Shown here: positions 1-64,000 of the stretch, piece after piece
How positions within the stretch are numbered: the first letter of the stretch is position 1
Layout: every line of letters starts with the position of its first letter
From: a virus
Lineage: Duplodnaviria; Caudoviricetes
Virus record (IMG/VR): IMGVR_UViG_3300037067_026718
Span: 64,001-128,000 of that record
Direction: 5' to 3' (one strand)
DNA: 64,000 bases
Notes under the pieces: model-generated
Told to the model about the DNA's origin: nothing
What the model saw: the letters and a program-made list of their open reading frames with translations, nothing else
Database searches by the model: none
Made by a program: the position numbers and the translations under genes

Positions 1-1222
1 TGTTGACACCAACTCGGTCAGTGGTCGGCGTGAAGATGGGATCGATGAACCCCATGGAGCTGTCATTCAGCTCTCTCATGCCTTCCGTGATGGCATAGGA
101 GGAGCCCACACCGCCTTCGCCCATCTGAGTGACCTCAGTGGCATCAGAGAGGATCCCTATTGGATTTATCTGTTCGGGGTTGTAGACGACATCAGCCTGA
201 ACGAACTTGCTGCTCATCAGCTTCCGGATCTCAGAAAGTGGCCTGGCCAGAATGTCTTTCTCGTCATACTGGTTGCTGTCCACCCTGTAGGCCAGCTTGT
301 TCTTTATCTTGTTTGCCTGGTTCTCGATGCCGTAAAGGATGAGATCGTTGTATCCATAGATGTCCTGGAAATGCAGATCATCCCTGTTGTCAGGCTTCAC
401 TGTGCCGGCGCTGACGTCCAGCATCTTTCGGGTGGCATCCATCAAAGCATGGCGGTCTGCAGCCTTGTATTCCTTGCCCAGAGTTACTTTGGACACCCAT
501 GGGTCAAGAACGGTGGTTTCAAAAGCAGCCTTGAGCTGATCGGCCTTCTCGTTCGAATTTCTTGCTGTTCCTGTGTAGCTGAGCATCGTGCTGTACAAAC
601 GCTCAAGCACGGAGCTATGGGTAGAAGGAGAGCGGAAGTTGGCCCTGTAGATCTGCTCACCCCATTGTTTCTGTATCTGCTCATCGGGAACGCCCAGTAT
701 CCTCAGTACGGAATAAGCCGGAAAAGCCTTTCCTCCTACATCAAACCTGATTCTCATGGTCTCGGGATCGTAGTTGATCTTGATGTTCTGCCGTGTCTTG
801 GTATTGATGAAAGCCTGCACGCCATCAGCCTGTTTGGTAACGTATATCCCCGGGGAAAGCCGCAACTGCTTCTTGACAGATACTTCGGACCCTTCCACAA
901 CGAAAGTCCCCCTGGCTGTCGGGAAAGGCAGTCTGAACAGGATTTTGCCGGCGCTTCTCTTCTTCTCATTACCGCGCTCGTCGGTCATGACAATGTCGGC
1001 CCTTATCGGTATGGAATAGCTTGAGTCTCTTTCTCGGGCCGCTCTCTCGAGCGCAGGGTTGACCAGTTTGTCGGGAAGGTCGAACTTGATGTTCTCAATT
1101 CGTATTCCCCGCAACTTTCCCTGGTAAGAAAGGATCTGGGGCAGTCTTTCCCGGAGGCTCGAAAGCAGAGTGACGTAGTCTCGGTAGACATCTATTCGAT
1201 GCAGATTTTCATCAATACGCAT
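1..1222 (-). CDS. rpoB: Phage-encoded multi-subunit RNA polymerase beta subunit (N-terminal ~407 aa; runs off the left edge; absent from the ORF track)
   Basis: Manual translation from ATG at 1222 (AAGGAAAAGG upstream) is open to base 2. It contains EARERDSSYSIPIRA, LPFPTARGTFVVEGSEVSVKKQLRLSPGIY, FPAYSVLRILG, PDNRDDLHFQ and EQINPIGILSDATEVTQMGEGG...RELNDSSMGFIDPIFTPTTDRVGV, collinear with conserved RpoB blocks. Confidence 0.92.
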   Translation of the reverse strand, partial: MRIDENLHRIDVYRDYVTLLSSLRERLPQILSYQGKLRGIRIENIKFDLPDKLVNPALERAARERDSSYSIPIRADIVMTDERGNEKKRSAGKILFRLPFPTARGTFVVEGSEVSVKKQLRLSPGIYVTKQADGVQAFINTKTRQNIKINYDPETMRIRFDVGGKAFPAYSVLRILGVPDEQIQKQWGEQIYRANFRSPSTHSSVLERLYSTMLSYTGTARNSNEKADQLKAAFETTVLDPWVSKVTLGKEYKAADRHALMDATRKMLDVSAGTVKPDNRDDLHFQDIYGYNDLILYGIENQANKIKNKLAYRVDSNQYDEKDILARPLSEIRKLMSSKFVQADVVYNPEQINPIGILSDATEVTQMGEGGVGSSYAITEGMRELNDSSMGFIDPIFTPTTDRVGVN

Positions 1223-1236
1223 TGGTGGCCTTTTCC

Positions 1237-1875
1237 TTAATGAGCTTTCCTGCGAGGCAGCTCGGGGGACATAAGCTCTGCTGATGTTCTCGTGGCCTGA
1301 CTTGGTTTATTGATGCATTCGTAAATATCAGGAAGGTTGGCCCAGATGCATGGCGGAGTCTTTTCAAACGGAATGATCTCGGAAGAGACGGCATTGATGG
1401 CAGCATCCAGAGGGCCATCGGCTGCTTCTACGGCTGCACGCGCTCCCGTAGAGCATACGTAGTGATTCCTGCCAAACCCGAAAATCCTGGTGCCTAAGTC
1501 CATGTCTACAAGCTCGCCAAGATCATAAAGCATGCCTGAGTGTTTGAGGCAGAAAGCATAGAGAGGCTCGGGGTTCAGTGGTCCTTTCTTCTTGCGATAG
1601 ACCAGGGCATAGCTGGGATCCACAAGGTCATCGGTGATCTCGCATGGAGTGGAGCATGGATCGGTCCAATGGAATCCTGTGACTATCCCATGGATCTTGT
1701 CTTCTATGACTCGGTTGTGTGTGGCATGGGGGAATACGCAATTTTCGCCCAGCACTCTCTGGCTGTATTTTCTGACTCTCCAGTTGAAAAACTTCTTGAC
1801 GAAATTCCACCATTCAGGCTTTTTGTAGCTGACGATGATATCGCCTGGCCTTAGATCTGAAACAGTGAAAGGCAT
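1237..1875 (-). CDS. Permuted papain-like NlpC/P60 (YaeF/YiiX-type) enzyme
   Basis: LRPGDIIV, ATH (His), YD.. and YVCS (Cys) in the permuted order. Confidence 0.7.
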   Translation of the reverse strand: MPFTVSDLRPGDIIVSYKKPEWWNFVKKFFNWRVRKYSQRVLGENCVFPHATHNRVIEDKIHGIVTGFHWTDPCSTPCEITDDLVDPSYALVYRKKKGPLNPEPLYAFCLKHSGMLYDLGELVDMDLGTRIFGFGRNHYVCSTGARAAVEAADGPLDAAINAVSSEIIPFEKTPPCIWANLPDIYECINKPSQATRTSAELMSPELPRRKAH

Positions 1876-1903
1876 AACGAAGCTCCTCTCTGTTGCTAAG
1901 ATG

Positions 1904-1931
1904 ATTATACCCGAATACGGGTTCCACGCAA
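1904..1931 (-). promoter_or_regulatory. Class I promoter TTGCGT-16-TATAAT
   Basis: Intergenic; the same geometry occurs at six other sites. Confidence 0.6.
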
Positions 1932-1935
1932 GAGA

Positions 1936-1959
1936 AAGGCCCCGCTCGTGCGGGGCCTT
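1936..1959 (-). terminator. Intrinsic terminator
   Basis: 10-bp stem AAGGCCCCGC/GCGGGGCCTT followed by TCTCTT, just after the 834-aa gene. Confidence 0.65.
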
Positions 1960-1982
1960 GCCTCACCATCGGCGTATATGCG

Positions 1983-4487
1983 TTACTGGCCCAGGTTGGC
2001 CCAGAAGGACGCTACCTTCTCGACGTCGCCACCTGTGGCTGCCATGAGCTTGTTGTTGACCCTCTCGGCCACCTTCTCGAAGAACAGGGCTTCCTTGGCG
2101 GCAGCGATCTTCTCGAGCATGGGGTTGTGGTCCTGGGCTTCCAGAAGGGCTGCGAGCTTCTGAAGGGAAGCTTCCCTCTGGGAGAGGGCTCCACCGGCGA
2201 AACCGGCGCCACCGATTCCGAGGGCCGCGAGGAGGGCCGGAACCTTGAGGTTGCGTTTGCCACCGATGCCAGCGATACCCTTGCTGCCACCGATGCGGGA
2301 CATCAGCTCAGCGAGGGCCGGCTTCTGCTTGCCCTTCAGAAGGGGAAGAAGGGCGGCGAGGGGACTGGCCTTTGCCCAACCGGGCATGGCTCCATAGCCC
2401 TTGGCTGCCGCGGAACCGAGGCCCTTGGCTGCCGAACCGATGCCCTTGGCGGCTGTACCGAGAGCCTTCTTGTCGGTGTTGTAGATCCACTTGGCTGCAC
2501 CGGTGTTGGCGCCCATGATGGCCTTGAGGGCCTTCATGAGGCCGTTGTCGCTCTTGCCGCGACCAAGCAGGCTGGCGAGGTTGGGGGCTGCGCTTTTTTC
2601 CATCATCTCACTGATCTGAATGATGGCTGCGATCTTCTCGGACTTCGTCATTTCTGTTCCTTCCATCAGTGCTGCAATTTTCTGCAGGCTTGCCGTTCTG
2701 TCTCTGTTCAAGTAAGCCGCGGTACCCAAGCCACCCAGACCAAGGGCGGCTATGCCCGATTCTACTGGACGGTTACGCATGTAACCAAGGACGCTTTCTC
2801 CTCCTCTTCCGATTCCCCTCATGGCCTTCCCGGGGATTCCAGCGAGGTCTCCCAGAAGTTCACGGATAACCTCTCTGTTCTTTTTCCTTCTGGCTTCTTT
2901 CGCCAAGTCCACCTTGGAAAAAAGGCCTCCAAGCAATGTCTTGGGGAAAATCTTACGGTTGAGCCTGTAGTTACTCCTGAGAAAAGCGGCCTTGTTCATC
3001 GTATCATCCCTTTCCAACGAAGAGTTTTTCTTGATGGCGCTTCCTATGCCATACCCTGTTCCAACCAACCCTATGCCAGCAAGAGCCGCCGGCAGTCTGA
3101 GATCTCTCTGTGCGCCTACTCCCAGCAGCCCTCTGCGGCCCTTGAGCGACCGAAGTACTCCTTCGATACCGGCAGGCTGCAACTTCATCGCCAAGCTGCC
3201 AAGGCCTTGGTTGAAGCGCCTCCAAGGCATCAGGCGACCGAACATGATGGCCTGGGCGATGGCGTCGTGGTTGGTTGTTTTGGCCTTGATGGCACCGATG
3301 GCCTGACGAGTATTTTCTCCACCCTTACCAAGCCCCATATTGCCACCGAAGCTCTTCAAGGCGTTGATGAAATCTTTCCCTGAAGTAAGCGTGTCTGCAA
3401 AACCCTTGGGAAGAAGCCGCTGCACGAGTCTAGTATTCAGAAGTCTCATCCCAATATTCGATGCAAAACCGGCCTCTTTCAACATCGAGGCGGTCCTTTC
3501 GGGAAAGACATACGCTGGCCGTCTCTCGCGCCGGCGTGTATTGGCAAGTCCAAAGGCCAGTCCGCCAACTCCCAGACCTGCTGCGGCCAATGCAGCCGGA
3601 GTCATGAGATTCCTTCTGGCGCCGTAGCCCATGATGCCTTCGCTGCCTCCGAGCCTGTGAGCAATGCCGGTCAAGCCTCTGGGATTTGCAAAGGCGCCGA
3701 TGCCGAGGTTCTTCATGAGGTTGATGAACTTCAGGGGATTGATGCCCTTGGTTACCCCCATGTACGTGTTGATTGTCTTGAACAACTTGTAGAACTGTTC
3801 TGCAGTCATGCCGGACTGGGCTGCTGGAGCACTGGCAGCCGCCGGGGCAGCCGCCGCTACTGTTGCTCCTTTTCCACCAAAAAAGCGTTTGATCGCCGGC
3901 CAGACGGCATCCATCCGCCCAGCCTCTTTGATCAAGGCATGTCTGAGCGATGCCTTCTTGAACCTGCTGGGGGCCCAGGCGGCTGCCAGCGCAGCAGTCA
4001 AGTCTGGCGGTTTTTGGTGAAGCCTCTTTATAATATCATCCGAATTTGTAAGATCAAGACGAGGTGAATTTCTTCGACTTTTAATGGAATCGTAAGCTCG
4101 CTGAATCAAAGCTTCTCTATCAGCAGTTGCTGCTTTTCCACGCCAGCCACCAAAAAAGCGATTTAAGGCATCCATCCATCCGGCCTCTTTGACCAAAGCA
4201 AGTCTGAGCGATGCCGGCTTGAACTTGGGATCATCATTTACGGCAACCTGACTGACGGGCGGCGTGACAGGGGTATTGAGCGCAGCCATGAAAGAAGAAG
4301 CCGGTCCTCCCTTTCCGCCAGTGACGGAATTGGCAGCCTGTCTCCCTGCGGTCTGAAAGGTATTCAACGGAAACTTGTACTTGGGACCTGGGACACTTGA
4401 TATGGCATCAAGAGTCGGCTGAGCTGCCGAGCTCATTTTGGCCAGTTCCACCAACGCTGCCAATTTTCTGCGCTTCATACTGGTCAT
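1983..4487 (-). CDS. 834-aa modular Gly/Ala/Lys-rich protein; probable virion-internal polyprotein
   Basis: About 20 K-x-A motifs, repeated Gly-rich hydrophobic helices, own promoter and terminator. Confidence 0.8.
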   Translation of the reverse strand: MTSMKRRKLAALVELAKMSSAAQPTLDAISSVPGPKYKFPLNTFQTAGRQAANSVTGGKGGPASSFMAALNTPVTPPVSQVAVNDDPKFKPASLRLALVKEAGWMDALNRFFGGWRGKAATADREALIQRAYDSIKSRRNSPRLDLTNSDDIIKRLHQKPPDLTAALAAAWAPSRFKKASLRHALIKEAGRMDAVWPAIKRFFGGKGATVAAAAPAAASAPAAQSGMTAEQFYKLFKTINTYMGVTKGINPLKFINLMKNLGIGAFANPRGLTGIAHRLGGSEGIMGYGARRNLMTPAALAAAGLGVGGLAFGLANTRRRERRPAYVFPERTASMLKEAGFASNIGMRLLNTRLVQRLLPKGFADTLTSGKDFINALKSFGGNMGLGKGGENTRQAIGAIKAKTTNHDAIAQAIMFGRLMPWRRFNQGLGSLAMKLQPAGIEGVLRSLKGRRGLLGVGAQRDLRLPAALAGIGLVGTGYGIGSAIKKNSSLERDDTMNKAAFLRSNYRLNRKIFPKTLLGGLFSKVDLAKEARRKKNREVIRELLGDLAGIPGKAMRGIGRGGESVLGYMRNRPVESGIAALGLGGLGTAAYLNRDRTASLQKIAALMEGTEMTKSEKIAAIIQISEMMEKSAAPNLASLLGRGKSDNGLMKALKAIMGANTGAAKWIYNTDKKALGTAAKGIGSAAKGLGSAAAKGYGAMPGWAKASPLAALLPLLKGKQKPALAELMSRIGGSKGIAGIGGKRNLKVPALLAALGIGGAGFAGGALSQREASLQKLAALLEAQDHNPMLEKIAAAKEALFFEKVAERVNNKLMAATGGDVEKVASFWANLGQ
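3870..4225. repeat. Imperfect direct repeat (~3870-3965 and ~4145-4225) inside the 834-aa gene
   Basis: Encodes FKKASLRHALIKEAGRMDA..KRFFGG vs FKPASLRLALVKEAGWMDALNRFFGG; shared DNA CCACCAAAAAAGCG and GTCTGAGCGATGCC. Confidence 0.8.
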
Positions 4488-4525
4488 ATGAAAGATTCCT
4501 TTCGGATGATTACTCTCTATCCACT

Positions 4526-4553
4526 ATTGTACCGCAAAACGCGAAGAACGCAA
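4526..4553 (-). promoter_or_regulatory. Class I promoter TTGCGT-16-TACAAT
   Basis: Directly upstream of the 834-aa gene. Confidence 0.6.
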
Positions 4554-4610
4554 GTGTCAATTACAGTGGTGATGAAAGTATAAAAAAATAATAGGCTGCC
4601 GGAAAAAAAT

Positions 4611-4633
4611 AAAAAGGGGCGATGCCGCCCCTT
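4611..4633 (-). terminator. Intrinsic terminator
   Basis: Stem AAGGGGCG/CGCCCCTT followed by a T-run on the minus strand. Confidence 0.7.
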
Positions 4634-4639
4634 CGTTTT

Positions 4640-4765
4640 TTACCACTTCAAGTATTTTCCAGTGGCTTTGCAGAAAGGCTGAAGGTGTCCCATCCCGCCT
4701 GCCTTCATTCCTTTCCCCGCCACGAGCAAGAAGATTATCTTGAAGACACGAAAAACTACCTTCAC
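4640..4765 (-). CDS. Possible 41-aa small protein (MKVVFRVFKIIFLLVAG...KYLKW)
   Basis: GTG start overlaps the upstream stop (GTGA) with GGAGG RBS; ends just before the terminator. Confidence 0.35.
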   Translation of the reverse strand: MKVVFRVFKIIFLLVAGKGMKAGGMGHLQPFCKATGKYLKW

Positions 4766-5199
4766 TCCTGGCCTCCCTTCAGTTCGGAGAGTTCCTTTAC
4801 CGTTGCTTCTACCGACAGTCTGGCCGTCGACATCAACGAGTAGTGAGGCTGGTCTTCGACAAGACCTACATGGCCCAATGGTCCGCACAGAATGGCCGAC
4901 CAGAGCCAAACCGGGACGGTTACCGTTGCAGCCCTGGAACACGACCAGATAAATCTGGCTTTGGCCATAAGCGCATACCACGGGGATCCCGGCACTACTC
5001 CTATGTCTCGAGCTACATGGTTCACGATCTTCCCGAAGAACGACCGATCGATGGCAATCGTGGCATTGCCATACCTGCTTTTATTGATGTTGATTACGAT
5101 GCGGAGCGCCTTTGTCAGAGCCTCCTGAAGGCTTCCTATCCCAAAGTGTGCATTGACTACTTCGACTAAAGCCTTCTCCACCGGGCTTTCATGTTTCAT
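4762..5199 (-). CDS. Hypothetical protein
   Basis: Tightly packed in the minus-strand operon. Confidence 0.6.
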   Translation of the reverse strand: MKHESPVEKALVEVVNAHFGIGSLQEALTKALRIVININKSRYGNATIAIDRSFFGKIVNHVARDIGVVPGSPWYALMAKARFIWSCSRAATVTVPVWLWSAILCGPLGHVGLVEDQPHYSLMSTARLSVEATVKELSELKGGQE

Positions 5200-5548
5200 G
5201 CCCCGCTCCGCGCATCTGTTTTGTCACACCCTTGAAGATGCCTTTCATCTGTTCCAGCCATGCATCAAAGCATTTCTCTACAGACTCAGGGTCTTCGGTA
5301 TGATAGGTTGCGGCAGAAGCAAGGGCGGTTTGAAAAGAACTGAGGTCTATCGTCCCATGCGACTTGAGCATCCCGGCCACCAACAACAGGTCCCCCGGAA
5401 GCCCGTCATTCTCCGTATGCACAAGATTGTCTACGATAGCCTTATGGTTTGCTTCAATCATACCGGCACATATGCTGATGGCTACAAGGCCACCGATATG
5501 TGTCGATAACGACTGCTGAAGTGCTTCGATGCTCTCGGTGCTCATCAT
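5189..5548 (-). CDS. Hypothetical protein
   Basis: ATGA overlap with the exonuclease gene. Confidence 0.6.
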   Translation of the reverse strand: MMSTESIEALQQSLSTHIGGLVAISICAGMIEANHKAIVDNLVHTENDGLPGDLLLVAGMLKSHGTIDLSSFQTALASAATYHTEDPESVEKCFDAWLEQMKGIFKGVTKQMRGAGHET

Positions 5549-6363
5549 GCTCCCATCGAAAGCCAGTACTTGGCTGTGTGTACTACATCGGGGTCGTCAA
5601 AGTTTTTTGCCAACCACTTGAGGTATCCCGGGTCGATGTAGCGAAAAACCTGCTGATAGGTTTTGCCTTCATGCTTCCCAAAGGTGAGTCTCTTGAGTAG
5701 GATGGGGCGGTGTGAAAGGGCGGCCAGACGATGTATTGCTTCATCGATGTCGTTTTCGCCCCTGGATATCCAGCAGTCTGCATCTTGGAGTGACTTCATT
5801 ACGAAGTAATGGAACAAGGAAGTATCGACCAAGGAGTCGTAGAGTGCTGAATGTGCTCCCGTGGTGTCCATCAGTGGGATTACATTCTTCTTTACCGATC
5901 CCCAAAGACCCAAACGATACTTGAGGGCCTGGAGGGAATGGCTCGTGATTTCCTGCTCCGGGTCGAAATGTTTGGATAGCCTGAGTGTGCATATGATGGA
6001 TCCCGAAGACGCACGGTATGATTCGAATATTCCAGGAAACTCTCTGCTTACGATCGGAATGTCGTACGGAGCGTTGTGACAGACGACGACCTCAACGCCA
6101 TTCATGAAATCTCCCACAAATGGCTGTATCTCAGAACAGGTAGGGCAATCAGCCACGTCCTCGTTGGTGATGTCGTGAACGGCCATGGCGTCGAAAGGAA
6201 TCAGAACTGGAGGCTTGACTCTCTTATTGAAAGTCTCGATTATGGAATCTTCCAGGTTGCCGTTCAAAAGACCGGTATCGATCTTGACCATACCGACCTC
6301 TACGATATGCGCCTCTTCTGATTTGGAACTTGTTGTTTCGGTATCAAGCATGACGACGTGCAT
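5545..6363 (-). CDS. DEDDh 3'-5' exonuclease (ExoX/DnaQ-like)
   Basis: LDTETT, HNAPYD, HSALYD, and C-terminal FGKHEGK..DPGYLKWL. Confidence 0.9.
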   Translation of the reverse strand: MHVVMLDTETTSSKSEEAHIVEVGMVKIDTGLLNGNLEDSIIETFNKRVKPPVLIPFDAMAVHDITNEDVADCPTCSEIQPFVGDFMNGVEVVVCHNAPYDIPIVSREFPGIFESYRASSGSIICTLRLSKHFDPEQEITSHSLQALKYRLGLWGSVKKNVIPLMDTTGAHSALYDSLVDTSLFHYFVMKSLQDADCWISRGENDIDEAIHRLAALSHRPILLKRLTFGKHEGKTYQQVFRYIDPGYLKWLAKNFDDPDVVHTAKYWLSMGA

Positions 6364-6397
6364 ATTGCCCCCTCTTTTGTTTTTTCATTTATTGCTG

Positions 6398-6766
6398 TTA
6401 TCTGACTGTCTCCATTAAAATTTCTGCAGCCTCCGGACATATGGCTGAAGCCTTCTCTATGAGCTGGACTGTAAGGGCGCTCCATGATATCCGTACGCCA
6501 TCTTTCTCGCCGTGATCAAAGGCTTCTTTTACCTCTTGCCATGAATCCGCTATAAAGGCCCAGGTGCGGTCGATGGATCTTCCTTTTTTCAGAACAACGA
6601 TCACGATGGATTTGCCTGCCGTCAGATAGACTTCGAACTCGGTCCATCCCCGGCCTTCCTCTGCCCTGTTCGCATGGTCGGGTTTGGTATGGGCGAGCCT
6701 TTCACCCCTGAATTTCAACGAAGGACCGTTGACTCTTCTGATGAGGATGACGTTAGACTCGCCCAT
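6398..6766 (-). CDS. Hypothetical protein
   Basis: RBS and operon position. Confidence 0.6.
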   Translation of the reverse strand: MGESNVILIRRVNGPSLKFRGERLAHTKPDHANRAEEGRGWTEFEVYLTAGKSIVIVVLKKGRSIDRTWAFIADSWQEVKEAFDHGEKDGVRISWSALTVQLIEKASAICPEAAEILMETVR

Positions 6767-6777
6767 GTTGTTCTCCC

Positions 6778-7176
6778 TTATTCCGTTATGTTCTTGAGGG
6801 TAAGCCTGAAACCGGCTTTGTACTCGTCTATGATCTCCCCGGGCAGCGCCGTGTTGATTGTCTGGCGAGGACCGAAGAAGTTCTTGTTAAGGCCATCTGA
6901 TGTTTTGCCATCGACATCAGGAAGATAAGACATCGTCCACTGCCCCAGCTTGGGGTTCCATTGGACTATGCCTTTCTGGCCTACGGGGACTACGGGAGGA
7001 ACTATCGACTTGATGTTGGGCATTACGACTATGGAGTCGCCATCGCAGATAGGCGCTCCGTCGGCATCGTAAAAGCCTGTGAACTCGGGGGCATTCTTCG
7101 CTTCCTGCGGAAGAAAGGGCCTGACATCAATGAGTGCGCTTCCGACGCTCCCGACTCGATACATGGTTGTTTTCAT
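6778..7176 (-). CDS. YopX-like protein
   Basis: EFTGFYDADGAPICDGDSI...GIVQWN; start moved to ATG 7176 (GAAAGGA RBS). Confidence 0.6.
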   Translation of the reverse strand: MKTTMYRVGSVGSALIDVRPFLPQEAKNAPEFTGFYDADGAPICDGDSIVVMPNIKSIVPPVVPVGQKGIVQWNPKLGQWTMSYLPDVDGKTSDGLNKNFFGPRQTINTALPGEIIDEYKAGFRLTLKNITE

Positions 7177-7339
7177 TTTCGTCCTTTCGTTTTTCTTCTT
7201 CTCTGATAAGGCGCAGAAAAGACTCACCTATCCTGTCAAGCAATGCGAATGCATCGCCCTTGAGGACCCCTTGGCATGGTCCGTCATCCCTGCGCCTGGG
7301 CCAAATGCAACTGACCTCTGCATGATTCGTTCGAGGCAT
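7127..7339 (-). CDS. Possible small hypothetical protein
   Basis: Strong GAAGGAGG RBS; overlaps both neighbours. Confidence 0.35.
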   Translation of the reverse strand: MPRTNHAEVSCIWPRRRDDGPCQGVLKGDAFALLDRIGESFLRLIREEEKRKDENENNHVSSRERRKRTH

Positions 7340-7718
7340 GAGCCCCCTCCTTCCTCGATCGTTTCTTGATGCAGTGGTATTCCAGGGTTCTATCGAACAT
7401 CCAGGTAGATATATTCAAGATGCGGCAGAAATCTTCCCTGGTCTTGTTACTGTAGAATTCCACCAAAGAGCTTCGGTTCATGTTCCGGACATGGGCTGGC
7501 AAGTTTTTGGCAGCCTTCTGTTTCAATTCGAACCATCCGCTGTATTGGGGAAACCCGGAAAGGTGGACCGGTATTGACACTCCCCAGGACGACAGATTGC
7601 GAGAAATGGTGGTTCTGTCAACGCCATACCTATCCGCCATGTCATTGATGGACACGCCTTCGTAGACTACGCCACGAATGATATCCCTACGAGATGATTC
7701 CAGCCCTTTTCGCCTCAT
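7284..7718 (-). CDS. HTH DNA-binding protein
   Basis: SINDMADRYGVDRTTISRNL plus a second HTH-like segment TREDFCRILNISTWMFDR. Confidence 0.65.
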   Translation of the reverse strand: MRRKGLESSRRDIIRGVVYEGVSINDMADRYGVDRTTISRNLSSWGVSIPVHLSGFPQYSGWFELKQKAAKNLPAHVRNMNRSSLVEFYSNKTREDFCRILNISTWMFDRTLEYHCIKKRSRKEGAHASNESCRGQLHLAQAQG

Positions 7719-7908
7719 GAACCTGAATGGCCCCGCATCGACGCGCTCTCAAGATCGAAGCCGTCTTGGCAGGGTCTTCTCCTTTCATTTTTTGGAAGAT
7801 GCCCATAATATAGGGCCAGTCTTCGGAGTGGCCGGCTTTCTGAGCCTGCTCTTTGGCTGCAGCCCACAGCGCTTCGTCTTTTGGTGTTTTAACGACATTG
7901 ACAGGCAT
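7687..7908 (-). CDS. Small helical phage protein with a K-x-A motif
   Basis: MPVNVVKTPKDEALWAAAK...WPYIMGIFQKM, then AKTAS. Confidence 0.65.
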   Translation of the reverse strand: MPVNVVKTPKDEALWAAAKEQAQKAGHSEDWPYIMGIFQKMKGEDPAKTASILRARRCGAIQVHEAKRAGIIS

Positions 7909-7910
7909 TA

Positions 7911-8378
7911 TTACTTGGCCGCCTTGATCATGGTAAGAACTTCATCCCGTGTAGGGAAGCCGGCTATGTCGGAATGCTTGAGATATTCAGAAGGTCTTGT
8001 TTGCTGCCATGGGCAGCTTCTGAGAAGTTCTTTGAGTTCGGCTATGCCTTCGTTGGCAGACTTCAGCTCCAGGTGGAAATTGGCTTCCCTGATCGGTTTG
8101 AGATCGCTGGCAAGGGACATTATGGTTCCTTCCAAGCGGCCCATCTGCTCTCGAGTTCTCGACTCGCTTTCACTTACCCTCTGATTGAGGCGTACTTCTA
8201 AACTAACTAAACTTTGGTCTACTGTTTTCTTCTGGTCATTCACTAGCTTTTTAGTTTCAGCTATTTCCTTGCAATTGTTTTCCGTTTGATATTTCATGCG
8301 ATAAAACATGCCGGCAAAGCCAAGCAACATGAATAGGAACTGAGCTATCGCAATCCAGTCTCTCAACTGTAATCCCAC
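7911..8378 (-). CDS. Single-TM coiled-coil membrane protein (holin-like)
   Basis: N-terminal hydrophobic helix followed by a heptad-rich region. Confidence 0.55.
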   Translation of the reverse strand: MGLQLRDWIAIAQFLFMLLGFAGMFYRMKYQTENNCKEIAETKKLVNDQKKTVDQSLVSLEVRLNQRVSESESRTREQMGRLEGTIMSLASDLKPIREANFHLELKSANEGIAELKELLRSCPWQQTRPSEYLKHSDIAGFPTRDEVLTMIKAAK

Positions 8379-8425
8379 GATCTTTGCCTCCGAGTTTGTG
8401 CTGAACTCACTTGGTTTCTGTCTTC

Positions 8426-8453
8426 ATTATATCCGAGTCCAGTTAAAAATCAA
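8426..8453 (-). promoter_or_regulatory. Class I promoter TTGATT-16-TATAAT
   Basis: Upstream of the 7911-8378 gene. Confidence 0.55.
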
Positions 8454-8773
8454 GAGGCAAGAGGCGATGGGATGACATTCAGAGTATAGATGTACTCGTA
8501 GACATTACTGTCCGTGTCGCTGAATATCACAGATACAGAGTAGTCGGGAGGAGATGCTTCCCCACCTTTGATGGTAAAACGAATGGTTCTGTAGTTGGCG
8601 CCGATGACCGATGCTTCTTCAAGCATGGCTTCAGTGACGTCTTCACCCTCGGAATTGATGATGGTGACCTCGAGGGAAGCCAGGACTATAGACGAGTTCT
8701 TCAGCCTTATCTCTGGGTCTACAAGCAGGAACGGCCGGCTTTCATTGCTTGTCTTCTGAATGTACATGTCCAT
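8450..8773 (-). CDS. Small Ig-like virion/adaptor protein
   Basis: Acidic beta-strand pattern (TIRFTIKGG..DYSVSV..YTLNV). Confidence 0.5.
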   Translation of the reverse strand: MDMYIQKTSNESRPFLLVDPEIRLKNSSIVLASLEVTIINSEGEDVTEAMLEEASVIGANYRTIRFTIKGGEASPPDYSVSVIFSDTDSNVYEYIYTLNVIPSPLAS

Positions 8774-8802
8774 GAAAACTCCTCTCTGATCGTTCTCTCT
8801 CT

Positions 8803-8830
8803 ATTATATCCCTCGAGGGCTCGGTGTCAC
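8803..8830 (-). promoter_or_regulatory. Class I promoter GTGACA-16-TATAAT
   Basis: Intergenic. Confidence 0.55.
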
Positions 8831-9240
8831 TAATGACGGGTTGGGAATCCGCATTCAGTCAATACGGTTCTCAGGTTGATCACGCTTTCACGAACAAGGA
8901 AAAAAAGAAAGCCGCGCTCCAATGCCTTGTCTCTGAATTGGACCTGCTCGTCCGAAAGCCGCCCTGTCTTGGTCTTCAGCTCGATGAACACGCCTTTCTT
9001 GTCCGGGAAGTTCGGGGGGGTGTCCATGATGAAGATATCCGGTACGCCTGGCTTCACTCCTCTTCTCTTGGCTTCTGCCCCGAATCGGCGACAGTACTCT
9101 TCGGGAGCTTTCATGGCCAAAGCAGCTCGATACGAGTTCGGGCTGGGATGGTACCAGAAAAGATCTGTCCGGTGATCTAGAAAAAAAGCACACTGTTCCT
9201 GGAGTATGTCCTCGATGTTACGATTCCGCCTAGCTGCCAT
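8830..9240 (-). CDS. VRR-NUC nuclease
   Basis: GVKPGVPDIFI, FIELKTKTGRLSDEQ; start at ATG 9240 (GGAGG RBS). Confidence 0.85.
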   Translation of the reverse strand: MAARRNRNIEDILQEQCAFFLDHRTDLFWYHPSPNSYRAALAMKAPEEYCRRFGAEAKRRGVKPGVPDIFIMDTPPNFPDKKGVFIELKTKTGRLSDEQVQFRDKALERGFLFFLVRESVINLRTVLTECGFPTRH

Positions 9241-9356
9241 TTCAAACCTCCAAGTAAAAGAGAGACATGATTGTCTCTCTTGATGATGAAGGGGGACACA
9301 AGGAAGAAGAGAATGCCCACCAGGATCATCAGAAACATTCTGAACATACCGAACAT
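9177..9356 (-). CDS. Possible 59-aa small membrane protein (MFGMFRMFLMILVGILFFLVSPFII...); below the ORF-track cutoff
   Basis: AAGGAG RBS and a hydrophobic N-terminus; overlaps the VRR-NUC start. Confidence 0.4.
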   Translation of the reverse strand: MFGMFRMFLMILVGILFFLVSPFIIKRDNHVSLLLGGLKWQLGGIVTSRTYSRNSVLFF

Positions 9357-9415
9357 AATGCTCCTTGGTAAGGGGCCCAGCGACCTGGACCCCCAACCGG
9401 TTGAGGACTCGAAGA

Positions 9416-9622
9416 CTAGGCGGCCTTGCCCTTGGCAGGAGCCTGGGTGACCTCGGCGACGGTTTCGGTCTTGTCGGTCTTGGCTATGACGCCTCTGACC
9501 TTCGAGACGAAGCGCGGAAGGACGAACACGGAAAGGATTGCCAGGGAGATCATGATGAAGACGGTGGTGCGAACGGCCTTGGACACGAGGCTACGGACGT
9601 GGTTCTTGGTGGTGATGAGCAT
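9416..9622 (-). CDS. Small single-TM basic protein
   Basis: GAGGAGG RBS and one TM helix. Confidence 0.7.
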   Translation of the reverse strand: MLITTKNHVRSLVSKAVRTTVFIMISLAILSVFVLPRFVSKVRGVIAKTDKTETVAEVTQAPAKGKAA

Positions 9623-9693
9623 AAGAATTCCTCCTCAAAGGATCGCCTATTGGTTTTTCGCGCTGGGGAGGAAGGCGTTCACCTCTCCCAGCA

Positions 9694-9723
9694 TTATATT
9701 TATATCTTTTTATATGCGTTTTT
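9694..9723 (-). promoter_or_regulatory. Class II motif AAAAAC-N10-AGATATAAATATAA
   Basis: AT-rich intergenic site; matches 46990-47019. Confidence 0.5.
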
Positions 9724-9769
9724 TCCATGTTTTTAAGGGCTTTTGTAAGGCTTGAAAATAGGGCATAAA

Positions 9770-9803
9770 AACAAAAAAGAGCCGCGGTTAAGCGGCCCTT
9801 CTT
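9770..9803 (-). terminator. Intrinsic terminator
   Basis: GGGCCGC/GCGGCTC stem followed by a T-run. Confidence 0.6.
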
Positions 9804-9817
9804 TGCAACGCGAACAA

Positions 9818-10024
9818 TCAGTTTTCCTGGCTGAACTCTCCGCAAGCCTCCTGGCTTTTCTTGACCGGTGGGATATGCGTGTAGACTTCAGGCACTGGAT
9901 TCCCTCCTGCTACCTTCGGAGGTTTGATCGCGATGAGATCAGCCTTGGGAGGATATCTTTTGCAGTACCCCTGTTCGGGGTCTATCCCGGGCTTGAAATG
10001 ACGGCACTCTCCGCAAGTACGCAT
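9818..10024 (-). CDS. Small Cys-rich protein
   Basis: CGECRHF..GYCKRYPP..ACGEF. Confidence 0.7.
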   Translation of the reverse strand: MRTCGECRHFKPGIDPEQGYCKRYPPKADLIAIKPPKVAGGNPVPEVYTHIPPVKKSQEACGEFSQEN

Positions 10025-10042
10025 TGATGGTTCCTTTCTAGT

Positions 10043-10465
10043 TTATTCGCTGATAGCGAAGATCAGCTCGATGACAGGGGCTTCTTCTTCCCCTACGTAT
10101 ACATACACTATAGGATTCCCGTCACTATCAACAAGGACGGGGAAAAGGAAGTTGAAGCCGAGGAGGCCAGGAGCCAGTTGTGTCAGGTTTATGGCTGCAT
10201 CGACAGCAACAGGGGAAACGATGGCTTCCGTGTCGTCGTTCACCGACCAAAGGATAGAATTGCTGCGGGTCGGAGCAGTGTTGTAGGCCATGCCTACAGC
10301 ATCTTCGACATCACTGGGATAAAAAACCGAAACACGAGTGGCCGTGCTCATGGGGATGGCATCTACCAACCCATTCTTCCCGAAACGATCTCCTCCCAAA
10401 ACAGGCACAATGTACTGAGCTCCTGCCTCATCGAAGGTAATGTTGAGCTTGACGATCGTGATCAT
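10043..10465 (-). CDS. Hypothetical (probably virion) protein
   Basis: Acidic, beta-rich; ATGA coupling to the upstream gene. Confidence 0.6.
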   Translation of the reverse strand: MITIVKLNITFDEAGAQYIVPVLGGDRFGKNGLVDAIPMSTATRVSVFYPSDVEDAVGMAYNTAPTRSNSILWSVNDDTEAIVSPVAVDAAINLTQLAPGLLGFNFLFPVLVDSDGNPIVYVYVGEEEAPVIELIFAISE

Positions 10466-10767
10466 TTGATAACTCCTCGCTTGAAGGCGTCTATGCCCCA
10501 GTTCCTGGGCTTGTTACTCTTGAACGGGTTGGTAGAAGACATCGGGAGCTTTTTGCTTGTAGGAAGCCTGTAGGAGCCCGGGAGCTTGCTGCTGAACGAC
10601 TGCTTGAAGGCAGTGTCCGCGGCTTGAGAAACATTCAGCTTGGGTGGCTTTATTTTAACTCCAGATATCGATGCCTTCTGTATCTTTGGGATCTGAGGTA
10701 TCTTTGCCTTTATGGCCTGGGCTCGTTTGACCATGGCATGAAATACTCTCCCTGCCTGAGAAGTCAT
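10462..10767 (-). CDS. Basic low-complexity protein with an N-terminal K-x-A motif
   Basis: FHAMVKRAQ followed by a Lys/Pro/Ser-rich body. Confidence 0.65.
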   Translation of the reverse strand: MTSQAGRVFHAMVKRAQAIKAKIPQIPKIQKASISGVKIKPPKLNVSQAADTAFKQSFSSKLPGSYRLPTSKKLPMSSTNPFKSNKPRNWGIDAFKRGVIK

Positions 10768-10771
10768 CAGA

Positions 10772-11086
10772 TCATCCCCTGCCGCCCAACATTATCATGT
10801 CGGGATCTTGTTCACCGGTTGGAGAGCCAGTAGCCTTTTCTGCTCCATGCACGATAACTCGAGGGATGAAGGTTTTGTTGCCGTTCACAAGGACAGGAGT
10901 CCACCCCGGTCTCGACCTGCCAGGTAGTACTTTGAAGGATGTACCGCGTTCAACATTCGAAACGACCGGGGATGAGTACGATGGCCGCAGATGGGCAACT
11001 CCGCTGATAACGGCTGTAACGGTGTCTGACTTGGATCTGGTCTTGATCTTGGAAGCTCTCTTGACCATTACACCGAATATGTTCAT
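10772..11086 (-). CDS. SH3b-like domain protein with an N-terminal K-x-A motif
   Basis: FGVMVKRAS; AHLRPSYSSPVVSNVERGTSFKVL...GWTPV.VNGNKTFIP. Confidence 0.65.
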   Translation of the reverse strand: MNIFGVMVKRASKIKTRSKSDTVTAVISGVAHLRPSYSSPVVSNVERGTSFKVLPGRSRPGWTPVLVNGNKTFIPRVIVHGAEKATGSPTGEQDPDMIMLGGRG

Positions 11087-11104
11087 TGCCTACCTCCACC
11101 CTTC

Positions 11105-11133
11105 ATCATACTCCGTTACGGTATTCAGGGCAA
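11105..11133 (-). promoter_or_regulatory. Class I promoter TTGCCC-17-TATGAT
   Basis: Upstream of the SH3 gene. Confidence 0.45.
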
Positions 11134-11604
11134 GAGGCCGATCTCCTGCATCGATACCGATCTGTCCCCGGCGAATAGAAGGTGGTCGATCAGTTTGATG
11201 TCTACAGCCTTCTCGAGCATGTCCTTCATGTCTGCGGTCAGTTGACGGTCCTGTCTGGAAAATTCGAGATTCCCTCCTGGATGTTGATGACAGACTATGG
11301 TGGCTACTGCGTTCATGTCCAACAAGAACTTAATCACTTTTCTCAGTGATACAGATGCCTGATCAACCGTCCCATTGGACACCTTGTAGATGCCAAGAAT
11401 CGCATGTGCGCTGTTGAGGGCTATGCTCCAAAACTCTTCGTATGGGGCATCTTTGAACATTGGGGCCATGAGTGTCTTAACCAACTCCTTGGCCTGTTCG
11501 GGTGATTTGATCGCTTCCTCTGGAACAGGCCCAGGGTAACGATGCCTTCGGGTGGTCTTGAAGCCGACGACCTTCTCCGCGATGTAGTAGGTTGTTTCTT
11601 TCAT
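11125..11604 (-). CDS. RadC-like JAB domain protein
   Basis: EEFWSIALN, GTVDQASV, HQHPGG.LEFSRQD, LIDHL. Confidence 0.9.
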   Translation of the reverse strand: MKETTYYIAEKVVGFKTTRRHRYPGPVPEEAIKSPEQAKELVKTLMAPMFKDAPYEEFWSIALNSAHAILGIYKVSNGTVDQASVSLRKVIKFLLDMNAVATIVCHQHPGGNLEFSRQDRQLTADMKDMLEKAVDIKLIDHLLFAGDRSVSMQEIGLLP

Positions 11605-11605
11605 G

Positions 11606-11896
11606 TCAGTCCACCATCCCTATCTCCCGCAGGAACTCCATGGTGATTCCTTCCGGGAGAAAAGCTTCGGAGCACGTTGGCTCTCCGCTTTCACATGCCA
11701 GCATTGCAATACCCTGCATCCTCTGGCCTGTTTTGTCTCTTGAAACACCGACGCCCCTGATGCGGCAGTACTCACCGGGCTTCAGGATCAAGTCAATGGT
11801 GACATCTTCCTTCTTGACTGTAGCGTTATTCCTGCTGGTGAAGATCGAAGGATGGCGCCGGATACTGTATCGGTCGCCGTCGATTTCAACGATCAT
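11606..11896 (-). CDS. Hypothetical protein
   Basis: RBS and operon packing. Confidence 0.55.
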   Translation of the reverse strand: MIVEIDGDRYSIRRHPSIFTSRNNATVKKEDVTIDLILKPGEYCRIRGVGVSRDKTGQRMQGIAMLACESGEPTCSEAFLPEGITMEFLREIGMVD

Positions 11897-11929
11897 ACGT
11901 TCCTTTCAGAAGAGGAAGTTGAACAAACA

Positions 11930-12151
11930 TCAGATGACCCCCATAAGCCGCAATCCGCTCATGACGGACTGGGTGTGGCAGACTTCACAGTAGCCTTTGT
12001 CCTGATCGGGTTCATAGGAAGCCACGTAATCGCAGCCGGGGTTCATGCAGATCCCCGGGACTACGTCTTCCATGGCAAATTCCTCGAGGAACTCTTCCGT
12101 GCTGCTCATGCCCTCGCTGTCCAGCAATGCCTGCATTTTGTCCATGTCCAT
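11930..12151 (-). CDS. Small acidic Zn-ribbon-like protein
   Basis: ICMNPGC...EPDQ..GYCEVC. Confidence 0.65.
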   Translation of the reverse strand: MDMDKMQALLDSEGMSSTEEFLEEFAMEDVVPGICMNPGCDYVASYEPDQDKGYCEVCHTQSVMSGLRLMGVI

Positions 12152-12612
12152 TACTGCCTTTCTTCCTGTTTCTTGAGTATGTCGCTCACGACTGCATGGC
12201 TGTGAGTGACTGCTTCCGGGAAGACAACCTCTTCCCGGCGGTCATTTGCGCTGAGATTGTCGGGATGAATGGCAAGCACGATTTCTCGATCGAAGGCCGG
12301 ATTGATCTGGTGCTCTTCCATCCACGTTCTGATCTTAGATGTATCGCCTACGAAGTTCAGGCATGCATTGCCCGTGAAGGTATGAACTCCGTTTCTCCGC
12401 ATACTCGGGTCGCTGTCCAGGCAGAACGGAAGGTCCCACCCCTTGAATACTGCGCAGCGTTTATCAGTGTTCAGGTAGTACTGTTTGCGCTTGCCTCTCT
12501 GCTTGAAGACAGGACCCTTGGGAGAGATCTGTGTGATGGTGATCTCGCTCTTGCCTCCAAAACACATGCTGTTTATAGCATATATTGTGTACTTCCCATT
12601 AGCCTCGAACAT
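12151..12612 (-). CDS. Hypothetical protein
   Basis: GAGGGG RBS; TAATG coupling to the downstream gene. Confidence 0.65.
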   Translation of the reverse strand: MFEANGKYTIYAINSMCFGGKSEITITQISPKGPVFKQRGKRKQYYLNTDKRCAVFKGWDLPFCLDSDPSMRRNGVHTFTGNACLNFVGDTSKIRTWMEEHQINPAFDREIVLAIHPDNLSANDRREEVVFPEAVTHSHAVVSDILKKQEERQ

Positions 12613-12625
12613 TGCTTCCCCTCTT

Positions 12626-12653
12626 AAAGAAAAGGCCCCGGTTGCCCGGGGCC
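12626..12653 (-). terminator. Intrinsic terminator
   Basis: GGCCCCGG/CCGGGGCC stem followed by TTTTCTTT. Confidence 0.7.
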
Positions 12654-12661
12654 GTGTCCTG

Positions 12662-13735
12662 TCATGCTCGTTTTTTGAGATCCCATCGAGCCTGGCTTGT
12701 CTTCGTTACCTTCGAAGTAAACGTACGTCTGGGAAAGAACTTGGTGTGAGCCTTGACCAATTCTGCTATCTTGGGGTTATCGGCCAGGAACTCCTCCCTG
12801 TAGAACCTCGACCCCAATGCCTTTTCCCATTCTATCTCGTACTCGCGGCAGTAGAACTTCTCCATTCCTTCGCCATGTTTTTCGACTATCAGCGCCGTTA
12901 TCTGATCCTCGATATCCTTTTTCTTTTTCTTGGCATCCTTTTCCTGGGCATCGAGTTCTTTGAGGGCGACGATGAGCTTGTATATAGCATCCTCGTTCGA
13001 AAGGTCAGCCATGCTTTTCTCGTGGATCATGAAGAACTCACGGCCAAGGCATGTCTCACCGAATGGGCATCCGCTGCATCGCTGCTCGGTTATCGGGGGT
13101 CGGTCTGGAATAGCTTTTGCAGCGACTACGCTCGACATAAACCAACTGCCGGCGTCGACCATGAGCTTCAGGGTCTCAACATCCCTTGGCACTACTTCGA
13201 TCTGAAAGTCGATCCCATCCGGCCACATCACAGCTACGTTGCAGAGGTCAAGTCCGGATATACCGAGGTAGTGTTGAGGCTGCAGTTTATACCCGACTGA
13301 GAGACCGTTTTCGATGAAGTCGTACCAGACATTCTGGTTCATGGTTTTGATTTCCAGGACTTCGAGCCGCCAGTCGGGTGGCATGGCAGGAACTCTATCC
13401 ATATTCCCGATCATCCAAGAAGGAACTTTTTGACCAGGCCACAGTTCTTTGGCCTTGGGACGCTTGTGTGAGAAACGACATCCGGTTGATGCCTTGAAAA
13501 GCTCAGCAACCACAGGCTCCAGGATATTGCCTCTCATGGCAGCCCTGGACGTTTCTTCCGGGAAGTTGGGTTTGGCGCCTATCTTGGTGTAAAAGAGTCT
13601 GCGCATGCAGGACCACTTGTAGTCATCCGGATGCATGCTGGAAAGGATGGGGGCCCAGTCGGACCCCCCGATGCCTTCCCTTCGCTTCGCATGCCAGAGC
13701 GGGGATTTCTGGATCCGTTGCAACATCGGTATCAC
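12662..13735 (-). CDS. YqaJ/lambda-exonuclease-like recombination nuclease
   Basis: WHAKRREGIGGSD, RGNILEP, GNMDR, LEIKT, YKLQPQHYL. Confidence 0.9.
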   Translation of the reverse strand: MIPMLQRIQKSPLWHAKRREGIGGSDWAPILSSMHPDDYKWSCMRRLFYTKIGAKPNFPEETSRAAMRGNILEPVVAELFKASTGCRFSHKRPKAKELWPGQKVPSWMIGNMDRVPAMPPDWRLEVLEIKTMNQNVWYDFIENGLSVGYKLQPQHYLGISGLDLCNVAVMWPDGIDFQIEVVPRDVETLKLMVDAGSWFMSSVVAAKAIPDRPPITEQRCSGCPFGETCLGREFFMIHEKSMADLSNEDAIYKLIVALKELDAQEKDAKKKKKDIEDQITALIVEKHGEGMEKFYCREYEIEWEKALGSRFYREEFLADNPKIAELVKAHTKFFPRRTFTSKVTKTSQARWDLKKRA

Positions 13736-13789
13736 ATAGCCTCCTTATGAAAGAGGCCGACCCCCATGGGCCGGCCCCATCCCCAACTC

Positions 13790-14629
13790 TTATTCAGGAT
13801 CATTTGCCTTATTGCCCAGCACATCGTTCAGATGCGCTTTGGCTTTGTCAGGATTCATGAGGTCCATGGATATCAGGACTGCCTGCATGAGCTCCTCAGG
13901 ATTCATGTCATCCGGATTCAAGGTCGTGAACTGTACTCCTCTTCTTTTTACCTCGGCTCCAAACTTGGCCTGGGTAACCTTCCTGACGGCAGAGACCGCC
14001 TTGATTCGAAGTGAGTTCGTGAGATCTTCCATGCCGGCGTTCTTGGCAATACTCATAGGAGAGTAAGCGTCTCTGAGCATTTCTTCTTCTTCTGCAGAGA
14101 GCTCTTTGGAATGCACAAGGAACACCTCAGCAAGGAAGTCTCTTTCTCCGTATGCCAGCGCTATGGTCGCGTTCTTGGAGTCTATACCTGAAACGTCGGA
14201 GGGCACACTCTGGGAATACCAGTCGCCTGTATCCACGTCTACCAGGTGAAAGACGATCCAAAAACGTTCTTTGGTCTCTGTGTACTCCTCGCGTGGAGTT
14301 CCACGATAAGTCGTTTTTGTACCAAGGATCTCGATCCTGTCAATCCCGCCATAGATGCAGGCGAGTCCGTGCTTGGCCATCAATGGCTTCACAACATCGA
14401 CGATCTGATGCTTGGTAATGTACCGTACAGTCCTGGTGGCGCTTACTTTCATCTCTCCCATGGGAGTGATCGCTTCGAGCTCACCTTGGACCTTGACGAT
14501 TTTGGCTGCCACCGTTTTAGGCGGAATACCAATCATTCGGGCACAAAAAAAGCCCCCCGGGTTGCAGGGGACTGTATCCTGACCTTCGCGTTCAACGCTT
14601 GCTGAACCAGTGCTTTCTTCTCCCGCCAT
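13790..14629 (-). CDS. ERF-family ssDNA-annealing protein (start uncertain; alternative ATG at 14536)
   Basis: KIVKVQGEL, VKPLMAKHGL, GIDSKNATIALAYGERDFL; adjacent to YqaJ. Confidence 0.75.
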   Translation of the reverse strand: MAGEESTGSASVEREGQDTVPCNPGGFFCARMIGIPPKTVAAKIVKVQGELEAITPMGEMKVSATRTVRYITKHQIVDVVKPLMAKHGLACIYGGIDRIEILGTKTTYRGTPREEYTETKERFWIVFHLVDVDTGDWYSQSVPSDVSGIDSKNATIALAYGERDFLAEVFLVHSKELSAEEEEMLRDAYSPMSIAKNAGMEDLTNSLRIKAVSAVRKVTQAKFGAEVKRRGVQFTTLNPDDMNPEELMQAVLISMDLMNPDKAKAHLNDVLGNKANDPE

Positions 14630-14996
14630 CGGATGTTCTCCATTTCTCGTACTTGGTCATGTCTTTCGCGCAATACTTCACGCCCATGGCAATGACCGCC
14701 AAGTCATCCAGGAAGCCCACTATGGGCAGAAAGTCAGGTACGGCGTCCAAGACCCATACCAGATATATGATTGCAGCACTGGCCGCCACAATGGTTTCGG
14801 TGGAAACGCTGAATTTCCCTACGAACGTGTCTTTTAGCATGTCGAGCATGGTCTTCAAGTTGTCCGCCTGCTCCTGCAGATCCGGACTGTCAGAAAGGGA
14901 TTCAGCCTTTCGCATATCTGATCCAGGAATGTGTGTAGCGTTCTTGGCCCTTATGGCTTCGAACTTATCCTTTGCATCTTGGATTTTGTCCCCCAT
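14592..14996 (-). CDS. YkvA/DUF1232-like membrane protein
   Basis: AIIYLVWVLDAVPDFLPIVGFLDDLAVI. Confidence 0.85.
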   Translation of the reverse strand: MGDKIQDAKDKFEAIRAKNATHIPGSDMRKAESLSDSPDLQEQADNLKTMLDMLKDTFVGKFSVSTETIVAASAAIIYLVWVLDAVPDFLPIVGFLDDLAVIAMGVKYCAKDMTKYEKWRTSDGGRRKHWFSKR

Positions 14997-15382
14997 TGCG
15001 GTCTCCTCGAGGGTAGAATGTAAGGCCGTCCTATTCGGCCTACCACTTTGTACCTCACTTGTATCAGTCCGACCCTTGCTCCCCTCAACTGCTTGAAAGC
15101 AGCCAATGACAGATCAATAGATCGTCCATCTACAAATGGTCCTCTATCGTTGACAACTACCGCTACACACCCCCCTTCTGTAATCTCCTCCACAAGAAGG
15201 ACTGTACCGAATGGGTACGACCTGTGGGCTGCTGTGAAGGCCATCATGTCGTAGACCTCTCCACTCGCGGTGATTCTACCGTGGAAAGGCTTTCCGTACC
15301 ATGAGCACCATACTGTTGTGTCTTCGTAGGGTTTCAGGAAAAAGGAAAAAGCAATGATGGCGGCCTCAATGTAAGGGCTCAT
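14951..15382 (-). CDS. rlpA: RlpA-like (DPBB) lytic transglycosylase
   Basis: SWYGKPFHGRITASGEVYD, TAAHRSYPFGT, VNDRGPF, IDLS.AAF. Confidence 0.88.
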   Translation of the reverse strand: MSPYIEAAIIAFSFFLKPYEDTTVWCSWYGKPFHGRITASGEVYDMMAFTAAHRSYPFGTVLLVEEITEGGCVAVVVNDRGPFVDGRSIDLSLAAFKQLRGARVGLIQVRYKVVGRIGRPYILPSRRPQWGTKSKMQRISSKP

Positions 15383-16161
15383 CTTATGCTCCTGGGGATC
15401 ATGGGGCAGACAGGAGCCCCGTTGAATATTGAATATGAACCTGGTTTGTTCAGGTCCAGTGCTCCGATGCCTTCTATACCTTTGACCTCCCTTCTTTTTA
15501 CGTTACCGCTTGGGGAACAAGCATATGATGGGACGAAAAGAAAAAAACCCACTTGATGCGATACTTTTATACCGTGTTTTTCGATTATTTTCCGTTGGAG
15601 CTCTTCCCGGCCTTGAAGAGCTGGTAGCGTTTTCCGACTGTAGAGCAAAGTCATAAGCTTTCTTTTGCTGGCCGCTCTCCTTGGCCTGATGTCGTCTACC
15701 ACCTTCTCTACATAACGACTGAGCCTTTCGGCATTCCATGCTTTGAACTGGGATCTCTTGCCTTCCCGGGCGGCTTCCCTTTTCATCCTGGTCATCAGGT
15801 AATGGGCTTTTATAGCCTCCGGAGCTTCGGTGGAAAGATCGGCATACCACAGCCTGCGTGATTGTATCAGCAACCCATGGTCGTATCCCCGCAGAAAACT
15901 GGGAGGAATATCCAATACCTCGGGGAGCATGCGGCGATCGATGAACTCAAAGCTTTCTCTGACTGCTGCGATCTTGGCTGTTGAATCTATGCATTCACCC
16001 CAGTCGATAATAAACTTGGGGCTGTATACTGCGGAAGAACGACTGCAGAGCTTATGAACGGTTTCAGGTGGCTGAGTCACCAATCCTGTTCCGTAATCCA
16101 CCCCATCGAATTGCAGGACACCTATTTCATTGATCGATAGATAGATGGAATAAGATTTCAT
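15379..16161 (-). CDS. Hypothetical protein
   Basis: Long ORF with ATGA coupling. Confidence 0.6.
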   Translation of the reverse strand: MKSYSIYLSINEIGVLQFDGVDYGTGLVTQPPETVHKLCSRSSAVYSPKFIIDWGECIDSTAKIAAVRESFEFIDRRMLPEVLDIPPSFLRGYDHGLLIQSRRLWYADLSTEAPEAIKAHYLMTRMKREAAREGKRSQFKAWNAERLSRYVEKVVDDIRPRRAASKRKLMTLLYSRKTLPALQGREELQRKIIEKHGIKVSHQVGFFLFVPSYACSPSGNVKRREVKGIEGIGALDLNKPGSYSIFNGAPVCPMIPRSIR

Positions 16162-16179
16162 TTTTTGTTCCTGTTCTTA

Positions 16180-16209
16180 AAGAAAAGGGCGCCTAAGCGC
16201 CCCATTCTT
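16180..16209 (-). terminator. Intrinsic terminator
   Basis: GGGCGC/GCGCCC stem followed by TTTTCTTT. Confidence 0.6.
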
Positions 16210-16222
16210 TGAAAGCATGGCC

Positions 16223-16684
16223 TCAGGACTGAGCGTCGATCGGGGGGAAGTCCTCTTCGCCCATGCCAGTGAGGGCGCCGGAACCAGCCAGTGTGGCGGC
16301 GATGTTCTCAGCCGCGAGATCCGGTTCGCTGCCAATGGTGGCATGCATGTCAGTCAAAGCCTTGACCGACTCGGAGAGGGATGTAATCGCCTCCGCCTGG
16401 CCGGCGATGATCTCTTCCTTCTGGTCTACTTCGCCTCCGCCCATGCCGATTCCCATAAGCTCGGGGGGAAGCCCCGGCATCATAGGATTCTGCATCCCGG
16501 CCATGGGGTCCTGTCCGGCCATAGCCGCAGCTTCTTCCGGAGTGGGTGGGGGAGGGGGTGGAGCAGCCGGCATTCCCATGTTGGGGTCCATGGGCATACC
16601 CATTCCACCGTCTCCAGCGCCAGCCATCATGGGATCGACCATCCCCTGGGCGACTTTCGTCAATATGGTATCGAACCTGTTCAT
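16223..16684 (-). CDS. Pro/Met/Gly-rich acidic protein with an N-terminal K-x-A motif
   Basis: FDTILTKVAQ followed by a low-complexity body. Confidence 0.7.
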   Translation of the reverse strand: MNRFDTILTKVAQGMVDPMMAGAGDGGMGMPMDPNMGMPAAPPPPPPTPEEAAAMAGQDPMAGMQNPMMPGLPPELMGIGMGGGEVDQKEEIIAGQAEAITSLSESVKALTDMHATIGSEPDLAAENIAATLAGSGALTGMGEEDFPPIDAQS

Positions 16685-16687
16685 CGC

Positions 16688-17314
16688 TTACCTTCCTATC
16701 ATCCGCATATTGGGACTGCTTAAACTTCCCTGAGGGGCCATCATGCCCTGCATAAGGCTCATGTATCTCTGGTTGGCCAAGGCGTTGGCCGCCATCTCCG
16801 TTTGCCTCAACCCGCGGTTGTGAGAAGAGATCCCGAGAGGTACTCCGATAGCAGAGGCGCCCAGGAGCAATTTCCCACCACGGCCCATGAACTTGTTCTG
16901 GCCATGCTTCATGTATTTCAGATATCTGGGGTCAGTGAAGACATCGGGGTACTTCTTGAAATATCCCTGCCTGCTGCGCAAAAACGACTGTATCTGACCT
17001 GGCTTCATTCCCATGATACGAGCTCTGTTAAGAGCTGCATCAAGAGGCGCTGTGCCCTGCCTGAACTGACGCTGGTAAGCGGAAGGAGCTATTCCGGCAA
17101 GCAATTCCCTCACGTTCTTGAGCAGTCTCCATCCTTCATGCATCGCCTGGCCGCCACCGCCTTCTCCACGTATGACCTTGGATGCGTTTTGCAAGAAGTT
17201 GGAGATCTGAGCCCAGTTCGGCCCGGCAGCGGTTTTGATGACTACATCTGCTTCGGCATGGGCCATCTTAACGAAAGCCCTTACTGCATCTCTCCGTATC
17301 TCCTGATAGCTCAT
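16688..17314 (-). CDS. K-x-A protein with a C-terminal Gly-rich hydrophobic helix
   Basis: Start at ATG 17314 (ATGA overlap); FVKMAH, VIKTAA; LLLGASAIGVPLGI. Confidence 0.65.
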   Translation of the reverse strand: MSYQEIRRDAVRAFVKMAHAEADVVIKTAAGPNWAQISNFLQNASKVIRGEGGGGQAMHEGWRLLKNVRELLAGIAPSAYQRQFRQGTAPLDAALNRARIMGMKPGQIQSFLRSRQGYFKKYPDVFTDPRYLKYMKHGQNKFMGRGGKLLLGASAIGVPLGISSHNRGLRQTEMAANALANQRYMSLMQGMMAPQGSLSSPNMRMIGR

Positions 17315-17622
17315 GCCTGGCCTCTGTTCGAGAATTGTTTGATCCCCCACCGATAGATAAAAGAAGAGGACGCCCCCCAGGCTACAACCAGAAGAGAAGC
17401 CTGACTCCATATGATTACGCCTTCATTGAAGTACATGCTCCATGCGCAGAACACAGGAACTGCAACGAAGAATGGTATGAATGCCAGAAAGATCTCCCTG
17501 ATCTTCCTGCCGCTGATCTTGAAGAAAGTGCTTTTGATCCCTTCGACCACGGCGCCTACAATGAAGGCACCGAAAATCATGAAAGCCTGATTACCCAGAG
17601 TGAAGAACTCGCTTATGTTCAT
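17311..17622 (-). CDS. Holin-like 3-TM protein
   Basis: Three hydrophobic segments, about 100 aa, near the M15 peptidase. Confidence 0.65.
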   Translation of the reverse strand: MNISEFFTLGNQAFMIFGAFIVGAVVEGIKSTFFKISGRKIREIFLAFIPFFVAVPVFCAWSMYFNEGVIIWSQASLLVVAWGASSSFIYRWGIKQFSNRGQA

Positions 17623-17639
17623 TTGGTACCTCCTCCCTT

Positions 17640-17667
17640 ATTTTACTCGAAACCGTCATAAGCGCAA
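17640..17667 (-). promoter_or_regulatory. Class I promoter TTGCGC-16-TAAAAT
   Basis: Intergenic; preceded by a GGGGGGA/TCCCCCC hairpin at about 17670-17687. Confidence 0.55.
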
Positions 17668-17693
17668 GAGGGGGGATCGCTCCCCCCCACCTG

Positions 17694-18092
17694 CTATTCC
17701 TCTTCGCCGCCGGAAAGCAGCATTGCCAACAGAGCTGGATTCTTCATGAAAGCCAACATTGCTGTTTCCTGAAGGTCACGCTGTGGATCGTCCAGTGGTC
17801 TGGCTTGCGGCTCAAGAGCATGGACCCGCGAAGGAACGCCTGGCATGAATCCTTGCATGATGACTTTCAGGATTTGAGGCAAAAACGACACCATAGCCGC
17901 ATCGCTGTTGGTCTCGCTTTTCTCCGGTTTCATGGCAGCTATGTCCACTGCTAAAGCCTCGATGTCATTATAACAGGCACTGCAGCCAGAATCCACCTTA
18001 CCGATTCGAACGGAGTTCGAGTAAGAAAGGACCAAAGCCAGGGCCCCGAGGACGAAACCGAGAGCTCCCAATACCAATGCCAGTGTTAGCAT
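17694..18092 (-). CDS. N-terminal TM protein
   Basis: Hydrophobic N-terminus; AAGGAG RBS. Confidence 0.6.
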   Translation of the reverse strand: MLTLALVLGALGFVLGALALVLSYSNSVRIGKVDSGCSACYNDIEALAVDIAAMKPEKSETNSDAAMVSFLPQILKVIMQGFMPGVPSRVHALEPQARPLDDPQRDLQETAMLAFMKNPALLAMLLSGGEEE

Positions 18093-18122
18093 TATTGTCT
18101 CCTTTTCTTGCTTATTGCGCTG

Positions 18123-18584
18123 CTACCAGCGTCTGTTGGGGGGAGTATCACAGATGTCGACGTGAACAAATGTGGGGTAAGTCTTCGTGCCTCCGCTGTA
18201 CTTTCGTATCACCCGGTCTACGATTTGACCGAGTTTTTCGTTTGTCATGAACTTCTTGTCAACCTGGATGTCGGCAGCCTTGCCCAGAACATGCTGGCTC
18301 TGAGTTGCTCCGTTCTTGGCGTTGTGGATCCTGCAGCGGTATCCGCTGTTGATCCTTATGGGTACATCGACCTTGGCTTCCTTGCAGACTTCTGCACGGA
18401 TCTCTTCCAAAACCTCGATGAGCTTGGGCTCAACGAAGGCTTTGTTGCCGCAGCAGTCGCGGCCTTTGCACTTGAACTCGGTGGAACGGAAATGTGGGCT
18501 GTACCTGCGTACAATGGTCGAGCTCATCCTGGCAGCTCTGTCGGCGTCTTCATTCCAACCCATGGGTGGAACTCCCTTCTTCAT
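18123..18584 (-). CDS. Peptidase M15A (Zn D-Ala-D-Ala peptidase fold); probable endolysin
   Basis: SPHF..TEFKC, INSGYRC..HN, SQHVLGKAADI, FVHVD. Confidence 0.9.
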   Translation of the reverse strand: MKKGVPPMGWNEDADRAARMSSTIVRRYSPHFRSTEFKCKGRDCCGNKAFVEPKLIEVLEEIRAEVCKEAKVDVPIRINSGYRCRIHNAKNGATQSQHVLGKAADIQVDKKFMTNEKLGQIVDRVIRKYSGGTKTYPTFVHVDICDTPPNRRW

Positions 18585-18942
18585 CCGTTTTCATGCGTTC
18601 TACAGTACCGGGGGCAGTTGATGCTTTCCTTGCTTTGTTTTTTGCTTCTGCTATTTCGATAGCCCTGTCCCTCAGGGGAATATGGTGGTTCTTGTTTGCA
18701 GGATCAAAGGCTAATTTCTGCTTGAAGGGTCGTAATTCTGTCAAGGCTTTGGTCATGGTTCTCATGTTTCTGGATTCATGTGCGGCTGTGATCCTGGCCA
18801 TCATCCTGTCGAGAGTACGATCGTCGGGGAAGTGGTACTTGGCCCCAAGATAAGAAATGGTTTTCAGCTTCTTGACCATGCGGGGTGATGCCGTAACAGT
18901 CAAGTAAGCTTCGTCCTGGCTAACAAGGGATCTTTTGGACAT
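18550..18942 (-). CDS. Hypothetical basic protein
   Basis: Operon packing. Confidence 0.55.
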   Translation of the reverse strand: MSKRSLVSQDEAYLTVTASPRMVKKLKTISYLGAKYHFPDDRTLDRMMARITAAHESRNMRTMTKALTELRPFKQKLAFDPANKNHHIPLRDRAIEIAEAKNKARKASTAPGTVERMKTDEEGSSTHGLE

Positions 18943-19924
18943 CTTCGTTCCTTTCTTTTATTTCTTCTTTTATCGGGTATAAATATAATGGACCAAGAAT
19001 CACCTTGGGCCTCATACAGAAGGAGAACATCATGATGGATCCTAGCCTGGAAGACACCGACTTCGGTTTTGATACCGAAGAAATAGAGGACTTCTGGGAC
19101 TCAGAAAGCTCAGAATCCCAGTAAGCGCCGCGTCTTTTGGGGGGGTCTTGTGCCGCAAGGCCCTCCCTCACCCTCGATTCGGCCTTGCCCAGGATCTGTC
19201 TGATTCTTTCTCTGGACAGATTGAGAACATGGCCTATCTCTCGTAAAGTGTGCCTGTGGCACTGCAGACCATGGCGCCGACAAAACACATCTTTTTCCCT
19301 GGCCGGAAGACCAGATACGATCGCCATGATTTTGTCCATCATGATCCCATCGGCTATCTCGTCTTCTCCGGACTGACATGAAACCACTTCATCGTTGTAT
19401 TCCTCGTACTGCAGACAGCTCACCGCGCTGTTGATCCTATTCATGTCGAGATTGAGGTCCGCTGCCAAGCCAAGGTAGTCTACATCCTCCATGGTTCTCT
19501 GCATGAGTTCAGCACTGAGCTGCCTGACAAAATCGATCTGGTAGAGAGTCCCGGGAGGAACATAAGCACAGGTGCTGGTAGTCCTGATGTACTTGTTGAT
19601 CCTCTGCTTTGCCCATTTTTTGGCGTACGTAGCAAACTTCGTGCCTCTGTCCGGGTCGAAACGGGACGCTGCTTCATAGTACCCGTCGATACCGCAGGAT
19701 ATGATGTCTTCAAAACAAATCGGAGGCTTGATGTAGTACTCCTGAGCGCAGGCGATGAAAAGGTATCTGAGATTGGCCATGACCAGTTTATTTTTAGCTT
19801 CAGCCACATCGTTGGGATTGTCTGAGGACTGAATGATGACTCCCAGCCGATGTTCTTCTTCCCTCGTTATGGGAACGGCTTCCGCAAGCATTCCTCTGTA
19901 ACTGTCAGGGATGAATGGCTTCAT
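18920..19924 (-). CDS. Sigma-70 family factor (RpoD/RpoS/RpoH-like)
   Basis: ITREEEHRL (region 1.2), LVMANLR, RFDPDRGTKFATYAKKW (region 2), TLREIGHVLNLSRERIRQI (region 4.2). Confidence 0.92.
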   Translation of the reverse strand: MKPFIPDSYRGMLAEAVPITREEEHRLGVIIQSSDNPNDVAEAKNKLVMANLRYLFIACAQEYYIKPPICFEDIISCGIDGYYEAASRFDPDRGTKFATYAKKWAKQRINKYIRTTSTCAYVPPGTLYQIDFVRQLSAELMQRTMEDVDYLGLAADLNLDMNRINSAVSCLQYEEYNDEVVSCQSGEDEIADGIMMDKIMAIVSGLPAREKDVFCRRHGLQCHRHTLREIGHVLNLSRERIRQILGKAESRVREGLAAQDPPKRRGAYWDSELSESQKSSISSVSKPKSVSSRLGSIMMFSFCMRPKVILGPLYLYPIKEEIKERNEDVQKIPC

Positions 19925-20346
19925 ACACTACCCGGCCTGGCCAAGTCGTCAGGGTCATACTCGCCATCAAATTCACTGGCGACATCATTGTCGATGGCTG
20001 TTTGCAAATGGCTTTTGGATTGTGCAATTATTTCCTGCTTCATCTTTTCACTGGCTGCCTGTACGTCAGTATCAGTTTCAGCTTCTTCTTTGTCGTCTTC
20101 TACCCATTCCCATTTATAGTAGAAAACTATGATGTTGCAGGTAAGCTGGTTCTGGTTGGACTGCCATTTGTTTTCAATGTTCTCAATGCCTATTAAGCCT
20201 TGTTCGCTTTCATTCATTAACTCCGCATATCGCATTCTGTCAGCAAGCTCCTGCATATCTAAGAATGCAGGGGGCTGATGGACCTTGACCCTTTTCATCT
20301 TGGCCAAGGTGTTGACTGATTTTCTTAGTTCTTGGCTGGTTTTCAT
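19921..20346 (-). CDS. Hypothetical protein
   Basis: Coupled to the portal and sigma genes. Confidence 0.65.
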   Translation of the reverse strand: MKTSQELRKSVNTLAKMKRVKVHQPPAFLDMQELADRMRYAELMNESEQGLIGIENIENKWQSNQNQLTCNIIVFYYKWEWVEDDKEEAETDTDVQAASEKMKQEIIAQSKSHLQTAIDNDVASEFDGEYDPDDLARPGSV

Positions 20347-20349
20347 TGT

Positions 20350-22452
20350 TTATCCCATTCCTTCTCTACGTGGAGGGAGGACATCCGGCATAGGCTGAGT
20401 GCCATCATTATTCGCTTGCTGCGGACTGTTCTGGGCTCCTTCACCAGGGTTGATACCGACCCCCTGGGCTCGAAGGGCGCTGACAATTGCGTTGTATGTT
20501 TCTTGGTCATACTGATGAACGTGGTTGAGGAATGCTGTTCTTTCCTGATCTTCCATGCTTGAGAGCAAGCCGGTAATGAAGCTGATTCTGTCCTCCCCCT
20601 GAAGGGATGGCTGCCCAACCCCTCCGGCTTCCATCGAAGAGAACAGGAACCGGTCTTTCTGACCTCTGTTCAAGGATGTCTGAGCATTGGCCTGTTCCCT
20701 CATGAGGAAGGTATCGGTAGCCCTCTGGGACTTCGCAATGGCCGCCTGCCTGGCCATGAACTGGTTGACAGCGATGTTGTGCTGGAGGATGATGCTTGCA
20801 GCAATTTCAGGGGGGATCCCTTTTTGCGTATACGACTCAAACAGAGAAAGAGTCTTGTCTTTGCTGACGCGAAGCATGTCATCGGCATCTGAAGCTGCGC
20901 TGCTGGACATCATGCCTTGTATCTTGATATTGGCATCAGCCTGTGACTTGGCTGCTATGTCCTGAACGGCGGCCGATACCTGGGCTTGCCATATCTGGTA
21001 TTCCTTCATGCCAGCGCGTTCTTTGACGGGATCCAGGCCCAACGTCTTGCAGTAGGTGTCATGGCAAAAGGCTCCGTTTCGGAATCCTTCCGAGACCTGA
21101 TTTTTGTACATGACATCGTCTACACGCCTGAATTCCTTGAACGCCAGGGTATGCTTGGGGATGGCAGTTCCCATGTATTCCTGCAGCAGGCTGGAGAAAA
21201 ACTTGCAGGCCTGATTGTATCCGTTATAGGTTTCGATCCATGAGTTTTCAACAATGCGCATAGCCGCGGTGCTGCCGGCATAGTGCGCAGAGCCGTTGAA
21301 GAGCCCTCGAGGAGATCCCATGGCCAACATGGCTTCTTCGGTGTTGTACTGTATCTGAGCCGTCGGGAAAAGCATGTTGCCACGGCCCAAAGCCTGTTCA
21401 ACTCCGATGGGTATGTTCGAAATGACGAAGTGTGATGGATTCTTGACCCATTTTTTTAGCTCGCCAAACAATTCGTCGCGGAACTTGTTCAGCAAGATGG
21501 ACCCCTTGCTTAGATTTTCGTCACCTGCAAGCCTGGGGAAAAACATCGGTAGAGGAACGGTATGCTGTATCGCTATGGCTTCGGTTGCTTTCTCCAGCAG
21601 CAAATTGTTGTAGAGCTGGTTGAAAGGCTTGAGACCGCCCGGCTCGGGCCAAGGCATATCGACCTGGGTCGGATCCTCTATTCTGATGATGAACAGGTTG
21701 TCATTGTCCAGCAGCAAGGAGTTGCCGGTCATGGCCGCCTTGAGGTAATCCAAGGAGCTTCTCTTGATGTACCATTTGTCACCGCGCTTTATGCGTCTGG
21801 TAGCCTTTTCCGAAGGAGTATACCAACATACGTAATCGCCGGTGATCTCATGGGTCTTCATATCGACCCTGGTAGGATCGAAGTGAGATATCCGAACATT
21901 TTTGAAAGTAGCCGATACTTCTTCCGATGCGCTGAACGATACCTTCTTCTCTTTGCATTTCGGACAGGTACCGGTAAAGATGAGTTCCTTTTTCTTGCAC
22001 TCCATCTTCCAACTGTCGTCATCCATCGACTCGAGTGCGCTGGTTTCTCCGCACTTGCTACATTTAAGGCTAATGGCAGGGCATATCCAGAGGTATGCAA
22101 ATGCGATATTGAAAAGATGGAGGTCTATGCCTATCCTTTTGATGGACGGTATCAGCTTCAGCGCTTCGTAGTCTTTCTTCAGCTTGTCGATTTTCTGAGA
22201 TCTGGCCTCCGGAGCAAGCTTGGCATCTTCTTCAGCAAGTTCGATCTCTATCTCCGTAAGAGGATATGTAGCTTTCTGTTGTATGATATAACGGAGTGTA
22301 CCGTTCCGCTTGTAAAGCCATCGAGCAACAAGTTGCTTTTCCTTCCTTGAAACCGGTCTCTCCATTTCGGACCGGAGTCCGACAAAGGGAGAAGGCGCCG
22401 GCACACTGGCATAGTTAGAGACGGGACTACCGGAATAGATGGGATCACTCAT
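20350..22452 (-). CDS. Portal protein with a Zn-ribbon insertion
   Basis: 700 aa; helical portal-like pattern (AMLAMGSPRGLFNG..YAG), CSKC/CPKC insert, Gln-rich tail. Confidence 0.65.
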   Translation of the reverse strand: MSDPIYSGSPVSNYASVPAPSPFVGLRSEMERPVSRKEKQLVARWLYKRNGTLRYIIQQKATYPLTEIEIELAEEDAKLAPEARSQKIDKLKKDYEALKLIPSIKRIGIDLHLFNIAFAYLWICPAISLKCSKCGETSALESMDDDSWKMECKKKELIFTGTCPKCKEKKVSFSASEEVSATFKNVRISHFDPTRVDMKTHEITGDYVCWYTPSEKATRRIKRGDKWYIKRSSLDYLKAAMTGNSLLLDNDNLFIIRIEDPTQVDMPWPEPGGLKPFNQLYNNLLLEKATEAIAIQHTVPLPMFFPRLAGDENLSKGSILLNKFRDELFGELKKWVKNPSHFVISNIPIGVEQALGRGNMLFPTAQIQYNTEEAMLAMGSPRGLFNGSAHYAGSTAAMRIVENSWIETYNGYNQACKFFSSLLQEYMGTAIPKHTLAFKEFRRVDDVMYKNQVSEGFRNGAFCHDTYCKTLGLDPVKERAGMKEYQIWQAQVSAAVQDIAAKSQADANIKIQGMMSSSAASDADDMLRVSKDKTLSLFESYTQKGIPPEIAASIILQHNIAVNQFMARQAAIAKSQRATDTFLMREQANAQTSLNRGQKDRFLFSSMEAGGVGQPSLQGEDRISFITGLLSSMEDQERTAFLNHVHQYDQETYNAIVSALRAQGVGINPGEGAQNSPQQANNDGTQPMPDVLPPRREGMG

Positions 22453-23038
22453 GGCTTCGCCTTTCCACGTACTCCTCTATCATAAGAAGACGCTCAGTAT
22501 GCTGGTATTCTTCGGTTTCCAGATCTCCAGACCGGTAACTGTCGTATGAAAGTTTCAAGGCTTCCTGGATCACAGATGCTTCAGGACCCTGCCGGCTGTA
22601 GAGTATCTTCGAAAGGTATGGCTCGGCTATGTCACGCAGCTTGCCTTCGGGCAGCCAGTAGATGCCATGCTTGAAAAAGACCGCGGCGACCATGGCCTTC
22701 ACGCTGCCGGAAAACTCCTGCTCCCCGGCTATCTCTTCCATGACATGGACTCCCCAGGCTATCTGCATGGGGGTACAGTAATTGGGGTTTTCCGTTGTGA
22801 TGTCGGAACCATTGAGGGCCTTTACCGTTGCCAGGAAAACATTCCAGTCCTGCCATGCTGTATCAGCCTTGAGAGCCGACCTGACAGCCATGATGCAATC
22901 CCTCTCGGATTGCGATAAGGAAGAGTTCGTATCGGTTTCTATGGCTTCCCAGAGAACGACAGGGTCCCATATCAACCAGTCGGGGCCGTATCTGTCATTG
23001 AGCTCGGAAGCCATGGAAACCGGAGTTGATGGCATCAA
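22445..23038 (-). CDS. Hypothetical protein next to the portal
   Basis: Coupled on both sides. Confidence 0.7.
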   Translation of the reverse strand: MMPSTPVSMASELNDRYGPDWLIWDPVVLWEAIETDTNSSLSQSERDCIMAVRSALKADTAWQDWNVFLATVKALNGSDITTENPNYCTPMQIAWGVHVMEEIAGEQEFSGSVKAMVAAVFFKHGIYWLPEGKLRDIAEPYLSKILYSRQGPEASVIQEALKLSYDSYRSGDLETEEYQHTERLLMIEEYVERRSHE

Positions 23039-24144
23039 ACATCACCCTTCATCAACGCCAGGACGAGCTGCTTGTGCGCAGCGGGGAGTTCATCGAAACC
23101 GGCCTTGGGATCCTGTTCAAGCCTCGCAACGTTGCTGTCACCAATGTACTTGCGTATTACGTCGCTCTTGCTGTTCACAGTGGAACGAACGGTATCGACG
23201 GGATAGTCTATGCCCCCCATGGCCACAACCTCTTCGGCTTTCTTGCGCATGGGCTCAGTTACATGGCTGATGACGGCATCCAGAGGAGGAAGAAGCTCTT
23301 TGCTCCATCTGAAATCGAGGCGGCTGAGTCGGTCCAGCTTGTCTACTGCGGTGGCAACGGCCCGGGGATCTGATGCCGATGCAGTTTTGACGAGCTCATG
23401 ATATGCGTTTTTGAACCGGTCGCTTCCGGCCATGGCAGCCCTTTTGGCCATCTGAGATTCGAAGACTTCACTGAACTCTGTGCCGAGGATCCTCCGCGAC
23501 ACATGGTCGTCGGGGATTTCTACTCCGACATCGGACGCTCTTTTGATGATGTTGCCGGCCATCTGGACCGCATATCCAAACGCCATGATGGAAGCTTCCT
23601 TTTCGAGCTTGCGCATGGCTTCCCTGAGCTCACGCTCGGTGTCGATCGGAACGGAAAGAAATGGGGCTCCGGTAAGATCTTCGTTGATGGCGTAGCATTT
23701 GTGCGAAGCCACCTTTTCCATAGAAAGATAATGGCTTCTTTCGTCTTCCCTGGTGATGGTGTAGTAGGGGCTTCTGTAGTCAGGGCACTCGGAGGCCAGC
23801 TTGGAGATTTCATCAGGAACGACTACTGCATACCTCTGGCATGCCTTGGCGATCCCTGCCGCTGCGTGTCGCTGCATGGCGATGGGCAGCTTATCATGGT
23901 TCTCAAGAAAAGCCATCTTCGCCATCTGAGTGTTGGATAATGAATTGAGAAAGAACTTCCTGACGAGGCTGCCGGTCTTGCTCAACACGACAATAGCGAA
24001 GTCGGTATCCTTGCCTCTTCGCATGTCTTCATCGGAGTAGAATGAATCGTGGTAATGAGCCGCTACCTTCTCCATTTCGCCTTTGGGCGTAACTCCTGCA
24101 TCAACCATGTCGTACTGGTCGAGCACCAATGTCTTGATATTCAT
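23035..24144 (-). CDS. K-x-A-rich putative inner-head/scaffold-associated protein
   Basis: Ten K-x-A motifs (MEKVAA, MEKVAS, LEKEAS, IIKRAS, LVKTAS...). Confidence 0.75.
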   Translation of the reverse strand: MNIKTLVLDQYDMVDAGVTPKGEMEKVAAHYHDSFYSDEDMRRGKDTDFAIVVLSKTGSLVRKFFLNSLSNTQMAKMAFLENHDKLPIAMQRHAAAGIAKACQRYAVVVPDEISKLASECPDYRSPYYTITREDERSHYLSMEKVASHKCYAINEDLTGAPFLSVPIDTERELREAMRKLEKEASIMAFGYAVQMAGNIIKRASDVGVEIPDDHVSRRILGTEFSEVFESQMAKRAAMAGSDRFKNAYHELVKTASASDPRAVATAVDKLDRLSRLDFRWSKELLPPLDAVISHVTEPMRKKAEEVVAMGGIDYPVDTVRSTVNSKSDVIRKYIGDSNVARLEQDPKAGFDELPAAHKQLVLALMKGDV

Positions 24145-24152
24145 ACTACTCC

Positions 24153-24734
24153 CTAGCTTCTTACGATCAAATGATCAGACCTGCTGTTTTCAGTTAGAAC
24201 GTCTGCTCCTATTGGTTGATTTATAATAGCCCTAAGGGTGTAGAGACCGAGGGGCCATGCATCTGTTTCAAGTACAGGAGTGGTGAAATGTCCTCTTTCG
24301 GCATCAACCGAAGTCAGGTCTTCGTCGATCACCATCTCCTGTGCAGTATCGCTGAAACCCAGGAGGGTTACATCGCTCTGAGCTGTCGTCTGAGCATCGG
24401 GAGTATAGGAGGCCCCGGAATCCATGCCTAAAAGTTCTTCTCCTACTTCCGATTCACCGCTGATGTCAATCAGATAGATGTCACTATCTGCTCCGGCTTC
24501 TACGAAGTACCCGTAGTAATCTGTTTCGGCCTGGTACACTCTTTCGCCGGGAATGAATGTTCCGACAACAACGCCTCCTGTGTAATGTCTGATTACATTA
24601 CTCAGATCCAAAGGCGCCCCATCCTGGTCTTTGACGTACACTGATATTTTAATTTTGTCACCCAGTGTTATGACGGGTTTGTCAGTAGCTATTGAAATCA
24701 ACTCAGCCTCCTCAGTCGAAGGAGAATATCTCAC
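24153..24734 (-). CDS. Ig-like virion protein
   Basis: GDKIKISVYVKDQDGAPLDLS...GLYTLRA. Confidence 0.55.
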   Translation of the reverse strand: MRYSPSTEEAELISIATDKPVITLGDKIKISVYVKDQDGAPLDLSNVIRHYTGGVVVGTFIPGERVYQAETDYYGYFVEAGADSDIYLIDISGESEVGEELLGMDSGASYTPDAQTTAQSDVTLLGFSDTAQEMVIDEDLTSVDAERGHFTTPVLETDAWPLGLYTLRAIINQPIGADVLTENSRSDHLIVRS

Positions 24735-25383
24735 TTGTTAAGAGAGCAAACAAGCCGTGGTCACCCTTGAAATCGGTGCCGTAATGAATACCCAATCTCA
24801 AGTTGGTATGCTCCGGGAAAAGGTCGAAATTCAACCCTACTCCAGCGGTCACTTCACTGAATGGATCTTCGTAAGGAGTCATGGCAGAAGCTGCGATATG
24901 AGGATTGAACCCTCTGATCCCAAACAGATCGTTGAAGTAAACAAACTCGAGCGTCCCGGCATATCCCCCAGTGGAAGCCCCCAGTGTTCCGTTGAACTCC
25001 CAACCGGTCCAGCGCTTCATCATGATAAACTGGCCTTGTCCGTCTGGCTTGAGATACCATGGACCGTGATAGGGCAGATCATAAGAAAAGTAGGAAAGCT
25101 GGTTGGTGCTGGGCTCGTAGTAACTTATCACCATCGTATCGTCCGATACCTGCGCTCCGGCAGTAATGATCGTGCCTACCTCTACATCCTCAGGCTTGTC
25201 AATCGTGCCGAGAGGCTTTGGCTTGACCTCTGTAAGCCAGAAACCGGAAGGGATGGTCGGAACGCTGCTGCCTGGAATAGCGAGGTTGATGATGGAATCT
25301 GCCGCACAGGACGCACGAAGGACAACGACCACGACCAATGCAGCCAGAATGATCCCACAGATGCCGGCGATCTTGTTTGCCAT
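24712..25383 (-). CDS. Membrane protein with an N-terminal anchor and a C-terminal beta-barrel-like region (spanin candidate)
   Basis: TM/signal segment ending in ASC; amphipathic Gly/aromatic strands ending EIFSFD. Confidence 0.5.
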   Translation of the reverse strand: MANKIAGICGIILAALVVVVVLRASCAADSIINLAIPGSSVPTIPSGFWLTEVKPKPLGTIDKPEDVEVGTIITAGAQVSDDTMVISYYEPSTNQLSYFSYDLPYHGPWYLKPDGQGQFIMMKRWTGWEFNGTLGASTGGYAGTLEFVYFNDLFGIRGFNPHIAASAMTPYEDPFSEVTAGVGLNFDLFPEHTNLRLGIHYGTDFKGDHGLFALLTSEIFSFD

Positions 25384-27032
25384 TACTCTTCCCTCGCAAT
25401 CATCAACTGGATTGTTCCAAAGAAGTCGCAGTGTTTGTTCAAAGCGAATAAAGCGCGGAAAACTACAGTGGAGCCGTTAGGCACTTCGATGTACTCACTG
25501 ACGTCGCCCGGGATCCATGAACTTTCGTAAGGAGAGGGTGGAGCTGCAGGGCAGTCTACATCCAGCACAATTCCGACAGGAGAGACGGAGACTACCTGGC
25601 CGCTATTGCTGAATCCGGCATCAGCAGCGTAGTTTGTCAGCAAAGCCCTGACGATATGCTCGGTCTTTCCGGATACATTCTTGTACTTGAACAGCGTTGC
25701 TTGAGTGCCGGCATTGTTGCAGAACCGGCAGGTCAAGTTGTCCGCTGAGAAGGCATCTCTCCCGAATGTCATTGTGAAGGTGTGGTTGCCCATGGACACC
25801 GCTGAAGGAGGAGTCAACGTCACGAGCTTAGTTTTTCTCTTCAATACGTTGTTCTGGGCATCAACCAGCCTGGCCGTAATGTGGATTTCCTCGGCTCCCA
25901 CCGGGGTAGGAATCAACTGTCTGATGGGGACGGACACAGTGCTGCTGGGATAGGACCTCATCGGTATTTCGTAATGAGGCTCACCGGCGGGATAGTCTTC
26001 GTCAGTAGATGCCCACAACTGAACGAACACGCCTCCCATATCGGCGGAGTAGTCAAAGTAAGGCCTCACCCAGATTGCATCCATGTCTTCGAATATCCCG
26101 CTGGCCAGATTTAGAGAAGGGGTGCCAGAGGCCGGAAAGCCTCCCACCACTTCTTCAGGCTCAGACCATGTTCCAAGGGTGCCTCGATAAAGGTCGACGT
26201 TTCTGGTGGTGACCGAATAAGCAATGCCCGGGAACATTCGAATGCTGTCATGGTGGTAGTCGCCTATTTCGCGCATAGGAAGCATCTGGGAAAGGCTGTG
26301 TGCTTGGCCGTTATTCATTCCGGCTTTGATGATCTTGAATGCCCTGAAGGGAGGAGTCGGCATCTGCATTACCGAAAGAGCCTGCAGGAACATAGGAGAC
26401 TTGGGTATGAACAGAAGTGTGTCATGAGAGCTTTTGCGCAGCATATCATGGAGAAGCTGGACTACCTCTATCTCCGGCTTGTTGGCCGGCATGGCTTCGG
26501 CAATGGACCATGCGTTGCTGTAACGCGGTCTGTTCATCTCGATCTGAGGCTCGCTCATCACCGCGGTATAGAGGAACCTCGCCAGAATCATTTCGGAGCC
26601 GTCCACCGCAAGGATGGCTTTGTTCCGGATGAACAGGGAAACGTAGTCGTCGACGAACAAGTACTCGTTGTCAGCCTTAAAGCGCTCGCTGAACTTCCCC
26701 TTGGTCTGCCTCATGGCTCGATATTTGAGGACCAAATAACGGTATCCAGGAGCTTGCTCGATTGGGATGCTGACTTCGTAGGGGCTGGCAATGAAAACCT
26801 CACTGTTGGGAAAAAATGCGTCTCCACACGTCACTACGAGATGCTGCTGAACGGTGCCCCCAGGACTCCTGACTTTCTCTGTCTCGACGACAAAGGATTC
26901 TTCCTTGACTCCGGGCCGCTCCGTAAGAAGCCTGCCGATGGATTTGGCAGTATTGCCCTGGGCGTGGTTCATCAACGCAAACGAGTCCTGCATGGAGATC
27001 TCTAGGCCGCTGTTGTGAAGGTACTTGTTCAC
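25383..27032 (-). CDS. Tail fibre/baseplate appendage paralogue 3
   Basis: GTG start at 27032 (GTGA overlap, GAGG RBS); N-terminus resembles the two upstream genes. Confidence 0.6.
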   Translation of the reverse strand: MNKYLHNSGLEISMQDSFALMNHAQGNTAKSIGRLLTERPGVKEESFVVETEKVRSPGGTVQQHLVVTCGDAFFPNSEVFIASPYEVSIPIEQAPGYRYLVLKYRAMRQTKGKFSERFKADNEYLFVDDYVSLFIRNKAILAVDGSEMILARFLYTAVMSEPQIEMNRPRYSNAWSIAEAMPANKPEIEVVQLLHDMLRKSSHDTLLFIPKSPMFLQALSVMQMPTPPFRAFKIIKAGMNNGQAHSLSQMLPMREIGDYHHDSIRMFPGIAYSVTTRNVDLYRGTLGTWSEPEEVVGGFPASGTPSLNLASGIFEDMDAIWVRPYFDYSADMGGVFVQLWASTDEDYPAGEPHYEIPMRSYPSSTVSVPIRQLIPTPVGAEEIHITARLVDAQNNVLKRKTKLVTLTPPSAVSMGNHTFTMTFGRDAFSADNLTCRFCNNAGTQATLFKYKNVSGKTEHIVRALLTNYAADAGFSNSGQVVSVSPVGIVLDVDCPAAPPSPYESSWIPGDVSEYIEVPNGSTVVFRALFALNKHCDFFGTIQLMIAREE

Positions 27033-28750
27033 GATATCAACCTCTTTGCATAGATGAAGACAAGCAACCCATAAGGATGGATTCCCGTTGCCGGAACAGC
27101 TTCTTGAATGTTGACGCCAATTTTGGTGCCTGCGTCTATCTGAGGAGCAGTGGCTTCTACTACATCTATCTGCACCTCTCCGTAATCCTTTGCGAGAAGG
27201 TCTATGGGGCCGTAGCCCAAGTCGACAGAAGCGTAATCGCAAAGCGTAAGTACGGCGTCATTGGCTATCCCATTATATACCGCAGCACCGCCGGCGCTGA
27301 TGTCTCCGACGTAAGGATTGACCACCAGCATCTTCGATATGATCATGTCCCATGGAGCAGTGATGTATCCAAACTCTATTTCATCAGTTGTGTCGACTCC
27401 CATCACGTCTTCCTCAATGGGAACCTTGAGAACAAGCATTTCTTCGACAGCCCCTATGGATGGGTTAGTGTGACCTTGAGGATATTCTTTATTTTCTGTA
27501 TTTAATGGAGATACTATTCCAGTATCGCTTAGAGATCTTGCGAAGAATGTTACGTTTTCCTTGTCTCCACCCGGTCTGTAGTAGATGCCTTTTGGCGGTC
27601 CGTCGTAATAAAGCCTGGCCATGGATTCCATGTCTCCCGTAACGGGGGATCCGTCATGCTCAGCCACGAAGATCTGCACTCGTCTCATCGGAATCGTCGA
27701 GTACGGCCTGATGTAGAAGTAGTTGTGATGCCAGTCCTCGGGATTCCCAGGGGCAAATACTTCGAGAGACAGTGGTCCCGATGCCGGAGCCACTGACTCT
27801 CCGGCGAACACGTACTTCGGAGTACCGGGCTCTGATATCAGCATATTGGTCGGACTTGCCGACTGGAACACTTCGGCCTTGTAATAGACTCCCGGGCAGC
27901 ACGGAATCGAAACCGAGAGGTACTGGCCTTCGTCTTCTTTGTCATACGGCACGCATGCCTCGAGTGAGGCTTCCGGATGCTCTTCTTCACCATCGGAGAC
28001 AGGAGTCAGCCTGGCTTTGTAGTAGAGCGGTCCTCTGACTTCCCAAAGACCGATGTTGGTGGGTTTTCTCCACTTGACTGTGATGACAGCCTGCTGCTGG
28101 GCAAAGGATTCCCGGGGAACACTCGTCGGATTGGCTCCATTGGTTACCATGAAAGTAGTAACCGACTGAACATCAATGGGCGCCAAGGAAGAAAGGCCCC
28201 AGCTCGAGTAGTAGGAAAGAATGCTGATGCAGCTTTCGCTCTGTCTGCTGTTGATCATCACTCCGCCCATGCTGTACGTCAGCGTGGACAGCAAGATCTG
28301 TGTTTCGGGATCCTCCACGGTACCATTGATGATCTTGATGACAACGCCAGTTCTCCGAAGGGTCGGAGCCGAAAGCGATGATATCACCTCTTCATCAGGT
28401 AACGGACGAATGCTGCGGTCATGGGTTTCTTCATCTACCTGCTCGAGGATGACGCTGTAGGGTTCTGTCTGCAGTGATGGCCCTTCCAGAGTGGGAAGAA
28501 CGATGCTGACGGTAGTATTGGGGGGAGCCACGAAGACTTCATAGTTGCCGAACACACATGCCCCGAGATGGACGGCAATGCTACCCTGGCTGGCCGTTAC
28601 CAGCCATGCATCGCCTTCCAGGCGCAGGCCGGTCTTGAGTACGAATGATCTCAGGTATTCTTTGGCATTGGCAATGTTGGCATCCTGGATGGCATCATAG
28701 AGCCCAGTGAGGCTTTTTATCTCATGGCTCTTGCAGAGAATCCTTTTCAT
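27029..28750 (-). CDS. Tail fibre/baseplate appendage paralogue 2
   Basis: Beta-rich with FN3-like segments; located after the baseplate genes. Confidence 0.6.
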   Translation of the reverse strand: MKRILCKSHEIKSLTGLYDAIQDANIANAKEYLRSFVLKTGLRLEGDAWLVTASQGSIAVHLGACVFGNYEVFVAPPNTTVSIVLPTLEGPSLQTEPYSVILEQVDEETHDRSIRPLPDEEVISSLSAPTLRRTGVVIKIINGTVEDPETQILLSTLTYSMGGVMINSRQSESCISILSYYSSWGLSSLAPIDVQSVTTFMVTNGANPTSVPRESFAQQQAVITVKWRKPTNIGLWEVRGPLYYKARLTPVSDGEEEHPEASLEACVPYDKEDEGQYLSVSIPCCPGVYYKAEVFQSASPTNMLISEPGTPKYVFAGESVAPASGPLSLEVFAPGNPEDWHHNYFYIRPYSTIPMRRVQIFVAEHDGSPVTGDMESMARLYYDGPPKGIYYRPGGDKENVTFFARSLSDTGIVSPLNTENKEYPQGHTNPSIGAVEEMLVLKVPIEEDVMGVDTTDEIEFGYITAPWDMIISKMLVVNPYVGDISAGGAAVYNGIANDAVLTLCDYASVDLGYGPIDLLAKDYGEVQIDVVEATAPQIDAGTKIGVNIQEAVPATGIHPYGLLVFIYAKRLIS

Positions 28751-30537
28751 TCGATACCGCCTACACCAGGAAGACTGGCTTGCATTTCAAGCATGAGTAT
28801 ACCACACAGTAGATGTCCGCTGGAACCATACGAATCATCGGATTCAAAAGAAATGTATATCTCTACTGTTTCTCCGGGAGTAACAATGACTTCCAAACCA
28901 GTTTTCTCAAATGAGGCGGTGTAGGCAGGATTTGTTGGTGACGTGCTGAATGTTGGCATGTCAAAAACATCACCACCATGATCGTCCTTATCCCATTGCA
29001 TAAGACTGGTTACGACACCGCTTTGGTTCATCATCAGCTCCATTGACAATGGGCAAGGCGTTTGAGAAACACCGACGTTTCCCAGCCCCAGCATATGTAT
29101 CCTGGCTTCCGTAATCTTTCCAACCAGGCTGCCTGATGGGCTGTTCTTCGGGATCTTGATCGTGCCTATCTTTGCAATTGTAGGCTCGCCTTGGTCTAAA
29201 TGCATTGATTCCGTCATCAACGCATCGACAGGGATAACCAATGTCAGATGCTGAGAAGAAGAACTGCCTTCAACTCCGCCATCCGTACCCAAGACACTGA
29301 CGCCGTCCGACCACGGTGATAACGTATTGTTTTTGTACTTGTACTTGATGTAAAATACACTTGGATCCAATGGAGCGGCTTCCAGCACTACCGAACGGTA
29401 TCCGCCTTCGTAGACAATTTCTTCGTTGTTGCGCCACACCCTTTTGAAGCAGACGCTCTCCAGGCCGGCAGGCTCGTCGCCTATGGGCGTCCAGAGATAA
29501 GTACGGGGATTGATGCCGTAAACAGTCAGTACCGGTGTCGGAGGCTTGGGCAACACAGGAGATACATCGACGTATATGCCGCCAATGGTTTCCTTCCAAG
29601 GCCCGATGACCCTTGCCAGAGAAGAACTGAGGGCTCTTATGGCAACGTTGTACTTGGTCCCTCGGATAATGGGATGCTGGTAGGAAGCATAGTACTGCCC
29701 TGGCTGTCCCAGTACCATTGTATGAAAAGCCTTGTTGACATCGAGAGTCGCACCGGCATATGGCGTTATCTTGACATGATAGGCCCACACGACCATGTCT
29801 CTTTCGACCGTAGGCCAGATGATGTCGAGGAAGGAAGCGTTTCTCAATGGGTTTCTGGGATGGGACTCAAGGTTGAATGAACTCAGCAGGACTCCGCCGC
29901 CTTCTGCTTCAGGCTGCAGTGCGACCTGCAGATCGGACAAGTCTTGAACTGATACCGACACCGATTCTATGGTCATGTCGCTTTCGGTCAACGAAATGTC
30001 GCTGTTCAAGATCAGGCAGACATCGGTCCGATAGTCTTCTTCGATGGTGAATGCAGTCCCGTCAAATGAAACGCAGTACACCGGGATGGCATCGGGTCCC
30101 CGCTCGTATTTCTGGGCTACATCAACCCGAACCGACACTTCTTGCTCAGTGTATGAGTCGCTTTCGTCGGGATAGCCTGGCATGAAAGTGCCGGCCACGG
30201 AGTCAGTGACCACTTTTCTGATGATGACGTAGTGCAGACCTTGAGGAGGTACTGTGATGAGGTGGCTCAACGTTACAAGGGTTTCAGGGCACCAGAAATC
30301 GTAATCATCGAACACCACGACTCCCACGTCCGAGAGATCGAATTTCCATATACCGGCTCCAGGAACCTTGTTGATAATGGAGAGATCCAGCTTGGCCTCG
30401 GGATCGTAACGAGGGCCTGGGCGGGAGCACAGCATACGCATTCTGCGCTTGAGATTGGTCTCAAACGCTGCGCCTGCTCCTTCGAAGTCATCCTTGAGGC
30501 TGCCGACAAGCCCTGTCCGAACGATCCGTTTCTTCAT
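28747..30537 (-). CDS. Tail fibre/baseplate appendage paralogue 1
   Basis: Start at ATG 30537, right after the upstream stop; FN3-like motif TKYNVAIRAL..GPW. Confidence 0.6.
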   Translation of the reverse strand: MKKRIVRTGLVGSLKDDFEGAGAAFETNLKRRMRMLCSRPGPRYDPEAKLDLSIINKVPGAGIWKFDLSDVGVVVFDDYDFWCPETLVTLSHLITVPPQGLHYVIIRKVVTDSVAGTFMPGYPDESDSYTEQEVSVRVDVAQKYERGPDAIPVYCVSFDGTAFTIEEDYRTDVCLILNSDISLTESDMTIESVSVSVQDLSDLQVALQPEAEGGGVLLSSFNLESHPRNPLRNASFLDIIWPTVERDMVVWAYHVKITPYAGATLDVNKAFHTMVLGQPGQYYASYQHPIIRGTKYNVAIRALSSSLARVIGPWKETIGGIYVDVSPVLPKPPTPVLTVYGINPRTYLWTPIGDEPAGLESVCFKRVWRNNEEIVYEGGYRSVVLEAAPLDPSVFYIKYKYKNNTLSPWSDGVSVLGTDGGVEGSSSSQHLTLVIPVDALMTESMHLDQGEPTIAKIGTIKIPKNSPSGSLVGKITEARIHMLGLGNVGVSQTPCPLSMELMMNQSGVVTSLMQWDKDDHGGDVFDMPTFSTSPTNPAYTASFEKTGLEVIVTPGETVEIYISFESDDSYGSSGHLLCGILMLEMQASLPGVGGIE

Positions 30538-30539
30538 CG

Positions 30540-31787
30540 TCAGTCCCTGTACATCCTGTTGGTGATCTGCTCGCTGAACGGAGAAGTGGCGCCGTAGGAG
30601 TTCTTGAAGCAGCAGCGATACAAGGTATCTTCGATCGGTGTTGAATTGACCCACACCGGATGCACGACGTCGGCATGGTCGACAGGATACTCGCCGTCAT
30701 CAACAGCGGTTGTGATGATCTCGACAGAGAGCTGGTTGAGTAAAATGTCCCCGGGAGTTACATCGCTGGCTTCAACGATCTTGATCCACCGACCAAGAGT
30801 AGGAATGGGGATGGTTTCGTCAAACAAGCCGGCGACATCCAGCTTAATGTAGCCGATGTTCTCCCAGTCTGCTCCCACCCCGGGCAGAGTTACAGAGTCC
30901 TCTCGGCTGACCAGGACTGCCAGAATGCCATCGGCATCGATCATCTCGCCGGTTACGTGAATGCTCCTGATCGCTCTGACGCCAGTGCTGGAATAGTCAG
31001 GGAAGTCGTCTTCTTCTCCTTCTATTGCTCCCGGTACCTGGCCGTTGGCCAAGTCGACCGCCACGTAGCTGCCGTTCCCCGCGGAAAGGACTACCGGTCC
31101 ATCGGTCTCGATGTTGGTGAGATCGCCGGCGAGGAATGTGAAATCGCCTTCCTCAGTGCCGAACCAGTCTTCCGTGGGCTCGGCAATGGCGCCGCCTTTC
31201 AAATCTATCTGCCAGGCTGCAGGCTGACCCCATGCTTCGAAGGAAACCGAGACTTCATGAGCGGTAGCCGGAGTGATGGGGCCCAGAACGATGAACGAGT
31301 CTCCGTTCTCGACCCAGCCTTTCTGCTCGCCTGAATCGGCACTACAGGCAATGGGTACTCCGGGATCCGGGCTGTAGAACGACAGGTAGTACCTGGTCTG
31401 GAGAGCTCCGGGGAAAGCGATCGAAGTCTCGAGCTCTACGGTGTAGAAGGTGTCGGAAACCCAGCCCACTCCGTCGTGAGGAGCAGCAAGCGTGCGCTCA
31501 GCGAAATAAACGATATCGTCTCCAGTCGTTACCTGGGAGAAAAAACCGACCTTTATGCTGGCCGCAGCGTCGGTTACCGTTCCCGTCCTGAATCTGACGT
31601 GACTGATGCGACCGCCGGATGAGCTGATGGGATAGGCCGTCATGAAGTAGGTTTTGTCCAGGTCTGTTTCTTCATCCCGCTCCCGGGCTCCGCAGCCGCA
31701 GAAACTGGCCGACCCTTTATTCCTGTAGACGTTGATCCTGTTGTAAGGTTCTGTGAGATCTCTGGTGACTTGAATGACTTCACCCAT
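30540..31787 (-). CDS. Baseplate/tail structural protein
   Basis: Acidic, beta-rich; position. Confidence 0.55.
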   Translation of the reverse strand: MGEVIQVTRDLTEPYNRINVYRNKGSASFCGCGARERDEETDLDKTYFMTAYPISSSGGRISHVRFRTGTVTDAAASIKVGFFSQVTTGDDIVYFAERTLAAPHDGVGWVSDTFYTVELETSIAFPGALQTRYYLSFYSPDPGVPIACSADSGEQKGWVENGDSFIVLGPITPATAHEVSVSFEAWGQPAAWQIDLKGGAIAEPTEDWFGTEEGDFTFLAGDLTNIETDGPVVLSAGNGSYVAVDLANGQVPGAIEGEEDDFPDYSSTGVRAIRSIHVTGEMIDADGILAVLVSREDSVTLPGVGADWENIGYIKLDVAGLFDETIPIPTLGRWIKIVEASDVTPGDILLNQLSVEIITTAVDDGEYPVDHADVVHPVWVNSTPIEDTLYRCCFKNSYGATSPFSEQITNRMYRD

Positions 31788-31798
31788 GGCTGGGCCCC

Positions 31799-33169
31799 CT
31801 ATTCATGAGATGTCTCTATTCTCAAGGCTGCAGGCGCCATGGGCGCCCGGTAAAAACTGGTTTGGATCCTCGTGCTCGGAATGATCGTCGGGACTCTGCT
31901 GAAGATTGTGGCAATTCGGGCTGCAGGCATCGGAGGGAACACAGACAGCCATGTCTCCAGGCTTATCTCGCCCATCGATGGCATTCTACCGTTGGAAGAT
32001 TCGAGGCGGACAGCCGGCTGCAATGGAAGCCTGAATGCCGATGTCACTATTTCGGTTTCTGGTATGATGTCCATCCACATCACAATGTCGTGATTCGTCC
32101 CGAAAGCTCTCATGCGCTCGATAAAGATTGCCGAGGCTGCTGGTTCCAGCAGTTCGTAGTCGTCATTCTTCAGCCTGACGAAAAACATGTTGCGAGCCTG
32201 GTCGAAAGAATACGGTATTCTATCCAGAATGCTGGCATCGATAACGACTGAGAGAACTTCTATGGCATCGGTCAAAATTTCAAAGTCTTCTATGATATCG
32301 CCTGCTGCAACAGGAGTCCATGTACCGGCGACTCGAGTTTGAAAATCTCTTCCGGTGGCATTGTTGATGACCCTCACTTCGCCATTGCGGAGAGATTCGA
32401 CTGTAAGCTCGGTGGGCTCAACATTCAAAACCCTGGCCTTGAACGGACAGTAAGGGAAGTGATTGAGTATCGTAAGACCCATCTCCAGATTGGCGTAAGA
32501 CGGCCCGTGGTAGTAAATGTAGAACAGGAGCAAGAGGTCGGTGAAGATGTCCCTTTCGTACCAGCCTTCCCATCTGGGATTGAAATCGTAACCAACGAAG
32601 CTGCCAAACCGCTCCACCATCTCTGTGATGGACTTCATCTTGTAACCGGTAGCCCACATGGTATCGTAGTAGTCGACATCTGCATTGAAGGTAATGGTGC
32701 CTTTGGCATTGTCCACTACTGAAGTGTCGGTAACGAACTGACCGGTATCAGTGTTGCCTGTGAGATTGACTACTGGCCTTCTGAGGAAGTCCTGGAGCCT
32801 GTTGATGCTCCTGAATCCCGACGGCAGGTAATACTGGTCTGCCACTCCGGTAGGCAGGCAGAGAACGGCTCCATCTGGTATTTCCTCGAACTCGGCTGCC
32901 TCCCCGAAGAACAGTTGCAGAGGAACAGCGGAGAACCTTACAGACAAATACTTCTTGGACCACATGGTATGGTCGTATTCCCTGAAATCCGCTTCCTCCA
33001 GAAGGGATCTCTTGATGACGTCGTAAGAAGCCCATATGACGTCCAGAAGCTCTTTACCGCTGATCGTCTGATAGAAATCAGAAATGGCCCCCCAAATGGG
33101 ATGGGGCCTGTCGATCATAGTCCCGCGGTGGGCTAAGTAGTCGTTATCGGTAAGAGACAGCCTGGGCAT
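31799..33169 (-). CDS. Baseplate wedge protein
   Basis: FGSFVG..., YYHGPSYANLEMGL; follows the J-like genes. Confidence 0.6.
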   Translation of the reverse strand: MPRLSLTDNDYLAHRGTMIDRPHPIWGAISDFYQTISGKELLDVIWASYDVIKRSLLEEADFREYDHTMWSKKYLSVRFSAVPLQLFFGEAAEFEEIPDGAVLCLPTGVADQYYLPSGFRSINRLQDFLRRPVVNLTGNTDTGQFVTDTSVVDNAKGTITFNADVDYYDTMWATGYKMKSITEMVERFGSFVGYDFNPRWEGWYERDIFTDLLLLFYIYYHGPSYANLEMGLTILNHFPYCPFKARVLNVEPTELTVESLRNGEVRVINNATGRDFQTRVAGTWTPVAAGDIIEDFEILTDAIEVLSVVIDASILDRIPYSFDQARNMFFVRLKNDDYELLEPAASAIFIERMRAFGTNHDIVMWMDIIPETEIVTSAFRLPLQPAVRLESSNGRMPSMGEISLETWLSVFPPMPAARIATIFSRVPTIIPSTRIQTSFYRAPMAPAALRIETSHE

Positions 33170-33176
33170 CGTTCTC

Positions 33177-34922
33177 CTATGTGAACAGAATGTGAACTGT
33201 GTCGTCTATCGTGAGGAACTGCTCTATCTCTTCGTAATCCAAGGCAATGGCCCAACCAGATGATTCGTCGGCTATGATCTCGTCAACGCTTCCGTCCTGG
33301 TTGTGACGCAACACTCTGATCTGATTGACAGTTGCGTTTCTGACGCCTTCATTCCCTTGAAGAGCTATCTCAATGCTGTTATGGGACAACTCGGCATGGT
33401 GCTCTGAATTGATCCAGTTCACCAGAAAGTCTCGGTCTTCATAGGGCATGTTGTCGGAGACTCTCGTGATATCCAGGAACGTCTCATACACAGTCATGGA
33501 TTTGATAAGCAAGTCATAGACTACGTTTTCCCTGGCAAGCTCTTCGGTAACGGACTGAGCCTGAAGTATCGTAGGGAAAGTGAAGTAGTGGATCCTGACG
33601 TTGATCCCGACCGGAGTGAACAAGAAGTAGTTGTTCTCCCTTGTAGAGTTTCTGAGAGCTGACTCAGAAACATGGAAGGTCCAGTCTGTCAGTGAGTCAA
33701 GGAATACACCCGTTGGCTCCATGCTGCCGTCCAAGACTTCGATGCCCTTGATGAGAGCGACCGGAAGGACAAGGTCTCCGGTTATCTTGGAGTTTGAAGA
33801 ATTGAACCACTCCTGAATGTCGATGTTCTCGAGGTCGACATATACTTCTTCGAGACCTGTTTTCTCATGGATGTAGGCGTCTCCGTATCCACCGACATGA
33901 ACCCGGCTGTCACTCCATGATTCCAGCTTCGCTTCGTCTATGATGATTCTGGCATCGTATCCGCTGGCGTAATCGCTCATAAGGGTGCTCATTACCATAA
34001 TGTGCGCAGTGGAGTCGAGATCCGAGTAAACAGTGATGGGAAGGTCGTCAGCCCTCAAGGAACAGTTCTCGATTTCGCCGGGGCCGAAGGTGTGTGAGTC
34101 CTGCAAAACCCAAGCTCCAGTGATGCAGTTCTTGACGTAGAGGCGTATCCCATACGCCCCGGGATCATTCAAGCGGTCACCCCATCCATTCACTACGACA
34201 TTGAACAGGCTTGGAAAACCGGCGGTCTTCATCTTGTAGTAGTTCCCTGAATAGCTGGGATCGATGTTGTGGAGATGAAGGGCTGTCCATGTGGCTTGAT
34301 ATGATCCGCTTTCGCTGAGGCTTACACCCCAGTATTCGCCGGCGCTCAAAAGGCTGTGGGCTCCATAGGAGATGTCGGCAGTTGCCGGCTCGCCTGTTCC
34401 GGCTTCCCATATTTTGAACTCGAGGGCCCCGCTGTCCCTGAAAATAAGGGTAAAGTTGTAATTGGTGTTCGGCAGGATTTCCTTCGTGATCGCAGCCAGA
34501 TAAGCGTAATCGCCCCATCCGGTGTGCAGTACGTTCTCCAGCACGACATCTTTACGGGCCAAAGAGCTGTCCACGACAAAGATATTGGGTTTGCCATCAG
34601 CGACACCCTTGGCGGTGGTTGTCATTATAGCTATTCCGGAACCATCGTAATAATGGGAGATCATCGATCCGTCTTCAACGGCATTGCGATTGGCGGTGAT
34701 GAAAGCTATGAAAGGGTCTGTCCTGTCATCATTGCTTCGGAAAGTCCCGCTGATGCCTGTGTTATCAAAGGTCGGCTCGCCTGTCCCCGGGTCTAGTTTA
34801 CCGGCAAGCCTTCGGATGCAGATGGATGAACGATGTTCTTCTGGCACCGTAGATGGATCAAGAATAACATCGTCTTCATACCCAGTAACTACGCCGCTTT
34901 CGCTAAGGATTTGCTCTGGCAT
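33177..34922 (-). CDS. Baseplate structural protein
   Basis: Position; VHVGGYGDAYI and a C-terminus resembling the end of baseplate J. Confidence 0.55.
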   Translation of the reverse strand: MPEQILSESGVVTGYEDDVILDPSTVPEEHRSSICIRRLAGKLDPGTGEPTFDNTGISGTFRSNDDRTDPFIAFITANRNAVEDGSMISHYYDGSGIAIMTTTAKGVADGKPNIFVVDSSLARKDVVLENVLHTGWGDYAYLAAITKEILPNTNYNFTLIFRDSGALEFKIWEAGTGEPATADISYGAHSLLSAGEYWGVSLSESGSYQATWTALHLHNIDPSYSGNYYKMKTAGFPSLFNVVVNGWGDRLNDPGAYGIRLYVKNCITGAWVLQDSHTFGPGEIENCSLRADDLPITVYSDLDSTAHIMVMSTLMSDYASGYDARIIIDEAKLESWSDSRVHVGGYGDAYIHEKTGLEEVYVDLENIDIQEWFNSSNSKITGDLVLPVALIKGIEVLDGSMEPTGVFLDSLTDWTFHVSESALRNSTRENNYFLFTPVGINVRIHYFTFPTILQAQSVTEELARENVVYDLLIKSMTVYETFLDITRVSDNMPYEDRDFLVNWINSEHHAELSHNSIEIALQGNEGVRNATVNQIRVLRHNQDGSVDEIIADESSGWAIALDYEEIEQFLTIDDTVHILFT

Positions 34923-34933
34923 CGCTTCCCTTC

Positions 34934-36046
34934 CTATACCGGCGCACTGGTTGTGGAGTCGGGTTTGCCCATTCTGAGCCCTTGCTGCTCATATACGCTA
35001 TCATCATACCTTTTCTGTCCAAAAGGAAGACCGCTGTCGGAAACCACCCAGTCCGGAAGCTTGAAGTCGCGCTTGGTGCTGGGGAAGAAATCAGAGAAAA
35101 GACGACTGGAGTAATGGGTGAAGTGTATCTGATCAAGCACGGCTATCTGTCGATACTCGTCTGTGCTTAGTTCAACAGCTACATTCTCGAGCATTTCAGT
35201 GGTTATCTCATCGATGTCGACCTCGGAAGAAAACTTGTAGGCTTCGTTGGGATTTGATGAAATACTGCCGCTGATCTTGTGTATGAACGTACTTGCGAAG
35301 TAAGGGGCGAATCCACCAGGCCCTGTCAGGCCGAAATGGATATCTCTCTCCATGTGGGGGTCTCCCTTGCCTTCAACATGTACTTCATCGATGCTCGGGA
35401 AAAGCCTCATGAGGGTAGTGCGGACGCTGCCTTTGGTGATAAGAAGGTCCCTGGTATTGACGCTCTCGGACATCCGGGCGTGGTAAGCCTCGTTGTCTTC
35501 ATGTATAACTCCGCCGGTTGCCGGAACGATGTTGGTCGTCCTGGTCCACTGAGCGTAAAGCGGATCCTTGATGTCCGATATCATTCCTGTATCGACGTTG
35601 TACTGGTCGCCCTGCGCTATGGCTTGAACAGTGAACTGGATGTAGTATTCATTGCCGATGCGCTGAGACTGGACACGAGATGCGCTGAACTCGTGCTTTT
35701 CAGTCGTGGCGAAAATCAGATCCATTCCCACTCTCCACCCGACGGGAATTACGATTCTGGAGGGTGAAGAGAAATAGATGCGCTGTACGGTACGGGCAAA
35801 GCCCCCGGTGTTTCTGGGGAGGAAGACCATGCCTCCTATGGCATCGAGCTGAGTTTCGGACATGTCGTTGTGAGCCGCTGGATTGGTGGCAGCCGCTATG
35901 GCGTCTATGCGCCTGTAGACGTAATCAAGGATCTCGGCAACGGCGTGGATGAACAAGTCGAAGACGCCTGTGCCCTTTGCATACGCTATCTTGGGCCGAT
36001 GTTCTTTAAGCCATCCTACAATGAAATTGATGATGTTATTGACCAT
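34934..36046 (-). CDS. Baseplate J-like wedge protein
   Basis: LDAIGGMVFLPR, IPVG, VQAIAQGDQYNV, ATGG..EDNEAYHARM. Confidence 0.85.
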   Translation of the reverse strand: MVNNIINFIVGWLKEHRPKIAYAKGTGVFDLFIHAVAEILDYVYRRIDAIAAATNPAAHNDMSETQLDAIGGMVFLPRNTGGFARTVQRIYFSSPSRIVIPVGWRVGMDLIFATTEKHEFSASRVQSQRIGNEYYIQFTVQAIAQGDQYNVDTGMISDIKDPLYAQWTRTTNIVPATGGVIHEDNEAYHARMSESVNTRDLLITKGSVRTTLMRLFPSIDEVHVEGKGDPHMERDIHFGLTGPGGFAPYFASTFIHKISGSISSNPNEAYKFSSEVDIDEITTEMLENVAVELSTDEYRQIAVLDQIHFTHYSSRLFSDFFPSTKRDFKLPDWVVSDSGLPFGQKRYDDSVYEQQGLRMGKPDSTTSAPV

Positions 36047-36503
36047 TTGCAGCTATCACCTTTCCGGGCGAAGAAAGAGTGAGGGGCCGCAGCCTTCCTG
36101 ATACACTCTTCCTTTTCAAAGGTATCAACCAGATCCCTTGTTCTTCCTTGTAAGTTATTGCTTCGTCAGGGCTGAGTACGAGGTAATCGAGAAGCATGTC
36201 ATCCGGATAGCCCTGCCCTCTCTGCATCGCCTTTATCTGAGACTCAGCCTGCTTTATAGACAAGGCTATCTCCGCCCTGACATCGGCGCTTTTGCTGCCT
36301 TTGCCGAGGTTCATCAGATTCACGCCGTAGGGGATGATGTTGTCGCTGCCTCTGGTGGTGAACAGTGTTTTAACAATGATCTGGTCCAGGACATCCTCTC
36401 CGTAGGATGACATGCCCAATGTCTGATGAATACTCATGTCTGCTGTGATGGTGCCGTCGGTATTGATCACCTTCTGGACAAAGATGATGTCCTTCATCAG
36501 CAC
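36036..36503 (-). CDS. gp25/GPW-like baseplate protein
   Basis: QIIVKTLFTTRGSD...YG immediately before J. Confidence 0.75.
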   Translation of the reverse strand: MLMKDIIFVQKVINTDGTITADMSIHQTLGMSSYGEDVLDQIIVKTLFTTRGSDNIIPYGVNLMNLGKGSKSADVRAEIALSIKQAESQIKAMQRGQGYPDDMLLDYLVLSPDEAITYKEEQGIWLIPLKRKSVSGRLRPLTLSSPGKVIAANGQ

Positions 36504-38350
36504 ACCCTCTCGGCTATTTCCAAAGCTGTATCGATGTTGCCCTGTAACTCATCCAAGCGCTTCTGAAGACCGGCCAGTGCCTGGAACTGCAGAGCCGGAA
36601 GCATGGTTGCCGACCTGGCTCTGGCCAAAGACGCTCCGGCTTCATCCTGATAAAGCTGCTCCACCTGTCTCCTTATACCCTTCGATTCGCCCGGAGCTAT
36701 CTCGTCTTCCCCCATGTTGGATAATACTCCGGAAAGGCATTGGGCGACAGTGCTTCCAGCTACTACCGATTCAATCGTCATCTCGAGAAAGCCAGGGATG
36801 AAACCTGACTCCAGCATCTTCAACGGTGCGCTCCATCCGGCGTTTGCAAGCCACGTAATCACGTAATCGTACTTTTCGTCTTCATACCCGGAGAACCGGT
36901 TCAGCATGTTCTCCATCTGGGCATCCCGATTGGATATGGCATTCACGTCCGTCTTGATCCTGTTGAGCTCGAATGCCCACTGGTCATGCCGCAGGAAGAA
37001 TGAAGAAAGGTCGGCCGTGGTGGCCATCAACCTGGAAAGAATCTGCTGGATCTCCGAAACACTGTAGTTGACTTCGGACAAGGATTTCAACCCGTCGTTG
37101 GGCGTATGGGGATGAATGATGTACGCCAGGTCGGAGGTAGCCTCCTGGTTGGTCGCGTACGAACTCACTCCGAAAGGCTGAGGAAGCTGGCCCAGTGTTT
37201 TGAGCATCATGAACAAGCCTTGCAGCTCGTTACGCCATGCGGCGGAGTGGATGGGAGCGCTCGATCTGCGGTTGTTCTCAACGACGTCCCTCATGTCGGC
37301 CCTGATGTCACTGATCCTTGTTCCAACGAACCACAGGGTATTGTCGCTCAACAGGACATCGAGAGCCAGACCGGTGTACTGATTCGACTGCAGGAACTGC
37401 AGGGCGCCTTCTGCATGGACGATAAGCTCTTTGTAGTACTGCAGCCTGACTGTCGTTTTCAGAAGGCAGTCATACCACTTTTTGAGATCGGTGAGGGTAT
37501 CGCCCAGTCTGTCTATGGAATCCAGGGTCTGCGACAGCTTGGTACGAAAGAAAGCAGGATCCAACGGGTCGAAGGCATGGTCTTTCATGAAGCTGGTGAA
37601 CATGTCGAGAAGGTCACCCACCAGCCCCCGGGGCGCCAGCTTCTGGATGGCCGTCAGGATCCTCCACTGTACCATTTCCAATTGGCTGTTGTCCCATCTG
37701 CCGTAAGCAGCGTTGGTATGGGCTCTGTAGGTTTCCTGTTCTGCCACCCTCAAGTTGAGATCGGCAGCCACTACGGCTTTCACGAATTCTCTCCACCAGT
37801 CGGTTTCCGAAAGATCGTTGATGTCACCCTCGAGGGTGGAGAGCAGATTGCGGATATTCCCAAGGATGATGGTTCTGTTGTGCAGCTCAGTCTGCATCTT
37901 GTTCACCAAAGACTGGACTGCAGCGAGAAGAATGGTCTCGGCATAACGGCATACCATGGTTTTCAGCATGACCCACATGATGTCGCTGAAAGATTTCCCC
38001 TTCGCAGCTTCGGATATCTGGTTTACAGTTCCGGAAGCGAATGAGACAAAATCGTTGATGAGATTCTCGAGGTAATCCTTGGATTCTCCCGCCCACAAAA
38101 GAGGCTGTCTCAGCATGATCTTGCCCAAAGTGATGACACCGTTCAACGCACTTGCCAATGCCTCTTGTATGCCTGCATACCGAGTGGTGGCTGATGAGTA
38201 CAGGGAAGCCACGAAACAGCCATAGAAGCAGGCATCACCCGCTACTTTGGTCATCATCTCAGCTACCTTGCGAAGGTCTCCCCCGACCGGTGGACCGTCG
38301 CAAAGCAAAACTGGTTCTTGGCACTCCGTTGAGACAAGTTCCTCAGACAC
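36497..38350 (-). CDS. Large helical hypothetical protein in the baseplate module
   Basis: 617-aa ORF overlapping both neighbours. Confidence 0.7.
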   Translation of the reverse strand: MSEELVSTECQEPVLLCDGPPVGGDLRKVAEMMTKVAGDACFYGCFVASLYSSATTRYAGIQEALASALNGVITLGKIMLRQPLLWAGESKDYLENLINDFVSFASGTVNQISEAAKGKSFSDIMWVMLKTMVCRYAETILLAAVQSLVNKMQTELHNRTIILGNIRNLLSTLEGDINDLSETDWWREFVKAVVAADLNLRVAEQETYRAHTNAAYGRWDNSQLEMVQWRILTAIQKLAPRGLVGDLLDMFTSFMKDHAFDPLDPAFFRTKLSQTLDSIDRLGDTLTDLKKWYDCLLKTTVRLQYYKELIVHAEGALQFLQSNQYTGLALDVLLSDNTLWFVGTRISDIRADMRDVVENNRRSSAPIHSAAWRNELQGLFMMLKTLGQLPQPFGVSSYATNQEATSDLAYIIHPHTPNDGLKSLSEVNYSVSEIQQILSRLMATTADLSSFFLRHDQWAFELNRIKTDVNAISNRDAQMENMLNRFSGYEDEKYDYVITWLANAGWSAPLKMLESGFIPGFLEMTIESVVAGSTVAQCLSGVLSNMGEDEIAPGESKGIRRQVEQLYQDEAGASLARARSATMLPALQFQALAGLQKRLDELQGNIDTALEIAERVC

Positions 38351-39077
38351 TCCGCAGCCTCGCGCTCCAGTTCTTCCGCCATTTGTAAACGTCTTCGATG
38401 CTCACATTGAGCTTGGCCGCCACCTCGGCCGGCTTCATCTCTTCTCCGCGGTTCATGGCCAGTACGAACAGATCGTACGCCTTGAGTTCCTTGCCACTCA
38501 GCTCCGCCCTGTAGTACCGGAGATTGTCCATGTTCCGGGACCGGATGGCTTCATGGACATTGGCTTCGGTCTCAGCTTCATCTGCTATCGAGCTGATGAG
38601 AGTAGTCGGCTGAATGCCCATGTTGACCCGCTCCACCGTGTCTTCATCAATACCGGTTGCCTTCGAAAGCTCAGTGATGTTCGGATACCGGCCTTTGGCG
38701 GTGAAGAAGTCTTCGTTGGCCTTACTGACCTGACCGAACAGAGATGATACTCCTTCGGGGAGATAGGTCGGGTTCTGCCTGGACGTCACGTATCTCTGCA
38801 GCGGGGCGAGGTTGGACATGACATGAGTGCTGATCTTGGCCTTCTCTGGATCGTACTTTTCCATGGCGCTTCTGGCGAGGATGTACGCTCTTCCCCTGAT
38901 GTCGGACATAGGTACAGGGTATCCTTTGAAACGGCTGATGTAGCTTCGGATCAATGGATCCAAGGACTCTGCCAGGGATTCATAGGCTGTTTCGTCGCCG
39001 CCCTGCCATTGCTGCCACAAAGCGAGCTGATCTTCGTCTCTGGCCATGCTAGAGCTCCTCAGCCTGGGTTGAGCCAT
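38343..39077 (-). CDS. Sigma-70 family factor (SigF/FliA-like, divergent)
   Basis: WQGGDETAYESL, AMEKYDPEKAKISTHV, GRYPNITELSKATG (region 3), PAEVAAKLNVS (region 4). Confidence 0.8.
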   Translation of the reverse strand: MAQPRLRSSSMARDEDQLALWQQWQGGDETAYESLAESLDPLIRSYISRFKGYPVPMSDIRGRAYILARSAMEKYDPEKAKISTHVMSNLAPLQRYVTSRQNPTYLPEGVSSLFGQVSKANEDFFTAKGRYPNITELSKATGIDEDTVERVNMGIQPTTLISSIADEAETEANVHEAIRSRNMDNLRYYRAELSGKELKAYDLFVLAMNRGEEMKPAEVAAKLNVSIEDVYKWRKNWSARLRSV

Positions 39078-41163
39078 TCAAGAGGTTCCTGGTGGCTTCC
39101 TTGACGAGGTTGTCTATATTGTCGCTGTTCAATACCTCGCCGTCGAAATACGTTACGTCCACAGGAACATTCCAATTTTCCTGGAAGAAGGAATATGCTT
39201 CGAAATAGACTTCCTGGCGTTCCCTGATGTAACATCCGGCTATCTTGGCATCGTCGGGGATTTTGTCTCCTATTTCAAGGTCGCCCATGTCCTCGAGGGA
39301 CACCGCCGATGTCCTGATGCTCACCCCGCCAAGGGCGATATTCCCGTCCTGAGACCACTTGCATCTCATGAAATCAGAGAGCCACTGGTTCTTCGTTATG
39401 GGTGTTCTTCTTCCATATGCCCGGGCAAAGGCGAACTTGTTCGGAGACAGGTTATACATCTCATAGAGCTTGTCGGTGGCGTTCTTTATCGCCAAAGGAT
39501 CGGCCTTGGCGGCCCGTAGGTCTTCATCGCTCATGTCTGCCACCAGAAGATGGGCCAGGATGGAAAGGTCGCTGTAGGTATCTTCAGCTTCCCTGCTTCT
39601 GGGTATCTCGTCTTCGAAGGGCAGGCCGACCAACCGAGGGTACAGGTAAGACCCGATATGCTCGGGAGCGAAGAACCTGTGTTCAAGCCAGGCGCCGCCT
39701 TCATTTGCGGTGACTGGTTCCTGATAAGGCCGCATGCCGTCGAAGTGATAGTCTGTCCTCTGGCTGCTGCCAGCGACATAAGACATCGTCACCCCTGCGA
39801 GACGTCCGATTTTATGCTGACCGTTCCTGGCGAGGACAAGAGATGGAAACCCGGGGACAACCGAGAAATTGAGGAAGTTGCTTGAAAGAGAAGTGTGATG
39901 GACGTGCTGGGCCTTGTAATACTGCAGCTCCATGTACTGCTTGATGTATTCACTGCCCATGTCGCCCACGTACTCAGGACGGTTGAGCGATGCGTTGTGG
40001 TGGACTACTCCTGAATAACGCTCCTGGGGCAGATTGAAGTAACGGCCTTTCTTCTTCTCGGAGACATTCTCGCCTTCGGTCGCCTTGATGCCGTCCTCGA
40101 GTTCCTGGGGAAGGATTATGGTGGTCTGAGTAGAGCTGTTGGTCTGCAGGCCTCCGCGTCCTCCCACCCGGGCGATCATCCTCGTGGGGATCTCTCCAAA
40201 ATCGATGCTGTGCTGCCAATCCTGGTAGTCGCACGTGAAGATCACGTTGAACCTCGGGGGAGGCGACAACTGCCCTATGTCTGGCATCATGAGAAGGTCA
40301 CCGACCAACACATCGTATGGATTCTCGAGTACTACTTCATTGATCGTCTTCTCTTCGCTGTCGAACTTGGGATTAAGGAATGACGGACAGGGGATATTCA
40401 ATACTTCGTAATCGAGGAGCTGGAGAATAGTAAAAAGGAGCTGGGACACCGGCGCCGTACCGGTCATCTTGTTGACGGTCTTCTCCAGGATCTTTTCAAG
40501 CCTTGAGCCTTCGAAATACCCCAGAGCTTTGGGGTTTGATACGATGTTGATCCTTCTCTCGAGGCGCTGAAGCCTCCAGAGTATGTGAAGCCGCTCGGTG
40601 GTATTCAGGCCGGCATCTTTCAGGATATCCATCAAACCCTCGGCCAAACCCTTTTCTTTGAGCTTGGCAGACAGGTCGCTGTAGGAAAGCGTACCGAGCT
40701 GGTCTTTCCAGTCGGAGGTTTCCAGCCCCATGCTGCTCCCGCGGTCTACCATGTAACGATGGCACTCGCTCATGAAGTTGGCACTCCCGGCGGCTGTAAT
40801 AGTCATGAGATGCTGGGGGCCCACATGGGATTGAGTGACTTTCCCGAACAGACGGCCTTCCACTACGAACTGGTCTATATCAGTCAAATCGTCATAGGCG
40901 AAGATCTGAACGTATGTATCGGGCTGAACTCCCTTGAGGTCGATGTCATTCAGAATGGTCAGGCCTTGATCATCAACGCCGCCATCCACGCTTTTGAAAA
41001 CACGATGCGAAATGGGGTCCAACAGAGGAACATACGGAAGAGTCAGGCTGATGACGGCCGGCGAATCGACTTTGAATGAAAACTGGGCCATCAGAACAGG
41101 TAGAGGCACTCCTTCCAAAAGCGCAGTGAGCCGGATATTCGGACTAAACTCAGCCTGGCTCAT
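39049..41163 (-). CDS. Baseplate hub-like protein
   Basis: Start at ATG 41163 (TGATG coupling); LEGVPLPV.., PPRFNVIF, VVPGFP.LV; position after the tape measure. Confidence 0.6.
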   Translation of the reverse strand: MSQAEFSPNIRLTALLEGVPLPVLMAQFSFKVDSPAVISLTLPYVPLLDPISHRVFKSVDGGVDDQGLTILNDIDLKGVQPDTYVQIFAYDDLTDIDQFVVEGRLFGKVTQSHVGPQHLMTITAAGSANFMSECHRYMVDRGSSMGLETSDWKDQLGTLSYSDLSAKLKEKGLAEGLMDILKDAGLNTTERLHILWRLQRLERRINIVSNPKALGYFEGSRLEKILEKTVNKMTGTAPVSQLLFTILQLLDYEVLNIPCPSFLNPKFDSEEKTINEVVLENPYDVLVGDLLMMPDIGQLSPPPRFNVIFTCDYQDWQHSIDFGEIPTRMIARVGGRGGLQTNSSTQTTIILPQELEDGIKATEGENVSEKKKGRYFNLPQERYSGVVHHNASLNRPEYVGDMGSEYIKQYMELQYYKAQHVHHTSLSSNFLNFSVVPGFPSLVLARNGQHKIGRLAGVTMSYVAGSSQRTDYHFDGMRPYQEPVTANEGGAWLEHRFFAPEHIGSYLYPRLVGLPFEDEIPRSREAEDTYSDLSILAHLLVADMSDEDLRAAKADPLAIKNATDKLYEMYNLSPNKFAFARAYGRRTPITKNQWLSDFMRCKWSQDGNIALGGVSIRTSAVSLEDMGDLEIGDKIPDDAKIAGCYIRERQEVYFEAYSFFQENWNVPVDVTYFDGEVLNSDNIDNLVKEATRNLLNGSTQAEEL

Positions 41164-42371
41164 CAGGATTCTCCCTGCAAAGCATCCGAAGCAGCAGCGG
41201 ATACCACTTCTCCCGCTGCTTCTGCATCCGTGGCGGAGCCTTCCGGATCCAACGGCTTCGATGGAAGGGCATACTCTACTCCGGTCTGGAGCAATCCCTG
41301 GGTGTCGGCCGACCCCACCAATTTTCCGATCTGCCCGTAGAACTGCTCGGAAGTTCCTTTGAACCGTTGGAAGTTCTGTCCGTTCTGAGAATAGACATTC
41401 ATTCTCGGCAATGGGATGCGATCGGTTATGTACATCTGGAAGCTGAATGGAACCTCCGGCTCTCTGACGGCGTTTTCGAACAGGTTCAAATTGAGAAGAT
41501 AGCCGCCGATGATGGTCGCCTTGTAGAGAATGTAGACTCTCCACTTCCTTCTGGCCAAAACGCTGCCTCGAGCCAGTTTGTCGTAGACTTGTTCCCATGA
41601 CCGCATCCAGTCGAAGTTCTGGCAGTCTATGAGTTTACCGGAGACGGTGGATACCTGGGGGCCTTCTTCACTGAACGATCCTACGTATCCTTCCGTGGAG
41701 CGTGTGAAGTTGACGCTTTCCTTCCTGGAGCTTTGAATGTCTTCTATCGATATGTTGGTAGTGGCGTAGATGACTTCGCCATCGATGCTCATGATCCTGA
41801 ATGTGGCGTAGCGTTCCGGATGCATGGCGATGCCGCCGTGGATACCGGGACGACGAGCCGGAAGGAAACCGGCCTGAACGGCGTAGTAGATGTCGAATTT
41901 TCTCTGGTCGACTTCGGGGCCTTCATAAAGGTTACCGGCAATAAGCTCGGGATCCAAGGCTCTTATGCCTCCAGGGCCTCCGCTGCCGCCCAAGGATCCA
42001 CCTTCGACAGTGTAAGCTTCTCTTGGATATATATAAGTTCTATCTTGCCTTATCTGCTGGTCCGTTATTATATATTCTAACCCTTGGTCAACAAGATAAT
42101 CATACATAAGACCATTACCAACGGAATTTGAATGCCGATATTCGCTTGTTTGAAAAAGCATTCCAAGTATAGGAGGTGATGAAAAAAGGGCGTCTATGTT
42201 GTCCTGATGAGTAAGAGTGTCATTGACAAGAGTACCAGCGGATTGTCTAACCGTCAGCCTGCCAATAATCGCATCTTTACATTGCAGTTCTGATAGGTTG
42301 GAACCGGCTGGTACAGAGATGCTGCTTACTTGCTGGTCTATAAAGCCTGTTATATTTCCAAATATTGACAT
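41163..42371 (-). CDS. Tail tube initiator/baseplate-proximal protein
   Basis: Position; beta-rich C-terminal half (IIGGYLLNL..VPFSFQMYI). Confidence 0.5.
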   Translation of the reverse strand: MSIFGNITGFIDQQVSSISVPAGSNLSELQCKDAIIGRLTVRQSAGTLVNDTLTHQDNIDALFSSPPILGMLFQTSEYRHSNSVGNGLMYDYLVDQGLEYIITDQQIRQDRTYIYPREAYTVEGGSLGGSGGPGGIRALDPELIAGNLYEGPEVDQRKFDIYYAVQAGFLPARRPGIHGGIAMHPERYATFRIMSIDGEVIYATTNISIEDIQSSRKESVNFTRSTEGYVGSFSEEGPQVSTVSGKLIDCQNFDWMRSWEQVYDKLARGSVLARRKWRVYILYKATIIGGYLLNLNLFENAVREPEVPFSFQMYITDRIPLPRMNVYSQNGQNFQRFKGTSEQFYGQIGKLVGSADTQGLLQTGVEYALPSKPLDPEGSATDAEAAGEVVSAAASDALQGES

Positions 42372-45300
42372 TAACTTCCTCCCACGAATCTTCTTATTAC
42401 TCCCATTGCTCCGCCAACGCCGCTGTCATTAGTAGGAGGTGACCAACCCGGGAGAAATCCTTCGTCCCAGTTCACTATGTACGAAAACACAGCATCACCG
42501 CGAGATGTTCCTCTGGGCGCTCCATCGGTTCCCGGTCCTTCTGTCAGCCTGAATTGGCCTGGCCTGAGAGGCGTCTCTACGTTCTCACTGGGCTGCAGTT
42601 GAATGTTGAAATGTTCCTGGGCCTGGGCATGAGTAATAAATCCGCCTTCTTTTTCCAAAAGGTCCATCAAGCCGGAAGGAAGATCTGCTGCAGCAATCGT
42701 TGCTTTTGCGCTGGCGTCCAGATTATTGTACCCTCCAGGCGCGAACATTGCATTCGCCATGTCTTCTGTTATTCCCGAATTGGATGTTGTGATCCCCGCC
42801 ACTATTTCAGAACGAGCTTGTATAAGGTCAGCAGAGCTGCTTGCCACTACAGCCCCGGCAAAGCCTTCTCCTGGAAGAACTTGACCGCCAAGAGCCTGGA
42901 TAGCGGCTCCTTTGTCTATGTAAGCGGAATGGATCCCCTGGTCGAACGAAGAATTCTCGTTACGCTCCATCTCGTTTACAAGCGCCCTGGTCTGCTCCAA
43001 CTGCTGATTTTCTGCTTCAGTCCTGTTGCTCTTGGATTCCAGAATATTCATGGTCTCGTAAGCAAACCCATATCTACTGAGTTCCTGGACCTGATCCTCA
43101 CTGAGCCCCATGACCTGCGTGGTACGGTTAAACTGGGCTACTGCGCCTTGATCTACTCCAGTCAGTCTGGCTTCAGTGCTTTGGTCAACGGCCTGTCTCG
43201 CAGTTGCCGCCAGATTTTCTGCTCCAGCAGCCACTACGTCGTCATCGAAGTTGCCCCATTCAGGGAAGTTGGAACCGATGTAGTAATTGACAGCTCTCTG
43301 CGTATTGGGATCCAATGCATCCCAGCTTTTGTTATAAAGCTGTTGTACATAGGCTTCTACAGCGGCGAATCTTTCATTTGGATCGCCTGAGCTTCTACCC
43401 CTGGTAGCGGCATCCCATGCTCCTGCGTTGTTCGAATCTATGGTTCTTCTCTTGAGATCATTCCATTCCGGATCGCCTGAGGTAATGATTTCTGAAACGC
43501 TCTGCATGGCTTCCGGAGTGTACTGCTGCTGAGCAAACTCCAAGGACCTCTGCGCTTGTGTGAAAGCAAACCCGGCGCCTTCATCGTTACCTATAACGCC
43601 CAACTGACCTCTGGTATTCAAAGCATCAAGGATAAGAGCATCATCACGGGACGCTCCGAACCAACCACCAGGAGCAAATGCCTGCTCTTGAGCCACTGAC
43701 CGGTCATTCAGATCTTCCAAAACTTCACCAAGCGGTGCATCCGTTCCATTTAGAACATAATTGACAGCGGATCCTGCCGTTATTGTTTCAGTAGATGTAA
43801 AACGACTGTTGAAAATAGATTGAACATTGTTTGCCCCTTGTTCCAATCCAAGGATTCTCATTACAGAATCATTAGCATCTACTCCCCATTTCACTAACCC
43901 AGTAACCTGTGAATCAACCCAACGCCCTGCTCCGCCTATGGTGCTCAGAATAGAGGAGTTTCTCACCCGCTCAGACCATGGTTGTCCTGCTGCCAACTGT
44001 CCGGACTGCAGACCAGGCCACATATCTGCATATACTTCAAAAGCGCTTTTTTCTCTCGTAACATTCGCTACAATCTGGCCGTCTTCAACGCCGAAACCAT
44101 TGATCACGGACTGAGCCTGACTGGTATCACCAAACCCTGTACCCATGGTATTGGTGGATCCAACGCCGGCAAACGGCTGCAGTAATTCCATCGCTTCATC
44201 TGAAGTCATCGTTCCATCTGATACCCATCTGTTGGCGCTGCGGAGAAGCATTACGGCATCCATGGAATTGTTGCCCATATATCCCGCTGCTCCTGCTTCA
44301 CCAGCCTGAAGTGCGGGAAGATAGTCTGCTGCTCCAGCATAAGCAGGATCAGCCATCTTCATCAATAGATCGGTAGCATATGATCCTTCTACAGCCTGAA
44401 GATCCAACTGAGAAGCAGTGAATCCAGCCCCGGACACAGTGCTCATGGCCGATGATACCATCAAGTCCCGGGCGATCATGGATTCTTCCCGCAAAGCCCG
44501 GTTATGGAAGGCTCCCTGAGCGGTAGCCAATGTCGCACGTATATCGTACGAAGGGTCGGTCCGTGCTCTGTAATTGTCAATGTTGGCGAGGGCAGCAGCA
44601 GGGCTGTCGTAAATGCCTTGGTCGGCCAGCTCAATGGACTGGGCAATGGGGTCGTCTATATCCCGTCTCTCGAGGCCTCCCAACAACTGGCCTACATAAG
44701 CGTCCCCCCATTGATCAGGCATCTGTGAGGCTTGTATGGCGCCTCTATGACGGGCAAGCAGACGGTCCTCTCTTGACATGCCTTCGAGAGTAGTCCCGAC
44801 CGACTCCGGCCTTTTTTCACCGGAGAGGATTTCGTCCATCCCGCCGGCGCCCGAAACACCCATCCATCCCAGCATGAAAGGATCTGCCATGAAAGCAGCT
44901 CCCCGGGCTTCATAACCAAGGCCTACTTCTTCGAATCCACCTGCCTGGTTCCATGCTGTCTGAGATCCAGAGGCTCTGTAAACCATGTCACTGTTGGCTA
45001 TGTTGGTGGCGATGGATGTAACCACGTCAATGTTTCTTAAACCCATCCCGTTCCATGGTCCCATCGCTTCAAGAGATTCGGACAGCAGCCGCTCTCCCGG
45101 AATTCCAGAAGCCTGAGAAAGATTTTGGATACCCGAGATGAAGCCGCCCATCTCACCAAAGGTGATACCGGTACCGGCCGATATAAGGGATTGACCGTAC
45201 TGGCCCATTTCTTCGATCCCCATGCCGGTCTGTCTGAAGAACTCCTTGAACTTCTCAAGAGTGGCCAAGGTCTTTTCTATGCGGTCGTCGAGCGATGACA

Positions 45301-45913
45301 GGTCGTCAAACTCGCCCAACTGGCTCATGGTTTGCATCATGCGGCCAAATTCTACGCCTTGGAATCCGCCTTCCTGCATTCTCGCATAGATGTCCTCACC
45401 GTAACCCTGGGCATCAGCCCTTGTGATGGATCTCGACTGACCAAAGGTGCGGGGGCCTTCGTAAGCGAACTGATGCACTGCAGAACCTATCAAGCCCTCC
45501 ATCTGGCTGTCCCATGTTGCCACCGGCGGCTGGTCAAGAACACCGAGATCTTCAGCAATACCTTTCATCAAAGCATCGGCAGCAACAAAAATGGGCAGAG
45601 ACAAGATACCTCCGCCGGCGAAAGCGCTGACCGCTCCTGCCGCCAACCCTGTAGTGAGCTCGAGCATGAGTTCTTTGTCCTGCCTTGCCAGCGCTGCTTC
45701 GCGCATGGCACTGGAAGCCTCCAAAGCTCCTATGAGCTCCATGGATGGCATCATATTGGACTGGTATGATTCGGTGCGCGAACTCTGATATGGGTTCTGG
45801 GGACGTATGATGTTTTCCGCCGGGGCCATCTGGTCGTTGGCCATCGCGGAAGAACTGTAAAGATCCTGACTCACCCGATTAAGCTCTGAGCCCATTGGGT
45901 AGGTATCAGCCAC
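42371..45913 (-). CDS. Tape measure protein
   Basis: 1180 aa, Ala/Gly/Gln-rich and helical, directly after the chaperone pair. Confidence 0.75.
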   Translation of the reverse strand: MADTYPMGSELNRVSQDLYSSSAMANDQMAPAENIIRPQNPYQSSRTESYQSNMMPSMELIGALEASSAMREAALARQDKELMLELTTGLAAGAVSAFAGGGILSLPIFVAADALMKGIAEDLGVLDQPPVATWDSQMEGLIGSAVHQFAYEGPRTFGQSRSITRADAQGYGEDIYARMQEGGFQGVEFGRMMQTMSQLGEFDDLSSLDDRIEKTLATLEKFKEFFRQTGMGIEEMGQYGQSLISAGTGITFGEMGGFISGIQNLSQASGIPGERLLSESLEAMGPWNGMGLRNIDVVTSIATNIANSDMVYRASGSQTAWNQAGGFEEVGLGYEARGAAFMADPFMLGWMGVSGAGGMDEILSGEKRPESVGTTLEGMSREDRLLARHRGAIQASQMPDQWGDAYVGQLLGGLERRDIDDPIAQSIELADQGIYDSPAAALANIDNYRARTDPSYDIRATLATAQGAFHNRALREESMIARDLMVSSAMSTVSGAGFTASQLDLQAVEGSYATDLLMKMADPAYAGAADYLPALQAGEAGAAGYMGNNSMDAVMLLRSANRWVSDGTMTSDEAMELLQPFAGVGSTNTMGTGFGDTSQAQSVINGFGVEDGQIVANVTREKSAFEVYADMWPGLQSGQLAAGQPWSERVRNSSILSTIGGAGRWVDSQVTGLVKWGVDANDSVMRILGLEQGANNVQSIFNSRFTSTETITAGSAVNYVLNGTDAPLGEVLEDLNDRSVAQEQAFAPGGWFGASRDDALILDALNTRGQLGVIGNDEGAGFAFTQAQRSLEFAQQQYTPEAMQSVSEIITSGDPEWNDLKRRTIDSNNAGAWDAATRGRSSGDPNERFAAVEAYVQQLYNKSWDALDPNTQRAVNYYIGSNFPEWGNFDDDVVAAGAENLAATARQAVDQSTEARLTGVDQGAVAQFNRTTQVMGLSEDQVQELSRYGFAYETMNILESKSNRTEAENQQLEQTRALVNEMERNENSSFDQGIHSAYIDKGAAIQALGGQVLPGEGFAGAVVASSSADLIQARSEIVAGITTSNSGITEDMANAMFAPGGYNNLDASAKATIAAADLPSGLMDLLEKEGGFITHAQAQEHFNIQLQPSENVETPLRPGQFRLTEGPGTDGAPRGTSRGDAVFSYIVNWDEGFLPGWSPPTNDSGVGGAMGVIRRFVGGS

Positions 45914-46298
45914 TTGGTTTTTCCTCTCTCCATTCCTTTATTATACGCGAAGCCTCTCCGGGTTCAAGCCTCTGGAACGGAGGTAGTCCACCTTCAAGCG
46001 GTGCGTTCAATCCCTTGATCCTTATGTTTCTTCCCATGAGGTTGGAATTGAGCACGGCATTCGTAAGCTCTGTCGCCGATATAATGTAAGAAGTCCATGG
46101 CATAAACTTCTCTCTGACTGTCGCTTCCAGCTCTGGAGTCATCCTGGGGCTTGCAGACATAGCCTTGACATACTCCCTCTCCTGGTATTTCTGCGTGGCA
46201 AAGACAGCAAATTTGAGCTGGAGATCGTTGTCTATCCCTGATCTTCCCCCGCGGTATTCTTCTCCAAGGTAGAATCCGTACGGGGTTCGGAGAAAAAA
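45906..46298 (-). CDS. Tail assembly chaperone, -1 frameshift extension (GT-like)
   Basis: Frame entered at the slippery T TTT TTC heptamer; ends overlapping the tape-measure start. Confidence 0.65.
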   Translation of the reverse strand, partial: FFLRTPYGFYLGEEYRGGRSGIDNDLQLKFAVFATQKYQEREYVKAMSASPRMTPELEATVREKFMPWTSYIISATELTNAVLNSNLMGRNIRIKGLNAPLEGGLPPFQRLEPGEASRIIKEWREEKPSG

Positions 46299-46867
46299 TC
46301 GAGTGCCTTCACCTTGAAAAGGGACTCGATCTTGCTCATGAAGGCGCCGAGAACTGCAAAAGCGTTTCTCTTGAGCTCGGGATGCCATTCATCGGCGATG
46401 ACCTTGGCGGTGTCGTTCAGCTTCGCAACGAAGTCAATACCGGCCTTGGGATCCGATCCGGCGGCAGGAATTGCCGGGACTTCTACCAGAACGTCATTGA
46501 TCTTTCTCAGAGACAAGGCCATGATGTAGATCATTTCGGCCTGTCCATCTATCTCCAGCTTGGACCCCGGGATAATGTTTTTGGTATCGGGATCAAAAAC
46601 ATCTTTGTAGTTGGTGATGGCCAAGCGCCTGGCTGCAGTGAACTCTTTTCCGAAGAGCGACTGAAACTCCATGGTGGTGCTTTTGGCAACCATCTGGTCT
46701 CCGCTGTAAACGCGCTGTCCGGTGAGTATTTTGGCAATAGCCTGGTTTTCTTCATCAGTGTTCGTGTCTTCTGCTTTTTTTGATGCCACGTCCTTACTGA
46801 CGGCTGCAAGGGCATCCCTTAGAGGCAACCCCGACGCCAGCAGGCTGGTCTTACCAAGTTCCGGCAT
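46232..46867 (-). CDS. Tail assembly chaperone (G-like)
   Basis: Between tube and tape measure; start MPELGK with GGGAGGG RBS. Confidence 0.7.
   Translation of the reverse strand: MPELGKTSLLASGLPLRDALAAVSKDVASKKAEDTNTDEENQAIAKILTGQRVYSGDQMVAKSTTMEFQSLFGKEFTAARRLAITNYKDVFDPDTKNIIPGSKLEIDGQAEMIYIMALSLRKINDVLVEVPAIPAAGSDPKAGIDFVAKLNDTAKVIADEWHPELKRNAFAVLGAFMSKIESLFKVKALDFFSEPRTDSTLEKNTAGEDQG
46292..46298 (-). other. -1 programmed frameshift slippery site TTTTTTC
   Basis: GAT TTT TTC in frame 0; the -1 frame is open to 45906. Confidence 0.65.
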
Positions 46868-46989
46868 AATCCCTCCCTGTGTTGAAAGTGCAAGGGTAAG
46901 ATGGTCGTTAAGCAAGGGAGAGTCAATGAGGTAAGTAAAAAAAAAGAGACAACCTGCTTCCAGGTACCTGTACTGTTATCTTATCTATC

Positions 46990-47019
46990 TTATAGTTATA
47001 CCTGATTAAAGTAGTTTTT
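46990..47019 (-). promoter_or_regulatory. Class II motif AAAAAC-N10-AGGTATAACTATAA
   Basis: Intergenic; matches 9694-9723. Confidence 0.5.
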
Positions 47020-47048
47020 GGAGAGAAGAGTCTTTGCTGAGAAACAGA

Positions 47049-47073
47049 ACGCCCCGGCGGTTTTGCCGGGGCG
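47049..47073 (-). terminator. Probable terminator hairpin
   Basis: GCCCCGGC/GCCGGGGC stem followed by GTTCTGTTTCT. Confidence 0.5.
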
Positions 47074-47119
47074 CCCGGGGAGTGCAAGGCCAAAAGGCCT
47101 TTGCTTATATAACCAAGGG

Positions 47120-47323
47120 TTAGAGGCGGAGCAAGCTTTCAACCATGTCCTTCTCGGAATGGTTATGCCGTTCTTTCCATTCTTCCTGCTTGCCTCTGTT
47201 CCAGTCCTGGACCGGTCGGTAGTAGCCAACGATCCGCGAGAAGACCTCGCATTTAACGCCCTTGATTTGTCTTGTTGTTGATGCCTTCTTGACATCTTCT
47301 TGCTGCGTAAGTACATTAGGCAT
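47120..47323 (-). CDS. Stand-alone NrdD-type glycyl-radical domain
   Basis: CEVFSRIVGYYRPVQDWNRGKQEEWKER; GAAAGGAG RBS. Confidence 0.85.
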   Translation of the reverse strand: MPNVLTQQEDVKKASTTRQIKGVKCEVFSRIVGYYRPVQDWNRGKQEEWKERHNHSEKDMVESLLRL

Positions 47324-47499
47324 AAGAAACTCCTTTCTGGAGAATCTCGGGGGATTCAGGAACGACTCGAGGCGGAAGTTACAGGCTCCCGCCTCGCTTC
47401 TTTATCTCACGTCACGGCGTCTGATATTGTCATAGTTCAAGGCATTACCTCCTGAATAGATAGCCCCCGCCATACAAACGACGGGGGCATCATTCATTC

Positions 47500-48102
47500 C
47501 TAGCCTTCGATCAAGCCCGGGTCGACCTGATAGATCTCCTGGTACATGATCGATGCGTTCTCGGCTGCCATGTTGGTTCCGCTCGTCATGCTCAAGCTGT
47601 GCCCCGAGATGTAGCACACCTCGAAGAACAGGCCGGCATAGAGCTGCATGCGCATGTCGAACATCAGGAAGAACAGACCTGTCGGATTGTTGAACAACTC
47701 GGAGTTGACGTTGAAGAAAGCTGATCCGAAACCCGGCTTCCTGAAGAATGCCTGAGCCTCTTCATCGGTAACATCGGGATAGAGGGCTCTCAGAAGGCTG
47801 GGACCTGCAAAGAGCATCCTTCCGATGGCAAGAGATCCAGCACCACGGCCCGGCACCAGGAAGTTGCCACGAGAACCGATCTCGAAGCCTCTCCCTATCT
47901 GTTTGCCTTCGCGGTGTCCGAACTGCTGGACAAGACCAACGGTTTTGATGCTGTCCAGATTGGTGTTGTTCGAGAATACTGGATCACCTACGCAAACAAT
48001 CGATGACTCGGCATTGATGTGCTTGCCCAGGTAGTCTTCCGCCGAGTCATGGCCTACCCAGCCCTTCCTGTATTCCCAGTCCTTCAGCAGGTTGCTACCC
48101 AT
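47500..48102 (-). CDS. Tail tube protein
   Basis: VGLVQQF..., FEIGS..FLVPG, FFEVCYI; directly after the sheath. Confidence 0.8.
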   Translation of the reverse strand: MGSNLLKDWEYRKGWVGHDSAEDYLGKHINAESSIVCVGDPVFSNNTNLDSIKTVGLVQQFGHREGKQIGRGFEIGSRGNFLVPGRGAGSLAIGRMLFAGPSLLRALYPDVTDEEAQAFFRKPGFGSAFFNVNSELFNNPTGLFFLMFDMRMQLYAGLFFEVCYISGHSLSMTSGTNMAAENASIMYQEIYQVDPGLIEG

Positions 48103-48113
48103 GGCTTCTCTCC

Positions 48114-51032
48114 TTACACCATATAGATCTTGATGTGACCACCATTGAAGGGCGGCGTTGCCAACCCCTCCACTTCCAGAAGAATCAGCGTCCTGTCATC
48201 CTCGTCGACCTGGAACTTGATCATGGTCAAGCTCTGGAGAGCGCCCTTTTTGTCGACGATGAAGTTCCTCGAAGCGGTGTAGATGGTGTTGAGAAGGGCC
48301 ATGCCCTTCGCATCCAGCTTGAGGGTTCCAACAACCGAGTCGAAGTTGGTGATCAGGACTGTACCAGCGTAGTCGAACTGGTGAACGATGCTCTGCTCCA
48401 TGGTATTGACGGATGACATGTCAGTGGTGACCTGATGGATGCTGTACAAGGGCGAGTTTTCGGTGTCCTGCCACACAGCCTCGATACCACCCGAGATCAG
48501 ATGGTCGAGCGTGGCTTCGTCCTTGAAGCCGTCATCGGGCAGCACAATGCCGGTGAAGAAGAAGTTGACCTTGGCCTTGGTATGGGGCATGCCGACGTCA
48601 TTGGAGGCTGCCAGCCTTGCGCACCAGTACACCTGCCAGTAGTACGAAGGAACGGTGTGAGTCGCCCCTCTGTAGGTCCCCTTGAGGAAGTGTGGCCAAA
48701 CAAGACGGAATGCCCTGTTGGCGTAACCTTCGGCATAGGCTTTGTAGAGGCATGCTTCGTCGTAGGCTGTGTAGTAAGCGTTGACCACCCGGTAAGTCCA
48801 GTCGGTCATGTCGACGTCGGGGGTCTTGCTGTAGAGCGTGAGAGCGTCGGTTGCCACTGTCTTGATCCTCAGTTGGTCAACCACTTCTCCATCGGCATCG
48901 GAAAGCTCGAGATACCCTCCGGCAATAACCTCTGAGTCCACGAAGTCCTGAGTGATATCGGTGAAGACCAGGTTGTCTTCCTGGCCGCCCGGTACGTCCT
49001 GGGTGTCAACGGCCACGTTCTCCGAGATCCTGGGGAACGAACCGTATCCGCAGACCATTCTCGCGGTGTCGGGATCCCTCATCCAGTTCACGAACAGTTC
49101 CAGGAGGGAGTTAATCTGTGTGTTCTGAACCAGTGATACGAAGGAGTAGGCTGTTTCGTACCGGTTGAAAGTCCTCAGGTAGGTCAATGTCTTGGCCCAC
49201 TCGGTTTCATCGCAGAGGGAGTTGTCGACGAAAGCTTCGGGGTCGGATTCGTCGGGGCAGGAGATGAAGACTTCCTCGGCAACCTGCAGCGCCAGCCAAG
49301 TCCCAAACGCGATGGGGTTGTCGGGCACGATCGCCTGATTGCCGCCCATGGTGTCGAGCAGATTGGACCGGGTGACCCGTATGCGGCTTTCGTTGAGGTC
49401 CCCCCTGAGGGCGTAGTAACCGACGAAAGCCTTTCCCTTGGCCGGAAGAACGATCTTGTAGTCGACATACTGAAGGTTCATCATCGCCGGCAAGGAGAAC
49501 GTGCCGAGAAGAAGGAGTGAACCGTCGTCCTGGAGAGCAACGTAGATGGGATCGCTTGCCGTACCGTCAGCACGGTAGAGAACCACCATGGAGTAACCGG
49601 TAACAAGCTCCATCTCCGAGAAGTCAACGGTGTCGTCGGAAAGGCTCATGTCCGTCTCGTCTATGACGCCGTTGGCTGCCCGGGCTACGATCTTGTAGTA
49701 GTCGAAGTCGCCGCCTACTTTGTCTCCTGCCAACGGCAATGTACCTTCGACCATAAGATTGGCGGCTACCGCGGTAATCCTCTTGATCGTTGTAGTGACT
49801 CCGTCGTCAGCTCCGCCCGTCATGCCTGAAGCCGTTACAGTGGTTTCAGTGAAGGTGATGTCGATGTTACCTGCAGCCGAGTTGTTCTGGTTCTCGAGAT
49901 CGGCCTGTTCGGAATCTACGCCGTTGACCAGTGCGTCGATTTCGAGTGTCGATGCGTTGATGGCGTCAACCAAATTGGAGATCATCAAGGTGTCATCGTT
50001 GACATCTGATGAATCTCTTTCGGTGGCGACCAGGGTATAGCCGGGAGTGAGGTTGGTTCCTGGGATCCCTCCACCGGTAAGGCCGGCAACGGTGATGTTG
50101 GCGCCGGCTGCGACTATGGCGACATCGCCATCAGCCGAGTGGAAGTTGTTCGCCACGTAGACGTACCCGCCACCCGGGGTGCTGACCACGAAGACATCGG
50201 ATGCCGCTACATGCTGCGCTGTGATTGCGTTGGCAAGGTTGGCCACTGTAGCCGGTATGTCAAGTCCGATGAGAACCGCTACGTTGCCGGGTCCCACTCC
50301 ACCGCCGAGACCGTCATCGAACTCGTACGTTACGGCAGGGTCACCGGTACCGTCATCGATGACAATGGTGTCTCCATCCGCAGGAAGGCCGGTGAGGAGG
50401 ATAAATCCAGTCGGACGGTTGCCGTGGTCGAACTGGAAGGTGACGGCATGGCCTTCTCCATCCTCTATGTGGACGATGCTGCCGTTTACGTATGTGTCGG
50501 CGTTGATAACGCCTTCAGCGGGATGGCCAATAGAGAACTGCCTGAGCATCAGGTAGTCACCTATCTTGGCGTCGGTGTCAGTGCTGAATCCTACGGCCAG
50601 ACTGGAATCCTGGAACTCAGAGGCTCCGACTCTCCAGTCGTAGGCCGGATCTCCGGAAGCTTCCACTTCGTCCTTGACCGGGGTTGTGGTCTGGTCGGAA
50701 GTCACGACCACGATTCCGTCTTTGATCGTGATGGAATCTCCCGTCACTTCCCAGTTGTCACCGTCTTCGTCAGGTATGATTTCCTCTTTGCCGTTGGCGT
50801 CGAGAACGATCTTTACTGTGACTTTGCTCGGTATCACAGTTGCCTGATCCATGATGTCCGGAATCGCTGCCACCAGGTCAGAGCTTCTGTCGTAGTCACC
50901 GATGTAGGCTCCAGTTTCAACCTGGGCCAGGTGACCTACAAGCTGGAGTCTCAGAGTCGACGGAAACCTCACCCTGGGGGTGGAGGCGTCAATGAACTCC
51001 ATCGACATATGCGGTCTGCGGTAATCACTCAT
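48114..51032 (-). CDS. Tail sheath protein with inserted domains
   Basis: N-terminal YRRP..; C-terminal LDHLISGG, HQVTTDMSSVNTMEQSIV..D, PPFN..HIKIY. Confidence 0.85.
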   Translation of the reverse strand: MSDYRRPHMSMEFIDASTPRVRFPSTLRLQLVGHLAQVETGAYIGDYDRSSDLVAAIPDIMDQATVIPSKVTVKIVLDANGKEEIIPDEDGDNWEVTGDSITIKDGIVVVTSDQTTTPVKDEVEASGDPAYDWRVGASEFQDSSLAVGFSTDTDAKIGDYLMLRQFSIGHPAEGVINADTYVNGSIVHIEDGEGHAVTFQFDHGNRPTGFILLTGLPADGDTIVIDDGTGDPAVTYEFDDGLGGGVGPGNVAVLIGLDIPATVANLANAITAQHVAASDVFVVSTPGGGYVYVANNFHSADGDVAIVAAGANITVAGLTGGGIPGTNLTPGYTLVATERDSSDVNDDTLMISNLVDAINASTLEIDALVNGVDSEQADLENQNNSAAGNIDITFTETTVTASGMTGGADDGVTTTIKRITAVAANLMVEGTLPLAGDKVGGDFDYYKIVARAANGVIDETDMSLSDDTVDFSEMELVTGYSMVVLYRADGTASDPIYVALQDDGSLLLLGTFSLPAMMNLQYVDYKIVLPAKGKAFVGYYALRGDLNESRIRVTRSNLLDTMGGNQAIVPDNPIAFGTWLALQVAEEVFISCPDESDPEAFVDNSLCDETEWAKTLTYLRTFNRYETAYSFVSLVQNTQINSLLELFVNWMRDPDTARMVCGYGSFPRISENVAVDTQDVPGGQEDNLVFTDITQDFVDSEVIAGGYLELSDADGEVVDQLRIKTVATDALTLYSKTPDVDMTDWTYRVVNAYYTAYDEACLYKAYAEGYANRAFRLVWPHFLKGTYRGATHTVPSYYWQVYWCARLAASNDVGMPHTKAKVNFFFTGIVLPDDGFKDEATLDHLISGGIEAVWQDTENSPLYSIHQVTTDMSSVNTMEQSIVHQFDYAGTVLITNFDSVVGTLKLDAKGMALLNTIYTASRNFIVDKKGALQSLTMIKFQVDEDDRTLILLEVEGLATPPFNGGHIKIYMV

Positions 51033-51041
51033 GGTATCCTC

Positions 51042-51638
51042 CTAAGGCCCACGTACTTCAATTCGGACGACTGGAGCGTCTCTATGGTAAACATAATGTT
51101 CGCTTGTCTCGACTCTGAGCAGCACCGGTACATCCACCAACTCCATTCCTGCCTTTTCATCCTTTATTGTACTCGCTTTTCCCTCGCTGTCAAAGGTGAT
51201 GCTTCTGTACCTTCCGAGGGCATAAAGCTCATCCTTGTGAAAGCGGAAGATCATGCGTACGTACTTGGCCACTATCTCGGCGATGAACTTGTCATGGTGG
51301 AGGCAGTGGATAACGATCGGGCTCAGATCGGAGAACATGAATGAAGTCTTTGCTTCTCTAAAGTCGTGGTGTACAAGGTTCTGATGGAATGCCTGATATC
51401 GTTCTCTCTGCTGAAGAGCTTCGACCACAAGATGAACCGCAGAGCGCTGCTTGAGGGTTTCCTGGGAAAGAGAGTCTTCGAACCTGACAAACAGAGTGGA
51501 TCTCTCCGGGCTATCCGGAATTGCCAGAAGGTCCATCGTCTTCCCCGGACCTATCTCGATCGACCTCTGTCTTTGGAAGAAACTCTCGAGGAAATCCGCA
51601 AAGTCCTCCTTGACAGTCTCCTTGGTCATCACAGGCAT
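51042..51638 (-). CDS. Tail terminator/completion-like protein
   Basis: Size and position directly before the sheath. Confidence 0.5.
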   Translation of the reverse strand: MPVMTKETVKEDFADFLESFFQRQRSIEIGPGKTMDLLAIPDSPERSTLFVRFEDSLSQETLKQRSAVHLVVEALQQRERYQAFHQNLVHHDFREAKTSFMFSDLSPIVIHCLHHDKFIAEIVAKYVRMIFRFHKDELYALGRYRSITFDSEGKASTIKDEKAGMELVDVPVLLRVETSEHYVYHRDAPVVRIEVRGP

Positions 51639-51721
51639 CTGGTAGCACTACCTTTCCGCTGGTCCATACGATCAGGGATCCAGGGGCGACCATTTGCAGG
51701 TCACCCCCGGATCTCCTATCC

Positions 51722-54553
51722 CTAAGCCTCTTCGACGACGACTGTCCAGCCATTGATCTCAAGGGCTGCCATAGCGGCCAAGCCTGTCGCACTCGGCACG
51801 GCATTGCCGCTGAGGTCGATGTAGCAGGGATCCACGACACCGTCGTCGGTACCATTCTCCATTCCGGTAGCGGTGATGGAAGTACCTGCTTCAGTAATGA
51901 CCACGTTCCCGGCTGCTCCACCGTGCTGGTTGACAAGGTCGATGACCAACGGGCTCAGCTCCCGCACAAGAGCATCAATGTCAAGCGCGGAGAGGTTGAT
52001 GGCATCGCAGAGGTTTGAAGTCGTTTCCTCTTCGTTGGCGGTCATGATCACAGGAATGTTCGGGGCTACCACGTTGTCCCCGGGATCCACTCCGCCGGAC
52101 ATCCCAACGAGCTGAAGATTGGCGCTCGTGGTTGTCATCAGTACGTTGCCTGCCTCGAGGTAAGCCGAGTTCTTGAGGGAACAGACATTGAGAAGACCTC
52201 CGGCTGCATCGAAATCAAGATGCCCCAGGCCGGCCTCAGCATCAATCGCAGCTCTGAGGGCAACGCAAGTAGCGTTTCCGATCGTCGAGTCCGCTCCTCC
52301 AGCCAACCCGACTACATCGAAGGTTGTACCGACCTCAACCATGGGAACGTCACCGGCCACTCCCGGAACGTCGTGCGTGATGTTGAGCTGTTCGTCGTCG
52401 ACTCCATCTACTTCCGATGTAATACTGATACCAGCGGCATTGATCGCCGTGTTCAGAGCTGATATGACAGCAGCTCCGTCAATTGCATCTGCCTTGCTTC
52501 TTTCAACAGCGATCAGGACATTGCCTTCGGTTACATTGGCCCCTGGAGCCGCTCCGTTGGAAAGGCCTACGACGCTGATGTTGACGCCGGAGCAAGTGAT
52601 GGCCACGTTGCCGTCTTCGCTGTGGAAGTTGCTTATGAGTTGGATGGTGTCGTCTCCAGCAACAGACGCTGCCCATACTTCCGATACATCGGATGAAGAA
52701 GCCAGATCGATGGCTGTTTGAAGGTTGTCTCTGGTCCCGGCGAGAGTACCGGCGATGAGTACTTCAACATGGCCGGGGATGATGCCTCCGCCGTCATCAA
52801 ACTCGTATGTCAGGGCTGGGTTGACGCCGTCATCAATCGTAATGGTATCTCCTGCCGACGGGATATCAGCAAGGGTTATGTGGCCAGTAGGCCGGTCTCC
52901 ATGATCGACCTGGAACACCACCGCAGGCACAAGACCATCCTCTACCTGAACAGTATCGGCATTCTGGTAAGCGCCATAATTGATCGTACCGCTTGAATGG
53001 ACGGCCGATGATCCCGGAGTGATTGCTACGGCAACATGGCCTGGCTCAACAGCAGCATTGTCATCGAACTCGAACACCACTGGGTCGTTGACTCCGTCAT
53101 CTATGGTGAGGATCTCACCATCACTGGGATTTGCTCTGTTACCGACGAGGTCTTCCAAAGTGATGGATCCAGTAGCCTGAGTACCTTCATCAAGCTCGAA
53201 GGTTTCTTCGATGCCTTGACCGTCGTCGATGGTCACTGAATCACCCGTGGTGATGTTACCGGTGTTGAGGGTAAGCGTTCCGTTGGCATGCACGGCCAGT
53301 GTTCCGGCCATGTCTTCCAGGATATCGTCGACCATGGCTTCAGTGAGGCCGAGGTCCTTGAGGCTCATGTCCCATCCACCGTGGCCGCTCCAGTCACCGC
53401 CGTCGGTATAGGCATCCACAGCGCATCCGTCGAGGACGAAAATGTATCCATCCGCAGCCGCCATGTCGATGAGATCCGCCACGTCTCCTTCGATGAGGGA
53501 CCCCGAGATGTCCAGGTAGGTATTGAGCGGGGTTGCAGCAATGATGGCCGCGAGATCTCCTTCGACCTGAGTGCCTCCAAGATCAAGGACAAGAAGCTCA
53601 TCCATCGCTGCCGTCATTGTTTCTGCCGAACCGATGAGAGTAACGCAGCCATGAGCCAAGAAAAACTGCATGGCTACCAATGTGGCAAGGTCGGCAGCGT
53701 CGCCTTCAATGGCACTGCCATCCATTCGAAGGTCTGTCATCGCTGTATACCCTGCGAGGTTGACAATGTCGCCTTCGATCGCGGTATCAACGATGTTGAG
53801 CTTTGTGAGGGCTGCGGATGCCGTTCCGCCAAGGGATGTCAAATTACCCACCACCTGAGTTCCCTCGAGGTCGATTTCCCTGAAACCTTCAAGCAAGGCA
53901 AGCTCGCTGATGTTGCCGCGGATGTTGCTGTTGGAGCAGTCGAGATAGCAGAGTTCTTCGACCTCGCTTGCTCCCCTCAGCGTGGTGCCGAGGAAAGACC
54001 GTATGCCGGAAAGGTAGAGGGAGATGATGCCGGCTCCTTCGTTGACAGCCGCAAGGGCTTTCATTCCTCCGGAGATCACTGTCCGGGTGCCGTTGACGTG
54101 GAGGGTCTCCAGCAGCGGAAGCTTTGTCAGGACTCCCAGATCGAACCTCACCACTGCCGGGGTTTCCCCGGAGATGTTCATCTGGATGCCGGTCACTATG
54201 GCATACTCGCCGCGGATCCTTATGGGGAACACGCCGGATGACCGGTAGTAATGAGTAACGGTCATGATCGCGTCATCAAAGACTGCGGATGTTACAGAGG
54301 CATCTCCCCATTCAATGGTGAGCTCAGTGCCGTCGTAATCCGGAGACGGGCTGAAAAACCTGAATGTGAGAGGAACCACCATTCCTTCGCCTTCGACTTC
54401 CACGGCATCGGCCATGTCGACGTCTGCACTGCAAAGGCTGGCGCTGATCAGATCGATCTGCTCCCGCCTTTTCCTGTTGCTCTGGTTTCTGGAAATGAAT
54501 GATTCCCTGACAACAGGGAACCGTGGAGATGCGTAAATGTCCCGGTCACTCAT
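51722..54553 (-). CDS. Virion surface protein: PKD-like domain + leucine-rich repeats + four nested repeat domains
   Basis: TIEWGD..VTHYY..GVFPIRI; LxxLxLxxTxIxGDI repeats; start ATG 54553 with GGAGG RBS. Confidence 0.8.
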   Translation of the reverse strand: MSDRDIYASPRFPVVRESFISRNQSNRKRREQIDLISASLCSADVDMADAVEVEGEGMVVPLTFRFFSPSPDYDGTELTIEWGDASVTSAVFDDAIMTVTHYYRSSGVFPIRIRGEYAIVTGIQMNISGETPAVVRFDLGVLTKLPLLETLHVNGTRTVISGGMKALAAVNEGAGIISLYLSGIRSFLGTTLRGASEVEELCYLDCSNSNIRGNISELALLEGFREIDLEGTQVVGNLTSLGGTASAALTKLNIVDTAIEGDIVNLAGYTAMTDLRMDGSAIEGDAADLATLVAMQFFLAHGCVTLIGSAETMTAAMDELLVLDLGGTQVEGDLAAIIAATPLNTYLDISGSLIEGDVADLIDMAAADGYIFVLDGCAVDAYTDGGDWSGHGGWDMSLKDLGLTEAMVDDILEDMAGTLAVHANGTLTLNTGNITTGDSVTIDDGQGIEETFELDEGTQATGSITLEDLVGNRANPSDGEILTIDDGVNDPVVFEFDDNAAVEPGHVAVAITPGSSAVHSSGTINYGAYQNADTVQVEDGLVPAVVFQVDHGDRPTGHITLADIPSAGDTITIDDGVNPALTYEFDDGGGIIPGHVEVLIAGTLAGTRDNLQTAIDLASSSDVSEVWAASVAGDDTIQLISNFHSEDGNVAITCSGVNISVVGLSNGAAPGANVTEGNVLIAVERSKADAIDGAAVISALNTAINAAGISITSEVDGVDDEQLNITHDVPGVAGDVPMVEVGTTFDVVGLAGGADSTIGNATCVALRAAIDAEAGLGHLDFDAAGGLLNVCSLKNSAYLEAGNVLMTTTSANLQLVGMSGGVDPGDNVVAPNIPVIMTANEEETTSNLCDAINLSALDIDALVRELSPLVIDLVNQHGGAAGNVVITEAGTSITATGMENGTDDGVVDPCYIDLSGNAVPSATGLAAMAALEINGWTVVVEEA

Positions 54554-54612
54554 GATTTCTACCTCCGTTTTCTGGGCCGCAGGGCCCAACTGCTTACAAT
54601 GGGCACGCCTTC

Positions 54613-54640
54613 ATTGTACTCGTTTTGGAACAAAAGGCCA
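54613..54640 (-). promoter_or_regulatory. Class I promoter TGGCCT-16-TACAAT
   Basis: Intergenic, upstream of the LRR/sheath genes. Confidence 0.45.
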
Positions 54641-54649
54641 GTGGCCATA

Positions 54650-55498
54650 TCAGTCTTCTTCACGCGAGAAGTCTGGTATGATCTTGCTGCTGTCTCTTGT
54701 CTGTTTCCATCCCCTGTTTTCTCTTTTCTGCACGGCATCATACAAAGAAGGAACGCTCAGCTTGTATGTGGCGTCATCACTGGGGATCCTGTTGCCTGTG
54801 AATATCTGCCGAAAAGGAAACCCCTTCATATCGGTCACATTGATGCCAGGGGCTATTTCCCACCTTATCCCCATGCTGTCTACAATGAGATCCTTGGCCT
54901 TGAGGAGAGGATAGTTGGTCGTCCACATTCTGCGGGAATCAATGGGGATCTCTACGCCGGCGTAAACCATTCTTGTACTGTTGAGGTTGGACTTGGCAAT
55001 AAAGCCAAAAATAGGCGTGTAGTAGCCTCCAGCGACTCCCGTGCCATAACAGACATCGCAGGTTGAGGTAGCGCCGCCACGGCGTCCACAGACGGGGCAA
55101 CGAGGCCCCCAGGTCCTTCGGATGAAAAAGTGAGCCGGCTCTCCTACAGTCCTGAGAAGAGCCTCGAGTCTTTTAACCATATGGAGGGCTGCCTTGATAG
55201 GCTGGATCATAAATGTGGTTGGATCGCTTTCGTGCGAAACAGTAGTTGTCTCACTGGTTACAGAGCATTTTACTTTATAATAAAGGCGCCTAAGATACTG
55301 AGTAGGATCAATTGAAAAGTCTCTGTAGTAATTGTTGTCGCCGAGCGGTACTGAGTCCAACTCCGTCCAAGGTCCCTCCGGGGATTCAGACCTTGAGACA
55401 GTGATAACGGCTTCACCGGGAGCAATGTCCTCGATGCACCATTCTATCTCTACATGGTCTGCATGCAGCGGAAGGACCCTGACGTCGTAGACTTTCAT
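54650..55498 (-). CDS. Neck/head-closure protein (FN3-like + Zn finger)
   Basis: VSRSESPEGPW, YYKV; GPRCPVC..TCDVCYGTG..GGY; YPLLKAKDLIV. Confidence 0.6.
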   Translation of the reverse strand: MKVYDVRVLPLHADHVEIEWCIEDIAPGEAVITVSRSESPEGPWTELDSVPLGDNNYYRDFSIDPTQYLRRLYYKVKCSVTSETTTVSHESDPTTFMIQPIKAALHMVKRLEALLRTVGEPAHFFIRRTWGPRCPVCGRRGGATSTCDVCYGTGVAGGYYTPIFGFIAKSNLNSTRMVYAGVEIPIDSRRMWTTNYPLLKAKDLIVDSMGIRWEIAPGINVTDMKGFPFRQIFTGNRIPSDDATYKLSVPSLYDAVQKRENRGWKQTRDSSKIIPDFSREED

Positions 55499-55926
55499 GT
55501 TATGGATAACCCAGATACAAGTTGCCTGTTGATGCTCTGGGCTGTCTTGTACGTCTCGGCCCTCTTGGATGCCCGGGCGTAGATATCTGCCCTCATGGCC
55601 TGGAGAACCTGTATTTTCCGGCTGGAGTCCAGCATGATCTCGCCACCGGTTACATACGCCTGATCGTTATGGACAAGCACAAAGATGAGTCTCTCTATGA
55701 CCCTTGCCAAAGCGTAGTCCAGCAGTATGGAACGGGCAGGCATCGTCTTCAGCGTGTATGTGGTCGGAGTGGTCTCGATGTTGAAGTCCTCCAAAGCGTC
55801 TTGCAGCGCTTCGTGCATGACTTCCTCACCCAAAGCCACCCCGTCTTCCACGTTGTTGTAATCGGGGATGTCCATGAGGCGAGACCGCAGCCGACCGACT
55901 AGATCGTCAGGTCGTTTTGCCGGCAT
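55495..55926 (-). CDS. Head-tail adaptor-like protein
   Basis: Helical, LRSRLMD.., position after the capsid gene. Confidence 0.55.
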   Translation of the reverse strand: MPAKRPDDLVGRLRSRLMDIPDYNNVEDGVALGEEVMHEALQDALEDFNIETTPTTYTLKTMPARSILLDYALARVIERLIFVLVHNDQAYVTGGEIMLDSSRKIQVLQAMRADIYARASKRAETYKTAQSINRQLVSGLSIT

Positions 55927-55935
55927 GTGCTCTCC

Positions 55936-56604
55936 CTACTGGTTGGTCGTAAGAACGATGGCTCCGTAGTAATCCATGGTTTTCTGCAGCAGCTCGGTCC
56001 AGGGCTCTGCGCCGTTGGCTTCCTTTATCCTGGCCTCGAAAGCCTTGGTGACGAAGTCCACGATGTCAGCTTTCTTGGTGAGCTGCTTGTCGATGTCGAT
56101 GGCGTACTCTTCCGCAAAAGCTTTGATCTCTTTTACGGTGAGCTTGGCAAAATGCTCACTGGTGTCCATGATGCCATCGTTTTCCCCGGGAGCGATGGGC
56201 TCCTTTTCAGGCTCGATTGCTTCTGTCGGAGCGACCGTTTCCGCCTGGCGTTCTTCCCGCTCTTCGTCGGCGCCCATGTCTACGATGCCGGCGAGGTCAC
56301 TTATGGAAGTGGTCTTCCTGAGCTTCTGGGCTTCGTCAACCTCTTCCTTCTCGATCGTTTCCTCGATGGCCTTCATCTCTTCACGGCTCTTCGCCCTCTT
56401 GAGAACGGAGTAGTTGGCCGAAGAAGGTTTTTCAACGACGGCTGTCTCGTTCTTCTCGGCATCAATCTCTTCCTGCCGGGACTTGAACCTGGTTACGCTC
56501 GATGGATACAGGGATTTCTTGGGACGTGCAGGCGGATCGGCAACCGGAGTCCTCATGGAGCGTCTGTCGGTGCGTCCCACTCTTTTCATGCGTTCAACTG
56601 ACAT
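55936..56604 (-). CDS. Charged protein with a Rho-N/SAP-like motif
   Basis: LTVKEIKAFAEEYAIDI..TKKADIV. Confidence 0.6.
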   Translation of the reverse strand: MSVERMKRVGRTDRRSMRTPVADPPARPKKSLYPSSVTRFKSRQEEIDAEKNETAVVEKPSSANYSVLKRAKSREEMKAIEETIEKEEVDEAQKLRKTTSISDLAGIVDMGADEEREERQAETVAPTEAIEPEKEPIAPGENDGIMDTSEHFAKLTVKEIKAFAEEYAIDIDKQLTKKADIVDFVTKAFEARIKEANGAEPWTELLQKTMDYYGAIVLTTNQ

Positions 56605-56624
56605 TGTTGTTTCCTCTCTGAGAG

Positions 56625-56661
56625 ACGGCCGGGGGGGCAGAAGCCCCCCCTGTGAAGCCGT
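56625..56661 (-). terminator. Hairpin after the major capsid gene
   Basis: GGGGGGGC/GCCCCCCC-type stem; weak U-tract. Confidence 0.45.
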
Positions 56662-56665
56662 TTTT

Positions 56666-57601
56666 TTATTCGCTGAACTCGACGTCCACGTAAGCGCAGG
56701 CGTAGACGTTGAAAACGCCCGACCCGGTCAGCTTCTTGCCCATCATGGTGATGTCTTCGAGGTCGGTGTCGATCATGACCTTGGTGTCGCCATCGGGAAG
56801 CACGTAGTTGGTACCGCAGAACTTCTTCGCGGTAAGCGAGACGATGCGGTTCTTGGGGAAGTGCTTCATGCTGGTGACGATGAGGCGCCTGCCGAAGAGG
56901 GTGGTGGACTTCCAGCCCTCTTTCATGGTCTCCCAGGTGCCGATGTTGAGATCGGTTTCGTCCATGGTCTCGGCTTCGTTCAGAAGCCATTTGTGGATGA
57001 TGGTGATCTCGGAGAGCAGCTCACGAACCTGCGGGTCGTCGTGTGCCGGTCCACCGCCATCGATGTACTGGTTGGGGAGCATCAGCGTGCGCTTGTTCAG
57101 GCCGCTGATGGTGGCGACATCGTGGTAACCGGTGTAGTCGGCGGCGGCGTAGATCTGGTTGAGCCACATCTGGTCCTGGACCTTGGCGATGTAGAGCGCG
57201 ATGTTCTCCTTGAACTCGTCTTTCACGGAGACATCGAGCATCCTGAGCTCGTCGACCTTCTTGTGGTACTCCGGGGACTTGATCGGTCTGATCGGAGTTG
57301 CGAACTTCCTGTTCTTGATGAATTCACCGTTGGGGTCGCCATCAAGGTTGGTGTCGACGGCGGTGAACTCATGTGCGAACCTGTCAAGAACGTAGAACGT
57401 GTCGTTCTCGAGCGCTTCCTGAATCCTGATGGGGTTGTGGTCGGGTTCGAAAGCGGCATCCCTGATGGAATTCTCGAGGATGTTCTCGCGGAGAAGATCG
57501 CTCTGTTCCTGAGCTATCTTGACCCTTTCACTGGGATCCTCAATCCTCTCCGCGAAGAGAGTGTTGTAGATCCTGTTGTCGATGCTGGGATCATTTGGCA
57601 T
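56666..57601 (-). CDS. Major capsid protein (HK97-like fold inferred)
   Basis: 311 aa, strongly biased codons, downstream of protease/scaffold/cement genes; IAKVQDQMWL backbone-helix-like segment, TLFGRRLIVTS. Confidence 0.7.
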   Translation of the reverse strand: MPNDPSIDNRIYNTLFAERIEDPSERVKIAQEQSDLLRENILENSIRDAAFEPDHNPIRIQEALENDTFYVLDRFAHEFTAVDTNLDGDPNGEFIKNRKFATPIRPIKSPEYHKKVDELRMLDVSVKDEFKENIALYIAKVQDQMWLNQIYAAADYTGYHDVATISGLNKRTLMLPNQYIDGGGPAHDDPQVRELLSEITIIHKWLLNEAETMDETDLNIGTWETMKEGWKSTTLFGRRLIVTSMKHFPKNRIVSLTAKKFCGTNYVLPDGDTKVMIDTDLEDITMMGKKLTGSGVFNVYACAYVDVEFSE

Positions 57602-57652
57602 TTTCAGCTCCTTCCGTATCTGAAAGCCTGAGTTTCACTTGCATTCACCGCT

Positions 57653-58177
57653 CTAGGTCAGTGTCATCTGGGAGGGCACGTCGGAAAGTCTGACCTTCAT
57701 CATACCGTTCTCCACACCGGCCACCGCGGGGACGAGAACGATTCCGTACACGAAGGCCATGTTGCTGCCGTCAACCAGCTCTATGGCCGGGCAAAGCACA
57801 CCGTAATCGGCGGTGTCGCCGGCGGCTGCACGCACGGCGCTCTGGTCGAATGTCCAGGCCAGGGGCATGCCCGAGAAGTACGGGTCGCCGGCGGGAGTCT
57901 TGAACATGTCGGTCCAAAGCTCGATGGGAACCTTGGCCATGGTGGCCTTGCCCGTGATCGCCACGTCGCTTCTGGTCGCGGTGTCCTGGTGGTTGACCCA
58001 GATGATGTAGGGATACTCACCCGGAGTGATGCCATCAGCACCCAGGCTGAAGACGGCTTCGCCGTCGGCATCGGCTATGATGATGCCGCCCTCGCCTTCG
58101 AGAAGGTCGGCATCGGTGTCATTCATCCTGACGCCTTCCAGCTCGTACATTTTCTTCCTGTTCACGATCTTCATCAT
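57653..58177 (-). CDS. Capsid cement/decoration protein
   Basis: Beta-rich, directly before the capsid gene, biased codons. Confidence 0.55.
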   Translation of the reverse strand: MMKIVNRKKMYELEGVRMNDTDADLLEGEGGIIIADADGEAVFSLGADGITPGEYPYIIWVNHQDTATRSDVAITGKATMAKVPIELWTDMFKTPAGDPYFSGMPLAWTFDQSAVRAAAGDTADYGVLCPAIELVDGSNMAFVYGIVLVPAVAGVENGMMKVRLSDVPSQMTLT

Positions 58178-58189
58178 GATATCGACCTC

Positions 58190-58567
58190 CTATTGGTCTT
58201 CGAGAGTTGCTTTGCTTCCGTAGAGAACCAGATTGTCAAACCGTACTTCAGCGGCGCTACGCTTATCTGTGGTTCGATCCTGATCCCCGTCCATCTGCGC
58301 TGTTTTGTATGCCTTGCCTCCATGCTCGGCAAGCCTGGAAAGCCTGTCAAAGTCGCTTCGGCCCATCAAAGCCTGAGCCCTCTTGGTGATGGGGATTGAG
58401 TCGTCGCATCCGAGATGACCTTTTTTCTCAAGGATCTCGCATATCCTGATCCCATCTACCAAAGACTTGTAGTCACTGGCCTCTTTCTCAAGAGCACCGA
58501 TCTTCTCGGCAAGCTTTCTCATGGTGGCTGCAGTCTTGATGAGGACTTCTGGTTCTATCTGTTTCAT
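58190..58567 (-). CDS. Scaffold-like K-x-A protein
   Basis: Five K-x-A motifs; C-terminal AEVRFDNLV. Confidence 0.7.
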   Translation of the reverse strand: MKQIEPEVLIKTAATMRKLAEKIGALEKEASDYKSLVDGIRICEILEKKGHLGCDDSIPITKRAQALMGRSDFDRLSRLAEHGGKAYKTAQMDGDQDRTTDKRSAAEVRFDNLVLYGSKATLEDQ

Positions 58568-58830
58568 GACTGCCCTTCCATCAGTACGCCGGCCCTGTTC
58601 AGATACTTCCTGATCTGCTCAACCTCTTCAGAACGCTTCTTGTTGCTCGAGCCTTCCCTGAATGTTTCGAGAAGAGCCCGGTCAACGGCATCGTCTCCGG
58701 ACTTGGCGATTTTCTCAAGAAGATCTGCACAATCAGTGGCTTCCTTAACAAGCTCAGACATACCAACGCCGGTGGAGGCTTCAAGCTCGCGCCTGACATC
58801 GCTCTCAATTCCTTCCACCAGGCTCCGCAT
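58564..58830 (-). CDS. Small K-x-A protein
   Basis: LVKEAT, LEKIAK. Confidence 0.7.
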   Translation of the reverse strand: MRSLVEGIESDVRRELEASTGVGMSELVKEATDCADLLEKIAKSGDDAVDRALLETFREGSSNKKRSEEVEQIRKYLNRAGVLMEGQS

Positions 58831-58832
58831 GG

Positions 58833-59348
58833 CTAGTCCCTGAAGAGCAGGCGAAGGAGGTGTGCGGTTCTGACGTCTTCTTCGGTGATGCCTTCGTCTT
58901 CGGTTCCCTCTTCTTCGCCCAGGGCTCCGAGGAGTTCCTCAAGGTTTTCCTCTTCCCCTGAATCGCTCTCTTCGAGGGCTCCGACAAGGGTCTCAACGGC
59001 TTCTTCGCCACCGAGCTCTTCGATGAGCGCGTCGACGGTCTCGTCGTCCAGTTCTTCCTCGCCGCCTTCGCCTTCTCCGCCGAAAGCGTCGCCAACGAGT
59101 TCGGCAGCGATGTCATCGGGGACCAGCTCGGGGGTTTCCTCGGCCTGCTCGACGATGGACTCGTTGATCAGGTCATTGGCTGCATCGGCGCCCACTTCTT
59201 CTTCAACTTCTTCGCCCATGGCGATCTTGTTGAACCTGATGAGAGCTTCCCTGGCTTTCGCCCGGCCCTGCTGTTTGTAAACAGCGGCCAGTTTCTGCAG
59301 TTCAGGGTCGTTCTTGAGGGCCTGAGCGATCTTCTTCATGTCGGACAT
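58833..59348 (-). CDS. Highly acidic scaffold-like K-x-A protein
   Basis: MKKIAQ, LQKLAA, FNKIAM, then a Glu-rich body. Confidence 0.75.
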   Translation of the reverse strand: MSDMKKIAQALKNDPELQKLAAVYKQQGRAKAREALIRFNKIAMGEEVEEEVGADAANDLINESIVEQAEETPELVPDDIAAELVGDAFGGEGEGGEEELDDETVDALIEELGGEEAVETLVGALEESDSGEEENLEELLGALGEEEGTEDEGITEEDVRTAHLLRLLFRD

Positions 59349-59411
59349 CTTTTTACCTCCTGTGTCCTGGAAATGAGTCTTGACTTACGGTCATAAGAGA
59401 GTTCATACCTG

Positions 59412-60116
59412 CTAACCGGAAATCCCTTTCATGAATGCAGCCTCGAGCACAGCCTTGACTGTCTCCGGCCCATGCTTGCGGCAGAGAGCCGCTATCTTCT
59501 CGTTTGTGTCGATCGCCGTCTCGAGCCTCTGGCTGGCCTTCTTCTTGATGACTCCTATGGTCTCCTGGAAGTACTCTTCCATGCCTTCCAAAAGAGCAGC
59601 CTTCTTGACGGCTTCCATGATCTCAGTGGTTTTCGAGGAAGTGGCATCCGGGGCATCGGTCTTGTTCTTCTTGCCGGTGGCACCCGGAGGGGTTCCTTCA
59701 TCGGGCTGTTCCCCTGATGTTGATCCGGTGTCGCTGCTGGCGTCACCATTGGCAGGAAGGGGAGCAGTGCTGGCATCAGTCGCCACGGCTTCACCGGTGG
59801 CGTTGCCTGCGAGATCATCCTGGACGGGGCCCGGGGTGACGGCACCGATCTCGGTCTTCTCGCTGTCCTGGATATTGCCGTCAACGGCAGTTGTGTCTGC
59901 CGCCTTCTTGGCAAAGCCGGTGATAAACGTGATCTGATCTGCGGTCATGGCCCTGAAGTCGGAGTCACTGAGCTGGGCTATCTTGACCAGCGCAGTGGCC
60001 GCGTCCCTTTTCTTGCCGGTCTCAGCAAGACCCTTGATTTCTGCGAACCTCTGATCGGCCGCCACCTTGACGGTGGGCTCAGCCATCAGCGATTCCAGTA
60101 GACTCGGTCTAGGCAT
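59412..60116 (-). CDS. Scaffold-like K-x-A protein
   Basis: Start MPRPS (AAGGAGG RBS); at least six K-x-A motifs flanking a disordered core. Confidence 0.75.
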   Translation of the reverse strand: MPRPSLLESLMAEPTVKVAADQRFAEIKGLAETGKKRDAATALVKIAQLSDSDFRAMTADQITFITGFAKKAADTTAVDGNIQDSEKTEIGAVTPGPVQDDLAGNATGEAVATDASTAPLPANGDASSDTGSTSGEQPDEGTPPGATGKKNKTDAPDATSSKTTEIMEAVKKAALLEGMEEYFQETIGVIKKKASQRLETAIDTNEKIAALCRKHGPETVKAVLEAAFMKGISG

Positions 60117-60147
60117 TGTAACCTCCTTCATTCTTCAACTAAAGTAC

Positions 60148-62832
60148 TTACTTTCCGATGGGACGCAACCCCTCGAAAGACTTGTATGCACCGCCCAATC
60201 GGACGGCTGCGATTTTGGGATCTTCCTTATCGTTGTAGCTCCCTTCAGCGTACTCCTTTATTCTTGACTGACAGGCAACTACGAGGTCGGCTCGTTTGTA
60301 GAACTCATTCTGCCAGTCGGTGTTCATGAAGGTGGCAACCACATGTTTGGCGTAGTCGCTTGAAACCATGGGGGCGCCATGGGCTACTTTCTCCATTGAA
60401 GCTGTTTTCTGCCTTGTCAGGTCGAAGCGAGGTAAAAAAGAACGGACAGGCAGGAATGGAGCAAGCAACTGGGCGACCTTGTAGTTGTAGGCTACTCTCC
60501 GCATGGGGACGTTCTTCACCGATGCCATCTTGGGGGACAGCATGATGGTAACGTGCTTCTTGATCACGATCGCCCTGGGCTTGTCACCGCTTTTGAGCGC
60601 ATCGATGACAGCGTATTCCTTGGGCATGACGTGCATCCCCATCAAGCCAGCCGTATCGAAGATGTCCTCGAAAGGATGCGATGCCAGTGCTTCGCATGTC
60701 TCCATCGGAAGCTCCGGAGTAATGGCGTCCTGGTAGCCCTCGGACTCCTTTTTGTCCTTGCTTTCCACGGAGACATCGGCGGTTATGTCTTCAGGGGAAG
60801 CTTTTTCTATTTCAGCTTCCTTGCTCTTGGCTGCTTCCTTGAAGAAGAGTGCTCCTGCATCGGCAGAGAAACCGGTGAAGTATACAGTTGTTCCTATGCC
60901 GGCAGCCTTGTTGAGCTCCTGGATGACATTGGTTCCTTTGTCCGCTCTGGTGAAGACGAAACTCTGGTCGAAGAAAGTCGGCTTTGTGTTGTGAACGCAA
61001 GTGATCCTTCCCCGGTTCGCCATGTCGTTGTAAGGATGGAACTGAAGAAGATGGTTCTTCGCGTGGTCACAGTACTCGGCCCGGGTCTTGGCTTTCTTGC
61101 CGCAGATGGAGCAGACGTCATAAGGAACCCTGCAGTTGTGAACAGCGATGCCATCCAATAGATAACTTTCGTCGTCAGAGACAGCAAAGTTATAGACATC
61201 ATCATCATATGGAACAACTTCATTCTCCTCAACAGGCGTAATGAGATACAGGACATCGTCTATCATGGAAAAGAATCTCTTGTTGTTTATTGTCTTCGAT
61301 CTTCCCAGTATATGTGATGACCGGTGAAGTCGATACGCTGTATCGGTTCCAATCCATATCTGATACTCTATAGTCTGCTTGCGTACCAGAGATCGTGGGC
61401 CCGGCTTATGAACTATGACATTAACAGAAGAGATCATCATACATCTAAGCAATATGATTTGTAGTTGCTTTGCAAGCTGGAAGGATGCTGTTGATAGATA
61501 GATGGAACCTTGATAGCAACCACCATCTCCATTAGCGTAAGCTCCCAAAAACTCTTGGAGGCTTTCTTCCTCAGCACCCATAATCGATGATGACAACGTC
61601 TTGCTGGTAGAGCCAACACCGCAATGTTCAATGCATAGTTCGGTAAAAGACCGATCATAAATGGTGATGTACTTACCATTTCGCTCTTCGATGTCACGCT
61701 CTGTGACAGAAGTGAACCCCATACGCTCTGCTAAAGACAGTATTTCTTGATGTATAGATGTCTCATGCAAACCTGTGCAGAATTGCACAGCCATGGGAGT
61801 TCCAGCCTTTGTATAGAGAGGACATCCTTCGGCTAGATAGTACCCCAAAAGGCGGCTTTCGTCGACAGAGAATTTCCTTGCAGCATCAAAAGTAGGTACT
61901 GGCGTTAGTAGGCGATCACCTATATCTACTTCATCAGCTCTGATCCATTCTGGCCTATATTTTATTTGTGTTTTGCAGGAAACGCAGCCTGACTTAATAA
62001 AAGGGCTATCTGGAGTACAGACCTGCTGACGACGTCCGCGGTTTATGTCGTTACTAGATGGTTTGCATAGAATTTGGTCAGATCTCAGAACCAAGAGGGG
62101 ATGTTCGTCTGTTAGAATGAGAGGATCACGGTTTCCATATACTTTGATATGATGAATATTGCCCCGGTGTTTACGTACCATTGTTGTAGTGACGGATTTC
62201 GGTACTCCTCTATGCGTTATCACTTTGTCACCAGAGGAGATTGTTTCGATGGGAACGTATTGACCATCGGAAGATAGAATCATTGATCCCTTTGGTACGC
62301 AGCCCATGCTGACATCCGGAAACTTGCCGCTTCTGATCCTGGCTATGATCTCGATCGACTTGCTGATGTCTTTGTCCAACCTGGATATGACCTCGATCCT
62401 GTGCATCTTGAGGTTGTAGCCCGTGGCTATGACCTTGCCAATACTCAGCTTTGGATCGCTGTTGTTATGAAGCAGGAAGGGATGGGCGTTGGTGAAAGTC
62501 CTGTAGTAACCATCATAGTAGATGTTCTGCTCTGGGAAGCTGTCCCCGTTGTTGTTGGGGCCGTAGTACTCGAAGGCCGACACGATGTTGATGTGAGTGT
62601 AGACATGCTTGTCGAAGTCGGGGTCGCAGTCATGCCAGAACTGGGCAAGCTCGTCGGGCATGACAGACAGGTCCATAGTGCTGTCCAGATCGGCTGATGC
62701 CATCTTGGCCATCGATTCCCTGGAAAGCAAAAGATGCATCCTGGGGCTGCCGAGAGGGTCATGGCTGCCAACGTTGACCAGTTTGATCATTCCGCCATCG
62801 GTTGGCATCGTCATCAGTACCTTCCGCTCCAT
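60148..62832 (-). CDS. Prohead maturation protease (intein-split) with a Zn finger and a K-x-A-rich C-terminal region
   Basis: NNNGDSF, PFLLHNN (His), IGKVI, DVSMG (Ser), CSICG..YCDH; position before scaffold and capsid genes. Confidence 0.75.
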   Translation of the reverse strand: MERKVLMTMPTDGGMIKLVNVGSHDPLGSPRMHLLLSRESMAKMASADLDSTMDLSVMPDELAQFWHDCDPDFDKHVYTHINIVSAFEYYGPNNNGDSFPEQNIYYDGYYRTFTNAHPFLLHNNSDPKLSIGKVIATGYNLKMHRIEVISRLDKDISKSIEIIARIRSGKFPDVSMGCVPKGSMILSSDGQYVPIETISSGDKVITHRGVPKSVTTTMVRKHRGNIHHIKVYGNRDPLILTDEHPLLVLRSDQILCKPSSNDINRGRRQQVCTPDSPFIKSGCVSCKTQIKYRPEWIRADEVDIGDRLLTPVPTFDAARKFSVDESRLLGYYLAEGCPLYTKAGTPMAVQFCTGLHETSIHQEILSLAERMGFTSVTERDIEERNGKYITIYDRSFTELCIEHCGVGSTSKTLSSSIMGAEEESLQEFLGAYANGDGGCYQGSIYLSTASFQLAKQLQIILLRCMMISSVNVIVHKPGPRSLVRKQTIEYQIWIGTDTAYRLHRSSHILGRSKTINNKRFFSMIDDVLYLITPVEENEVVPYDDDVYNFAVSDDESYLLDGIAVHNCRVPYDVCSICGKKAKTRAEYCDHAKNHLLQFHPYNDMANRGRITCVHNTKPTFFDQSFVFTRADKGTNVIQELNKAAGIGTTVYFTGFSADAGALFFKEAAKSKEAEIEKASPEDITADVSVESKDKKESEGYQDAITPELPMETCEALASHPFEDIFDTAGLMGMHVMPKEYAVIDALKSGDKPRAIVIKKHVTIMLSPKMASVKNVPMRRVAYNYKVAQLLAPFLPVRSFLPRFDLTRQKTASMEKVAHGAPMVSSDYAKHVVATFMNTDWQNEFYKRADLVVACQSRIKEYAEGSYNDKEDPKIAAVRLGGAYKSFEGLRPIGK
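61135..62301 (-). mobile_element. Intein with LAGLIDADG homing endonuclease (389 aa)
   Basis: CVPKGS start, LTDEHP block B, LLGYYLAEG and FLGAYANGDG, VYNFAV..AVHN|C end; visibly more AT-rich than its flanks. Confidence 0.93.
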
Positions 62833-63932
62833 TCGAGGCCAGGCCTTTCGCCCAAGATGGCCTTGAAAGTGTCGGGTTCCTGCATGAGTCTCTCTTCGTT
62901 CACTGCCCCCGCAAGGGCTGGAGCGATGTTCATGGGCTCCATTTTCATGCTGGTTGCGACAGCCGATGGATCCCTGGACTGTATATCAACAAGGGCCTTC
63001 GCTGTGTTGATGTCCAGGCCGTCAATACCATAGTCGACTGCGTTGCGAAGCAGTACTGAGGCTGTTGACGGTATGCTGGCCAGGCTGGGAGACAAGCGGT
63101 GAATGTCTTCGTAGAGAATCTCGTACCTGGGATCCTTCAAAAACTCCGGATACCTGGCCGTGAGAGCGTCCCAGTGTCTCTGCCGTGATGCTTTCTCGGT
63201 GACCTTGCTCTCGGCTATCAGGTAAGCCCTGCCGAGCTGCTGAGCAGCAAATGCCGCGGCAGCCAGTGCCGCGTATGTCTTCCATCCGAGACGAGGGTTG
63301 AAAGCTTCCTTCTGCATACCCTGCTGAAGGGATATGGCTCCAGCCAGGGCTCTTTCTCTGATGTCTGAAAATTCCATATCTCCTCCAAGCGATGCTGTCT
63401 TACGACCGCCGTAATTTTTGTTCCACTTGATGAACGGATTTCTGGCGCCCATGGCAGCCCCTGTCTGAGCTGCATGCCTGGCTATAATGGGCCTGTTTAT
63501 GGCGTAGTTGAGATAAGCGAACAGAGGAGCAGTGACGGCTCCATAGGTAATGCCTCCGGCTACATTCGAAGCCCTGCCATACCTTTTGGCGATCTGACTG
63601 AGCCTGCTGAACTTGGGGGCCGACCTGAGGTGAGAAGCAAGTTCTGCTGTTCCAACAGTGCCATGACCGGGGAGAGCATTGACCAAACGCTGGTATCTGC
63701 TGTTTACAATATTCTGGGGCATCCTTGCCAAGTGTCCGATACCAGGGATTTTTTGATACAACATGTAAGGAAGAAAAGACGCCGGTATGCTGAGCAAAGG
63801 GCTGCTCTGGACAAAACCAGGCATCAGATTGTTGATCCCACCCGCACCCGGGGTGGAAGCAACATCAGGCCTGATCTCCCCAAAGGTGGAGCGCAGTCGC
63901 TGCGCTACCTTCCTCAGCGTACTTTGTTTCAT
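62814..63932 (-). CDS. Two-module K-x-A protein with hydrophobic helices
   Basis: LRKVAQ, GRKTAS, MQKEAF; internal GGAGGA-ATG at 63377. Confidence 0.75.
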   Translation of the reverse strand: MKQSTLRKVAQRLRSTFGEIRPDVASTPGAGGINNLMPGFVQSSPLLSIPASFLPYMLYQKIPGIGHLARMPQNIVNSRYQRLVNALPGHGTVGTAELASHLRSAPKFSRLSQIAKRYGRASNVAGGITYGAVTAPLFAYLNYAINRPIIARHAAQTGAAMGARNPFIKWNKNYGGRKTASLGGDMEFSDIRERALAGAISLQQGMQKEAFNPRLGWKTYAALAAAAFAAQQLGRAYLIAESKVTEKASRQRHWDALTARYPEFLKDPRYEILYEDIHRLSPSLASIPSTASVLLRNAVDYGIDGLDINTAKALVDIQSRDPSAVATSMKMEPMNIAPALAGAVNEERLMQEPDTFKAILGERPGLEWSGRY

Positions 63933-64000
63933 TCGTCCTTGCCTTCTATGAGGACCCTGAGAATCGAAGCTTTTTTCTCCTGCAGCTTCTGAACCACTCT
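63929..64000 (-). CDS. 3' end of an upstream gene (partial)
   Basis: RVVQKLQEKKASILRVLIEGKDE*; ATGA overlap with the next gene. Confidence 0.55.
   Translation of the reverse strand, partial: RVVQKLQEKKASILRVLIEGKDE

Follow-up and report, generated by a model that had tools for sequence, protein, structure and literature searches.

A tailed-phage gene for a single-chain beta-beta' RNA polymerase, interrupted by a candidate intein and apparently representing an undescribed branch of phage enzymes

Natural cellular fusions of rpoB and rpoC occur in Helicobacter and Wolbachia, in which the C-terminus of beta continues in frame into the N-terminus of beta'; the resulting proteins are of full size (~2,900 aa), are still accompanied by alpha2 and omega, and keep their zinc sites. 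The multisubunit-type RNA polymerases (RNAPs) known from phages are either very divergent and split (phiKZ/AR9) or encoded by two genes (mReC). In phiKZ and AR9, relatives of beta and beta' work without alpha or omega and are distributed over 4-5 polypeptides, too divergent for confident placement; their non-virion RNAPs contain a fifth subunit that is not a sigma factor, and these phages have no sigma genes (PMC7598289). The mReC phages are uncultured tailed phages, known mostly from contigs of 30-200 kb, whose compact beta and beta' are recognised by COG/Pfam HMMs and lie outside the cellular clades (PMC7481178). In the portions of that source considered here, beta measures ~1,000-1,050 aa and beta' ~900-1,000 aa, the two are separate ORFs in every entry (Supplementary Data 2, part 10 of 14), and neither inteins nor sigma factors are mentioned for these phages (Weinheimer & Aylward 2020; PMC7481178). 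The crAss-like gp66 and YonO carry the whole catalytic core on one polypeptide, but the beta/beta' HMMs do not recognise them (PMC7481178). Reviews have moreover drawn a dichotomy, according to which phages have either an RNAP of their own or sigma factors (PMC7598289).

We describe here a phage gene that fits neither the split nor the two-gene pattern. It lies at the edge of a stretch of 64,000 nucleotides (positions 64,001 to 128,000 of the IMG/VR record IMGVR_UViG_3300037067_026718), referred to below as the window, and was followed beyond this edge on contig C3.

Window 1..1222 (2-1222 as read), minus strand: first 407 of the 2,392 codons of a fused beta-beta' RNAP gene (from the frame, Pfam and PDB matches, and fold).
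C3:58044-65222, equivalent to window -5956..1222, minus strand: the whole RNAP gene (from continuation of the frame on contig C3).

The initial annotation had reported an open minus-strand frame from position 1222 with collinear RpoB blocks, and this was borne out: the frame extends from the ATG at window 1222 to the left end of the window over 407 codons without a stop, is preceded 8-17 nt upstream by the RBS-like AAGGAAAAGG, and finds Pfam, PDB and fold matches. It had been called hidden and missed by the ORF track. It is indeed absent from the ORF list, but for a mechanical reason, since it runs off the end of the window and lists that drop edge-crossing frames omit it. When the frame was extended leftwards, as had been suggested, it did not break off close beyond the edge but carried on to a total of 2,392 aa in a 7.2-kb frame with no internal stops. 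The identification as an RpoB subunit held in so far as the beta homology is genuine; what had been read, however, is the N-terminus of an intein-bearing fusion, in which beta is covalently joined to beta' rather than forming a separate subunit. The precursor comprises beta (residues 1-793), the intein (794-1137), the remainder of beta (1138 to ~1355) and beta' (~1356-2392), with no linker between beta and beta', which gives a spliced product of 2,048 aa.

Homology was evident at several levels. On the 407-aa fragment, the Pfam model RNA_pol_Rpb2_3 scored 25.1 bits (E=1.9e-5; cut-off 21) over residues 350-405, and phmmer against PDB retrieved bacterial beta chains with E-values down to 8.5e-10 over residues 21-183, together with a collinear second stretch at 340-405. 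Six Rpb1/Rpb2 models matched the full protein, four of them above their cut-offs, namely Rpb2_6 (142.3 bits versus 23.4), Rpb2_3 (27.5 versus 21), Rpb1_2 (69.5 bits) and Rpb1_5 (43 bits); Rpb1_1 remained below (18.3 bits versus 39.7). Beta' chains from PDB matched at E=4e-89, with the clamp helices, switch 2, NADFDGD, bridge helix and trigger loop aligned; the bridge helix and EPAVQLTLKAFHGGG align to E. coli beta' 765-806 and 910-945. The AlphaFold model of residues 1-793 (the N-extein; pLDDT 86.4) resembled bacterial beta (chain C) with TM 0.77-0.80 (E 3.5e-44), and all 50 of the 50 matches listed were bacterial beta. The PIFTP motif, placed near residue 400 by the initial annotation, is at residues 395-399, and the beta' signature NADFDGD is found at residue 1743 of the same chain. 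According to residue maps to E. coli, the equivalents of beta K1065/K1073, D814 (within NFMD) and R1106 (within SRNN) are kept, as are those of beta' R425, D460/462/464 and the trigger-loop FH.GG, and both double-psi beta-barrels are present in the 2,048-aa product; the equivalents of beta E813 and H1237 are lost. Judged by its sequence, the gene encodes both catalytic subunits of a bacterial-type RNAP in one chain, that is, the whole catalytic core.

The description of this enzyme as streamlined, which was based on the position of PIETP at about residue 560 in E. coli, was overstated and stems mostly from the choice of reference, because 118 of the ~165 missing residues correspond to the lineage-specific beta-SI1 of E. 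coli and 29 more fall in two short gaps. The genuine losses are both zinc sites of beta'. The equivalent of beta' 67-98 (N-terminal zinc domain; C70, C72, C85, C88) is deleted, and the second site (C814, C888, C895, C898) reads A, S, Y, D, whereas the alignment consensus of the relatives keeps Cys. The N-terminal zinc domain is missing in every aligned relative (16 of 16), and its absence is therefore a family trait and not decay of this particular gene.

The chain is interrupted by a further element:

Residues 794-1137, C3:61812-62843, minus strand: candidate intein of 344 aa with a LAGLIDADG homing-endonuclease domain (from orthologue comparison and motifs).

It lies exactly between GDKL and SNRHQAKG, in the GDK..R..KG loop of beta, which becomes contiguous only after splicing. 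Its boundaries follow from four orthologues that lack the intein and run uninterrupted through this position (GDK[ILF]-[ST][NG]R). Of the 120 closest relatives, 26 carry an intein here. We found C794 (C1), a TxxH block (TLNH), two LAGLIDADG motifs, the terminal N1137 and S1138 (Ser+1); the end reads ...WTGN, so that Gly-Asn stands in place of the penultimate His. The Pfam model LAGLIDADG_3 scored 25.1 bits (cut-off 22.5), and Intein_splicing 20.9 bits, below its cut-off of 35.8; a PDB sequence search with the intein gave no match. Apart from the penultimate His and the Intein_splicing score, the element has the features of a HINT/LAGLIDADG intein, and its motifs suggest that it would be self-splicing. 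Since it splits the beta loop that lines the active site with its lysines, splicing would have to precede enzyme function, the 2,392-aa precursor thereby yielding a 2,048-aa catalytic core.

The same features might point to a decayed or non-catalytic relic, in which the intein-interrupted gene no longer gives an active polymerase: an essential loop is split by an intein that has no penultimate His, neither zinc site of beta' is left, and E813 and H1237 of beta have not been kept. Against this, the 7.2-kb frame is free of stops, and the three catalytic Asp residues, the beta lysines, the bridge helix and the trigger-loop His have all been retained. Moreover, the same intein, with conserved splicing residues, persists at this site in relatives that are 74% and 53% identical. 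We consider a relic very improbable.

The genomic setting is that of a phage. C3 is a ~149-kb tailed-phage genome that had been binned in a bacterial MAG; the sequence at the head of the contig recurs close to its tail, as a 98.4% terminal overlap, so that the unit measures ~149 kb, and nearly all genes lie on one strand. Like the mReC phages, it is a tailed-phage contig with hallmark genes, among them a gpA-type TerL, a baseplate wedge, a DNA polymerase exonuclease and a RecE-like nuclease, and with HMM-recognisable beta and beta'. Its composition is unlike that of the bin's chromosome, C3 and the remainder of the bin have no stretch of at least 20 nt in common, and a search for spacer-like matches linking it to a host found none; membership in the bin was not counted as host evidence. 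The MAG has an estimated contamination of 6.4% and contains rpoB at two further places (C2 and C262), which would suit the idea that the gene is a cellular rpoB or rpoBC of the binned bacterium or of a contaminant. This idea is contradicted by the phage genes of C3, the occurrence of relatives on IMG/VR viral contigs, and the divergence of the protein, which shares only 24% identity with the RpoB of the bin and 24-29% with bacterial rpoBC, as compared with 31-74% with relatives on phage-sized contigs. In a beta' tree, all 23 of the bacterial sequences (at least nine phyla, including the bin's rpoC) are separated from the C3 enzyme by a branch of length 0.94 with SH-aLRT support of 100. This result was obtained again on repetition, with a tree that was built from beta' only by a quick search under LG+G4, without an archaeal or eukaryotic outgroup or the published mReC sequences. 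Because a long, fully supported branch thus excludes every bacterium sampled, nesting within a bacterial clade is refuted, and host contamination or a chimera has next to no probability. It should be borne in mind that phage contigs binned in MAGs can add spurious rpoB copies, just as frames at the edge of a window can be overlooked.

The gene is no rare oddity, to judge by the size of the family. Relatives of this RNAP number at least 954 among database proteins and are carried by 519 or more IMG/VR contigs, nearly all of them fused, and ~69 of the 72 uncut IMG/VR genes are single frames with motifs of both beta and beta'. Three sequences (P0244, P0245 and P0248) had been candidates for split beta' genes; they start mid-gene on short contigs, and were therefore treated as fragments and rejected as cases of splitting. 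The fused form was found in no isolate. The nearest cultured kin are Salmonella phage Arash and the Vibrio phages D69, D181 and D148, whose RNAPs are 26-30% identical over at most 82% of the length; the TerL of Arash was the top isolate match to that of C3 (123 bits, others at most 96). In these phages beta also continues in frame into beta', and Arash encodes a sigma factor, but the gene is split elsewhere (Arash, Vibrio D69), the chain being cut ~90 residues past the active-site motif (1,525-1,527 aa + 606-609 aa). This motif reads AADYDGD instead of NADFDGD, and in the beta' tree these enzymes group apart as a clade of their own. Searches of the literature turned up no earlier account of an alignable phage enzyme in which beta and beta' are fused. 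The C3 enzyme is thus a member of a large, uncultured, fused branch of phage RNAPs, which is apparently undescribed.

Compared with the systems outlined above, the spliced product has about the length of the mReC beta and beta' combined (~2,050 aa, from the sizes given in the portions of PMC7481178 considered), but is encoded in one frame. It differs from the phiKZ/AR9 enzymes in being one chain with clear sequence homology, in a phage that has sigma genes, and from gp66 and YonO in being recognised by the beta and beta' models. Unlike the Helicobacter and Wolbachia fusions, it is viral, 2,048 aa long, and has no detected alpha, omega or zinc sites. An alignable one-chain RNAP encoded together with sigma-70-family proteins breaks the dichotomy between phages with polymerases and phages with sigma factors.

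An alpha subunit had been listed among the genes to look for; searches of C3 with two Pfam models, among them RNA_pol_A_bac, found neither alpha nor omega. The covalent beta-beta' link therefore most likely stands in for the assembly platform that is otherwise provided by the alpha dimer. A search of the genome for a T7-like single-subunit RNAP (PF00940) also gave no match, but its controls were silent too.

Transcription of the gene, and transcription by its product, were considered together with the following features:

Window 1237..1875, minus strand: gene of 212 aa, Peptidase_C92 / NlpC-P60-like (from a predicted structure; a lead only).
Window 1931-1904, minus strand: sigma-70-like promoter element TTGCGT-N16-TATAAT, 29 nt upstream of the 212-aa gene.
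Window 1930..1957, minus strand: terminator-like hairpin GGCCCCG-CACGA-CGGGGCC followed by TTTCTCTT, between an 834-aa gene and the promoter (read from the sequence).
Window 18920..19924, minus strand: sigma-1, a phage sigma-70-family factor of 334 aa (Pfam regions 2 and 4).
Window 38343..39077, minus strand: sigma-2, a weaker sigma-like gene of 244 aa inside the tail/baseplate block (Sigma70_r3).

The RNAP gene had been placed behind a class I promoter. The element exists as sequence, but upstream of the preceding 212-aa gene, so that RNAP is the second gene of the transcription unit; the stop of the first gene lies 14 nt before the RNAP start, and the two are therefore probably co-transcribed. 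It is one of four intergenic sites of the form TTGnnn-N16-TAYAAT found on the coding strand. Promoter-type sites numbered 11 on the coding strand and 2 on the other (shuffles averaged 4.6), and an unbiased 7-mer enrichment over 79 upstream regions returned only terminator and RBS words, with no exotic promoter motif. Both sigma factors announced for the window were found, the second being weaker. Sigma-1 passes the cut-offs for region 4 (43.9 bits versus 24.1) and region 2 (34.6 versus 24), keeps the region 4.2 helix LSRERIRQI, and has a Ser-rich C-terminal tail; its -35-reading helix is kept and matches the TTGnnn -35 elements. Sigma-2 reaches 27.4 bits with Sigma70_r3 (cut-off 25.3) with no single stretch passing alone, and only 17 bits for region 2. 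In sigma-1, the core-binding region 2.2 has been rewritten in a clade-specific manner at the positions that contact the core.

Taken as a whole, these data are best explained by a single-chain beta-beta' RNAP of a tailed phage that would be released by intein splicing, independent of alpha and served by phage sigma factors, a reading that we hold with considerable confidence. Gene structure, homology, fold, catalytic motifs, phage context, separation from bacteria in the tree and family size are observed, while splicing, activity, the partnership with sigma, independence of alpha and the timing of expression are inferences. The data also uphold the earlier view of a bacterial-style, divergent transcription machine, in so far as a phage-encoded, divergent RNAP gene is concerned. 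Promoter recognition would most likely be provided by the phage's own sigma-70-family factors. The holoenzyme would then be one large chain plus sigma, reading TTGnnn-N16-TAYAAT-type and other phage promoters with no need of the host core, and it would probably be insensitive to rifampicin.

Alternatively, the phage sigmas might redirect the host RNAP, as do T4 gp55 and SPO1 gp28/gp34, with the fused enzyme using an unrecognised factor or none. Reviews treat phage sigmas as adaptors of the host core (PMC7598289). Sigma-1 is ~30% identical to bacterial primary sigmas with region 4.2 intact, and in the RNAP the sigma-docking elements bound by regions 2.2 and 4, the clamp helices and the flap tip, are poorly conserved and strongly diverged from the bacterial consensus. 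In addition, Sigma70_r2 was recognisable on the contigs of only 5 of 12 large relatives, which indicates that sigma dependence may not be general, or that the sigmas are too divergent for the model. Yet a rewritten region 2.2 would be odd if the partner were the conserved host core, no candidate alternative factor is conserved beside the RNAP gene, and Arash has a sigma together with the same type of RNAP, both being present in its particle preparation (PMC10585845). We therefore regard a role confined to the host enzyme as possible but somewhat unlikely. The rewriting of region 2.2 in the phage sigma clade stands alongside the diverged clamp helices of beta'. A complex prediction for a beta' clamp fragment (1400-1760) and sigma-1, both with alignments, gave a score of 0.00 and was used neither way.

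The preferred reading, of a spliced single-chain enzyme served by phage sigmas, is compatible with packaging of the fused RNAP, perhaps with sigma, in the capsid and its injection with the DNA, so that it would transcribe the earliest genes and host RNAP would never be needed; the two differ only in timing and location. Packaging had been raised in the initial annotation on account of the promoter and of a neighbouring virion-cargo-like gene. The one positive hint comes from the distant relative Arash: in proteomics of its purified particles, no protein was detected more than the beta-like Gp206, and the beta' Gp216 and the sigma Gp10 were found as well (PMC10585845). The TerL of Arash is the best-scoring one from an isolate, and its RNAP is ~30% identical to that of C3; in Arash, the RNAP gene comes after the annotated portal gene. 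Also in keeping with packaging, C3 has no second detectable RNAP gene, the promoter type of the RNAP gene is common to large genes of the structural region, and the C92-like peptidase gene adjoins it. The authors of the Arash study, however, allow for carry-over of abundant enzymes, and the 116 "virion" proteins include ribonucleotide reductases, which points to contamination (PMC10585845). A consensus sigma-70-like promoter ahead of the unit would suit equally well a gene that host RNAP transcribes early, as with T7 gene 1. The neighbours of the RNAP gene (the C92-like peptidase gene, the 834-aa gene and an HExxH gene) are not conserved: when the locus of the 53%-identical relative was searched by tblastn with every protein of C3, only five shared genes besides RNAP appeared, none of them a neighbour of the RNAP gene in C3. 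Packaging in the virion is accordingly a tentative proposal, which may well be wrong. Given the lack of conservation of the neighbours, the flanking genes were dropped as candidates for conserved accessory subunits. When 20 large ORFs of the window were compared with PHROGs and Pfam, there were hardly any matches (none for the 212-aa gene), and the comparison did not confirm a capsid, a portal or the cargo-like nature of the 834-aa protein.

A broader proposition is that the whole fused clade represents a natural minimal, zinc-free, bacterial-type RNAP of ~2,050 aa, independent of alpha and omega, paired with co-evolved phage sigmas whose region 2.2 was rewritten to suit the diverged clamp helices, and carried in the virion, and that phages of ~150-200 kb possessing it are rifampicin-insensitive and leave the host polymerase unused; we think this rather improbable in its entirety. 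If active, the enzyme would be the smallest bacterial-type core with canonical motifs, and a test object for the need for alpha, omega and zinc domains and for sigma-core co-evolution. It might also serve synthetic biology as an orthogonal, sigma-programmable and possibly rifampicin-insensitive polymerase. The fused clade is in addition a hot-spot for inteins, in its two catalytic loops, which makes it useful for studies of intein homing. The window contains a second intein, which has only the LAGLIDADG core in common with that of the RNAP (E=0.003).

We showed that the minus-strand frame at the left edge of the window (2-1222), open for 407 codons and leaving the window across its left end, encodes a genuine relative of RpoB. 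Its ATG start is preceded by AAGGAAAAGG, Pfam RNA_pol_Rpb2_3 matches residues 350-405 of the 407-aa fragment (25.1 bits against a cut-off of 21), and a phmmer search of PDB sequences returned bacterial beta chains only (best E=8.5e-10), in two collinear stretches (residues 21-183 and 340-405). This confirms the initial annotation, which had recognized collinear RpoB blocks and placed the equivalent of the PIETP motif near residue 400 (PIFTP, residues 395-399). The frame was “hidden” from the ORF track because ORF lists normally drop frames which leave the end of a sequence.

On C3, the phage contig which contains the window (C3:64001-128000), the frame continues leftwards without a stop codon to C3:58044, with no truncation just beyond the window edge, and specifies 2,392 aa. 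In the full protein, Rpb2_3, Rpb2_6 (142 bits), LAGLIDADG_3, Rpb1_2 (69.5 bits) and Rpb1_5 (43 bits) exceed the Pfam cut-offs, and Rpb1_1, Rpb1_3 and Rpb1_4 are found below threshold in the correct order. Over its last 1,255 residues the protein matches bacterial beta' (E=4e-89), with which the clamp helices, switch-2 region, NADFDGD motif (residue 1743), bridge helix and trigger loop can be aligned. The C-terminus of beta (…FAFKKLQALLKGAGIDV…) passes directly, without a linker, into the N-terminus of beta' in one frame, so that the gene encodes a single-chain beta-beta'. Residues 1-793, modelled with AlphaFold from a 22-sequence alignment (pLDDT 86.4, pTM 0.82), could be superposed on beta chains of bacteria at TM 0.77-0.80. 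The idea of a phage-encoded, divergent, bacterial-style RNAP stands, and it was the architecture, a fused chain carrying an intein, that the reading as an RpoB gene had left incomplete. Of the further subunits named initially, beta' thus lies in the same chain; searches of C3 found no homologue of alpha or omega, and no second Rpb2-type gene.

The intein is a 344-aa insert (residues 794-1137: …GDKL / CLSDDHEY … CWTGN / SNRHQAKG…), whose exact boundaries follow from aligning three orthologues with the intein and four without it, the latter being uninterrupted at the site (GDK[ILF]-[ST][NG]R). It has Cys1, a TLNH block, two LAGLIDADG motifs (LGYYIADG and LLSCDGS), a terminal Asn and Ser+1, with Gly instead of the usual His as the penultimate residue. 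The sequence shows that one gene specifies a precursor in which an intein with all its nucleophiles interrupts a complete two-barrel catalytic core. As the insert lies within the beta loop that corresponds to E. coli 1064-1075, splicing, which would yield a core with a predicted length of 2,048 aa, is expected to be a precondition for activity. The covalent link between beta and beta' most likely replaces alpha-mediated assembly.

The GDKx site is an intein hot-spot, with Cys directly following it in 26 of the 120 nearest relatives. A contiguous NADFDGD-type motif is missing from 36 of these 120, which suggests that this motif is interrupted as well. Four fused RNAPs of the same clade (P0017, P0021, P0054 and P0062; 3,550-3,966 aa) are enlarged by several intein/homing-endonuclease insertions (LAGLIDADG_2/3, Hom_end, Intein_splicing), and we know of few protein families with a heavier intein load than this clade. 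A second intein-bearing gene of the window (60148-62832, minus strand; 894 aa) has Hint, Intein_splicing and LAGLIDADG_3 matches at about residues 178-566 and no family match other than those of intein type. The endonuclease cores of the two inteins are only 24% identical, so the two were acquired independently.

The spliced protein was aligned with 16 intein-free relatives and with the RpoB and RpoC of both E. coli and the bin (the MAG of 295 contigs in which C3 was binned). Equivalents of beta K1065/K1073, D814 and R1106 (E. coli numbering) are kept, as are beta' R425, the three Asp residues, the bridge helix and FH.GG of the trigger loop. In comparison with E. coli, beta-SI1 (225-345), beta-SI2 (936-1047) and beta'-SI3, all of them insertions specific to the E. 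coli lineage, are absent, and several short loops are also gone. Ahead of the PIETP-equivalent motif, the gaps are beta-SI1 (118 residues) and two shorter ones of 15 and 14 residues; the description of the protein as “streamlined” (motif at residue 400 versus 560) was therefore overstated, since the offset results mostly from choosing E. coli as the yardstick. The canonical N-terminal zinc-binding domain of beta' (67-98) is missing from the window protein and from all 16 relatives, and the four Cys of the second zinc site, retained in the relatives' consensus, are replaced in the window protein. Residues of the rifampicin pocket have changed (Q513Y, F514N, D516E, H526D, R529E, S531T), from which insensitivity to this drug is predicted.

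C3 (157,672 bp), with nearly all of its genes on the same strand, carries the following features:

C3, gpA-type large terminase
C3, DNA polymerase exonuclease
C3, RecE-like nuclease
Window 18920-19924, minus strand, sigma factor (sigma-1)
Window 34934-36046, baseplate wedge protein match
C3, second, weaker sigma-like gene
Window 60148-62832, minus strand, second intein-bearing gene

For most of its large ORFs, PHROG and Pfam gave no match. No sequence of at least 20 nt is common to C3 and the other contigs of the bin, and the tetranucleotide correlation of C3 with the main chromosome is 0.58 (versus 0.94 for another bin contig, C2). We conclude that C3 is the genome of a very divergent tailed phage, co-binned with a bacterium. 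Its first 4.7 kb (C3:1-4696) recur, 98.4% identical, at C3:149068-153766, which implies a unit of about 149 kb; beyond this repeat, matches decay to a patchy 90-95%. This looks like an assembly wrapped round a circularly permuted or terminally redundant genome and built from two strain variants, and not like a clean direct terminal repeat. Ten ORFs of 456-1,180 aa in the presumed structural region (window 20350-51032, minus strand) match no Pfam/PHROG family; with the exception of the nearby baseplate-wedge match, the region is dark to an unusual degree, even among large phages. In addition to the phage gene, the bin has two different bacterial rpoB loci, on C2 (574292-577411) and on the small contig C262 (1623-2738); the latter, a 576-aa fragment, is likely to be contamination.

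The comparison with cellular enzymes, proposed initially for beta, was run on beta' (65 rows, 980 columns; IQ-TREE quick search, single-matrix model LG+G4, archaeal/eukaryotic outgroup left out), and in the resulting tree a branch of length 0.94 (SH-aLRT 100) separates all 23 bacterial sequences (at least nine phyla, the rpoC of the bin included) from the rest. The window protein is nested deeply among the latter, as sister to a 70%-identical protein in a fully supported subclade of 10, and the beta' of the bin itself (rpoC on C2) groups with a Chloroflexi-labelled sequence. A second tree, to which further short proteins had been added, agreed with the first. When one genome from each of 185,579 species was scanned, the matches were ordinary rpoB-rpoC loci with 24-29% identity and only two phage-like loci (31-32%), on contigs of 162 and 204 kb. 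We judge the window gene not to be cellular.

Among 5.8 billion protein clusters, a full-length search yielded at least 954 relatives (E<=1e-10, 1,315-4,186-aa band), many of them on 130-210 kb contigs. The 120 best relatives fall into these length classes:

1,770-1,850 aa, 9 of 120, stop about 90 residues past the active site, as in isolates
1,900-2,130 aa, 39 of 120, median 2,057 aa, intein-free
Above 2,130 aa, 72 of 120, many with LAGLIDADG/intein Pfam matches

At least 519 IMG/VR contigs have a relative, and about 69 of the 72 uncut genes among the best 80 IMG/VR relatives are single frames with beta and beta' motifs. No close fused homologue was found among 50,697 isolate/GenBank phage records. 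The best isolate matches (26-30% identity) come from Vibrio phages D69, D181 and D148 and Salmonella phage Arash, in which the gene is divided (beta+beta'N chain of 1,525-1,527 aa, beta'C chain of 606-609 aa), whereas the window RNAP is one chain, and the active-site motif is AADYDGD instead of NADFDGD. Arash also provides the best-scoring isolate match to the C3 terminase, and these isolates are therefore distant kin of the whole phage, beyond the RNAP gene. The mReC paper (PMC7481178) reports deep-branching beta and beta' from 97 metagenomic Caudovirales contigs; these are separate proteins in every entry of part 10 of 14 of its Supplementary Data 2, unlike the fused window gene, and its text mentions neither inteins nor sigma. 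Reviews of jumbo-phage RNAPs (PMC7598289, PMC7824862) describe only split enzymes, and state that it is the jumbo phages lacking an RNAP which encode sigma factors. In the literature searched, with its incomplete coverage, we found no published account of a fused, alignable phage beta-beta'; JGI automatic names for some members read “beta subunit/beta' subunit”. We place the RNAP gene in a large and uncultured branch of fused phage RNAP genes.

Upstream of this gene, across a 14-nt gap, lies a 212-aa gene (window 1237-1875, minus strand), whose product resembles Peptidase_C92/NlpC-P60 in its predicted fold (TM 0.67). The downstream neighbour (C3:57316-58044, minus strand; 242 aa), with an HELGH motif and hydrophobic ends, overlaps the RNAP gene by ATGA. 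A predicted promoter (window 1931-1904) would drive a unit of the C92-like peptidase, RNAP and HExxH genes. It had been suggested that the RNAP is packaged in the virion, which we regard as rather unlikely: particle proteomics of Arash found Gp206 as the top protein, along with Gp216 and the sigma factor Gp10, but the preparation also held metabolic enzymes, and its authors allow for carry-over. Moreover, neither flanking gene is retained next to the RNAP gene in a 53%-identical relative, and a consensus sigma-70-like promoter would equally well suit an early gene transcribed by the host polymerase. The promoter predicted for an 834-aa Ala/Gly-rich protein without Pfam/PHROG match (window 1983-4487, minus strand), TTGCGT-N16-TACAAT at 4553-4526, is nearly identical to that of the RNAP unit, the two having CTTGCGT-N15-GGTAYAAT in common.

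The presence of sigma factors near the RNAP gene was borne out (sigma-1 and the weaker sigma-like gene), and initiation would most likely proceed via these phage factors. In sigma-1 the helix that reads the -35 element, LSRERIRQI, is retained, and four intergenic coding-strand sites of the form TTGnnn-N16-TAYAAT, among them the promoter of the RNAP unit, lie 27-43 nt ahead of start codons. The core-binding region 2.2 is rewritten in the sigma clade (EGNxGLxKAxxKF to CGIDGYYEAASRF) and the clamp helices of the core have diverged as well, which would fit, without proving, co-adaptation. The recognition of Sigma70_r2 on the contigs of only 5 of 12 large relatives counts against a sigma partnership general to the clade. 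The C-terminal ~80 residues of sigma-1 form a Ser-rich tail past region 4.2, absent from bacterial sigmas and ending in LYLYPIKEEIKER; the relative P0126, 42% identical overall, ends alike (LYLYPIKQEIKER).

Follow-up and report, generated by a model that had tools for sequence, protein, structure and literature searches.

The window, a 64,000-nucleotide stretch of a phage genome of about 149 kb that was assembled as a circle, encodes an 834-aa protein that we regard, with a little more belief than doubt, as a capsid-targeted cargo polyprotein jointed by protease sites, whose glycine-zipper pieces, once ejected, would aid passage through the inner membrane. A helical N-terminal leader would direct the chain into the prohead as this assembles, in the way that T4 internal proteins are directed by their capsid-targeting sequence, and a gp21-type prohead protease would cut at or next to each hydrophobic-x-K-x-A/S-G/S/A joint. 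Cutting would remove the leader and spacers and free about six pieces, each 83-161 residues long. Four are strongly basic (+13 to +17), and each of these four ends in a glycine-zipper hydrophobic segment with a basic stretch behind it. All the freed pieces would remain in the DNA-filled head, their charge offsetting that of the DNA, and exit with it; after ejection, the marginally hydrophobic glycine zippers may associate into oligomers in the inner membrane of the host and ease the passage of DNA and protein cargo. The packaging of the 834-aa protein, the cuts, the exact scissile bond and the whole membrane step are what we infer from the comparisons below.

The gene and its modules

The predicted open reading frame was found, on the minus strand, and its dN/dS of 0.27 against a sister phage indicates that it is real and under purifying selection. 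Its immediate surroundings are as follows:

1983-4487, minus strand: open reading frame of the 834-aa polyprotein (P0001), under selection relative to the sister phage
4496-4503, minus strand: ribosome-binding site GAAAGGAA, 8 nt before the ATG at 4487
4613-4634, minus strand: hairpin and T run resembling an intrinsic terminator, upstream of the polyprotein gene
1237-1875, minus strand: next gene downstream, a 212-aa structural look-alike (TM 0.67) of permuted papains (Peptidase_C92 / NlpC-P60 clan)

The terminator-like hairpin upstream suggests that the polyprotein gene opens a new transcription unit. A single TTGACA-N23-TACAAT lies upstream of the gene; it has no second occurrence elsewhere, and k-mer enrichment gave only ribosome-binding sites and terminators. 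The neighbours of the gene encode RNA polymerase and an exonuclease, which places it in a replication and transcription region outside the head cluster, and this location counts against a head-cargo role.

Homology searches of the open reading frame returned little. There was no match in Pfam, in PHROGs or, by tblastn, in INPHARED; a word-indexed search of 5.8 billion proteins and a full phmmer search of 1.84 billion representatives each gave just the sister copy and one weak analogue; the ESM Atlas yielded no useful look-alike, 35 other genomes of the order of the host bin no match, and IMG/VR, searched with a profile of the module ends, no confirmed relative. Neither this protein nor its distant analogue P0004 had a phmmer homologue among 6,189 ORFs from related loci. 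As a query for relatives, the N-terminus of the RNA polymerase gave no match, and its beta' region was successful.

The protein is as cationic as had been predicted: with a net charge of +71 (A 16%, G 12%, K+R 15%), it is the most basic of the phage's proteins, most of the large structural ones being acidic. The five linkers on which the original prediction was built are all present (ASLRLALVKEAG at 92-103, ASLRHALIKEAG at 179-190, TASMLKEAG at 332-340, MNKAA at 497-501 and MMEKSAA at 628-634), as are the four glycine-rich ends (278-313, 447-482, 731-766 and 578-592), those numbered 1 and 4 being about 56% identical over 36 residues by a manual count on the printed sequences. The joints share one motif, [LIVMF]xKx[AS][GSA], and divide the chain as follows:

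4431-4487, minus strand: N-terminal leader, residues 1-19 (ending RKLAALVELAKMS, then S), resembling IIKLAAxIxLEKxA, then G; predicted helix 3-18
4182-4430, minus strand: segment 20-102, rich in Pro, Thr and Ser, without a hydrophobic span; terminal joint LVKEA, then G, from the motif scan
3921-4181, minus strand: module 103-189, charge +8, without a hydrophobic span; terminal joint LIKEA, then G; missing from the sister's 751-aa homologue
3471-3920, minus strand: module 190-339, charge +14, glycine-zipper segment 295-316 and basic stretch; terminal joint MLKEA, then G
2988-3470, minus strand: module 340-500, charge +15, glycine-zipper segment 465-486; terminal joint TMNKAA, then F
2673-2987, minus strand: module 501-605, charge +13, glycine-zipper segment 576-593; terminal joint LQKIA, then A
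2589-2672, minus strand: acidic leader-like spacer 606-633 (ending SEKIAAIIQISEMMEKSA, then A); predicted helix 615-631
2151-2588, minus strand: module 634-779, charge +17, glycine-zipper segment 749-769; terminal joint LQKLA, then A
1986-2150, minus strand: C-terminal tail 780-834, helical in the structure model, with motif copies LEKIAA and VEKVAS

The motif occurs 10 times in this protein against 1.3 expected from composition-preserving shuffles, and 48 times in the rest of the proteome against 22 expected, concentrated there in a few head-region proteins. The scan added joints to those originally listed, namely the leader's LAKMSS (15-20), LQKIAA (601-606), LQKLAA (775-780), LEKIAA (791-796) and VEKVAS (822-827); a match at IKKNSS is probably due to chance. 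At eight sites, all six residues are identical in the sister protein, which is 91% identical overall; the ninth, TMNKAA, keeps its K-A-A, and the tenth, LVKEAG, lies inside the module that the sister lacks. Self-BLAST of the protein gave no off-diagonal match, so the repeat architecture is deduced from the motif and the aligned module ends.

A DNA duplication of about 90 bp, read in the original prediction as recent module expansion, does exist as a direct repeat, but it consists of 61 nt at 85% identity plus a 16-nt piece, with a spacing of 261 nt:

3906-3966, no strand: direct repeat copy 1, region of linker ASLRHALIKEAG
4167-4227, no strand: direct repeat copy 2, region of linker ASLRLALVKEAG, 85% identical to copy 1

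Only the linker and the beginning of two modules that are not otherwise similar fall within the repeat, and the residues between its copies, 87 in number, are exactly those missing from the sister phage. The alignment thus points to a gain or loss through recombination between linkers; a recent expansion is not demonstrable from it. Module number does vary across homologues, in two lineages (834 against 751 aa, and 710 against 856 aa).

Leaders, relatives and the head protease

The leader is not peculiar to this protein. Sequences of the type ..IIKLAAxIxLEKxA, then G, open several unrelated basic proteins of the phage, among them C3 57316, 129195, 129845 and 131081, and internal copies occur in 130303 and 139150. 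The open reading frame itself starts with RKLAALVELAKMS followed by S, that is, with a tag common to unrelated proteins of the phage and ending in the putative protease motif. One of the leadered proteins has an InPase domain and another an HExxH motif; InPase domains are typical of phage head cargo. Moreover, an acidic protein dense in the motif is probably another substrate of the protease:

23035-24144, minus strand: 369-aa acidic protein with 7 motif copies against 0.33 expected, conserved in relatives

The candidate for the cutting enzyme is encoded in the window:

60148-62832, minus strand: prohead (head-maturation) serine protease of the T4 gp21 type, from homologues and the fold of an intein-free relative

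Its gene carries an intein (about 61126-62304) directly after the catalytic VSMG, at the catalytic serine, and the protein was not detected by the Pfam models S77, S78, S49 and ClpP. Conserved homologues were found in all five relatives searched. The model of an intein-free homologue, L101 (pLDDT 77.5 overall and above 90 in the N-terminal domain), had T4 gp21 (5jbl) as its best PDB match in Foldseek (E 2e-5, probability 1.00, target TM 0.65), followed by herpesvirus proteases. On this modelled fold, the phage encodes a prohead serine protease of the gp21/herpesvirus type. His99 and Ser152-Met153 are invariant in 69 family members, and K222 and A224 of L-A-K-V-A-S, located in a disordered linker behind the catalytic domain, are kept in 66 of the 69. 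The protease bears the motif itself, at MAKMAS (41) and LNKAAG (640), and 42 of the 69 members have an N-terminal copy.

These sequence patterns suggest that the joint motif is likely the cutting motif of the phage's own protease; the scissile bond could lie after the A, after the following G or, in the LEK variants, after the preceding E. No cleavage specificity for this family was found in the literature searched. Three other genes were considered. The 212-aa C92-like neighbour was dropped as the leader peptidase, having a homologue in just one of the five relatives searched; a 197-aa gene (22445-23038) was rejected as the protease, being conserved in relatives but helical, acidic and devoid of protease motifs; and a 372-aa gene (62814-63932) was rejected as the capsid protein; its product weakly resembles gp221 of the cultured phage Arash, a leadered glycine-zipper protein.

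The relatives suggest how such a chain could arise. Of 781 genes near related RNA polymerases, 72 bear the motif within the first 30 residues of their products, where 16 were expected; a glycine-zipper segment is present in 39% of these 72 and in 15% of the others. In the closest relative, L018, five small genes consist of a leader and a glycine zipper; in L031, a basic glycine-rich module is fused to a helicase via GMAKVAA, while the unfused helicase of L032 starts ..YLIKSAA. P0004, the only distant sequence relative, resembles our protein in sequence solely along module 501-605 and in layout more widely (zipper, polybasic stretch, ELEKxSS, M-x-K-L-A-G), and its locus holds single modules as neighbouring genes. 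These comparisons indicate that relatives carry the modules as separate leadered genes and that, in fusions, the leaders turn into internal linkers. The original claim that the protein is processed into several glycine-zipper peptides thereby gains comparative support because the linkers copy the capsid-loading leader and the putative protease motif, the modules are separate in relatives, and the protease is encoded; the cuts themselves we infer.

The leader also bears on a likeness to leader/core peptide precursors. Its repeated leader/core appearance and glycine-rich cores would suit a multi-core precursor of secreted bacteriocin- or RiPP-like peptides, but no gene for a modification enzyme, an exporter or a double-glycine peptidase lies nearby, the same "leader" is found on enzymes (the InPase-domain and HExxH proteins), and the head protease itself conserves the motif. 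Such a precursor is barely credible: the likeness is superficial, the leader being here a probable capsid address and protease tag rather than a tag for a modification enzyme.

The hydrophobic segments

Each of the four glycine-zipper segments contains 5-6 Gly and 3-7 small-xxx-small pairs, and the Pfam glycine-zipper families did not match the 834-aa protein. With Kyte-Doolittle values of 1.4-1.6, the segments are marginal membrane spans, and their insertion free energy is estimated, as an approximation, at +2.8 to +5.8 kcal/mol. The proposal that the modules are amphipathic is not supported: the mean helical hydrophobic moment is 0.224 against 0.223 for shuffled sequences, and the 95th percentile of the shuffles is exceeded in only 6.4% of windows. 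What recurs is a layout, in two unrelated lineages, of a conserved Pro, an uncharged Gly/Ala/Leu stretch of 16-21 residues and then a polybasic run.

The pieces could be loaded and cut in the same way and yet be only DNA-condensing or core-building internal head proteins, comparable to those of T4 and the inner body of phiKZ, with hydrophobic segments that serve protein-protein packing and have no membrane role. The exceptional basicity of the protein among mostly acidic large structural proteins, the marginal character of the spans and the missing amphipathic signal all suit this explanation. However, the Pro, uncharged and polybasic order is that of a membrane anchor and is found in the two lineages and in many small leadered proteins, and charge neutralisation alone requires no such segment. 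We therefore consider a purely internal role unlikely, if worth weighing.

The four hydrophobic segments and their flanking basic residues, together with the position of the gene outside the head cluster in its own terminator-bounded unit, could also describe a four-span membrane protein that stays uncut in the infected cell, serving such functions as superinfection exclusion, the timing of lysis or membrane remodelling. This is improbable: besides its N-terminal cargo leader, the protein has the motif at nine more places that coincide exactly with module borders, relatives encode modules as separate genes, module number changes with the frame kept, and efficient co-translational insertion would call for more hydrophobic segments than these.

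No globular fold was predicted for the chain (AlphaFold2 pLDDT 32.6; ESM Atlas model 0.40), but with only three sequences behind them, these low-confidence models are no proof of disorder. The AlphaFold2 model shows short helices and coil without long continuous helices, and the tail 780-834 is the only region of moderate confidence. This bears on the idea that the protein is a tail tape measure which, like T5 pb2 or lambda gpH, inserts hydrophobic segments into the membrane. The protein is indeed long, Ala/Gly-rich and repetitive, with hydrophobic glycine-rich segments, and tail-fibre genes adjoin its homologue P0004. Nevertheless, a tape measure lacking long continuous helices, bearing a head-cargo leader and encoded beside RNA polymerase and exonuclease genes, about 45 kb from the sheath/tube region in the window (sheath at 51722-54589), seems highly improbable; moreover, whole modules are gained or lost between near-identical phages, which would alter tail length.

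As to the function of the freed pieces of a cargo polyprotein, an ejection or channel role, as originally proposed, is plausible, though the segments are only marginally hydrophobic. The other proposal, an internal lipid-associated layer, finds no support, since the phage is a tailed one whose terminase is of the gpA type and whose tail is contractile. A more specific version, which we think rather doubtful, is that the peptides form an inner-membrane conduit: the head-carried, soluble, DNA-bound polyprotein would be cut by the head protease and ejected before the DNA and would make a pore for the genome and a packaged single-chain RNA polymerase, with module shuffling at the leader repeats tuning the pore to the host.

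Comparison with known systems and significance

The closest parallel is provided by T4, in which IPI, IPII, IPIII and Alt, unrelated and mostly basic proteins, likewise share a short N-terminal helical tag. The T4 capsid-targeting sequence is removed by gp21; here, a gp21-fold protease is encoded and the tag ends in its presumed motif. T4 cuts after hydrophobic-x-Glu, whereas the conserved core here is K-x-A/S. Each T4 cargo protein has one tag and yields one product, whereas here there are about ten sites per chain, with internal leader copies joining several products. Finally, the T4 internal proteins are without membrane-like segments, of which the 834-aa protein has four marginally hydrophobic ones. 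The polyprotein is probably a variant on the theme of the T4 internal proteins.

The membrane-active pilot proteins H of phiX174 and pb2 of T5 are carried in the virion and are thought to build a channel through the envelope. The same is thought of the likewise membrane-active ejection proteins of P22 (gp7/gp16/gp20), T7 (gp14/gp15/gp16) and N4 (PMC8954989, PMC13434306). All of these differ from the 834-aa protein in being single-gene products rather than protease-jointed chains, and they have no sequence or fold relation to it.

In the giant phages phiKZ, 201phi2-1 and SPN3US, ejection and inner-body proteins are processed by gp175/gp245 at S/A/G-x-E; many head proteins are packaged, including the virion RNA polymerase, abundant ejection proteins undergo cleavage at several copies of the motif, and paralogues share N-terminal tags (PMC5694885, PMC10052503). 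These phages differ from ours in their motif, and glycine-zipper modules are not described there. In SPN3US, the mapped prohead-protease cuts, bar self-cleavage of the protease, all remove N-terminal propeptides and do not free several mature products (PMC10052503); by this analogy, a true polyprotein would be a departure from that pattern.

Arash resembles our phage in its protease, gp222, which is of the same family, and in its motif: the capsid protein gp226 starts ..GLVKEAG, then AAM, and the scaffold-like gp223 has 6 sites. Purified virions of Arash were shown to contain gp224, gp221 and gp213 as well as RNA polymerase (PMC10585845, Table 2); like the protein described here, these three are basic and Gly/Ala-rich, with glycine-zipper segments separated by K-x-A/S-G. 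They differ in their size (184-214 aa), in their location inside the head gene cluster and in having no significant sequence similarity to the 834-aa protein, of which they are analogues. Several of the set have 100% coverage in the virion table (PMC10585845), which thus gives no sign of cutting.

If this explanation is true, a large clade of big phages, extending to the cultured phages Arash, phage G and the cluster C mycobacteriophages, would have an undescribed head-protease code, K-x-A/S instead of x-x-E. A capsid-address leader that doubles as a joint would allow one gene to give several products, with modules swappable by recombination between leaders. A simple and testable sequence rule for recognising capsid cargo would follow, as would a means of loading such phages with foreign proteins and a set of candidate peptides for the unsolved crossing of the inner membrane by contractile-tailed phages.

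The leadered chain and its joint motif

The best-supported reading of the 834-residue polyprotein is that of a chain with a capsid-address leader and protease joints: the putative leader would direct the chain to the capsid, and cleavage at the joints would release, within the head, a number of basic peptides with glycine zippers. The genes concerned belong to a tailed phage.

Features discussed (window coordinates, except those marked C3, which refer to the whole phage contig)
2-1222: start portion of the RNA polymerase gene (Rpb2 domain 3 match)
1237-1875, minus strand: downstream gene for a 212-aa protein, Atlas structure like Peptidase_C92/NlpC-P60 (TM 0.67)
1983-4487, minus strand: polyprotein ORF, 834 residues
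8 nt before its ATG: ribosome-binding site GAAAGGAA
4634-4613: terminator-like hairpin upstream of the ORF
20350-24144, minus strand: trio of genes, 369 aa (seven motif copies), 197 aa and 700 aa
60148-62832, minus strand: prohead protease gene, 894 aa, with a LAGLIDADG intein
C3 57316-58044, minus strand: leadered HExxH protein, encoded by the gene that follows the RNA polymerase, some 6 kb outside the window on its start side
C3 131549-133189: gpA-type large terminase (PF05876, phrog_675)

The window covers positions 64001-128000 of contig C3. This contig measures 157,672 bp, and since its first 200 bases are found again at 149,067, the phage genome of about 149 kb is circularly assembled or terminally redundant. 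It was binned together with a bacterial MAG (G000), which may be mixed, so that the host of the phage is not readable from the bin; G000 amounts to 4.85 Mb versus 0.7-2.6 Mb for the genomes listed in its genus, family and order, with a contamination of 6.4%. Most of the large proteins of the phage have no match in Pfam or PHROGs.

A dN/dS of 0.27 between the ORF and its 751-aa homologue in a sister phage (91% identity) shows that the gene is real and under purifying selection. The joint motif, [LIVMF]xKx[AS][GSA], matches the ORF 10 times versus 1.3 times in shuffles (Poisson tail ~1e-6, by our own arithmetic), with matches at residue 15 (N-terminal) and at, or close to, each module border; one match, IKKNSS, is probably due to chance. 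In the sister protein, eight sites have all six residues the same and a ninth, TMNKAA, retains K-A-A, and the residues directly past some sites differ.

In the rest of the phage proteome, the motif occurs 48 times versus 22 expected and is concentrated in few proteins. Several small, unrelated basic proteins start with ..IIKLAAxIxLEKxA-G(W); the leadered proteins include one with an InPase domain, which PHROGs associates with minor head proteins and with giant cargo proteins, and the HExxH protein, which also has glycine-zipper segments. The start of the ORF, RKLAALVELAKMSS, copies this leader, which the linkers of the ORF repeat in half or in full. Full copies are also internal in two more proteins (C3 130303 and 139150), so leader-jointed chains are a recurrent feature of this phage.

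The product (A 16%, G 12%, L 11%, K+R 15%; net charge +71) is the most basic of the phage's proteins. It has four uncharged Gly/Ala/Leu segments (295-316, 465-486, 576-593 and 749-769), each with Pro before and basic residues after. These are marginally hydrophobic (Kyte-Doolittle 1.4-1.6), with an estimated insertion energy of +2.8 to +5.8 kcal/mol (Hessa scale). Of the whole reading, the part about the membrane is the least secure, and a purely DNA-binding or core role of the pieces is the main rival. The peptide strings quoted in the original prediction are all present, while the amphipathicity it ascribed to the modules does not exceed chance. The leader and linkers are predicted to be helical; the AlphaFold2 model (pLDDT 32.6, pTM 0.22) and a similar ESM Atlas model do not support a single globular domain, the alignment of three sequences being too shallow to prove disorder.

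Modules and linkers in related phages

With a fragment of RNA polymerase beta' as the query, 531 relatives were found in IMG/VR, and 80 loci were kept. After deduplication, the related loci have 781 genes on the strand of the polymerase; 72 of them have the motif in their first 30 residues versus 16 expected, and a glycine-zipper segment is found in 39% of these versus 15% of the rest. In the closest relative (L018), five small genes directly after the polymerase each encode a leader (LTKQAA, LTKLAT, LKTAA, LTKTAS) and then a glycine zipper. Elsewhere, a basic glycine-rich module is joined to an SNF2-type helicase via ..GMAKVAAAAA.. (L031:16832-20035), versus separate genes for module and helicase in L032 (17434-20606), where the helicase has the cargo leader and starts with MSLGDYLIKSAAA; this suggests that the helicase is packaged. 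A 282-aa leadered basic protein (L035:19125-19973), which has a J-domain (HPD motif) as well as a glycine zipper at its C-terminus, may be a packaged co-chaperone.

At a distance, only P0004 (E 8.7e-5), encoded on an AT-rich phage contig, is related to the ORF in sequence; it has the same layout (..ENPxxAALTALGLGGxGTxLYLNRKNKKKK-ELEKxSS-MxKLAG..), its neighbouring genes being single and double modules. The AT-rich phage with P0004 (L006:74-1150, L005:15119-16336) also carries TnpB/Cas12f-like genes, a reverse-transcriptase fragment and several ankyrin-repeat proteins.

In both lineages, the number of modules varies between near-identical copies (834 vs 751 aa; 710 vs 856 aa). A recent duplication of about 90 bp had been proposed; a repeat is indeed present (61 nt, 85% identity, spacing 261 nt), and the 87 residues by which the sister phage differs fall exactly between its two copies. 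This position favours recombination between linkers over a recent tandem duplication, since the modules flanked by the repeats are otherwise dissimilar. By sequence comparison, the related loci thus present modules as units whose leaders become linkers.

The prohead protease and its putative recognition site

The Pfam models S77, S78, S49 and ClpP have no match on the contig or in three relatives. Homologues of the C-extein of the protease were found in five of five related phage records searched; the homologues in five related phages lack the intein. An intein-free homologue of 468 aa (L101) has 246 relatives, none annotated. Its AlphaFold2 model (69-sequence alignment; pLDDT 77.5, above 90 across residues 40-210) retrieved T4 gp21 (5jbl) as the top Foldseek match (E 2e-5, probability 1.00, target TM 0.65), followed by herpesvirus proteases. 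His99 and Ser152-Met153 are invariant in the 69 sequences. The intein lies directly 3' of VSMG, ahead of a conserved +1 Cys, and hence at the active site (the catalytic Ser-Met-Gly).

Self-trimming at the motif that they recognise is a property of prohead proteases such as T4 gp21. In this family, L-A-K-V-A-S lies in a disordered linker past the catalytic domain (K and A in 66/69), and 42/69 members have a similar site close to the N-terminus. As indirect evidence for K-x-A/S as the recognition site of the protease, this conservation is the strongest.

Cultured phages and neighbouring genes

The protease family is present in the Salmonella phage Arash (gp222), three Vibrio phages, Bacillus phage G (gp19, termed a head maturation protease; PMC12484599) and cluster C mycobacteriophages. 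The annotated major capsid protein of Arash starts ..DQGLVKEAG-AAMS, with a hexamer identical to residues 98-103 of the ORF; gp223 is acidic and scaffold-like, with six motif sites, and in gp224 (207 aa, +21), a small chain, LKKQAG and MTKSSG separate the glycine-zipper segments. The RNA polymerase beta subunit tops the Arash virion proteome in detection, and gp224 (8 peptides/222 spectra), gp221 (8/355) and gp213 (7/143) are present (PMC10585845); these three have no detectable homology to the ORF and are analogues, for which the proteome speaks to presence rather than cleavage. The helicase gp217 is also among the virion proteins.

The 212-aa protein, which has no Pfam match, could be a virion cell-wall hydrolase, judging from its Atlas model, which many phage clusters resemble. 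Its gene is followed by that of the RNA polymerase (full frame 2,392 residues, with the beta' NADFDGD motif) and then by that of the HExxH protein. The latter protein has the cargo leader, an RHELGH zinc-protease motif and two glycine zippers, one of which is C-terminal; it has the look of a metalloprotease anchored in the membrane and may be packaged. These three genes would suit an ejection set, an arrangement not kept in relatives. The gene trio is kept there, just upstream of the RNA polymerase, versus about 16 kb away in this phage.

The leadered, protease-jointed chain would be a variation on the way in which T4 handles its internal proteins and giant phages process their ejection proteins (PMC5694885, PMC10052503). 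What sets it apart is its motif, the role of leader copies as internal joints, and its membrane-like ends.

Follow-up and report, generated by a model that had tools for sequence, protein, structure and literature searches.

A single gene on the minus strand of the window (the whole 64,000-nt stretch of viral DNA analysed here) is predicted to encode a phage particle protein in which four copies of one ~115-aa alpha/beta domain lie inside one another, D4 being placed in a D3 loop, D3 itself within D2, and D2 in turn within D1, a joint reading to which we give a probability of about 0.85. The gene occupies a single open frame of 955 codons (51722..54589, minus strand), with a probable ATG at 54553 according to the ORF list and its translation, and database relatives of 942-952 aa begin at the equivalent Met. 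In the encoded protein, a short N-terminal part precedes a PKD-like domain, which is followed by a putative LRR solenoid and then by the nest, placed within the last LRR unit (Table 1). Regular ~24-aa repeats of the form L..L.L..T.IEGD are visible in the solenoid sequence, and Pfam LRR_4 matches the solenoid at 19.9 bits (E 8.7e-4), under the cut-off of 27. Searches with Pfam and PHROGs found no covering model for P0001, nor for the tail sheath protein P0002, and across these two proteins and ten neighbours they returned sub-threshold LRR_4, endonuclease VII-like and intein matches and little else. The nest gene is located two genes upstream of the tail sheath gene.

Table 1. Features of the nest gene and of the neighbouring tail sheath gene (window positions; residues of the nest protein are numbered along the 955-aa ORF, and those of the cassette along P0002).
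Feature	Position	Strand	Residues	Details
Whole gene	51722..54553	-		ATG at residue 13 of the 955-aa ORF, giving 943 aa
PKD-like beta domain	54185..54409	-	61-135	motif IEWGD...THYY...G.F.I.I read by eye
LRR solenoid	53390..54184	-	136-400	~24-aa repeats
Pre-nest half of last LRR unit/cap	53297..53389	-	401-431	...MSLKDLGLTEAMVDDILEDMAGTL; 97-100% identity in orthologues
A1, N-half of D1 (outermost)	53183..53296	-	432-469	strands 1-3; profile 2-41, E 1.1e-5
A2, N-half of D2	53009..53182	-	470-527	strands 1-4, including PGHVAVAI; profile 2-54, E 3.8e-15
A3, N-half of D3	52895..53008	-	528-565	strands 1-3; hmmsearch 532-564, profile 3-36
D4 (A4+B4), intact innermost copy	52553..52894	-	566-679	profile E 2.8e-33
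B3, C-half of D3	52295..52552	-	680-765	strand 4, helix, strands 5-8; profile 36-116, E 9.0e-11
B2, C-half of D2	52091..52294	-	766-833	helix onward, without strand 4; profile 55-115, E 2.3e-6
B1, C-half of D1	51848..52090	-	834-914	profile 36-116, E 8.3e-12
Post-nest half of last LRR unit/cap	51725..51847	-	915-955	...CYIDLSGNAVPSATGLAAMAALEINGWTVVVEEA; 83-98% identity in orthologues
Tail sheath gene (P0002)	48114..51032	-		neighbouring gene; sheath fold by Atlas structure matches
Two-level cassette in tail sheath P0002	49791..50519	-	172-414	N-half, intact copy, C-half

Elements of the nest

The repeated domain comprises four strands, a helix, and four further strands. The nest spans residues 432-914 (51848..53296) and contains four N-halves, the innermost of which belongs to the intact copy, followed by three C-halves. 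The elements were located with a domain profile built from 54 uninterrupted copies, which include D4 of the window and the intact copy of the sheath, and to which no halves contributed. A3 was detected only at a looser profile threshold, together with pairwise z values of 3.5-11. In the comparison with shuffled sequences, A-A pairs have z values of 3.5-14, and B-B pairs of 4.2-7.7. The shuffles and the profile thus bear out, within one uninterrupted ORF, the element order A1-A2-A3-A4-B4-B3-B2-B1 given in the preliminary description, whose extent of 51840-53290 agrees with the present one to within a few bases. The break points, which it had described as complementary, fit together in profile positions, with A2 ending at 54 and B2 beginning at 55, and with A1 and A3 ending at 36-40 and B1 and B3 beginning at 36. 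When the halves are rejoined, D1 to D4 measure 119, 126, 124 and 114 aa, matching the size of an intact copy.

DNA matches between the copies are of 15-26 nt, at chance level, with no long repeats in the region, and because of this the copies are considered to be old. The genome from which the window comes is metagenome-derived, in 295 contigs and with 6.4% contamination, so that a chimeric contig, or several genes fused through a frameshift, might be suspected. The probability of such an assembly or gene-calling artefact is nevertheless negligible, in view of the single open frame, the absence of long DNA repeats, and the recurrence of all seven elements, in unchanged order, in four independent metagenomic relatives (53-79% identity over nest and tail).

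Pairing of the halves and the predicted split LRR end

The intact copy D4 is predicted by AlphaFold2 to form a compact domain with a 17-residue helix packed on a sheet (pLDDT 94.9). Its best counterpart among solved structures is the sheath domain of 8kee_A (VIA-align Z 9.4, rmsd 2.7, 93 aa), and across the solved domains the scores are 8.3-9.4 for sheath outer domains (8.7 for 9khy_a), 8.2 for FliD (5fhy_B), and 7.7 for flagellin. As modelled, the domain shares the fold class of the contractile-tail sheath outer domain and of the D2/D3 domains of FliD and flagellin; since the top Z values barely exceed 7-8, the typical best for VIA-align, this is a shared fold with kinship unproven. In BFVD, baseplate, tail, capsid and sheath proteins also contain this fold. 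The Pfam family matched by the most copies is Flagellin_IN (PF07196), which recognizes 4 of the 54 uninterrupted copies (best E 8.3e-4) and leaves the window's own copy unmatched. Foldseek against the PDB gave no match at E <= 0.001, neither the nest nor the sheath had a usable match in a PDB sequence search, and two Atlas searches were uninformative, a shape search using the nest model (TM values of at most 0.31) and a feature search on P0003 (best score 0.77).

The preliminary description proposed recursive domain insertion, which is supported by an AlphaFold2 model of residues 400-955 (556 aa; pLDDT 89.7, pTM 0.69). Single-domain PDB chains align to this model over four concentric ranges (165-283, ~130-366, ~70-436 and 33-516), and none of the aligned chains spans a crossing range; the pairing was read from the first and last aligned residues of these chains rather than from contacts, and the alignment supplied to AlphaFold2 was itself concentric, which may bias the model towards nesting. 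For D3, 8kee_A aligns 89 aa over model residues 131-363 (rmsd 2.0, Z 10.5), for D2, 6iwy_A aligns 101 aa over 72-435 (Z 7.4), and for D1, four chains align weakly over 33-516 (Z 4.0-4.9). In the nest model, every domain with its halves joined has exactly strands 1-3, strand 4, the helix, and strands 5-8, and DSSP assigns four strands to A2.

A different arrangement would consist of two tandem arrays, the first of four beta-hairpin repeats and the second of four helix-plus-sheet repeats, whose units fold by themselves or pair in the order of the sequence. With D2 in the middle of the three split domains, the complementarity of the break points fits crossing pairs equally well and cannot by itself separate the two arrangements. 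As a discriminator it was also tried across 40 relatives and rejected, the mean absolute gap being 4.4 versus 5.4 for nested versus crossing pairs, a small difference. Giant proteins of 2,000-8,000 aa, moreover, show partial domain matches in tandem. Against two arrays stand the folding of an A-half directly joined to a B-half into one compact domain in the D4 model, the concentric ranges described above, and relatives with element orders such as N-half, two intact copies, C-half, which make sense only as insertions. Further evidence comes from the sheath cassette, which is collinear with A3-A4-B4-B3 (45% identity over 239 aa, E 2e-54): because it contains one N-half and one C-half, pairing of the A3-B3 type is forced by homology, and the cassette acts as a single insertion/deletion unit. 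Taken together, these observations make the tandem arrays very improbable and argue for nesting.

The preliminary description further proposed that the nest splits an LRR end. In a structure prediction, the pre-nest piece and the tail pack together with a score of 0.61, compared with 0.01 for the best of 3 controls, and at least 98% of contacts agree between runs (partner pLDDT >=74). The predicted contacts pair residues 408-412 with the strand at 924-928, and place the helix at 417-424 against 930-943. Of 80 solved complexes, 58 reached the mark for such packing, as did 2 of 110 mismatched pairs; these counts apply here only roughly, because the alignments were made for this analysis. Since the two pieces come from a split single chain, passing the mark means that they fit, not that they bind. 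Support for the split end comes from this prediction, in which the two pieces jointly form the terminal LRR unit. Conservation within the protein is also highest in the flanks, with 83-100% identity in orthologues compared with 44-93% for the nest. No shorter un-nested LRR relatives were found in a search with residues 60-440, and a search with the tail retrieved only orthologue fragments, with no ancestral uninterrupted cap.

Origin, depth and putative role of the nest

The sheath identity of P0002 is indicated by its Atlas model, in which residues ~540-972 match clusters with Phage_sheath_1 and Phage_sheath_1C (TM 0.51-0.53 by query, 0.59-0.77 by row); P0002 had no match by Pfam or PDB sequence search, and BLASTP against a Pfam-positive sheath aligned only within the nest. 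Relative to an orthologue, the 735-aa sheath of a related phage, the sheath cassette is an exact insertion/deletion; there, 4 residues replace the 243, and identity is 57-66% on both sides. The domain thus occurs as an insertion in a virion protein.

In the domain tree, D1, D3 and the sheath outer domain form a clade (support 99/99), and the D4 clade includes the inner domain of the sheath (97/92); D2 is not placed firmly with D4. Because D1 and D3 group with the sheath outer domain, the four-level nest is read as a cassette inserted in a cassette. In the proposed mechanism, a two-level cassette, outer(inner), would have entered the inner domain of another, paralogous cassette. Whole copies would splice into the loops after strand 3 (profile ~36/37) or strand 4 (~54/55), which the fold appears to tolerate, and judging from the insertions rather than from coordinates, an inserted copy would need to have both its ends close together.

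The domain family comprises 4,276 representative proteins at E <= 0.001, without a curated model, and the 50,697 phage records searched by tblastn with the nest contained no match. Relatives of up to 1300 aa were parsed into words of N-halves (N), intact copies (F) and C-halves (C), among which 27 are NNFCC, 9 NNNFCCC, 7 NFC, and 3 NFFC, with 2 each of depth 5 and depth 7. The nest was initially described as rare at this depth, which does not hold within the family, where depths 2, 3, 4, 5 and 7 occur and depth 3 is commonest. MAFFT aligns these relatives concentrically around the intact copy. The words were not balanced in 38 of the 91 relatives with split halves, most of them being one element off, probably through missed halves of ~35 aa.

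The nest would project from the LRR end as a chain of doubly linked beads, with D4 at the tip. It is probably a fast-evolving, exposed out-and-back arm, which on the virion would evolve or be exchanged rapidly and would serve as an adjustable reach or adhesion arm. Divergence is concentrated at the tip, with D4 only 44-45% identical in orthologues whose LRR is 70-94% identical (in P0005, 44% and 94%, respectively). Another possible role, although a less likely one, is that of a nested but inert spacer or strut, in which binding resides in the LRR and the nest sets a distance or braces the protein against the particle, for example against the sheath cassette. The far greater conservation of the LRR and split cap than of the nest would be expected if they bear the specific contacts, a homologous cassette is present on the same phage's sheath, so that both could meet on the particle, and depth varies freely among relatives, as in a length-setting element; the divergence of the tip, by contrast, suits diversifying pressure or exchange better than a neutral strut. 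Beyond the arm itself, a tentative wider reading is that the domain family is a self-embedding block, whose two-level cassette may be copied into its own loop or elsewhere among the particle genes (those of the LRR protein, the sheath and head-module proteins), and with which phages might adjust in steps how far a surface arm extends, between 1 and at least 7 beads, while both chain ends stay at the base. If true, this would represent a general and so far undescribed viral route to length-adjustable, doubly tethered surface appendages.

Multi-domain proteins mostly grow end to end; here, a single fold is self-inserted four times, and some relatives reach seven. The family offers a natural depth series (1, 2, 3, 4, 5 and 7) for the study of folding, of the stiffness of doubly connected chains, and of the choice of insertion sites. 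For phage biology, it points to a large family, present on sheaths, baseplates, tails and heads, that diverges much faster than its host proteins and whose cassette moves between genes. A possible engineering use of the permissive loops and of the nested cassette is as a scaffold that shows a domain at a set distance with both termini at the base.

Comparison with known systems

The closest structural counterparts are the sheath outer domains of cyanophage A-1(L) (residues 92-184, PDB 8kee), Mu (9khy) and PhiTE (9cb9). Their fold is that of the nest domain, with Z values of 9.4 (single copy) and 10.5 (D3 of the nest) and an rmsd of 2.0-2.7 across 89-93 aa, and Milano sheath gp20 has a weak sequence link to the domain (E 0.0034). 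Like the nest domain, the sheath outer domain is inserted in a virion protein on its outer side, and the neighbouring sheath carries two copies of it. The solved sheath chains contain one matching region each, whereas here four copies lie within one another, in an LRR protein. In the T4 tail sheath protein gp18, domain I lies inside domain II, which lies inside domain III, and the three have different folds. The nest resembles gp18 in its Russian-doll growth on the outer face of a virion protein, but involves one domain inserted into itself. Gp18_domIII_N and Phage_sheath_1C are found in nest-bearing relatives of ~870-890 aa.

FliD and flagellin belong to the same fold class (5fhy, Z 8.2; 6iwy, 7.4-7.6; 4nx9, 7.7-7.9; 9au6, 4.8). 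In the flagellin of Geovibrio thiophilus (PDB 9au6), D5 duplicates D4 and is inserted in a D4 loop, and D4 resembles FliD D2 (PMC11532411). The self-insertion principle is the same, but the depth is 2, compared with 4 in the present protein and as many as 7 among its relatives; the flagellin forms a bacterial filament, not a phage particle, and sequence homology is weakly supported.

The closest precedent for deep nesting is the Si3 insertion of cyanobacterial RNA polymerase, which contains eight SBHM motifs, four of them assembled from distant parts of the chain, in an elongated 150-angstrom arm (PMC10895346). As in Si3, one small motif is repeated in a non-tandem manner in the nest, and in the predicted model distant segments enclose complete inner copies. 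Si3 differs in its SBHM fold and its polymerase trigger-loop role, and a portable two-level cassette is not evidenced there; among the structure matches listed there is no RNA polymerase or SBHM chain, an absence that does not exclude a family. The nest protein is treated, by analogy, as working like Si3, and not as its relative. Literature searches on nested insertion in sheaths or flagellins yielded no description of such a nest. The architecture is uncommon, yet has published precedents in the Geovibrio thiophilus flagellin and in Si3.

Gene neighbourhood and layout of the nest

The ORF bearing the nest (window 51722..54589, -) is a single open frame of 955 codons with a probable ATG at 54553. 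All large ORFs of the window lie on the minus strand, and the second large gene downstream encodes a tail sheath protein (48114..51032, -), the Atlas model of which, at residues ~540-972, matches clusters with Phage_sheath_1 and Phage_sheath_1C. Amid the structural genes, a 222-aa ORF (55936-56604, -) has a weak endonuclease VII-like PHROG match (phrog_3281, E 9.6e-5). An 894-aa ORF (60148-62832, -) has intein-type matches (LAGLIDADG_3, E 4.1e-6; Intein_splicing, 2e-5; PT-HINT, 3.3e-4), which recur at the equivalent place in a relative's contig, and probably represents an intein carrying a homing endonuclease, housed in a head or packaging gene. Pfam and PHROG matches are nearly absent among twelve proteins scanned from the window, and no tRNA genes were found in it. 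The window appears to come from a large and highly divergent phage, possibly co-binned with a 4.85-Mb, 295-contig genome (6.4% contamination; window at bases 64001-128000 of contig 3) or integrated as a prophage.

Features of the LRR-nest protein and of the sheath cassette (nest elements in residues of the 955-codon frame)
Feature	Position	Strand	Basis
Short N-terminal part	before residue 61	-	read from translation
PKD-like segment	residues 61-135	-	read from translation
LRR-like repeats, about eleven	residues 136-400	-	translation; Pfam LRR_4 at E 8.7e-4 only
Whole nest	residues 432-914, window 51848..53296	-	
A1	residues 432-469	-	
A2	residues 470-527	-	
A3	residues 528-565	-	
A4+B4, uninterrupted copy	residues 566-679	-	
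B3	residues 680-765	-	
B2	residues 766-833	-	
B1	residues 834-914	-	
Two-level cassette of the same domain in tail sheath	window 49791-50519	-	within gene 48114-51032

The preliminary description had read the nest as N-halves (A) followed by C-halves (B) of one domain, in the order A1-A2-A3-A4-B4-B3-B2-B1, and this order is borne out across residues 432-914 by shuffle z-scores and profile matches; the domains are named here from D1 (outermost) to D4 (innermost). Local alignment against shuffled controls gives z 3.5-14 for A-A pieces and 4.2-7.7 for B-B pieces. In the window's own genome, a profile built from 54 uninterrupted copies in relatives matches D4 (E 2.8e-33), A2 (3.8e-15), B1 (8.3e-12), B3 (9.0e-11), B2 (2.3e-6), A1 (1.1e-5) and two pieces of the sheath, with A3 detected at a looser threshold only. 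The complementary break points described earlier likewise hold: D2 divides at 54|55 (A2, profile positions 2-54; B2, 55-115), while in D1 and D3 the N-halves end at 36-40 and the C-halves begin at 36, giving rejoined lengths for the four domains of 119, 126, 124 and 114 residues.

The proposal that the nest splits an LRR C-cap-like unit is supported by flank conservation and predicted flank packing. Among orthologues, conservation is highest in the pre-nest piece (401-431, 97-100% identity) and the tail (915-955, 83-98%). When residues 250-432 and 914-955 are submitted as separate chains, packing between them is predicted with a score of 0.61, against 0.01 for the best of three controls (contact agreement between runs at least 98%, partner pLDDT at least 74); since one chain was cut in two, this score shows the fit of the pieces, not binding. 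For solved complexes the packing mark is reached in 58 of 80 cases, and for mismatched pairs in 2 of 110; these counts are only rough for this pair because self-built alignments were used. Predicted contacts join strand 408-412 with 924-928 and set helix 417-424 against 930-943, and the prediction supports the two pieces fitting together as a further LRR-like turn. The flanks are of low confidence in the nest-only model, and searches for un-nested relatives found no uninterrupted LRR-cap homologue.

Pairing of the split copies and depth in relatives

The break points do not discriminate between nested and crossing pairing, because the domain that differs, D2, sits between the other two split domains. 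Pairing is decided by four lines: the predicted model, structure alignment, the sheath cassette and relatives. An AlphaFold2 model of residues 400-955, built with a 55-row nest alignment that is itself concentric, has pLDDT 89.7 (>90 across nearly all of 439-914) and pTM 0.69, and in it nested joining gives every domain strands 1-3, strand 4, the helix and strands 5-8 exactly once. Alignment of 48,161 PDB chains to this model gives four concentric ranges matched by single-domain chains and defined by first and last aligned residues rather than by contacts: 165-283 for D4, 129-368 for D3 (8kee_A, Z 10.5, rmsd 2.0, 89 residues), 70-438 for D2 (6iwy_A, Z 7.4, 101 residues) and, weakly, 33-516 for D1 (four chains, Z 4.0-4.9, 71-77 residues). 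Crossing ranges (e.g. 33-363 or 131-515) were absent from these alignments. Sheath residues 172-409 align collinearly with residues 532-767 of the nest protein (A3-A4-B4-B3) at 45% identity (E 2e-54); with a single N-half and a single C-half around its one intact copy, the sheath cassette allows no other pairing.

Relatives of at most 1300 residues, written as words of N-halves (N), full copies (F) and C-halves (C), comprise 27 NNFCC, nine NNNFCCC, seven NFC, three NFFC, two of depth five and two of depth seven, and MAFFT places their nests concentrically about the intact copy; of 91 relatives that have split halves, 38 failed to parse as balanced, mostly by one short element. The recursive insertion proposed from the sequence is thus supported by the concentric ranges in the predicted model, the forced pairing in the sheath and the balanced words of relatives, which favour four copies nested by insertion over crossing ones. 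The suggestion that nesting is rare at this depth did not survive the survey, in which depth four is not unusual within the domain family.

One relative, P0009 (L010:6001-9186, 1061 aa), has a seven-level nest and one further intact copy. Three genes downstream of it come T4-like prohead protease (Peptidase_S77) and Gp23 genes, a setting which indicates that deep nests occur in head-module proteins too, where they perhaps serve as capsid fibres. Proteins P0035-P0039 (~595 aa) have the word C N F x, with a C-half ahead of the N-half and no parse as a nest; they may be circularly permuted, or the host domain may be another one.

Origin, variability and likely function

On contig L009, from a related phage, a 199-aa gene separates the LRR-nest gene from the gene of a 735-aa sheath further downstream (L009:11534-13741). 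This sheath is 57% identical to the window's sheath at residues 4-171 and 66% at 415-972 and has 4 residues at the cassette site in place of 243. The cassette is missing exactly, so the two-level unit was gained or lost as a whole. A maximum-likelihood tree, built on the rejoined domains of four orthologues and of the sheath, unites the sheath outer domain, D1 and D3 in one clade (99/99) and places the sheath inner domain within the D4 clade (97/92), with D2 on the inner-type side but without a fixed place. The break site at ~36|37 is common to D1, D3 and the sheath outer domain, and differs in D2 (54|55). On the simplest reading, a two-level cassette would have entered a paralogous cassette, after strand 4 of its inner domain. 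No DNA repeats were found in the nest-bearing region, so the insertions are old.

Sequence variability in the nest far exceeds that of its host protein. An orthologue on a 2.7-kb JGI contig is 94% identical in the LRR and 100% in the pre-nest flank, and 61, 53, 60 and 44% in D1-D4, a mosaic which suggests that cassettes are exchanged or that the nest diverges very fast. The nest may form an exposed, doubly tethered chain of beads projecting from the LRR end, with D4 at its tip, which would provide reach or adhesion. The main alternative is a plain spacer; the variability of the nest, the presence of the fold on many kinds of particle protein and the head-gene context of P0009 bear on the function.

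Fold of the domain and comparison with known systems

AlphaFold2 predicts the intact copy (pLDDT 94.9) with a 17-residue helix between two runs of four strands. Foldseek against the PDB gave nothing below E 0.001, and the domain lies outside all Pfam and PHROG models. VIA-align matches it to the sheath outer domains of cyanophage A-1(L) (Z 9.4), Mu (8.7) and PhiTE (8.3), to FliD head domains (8.2), and also to T4 gp11, T7-type nozzle proteins and flagellin outer domains. These values are just above the tool's usual best of 7-8, so the predicted domain is assigned to one fold class with the sheath outer, FliD and flagellin outer domains, and kinship with them is held as likely. Weak sequence links to the Milano sheath (E 0.0034) and to Flagellin_IN, which of all Pfam families is hit by the largest number of copies (4 of 54, best E 8.3e-4), point the same way. 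Exhaustive HMMER searching found 4,276 representative proteins at E <= 0.001, and BFVD matches include baseplate, tail, capsid, sheath and unnamed phage proteins. Proteins of 2,000-8,000 aa (P0058, P0061, P0082, P0100 and others) have 10-20 partial, tandem, un-nested matches at profile positions ~10-90, probably a related, shorter repeat in ordinary head-to-tail arrays.

In the open-access literature, no description was found of four to seven levels, or of a cassette-in-cassette origin, for this domain. The architecture is neat and fairly surprising, with a readable evolutionary history, and its nesting principle has structural precedents. Sheath proteins are known to grow through insertions (PMC9230969). 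In the flagellin of Geovibrio thiophilus, the FliD-D2-like domain D4 carries in one of its loops a duplicate of itself, D5 (PMC11532411), so that this fold is inserted into itself to a depth of two. The Si3 arm of cyanobacterial RNA polymerase, with eight SBHMs, four of them from distant segments (PMC10895346), likewise shows deep nesting of one motif.
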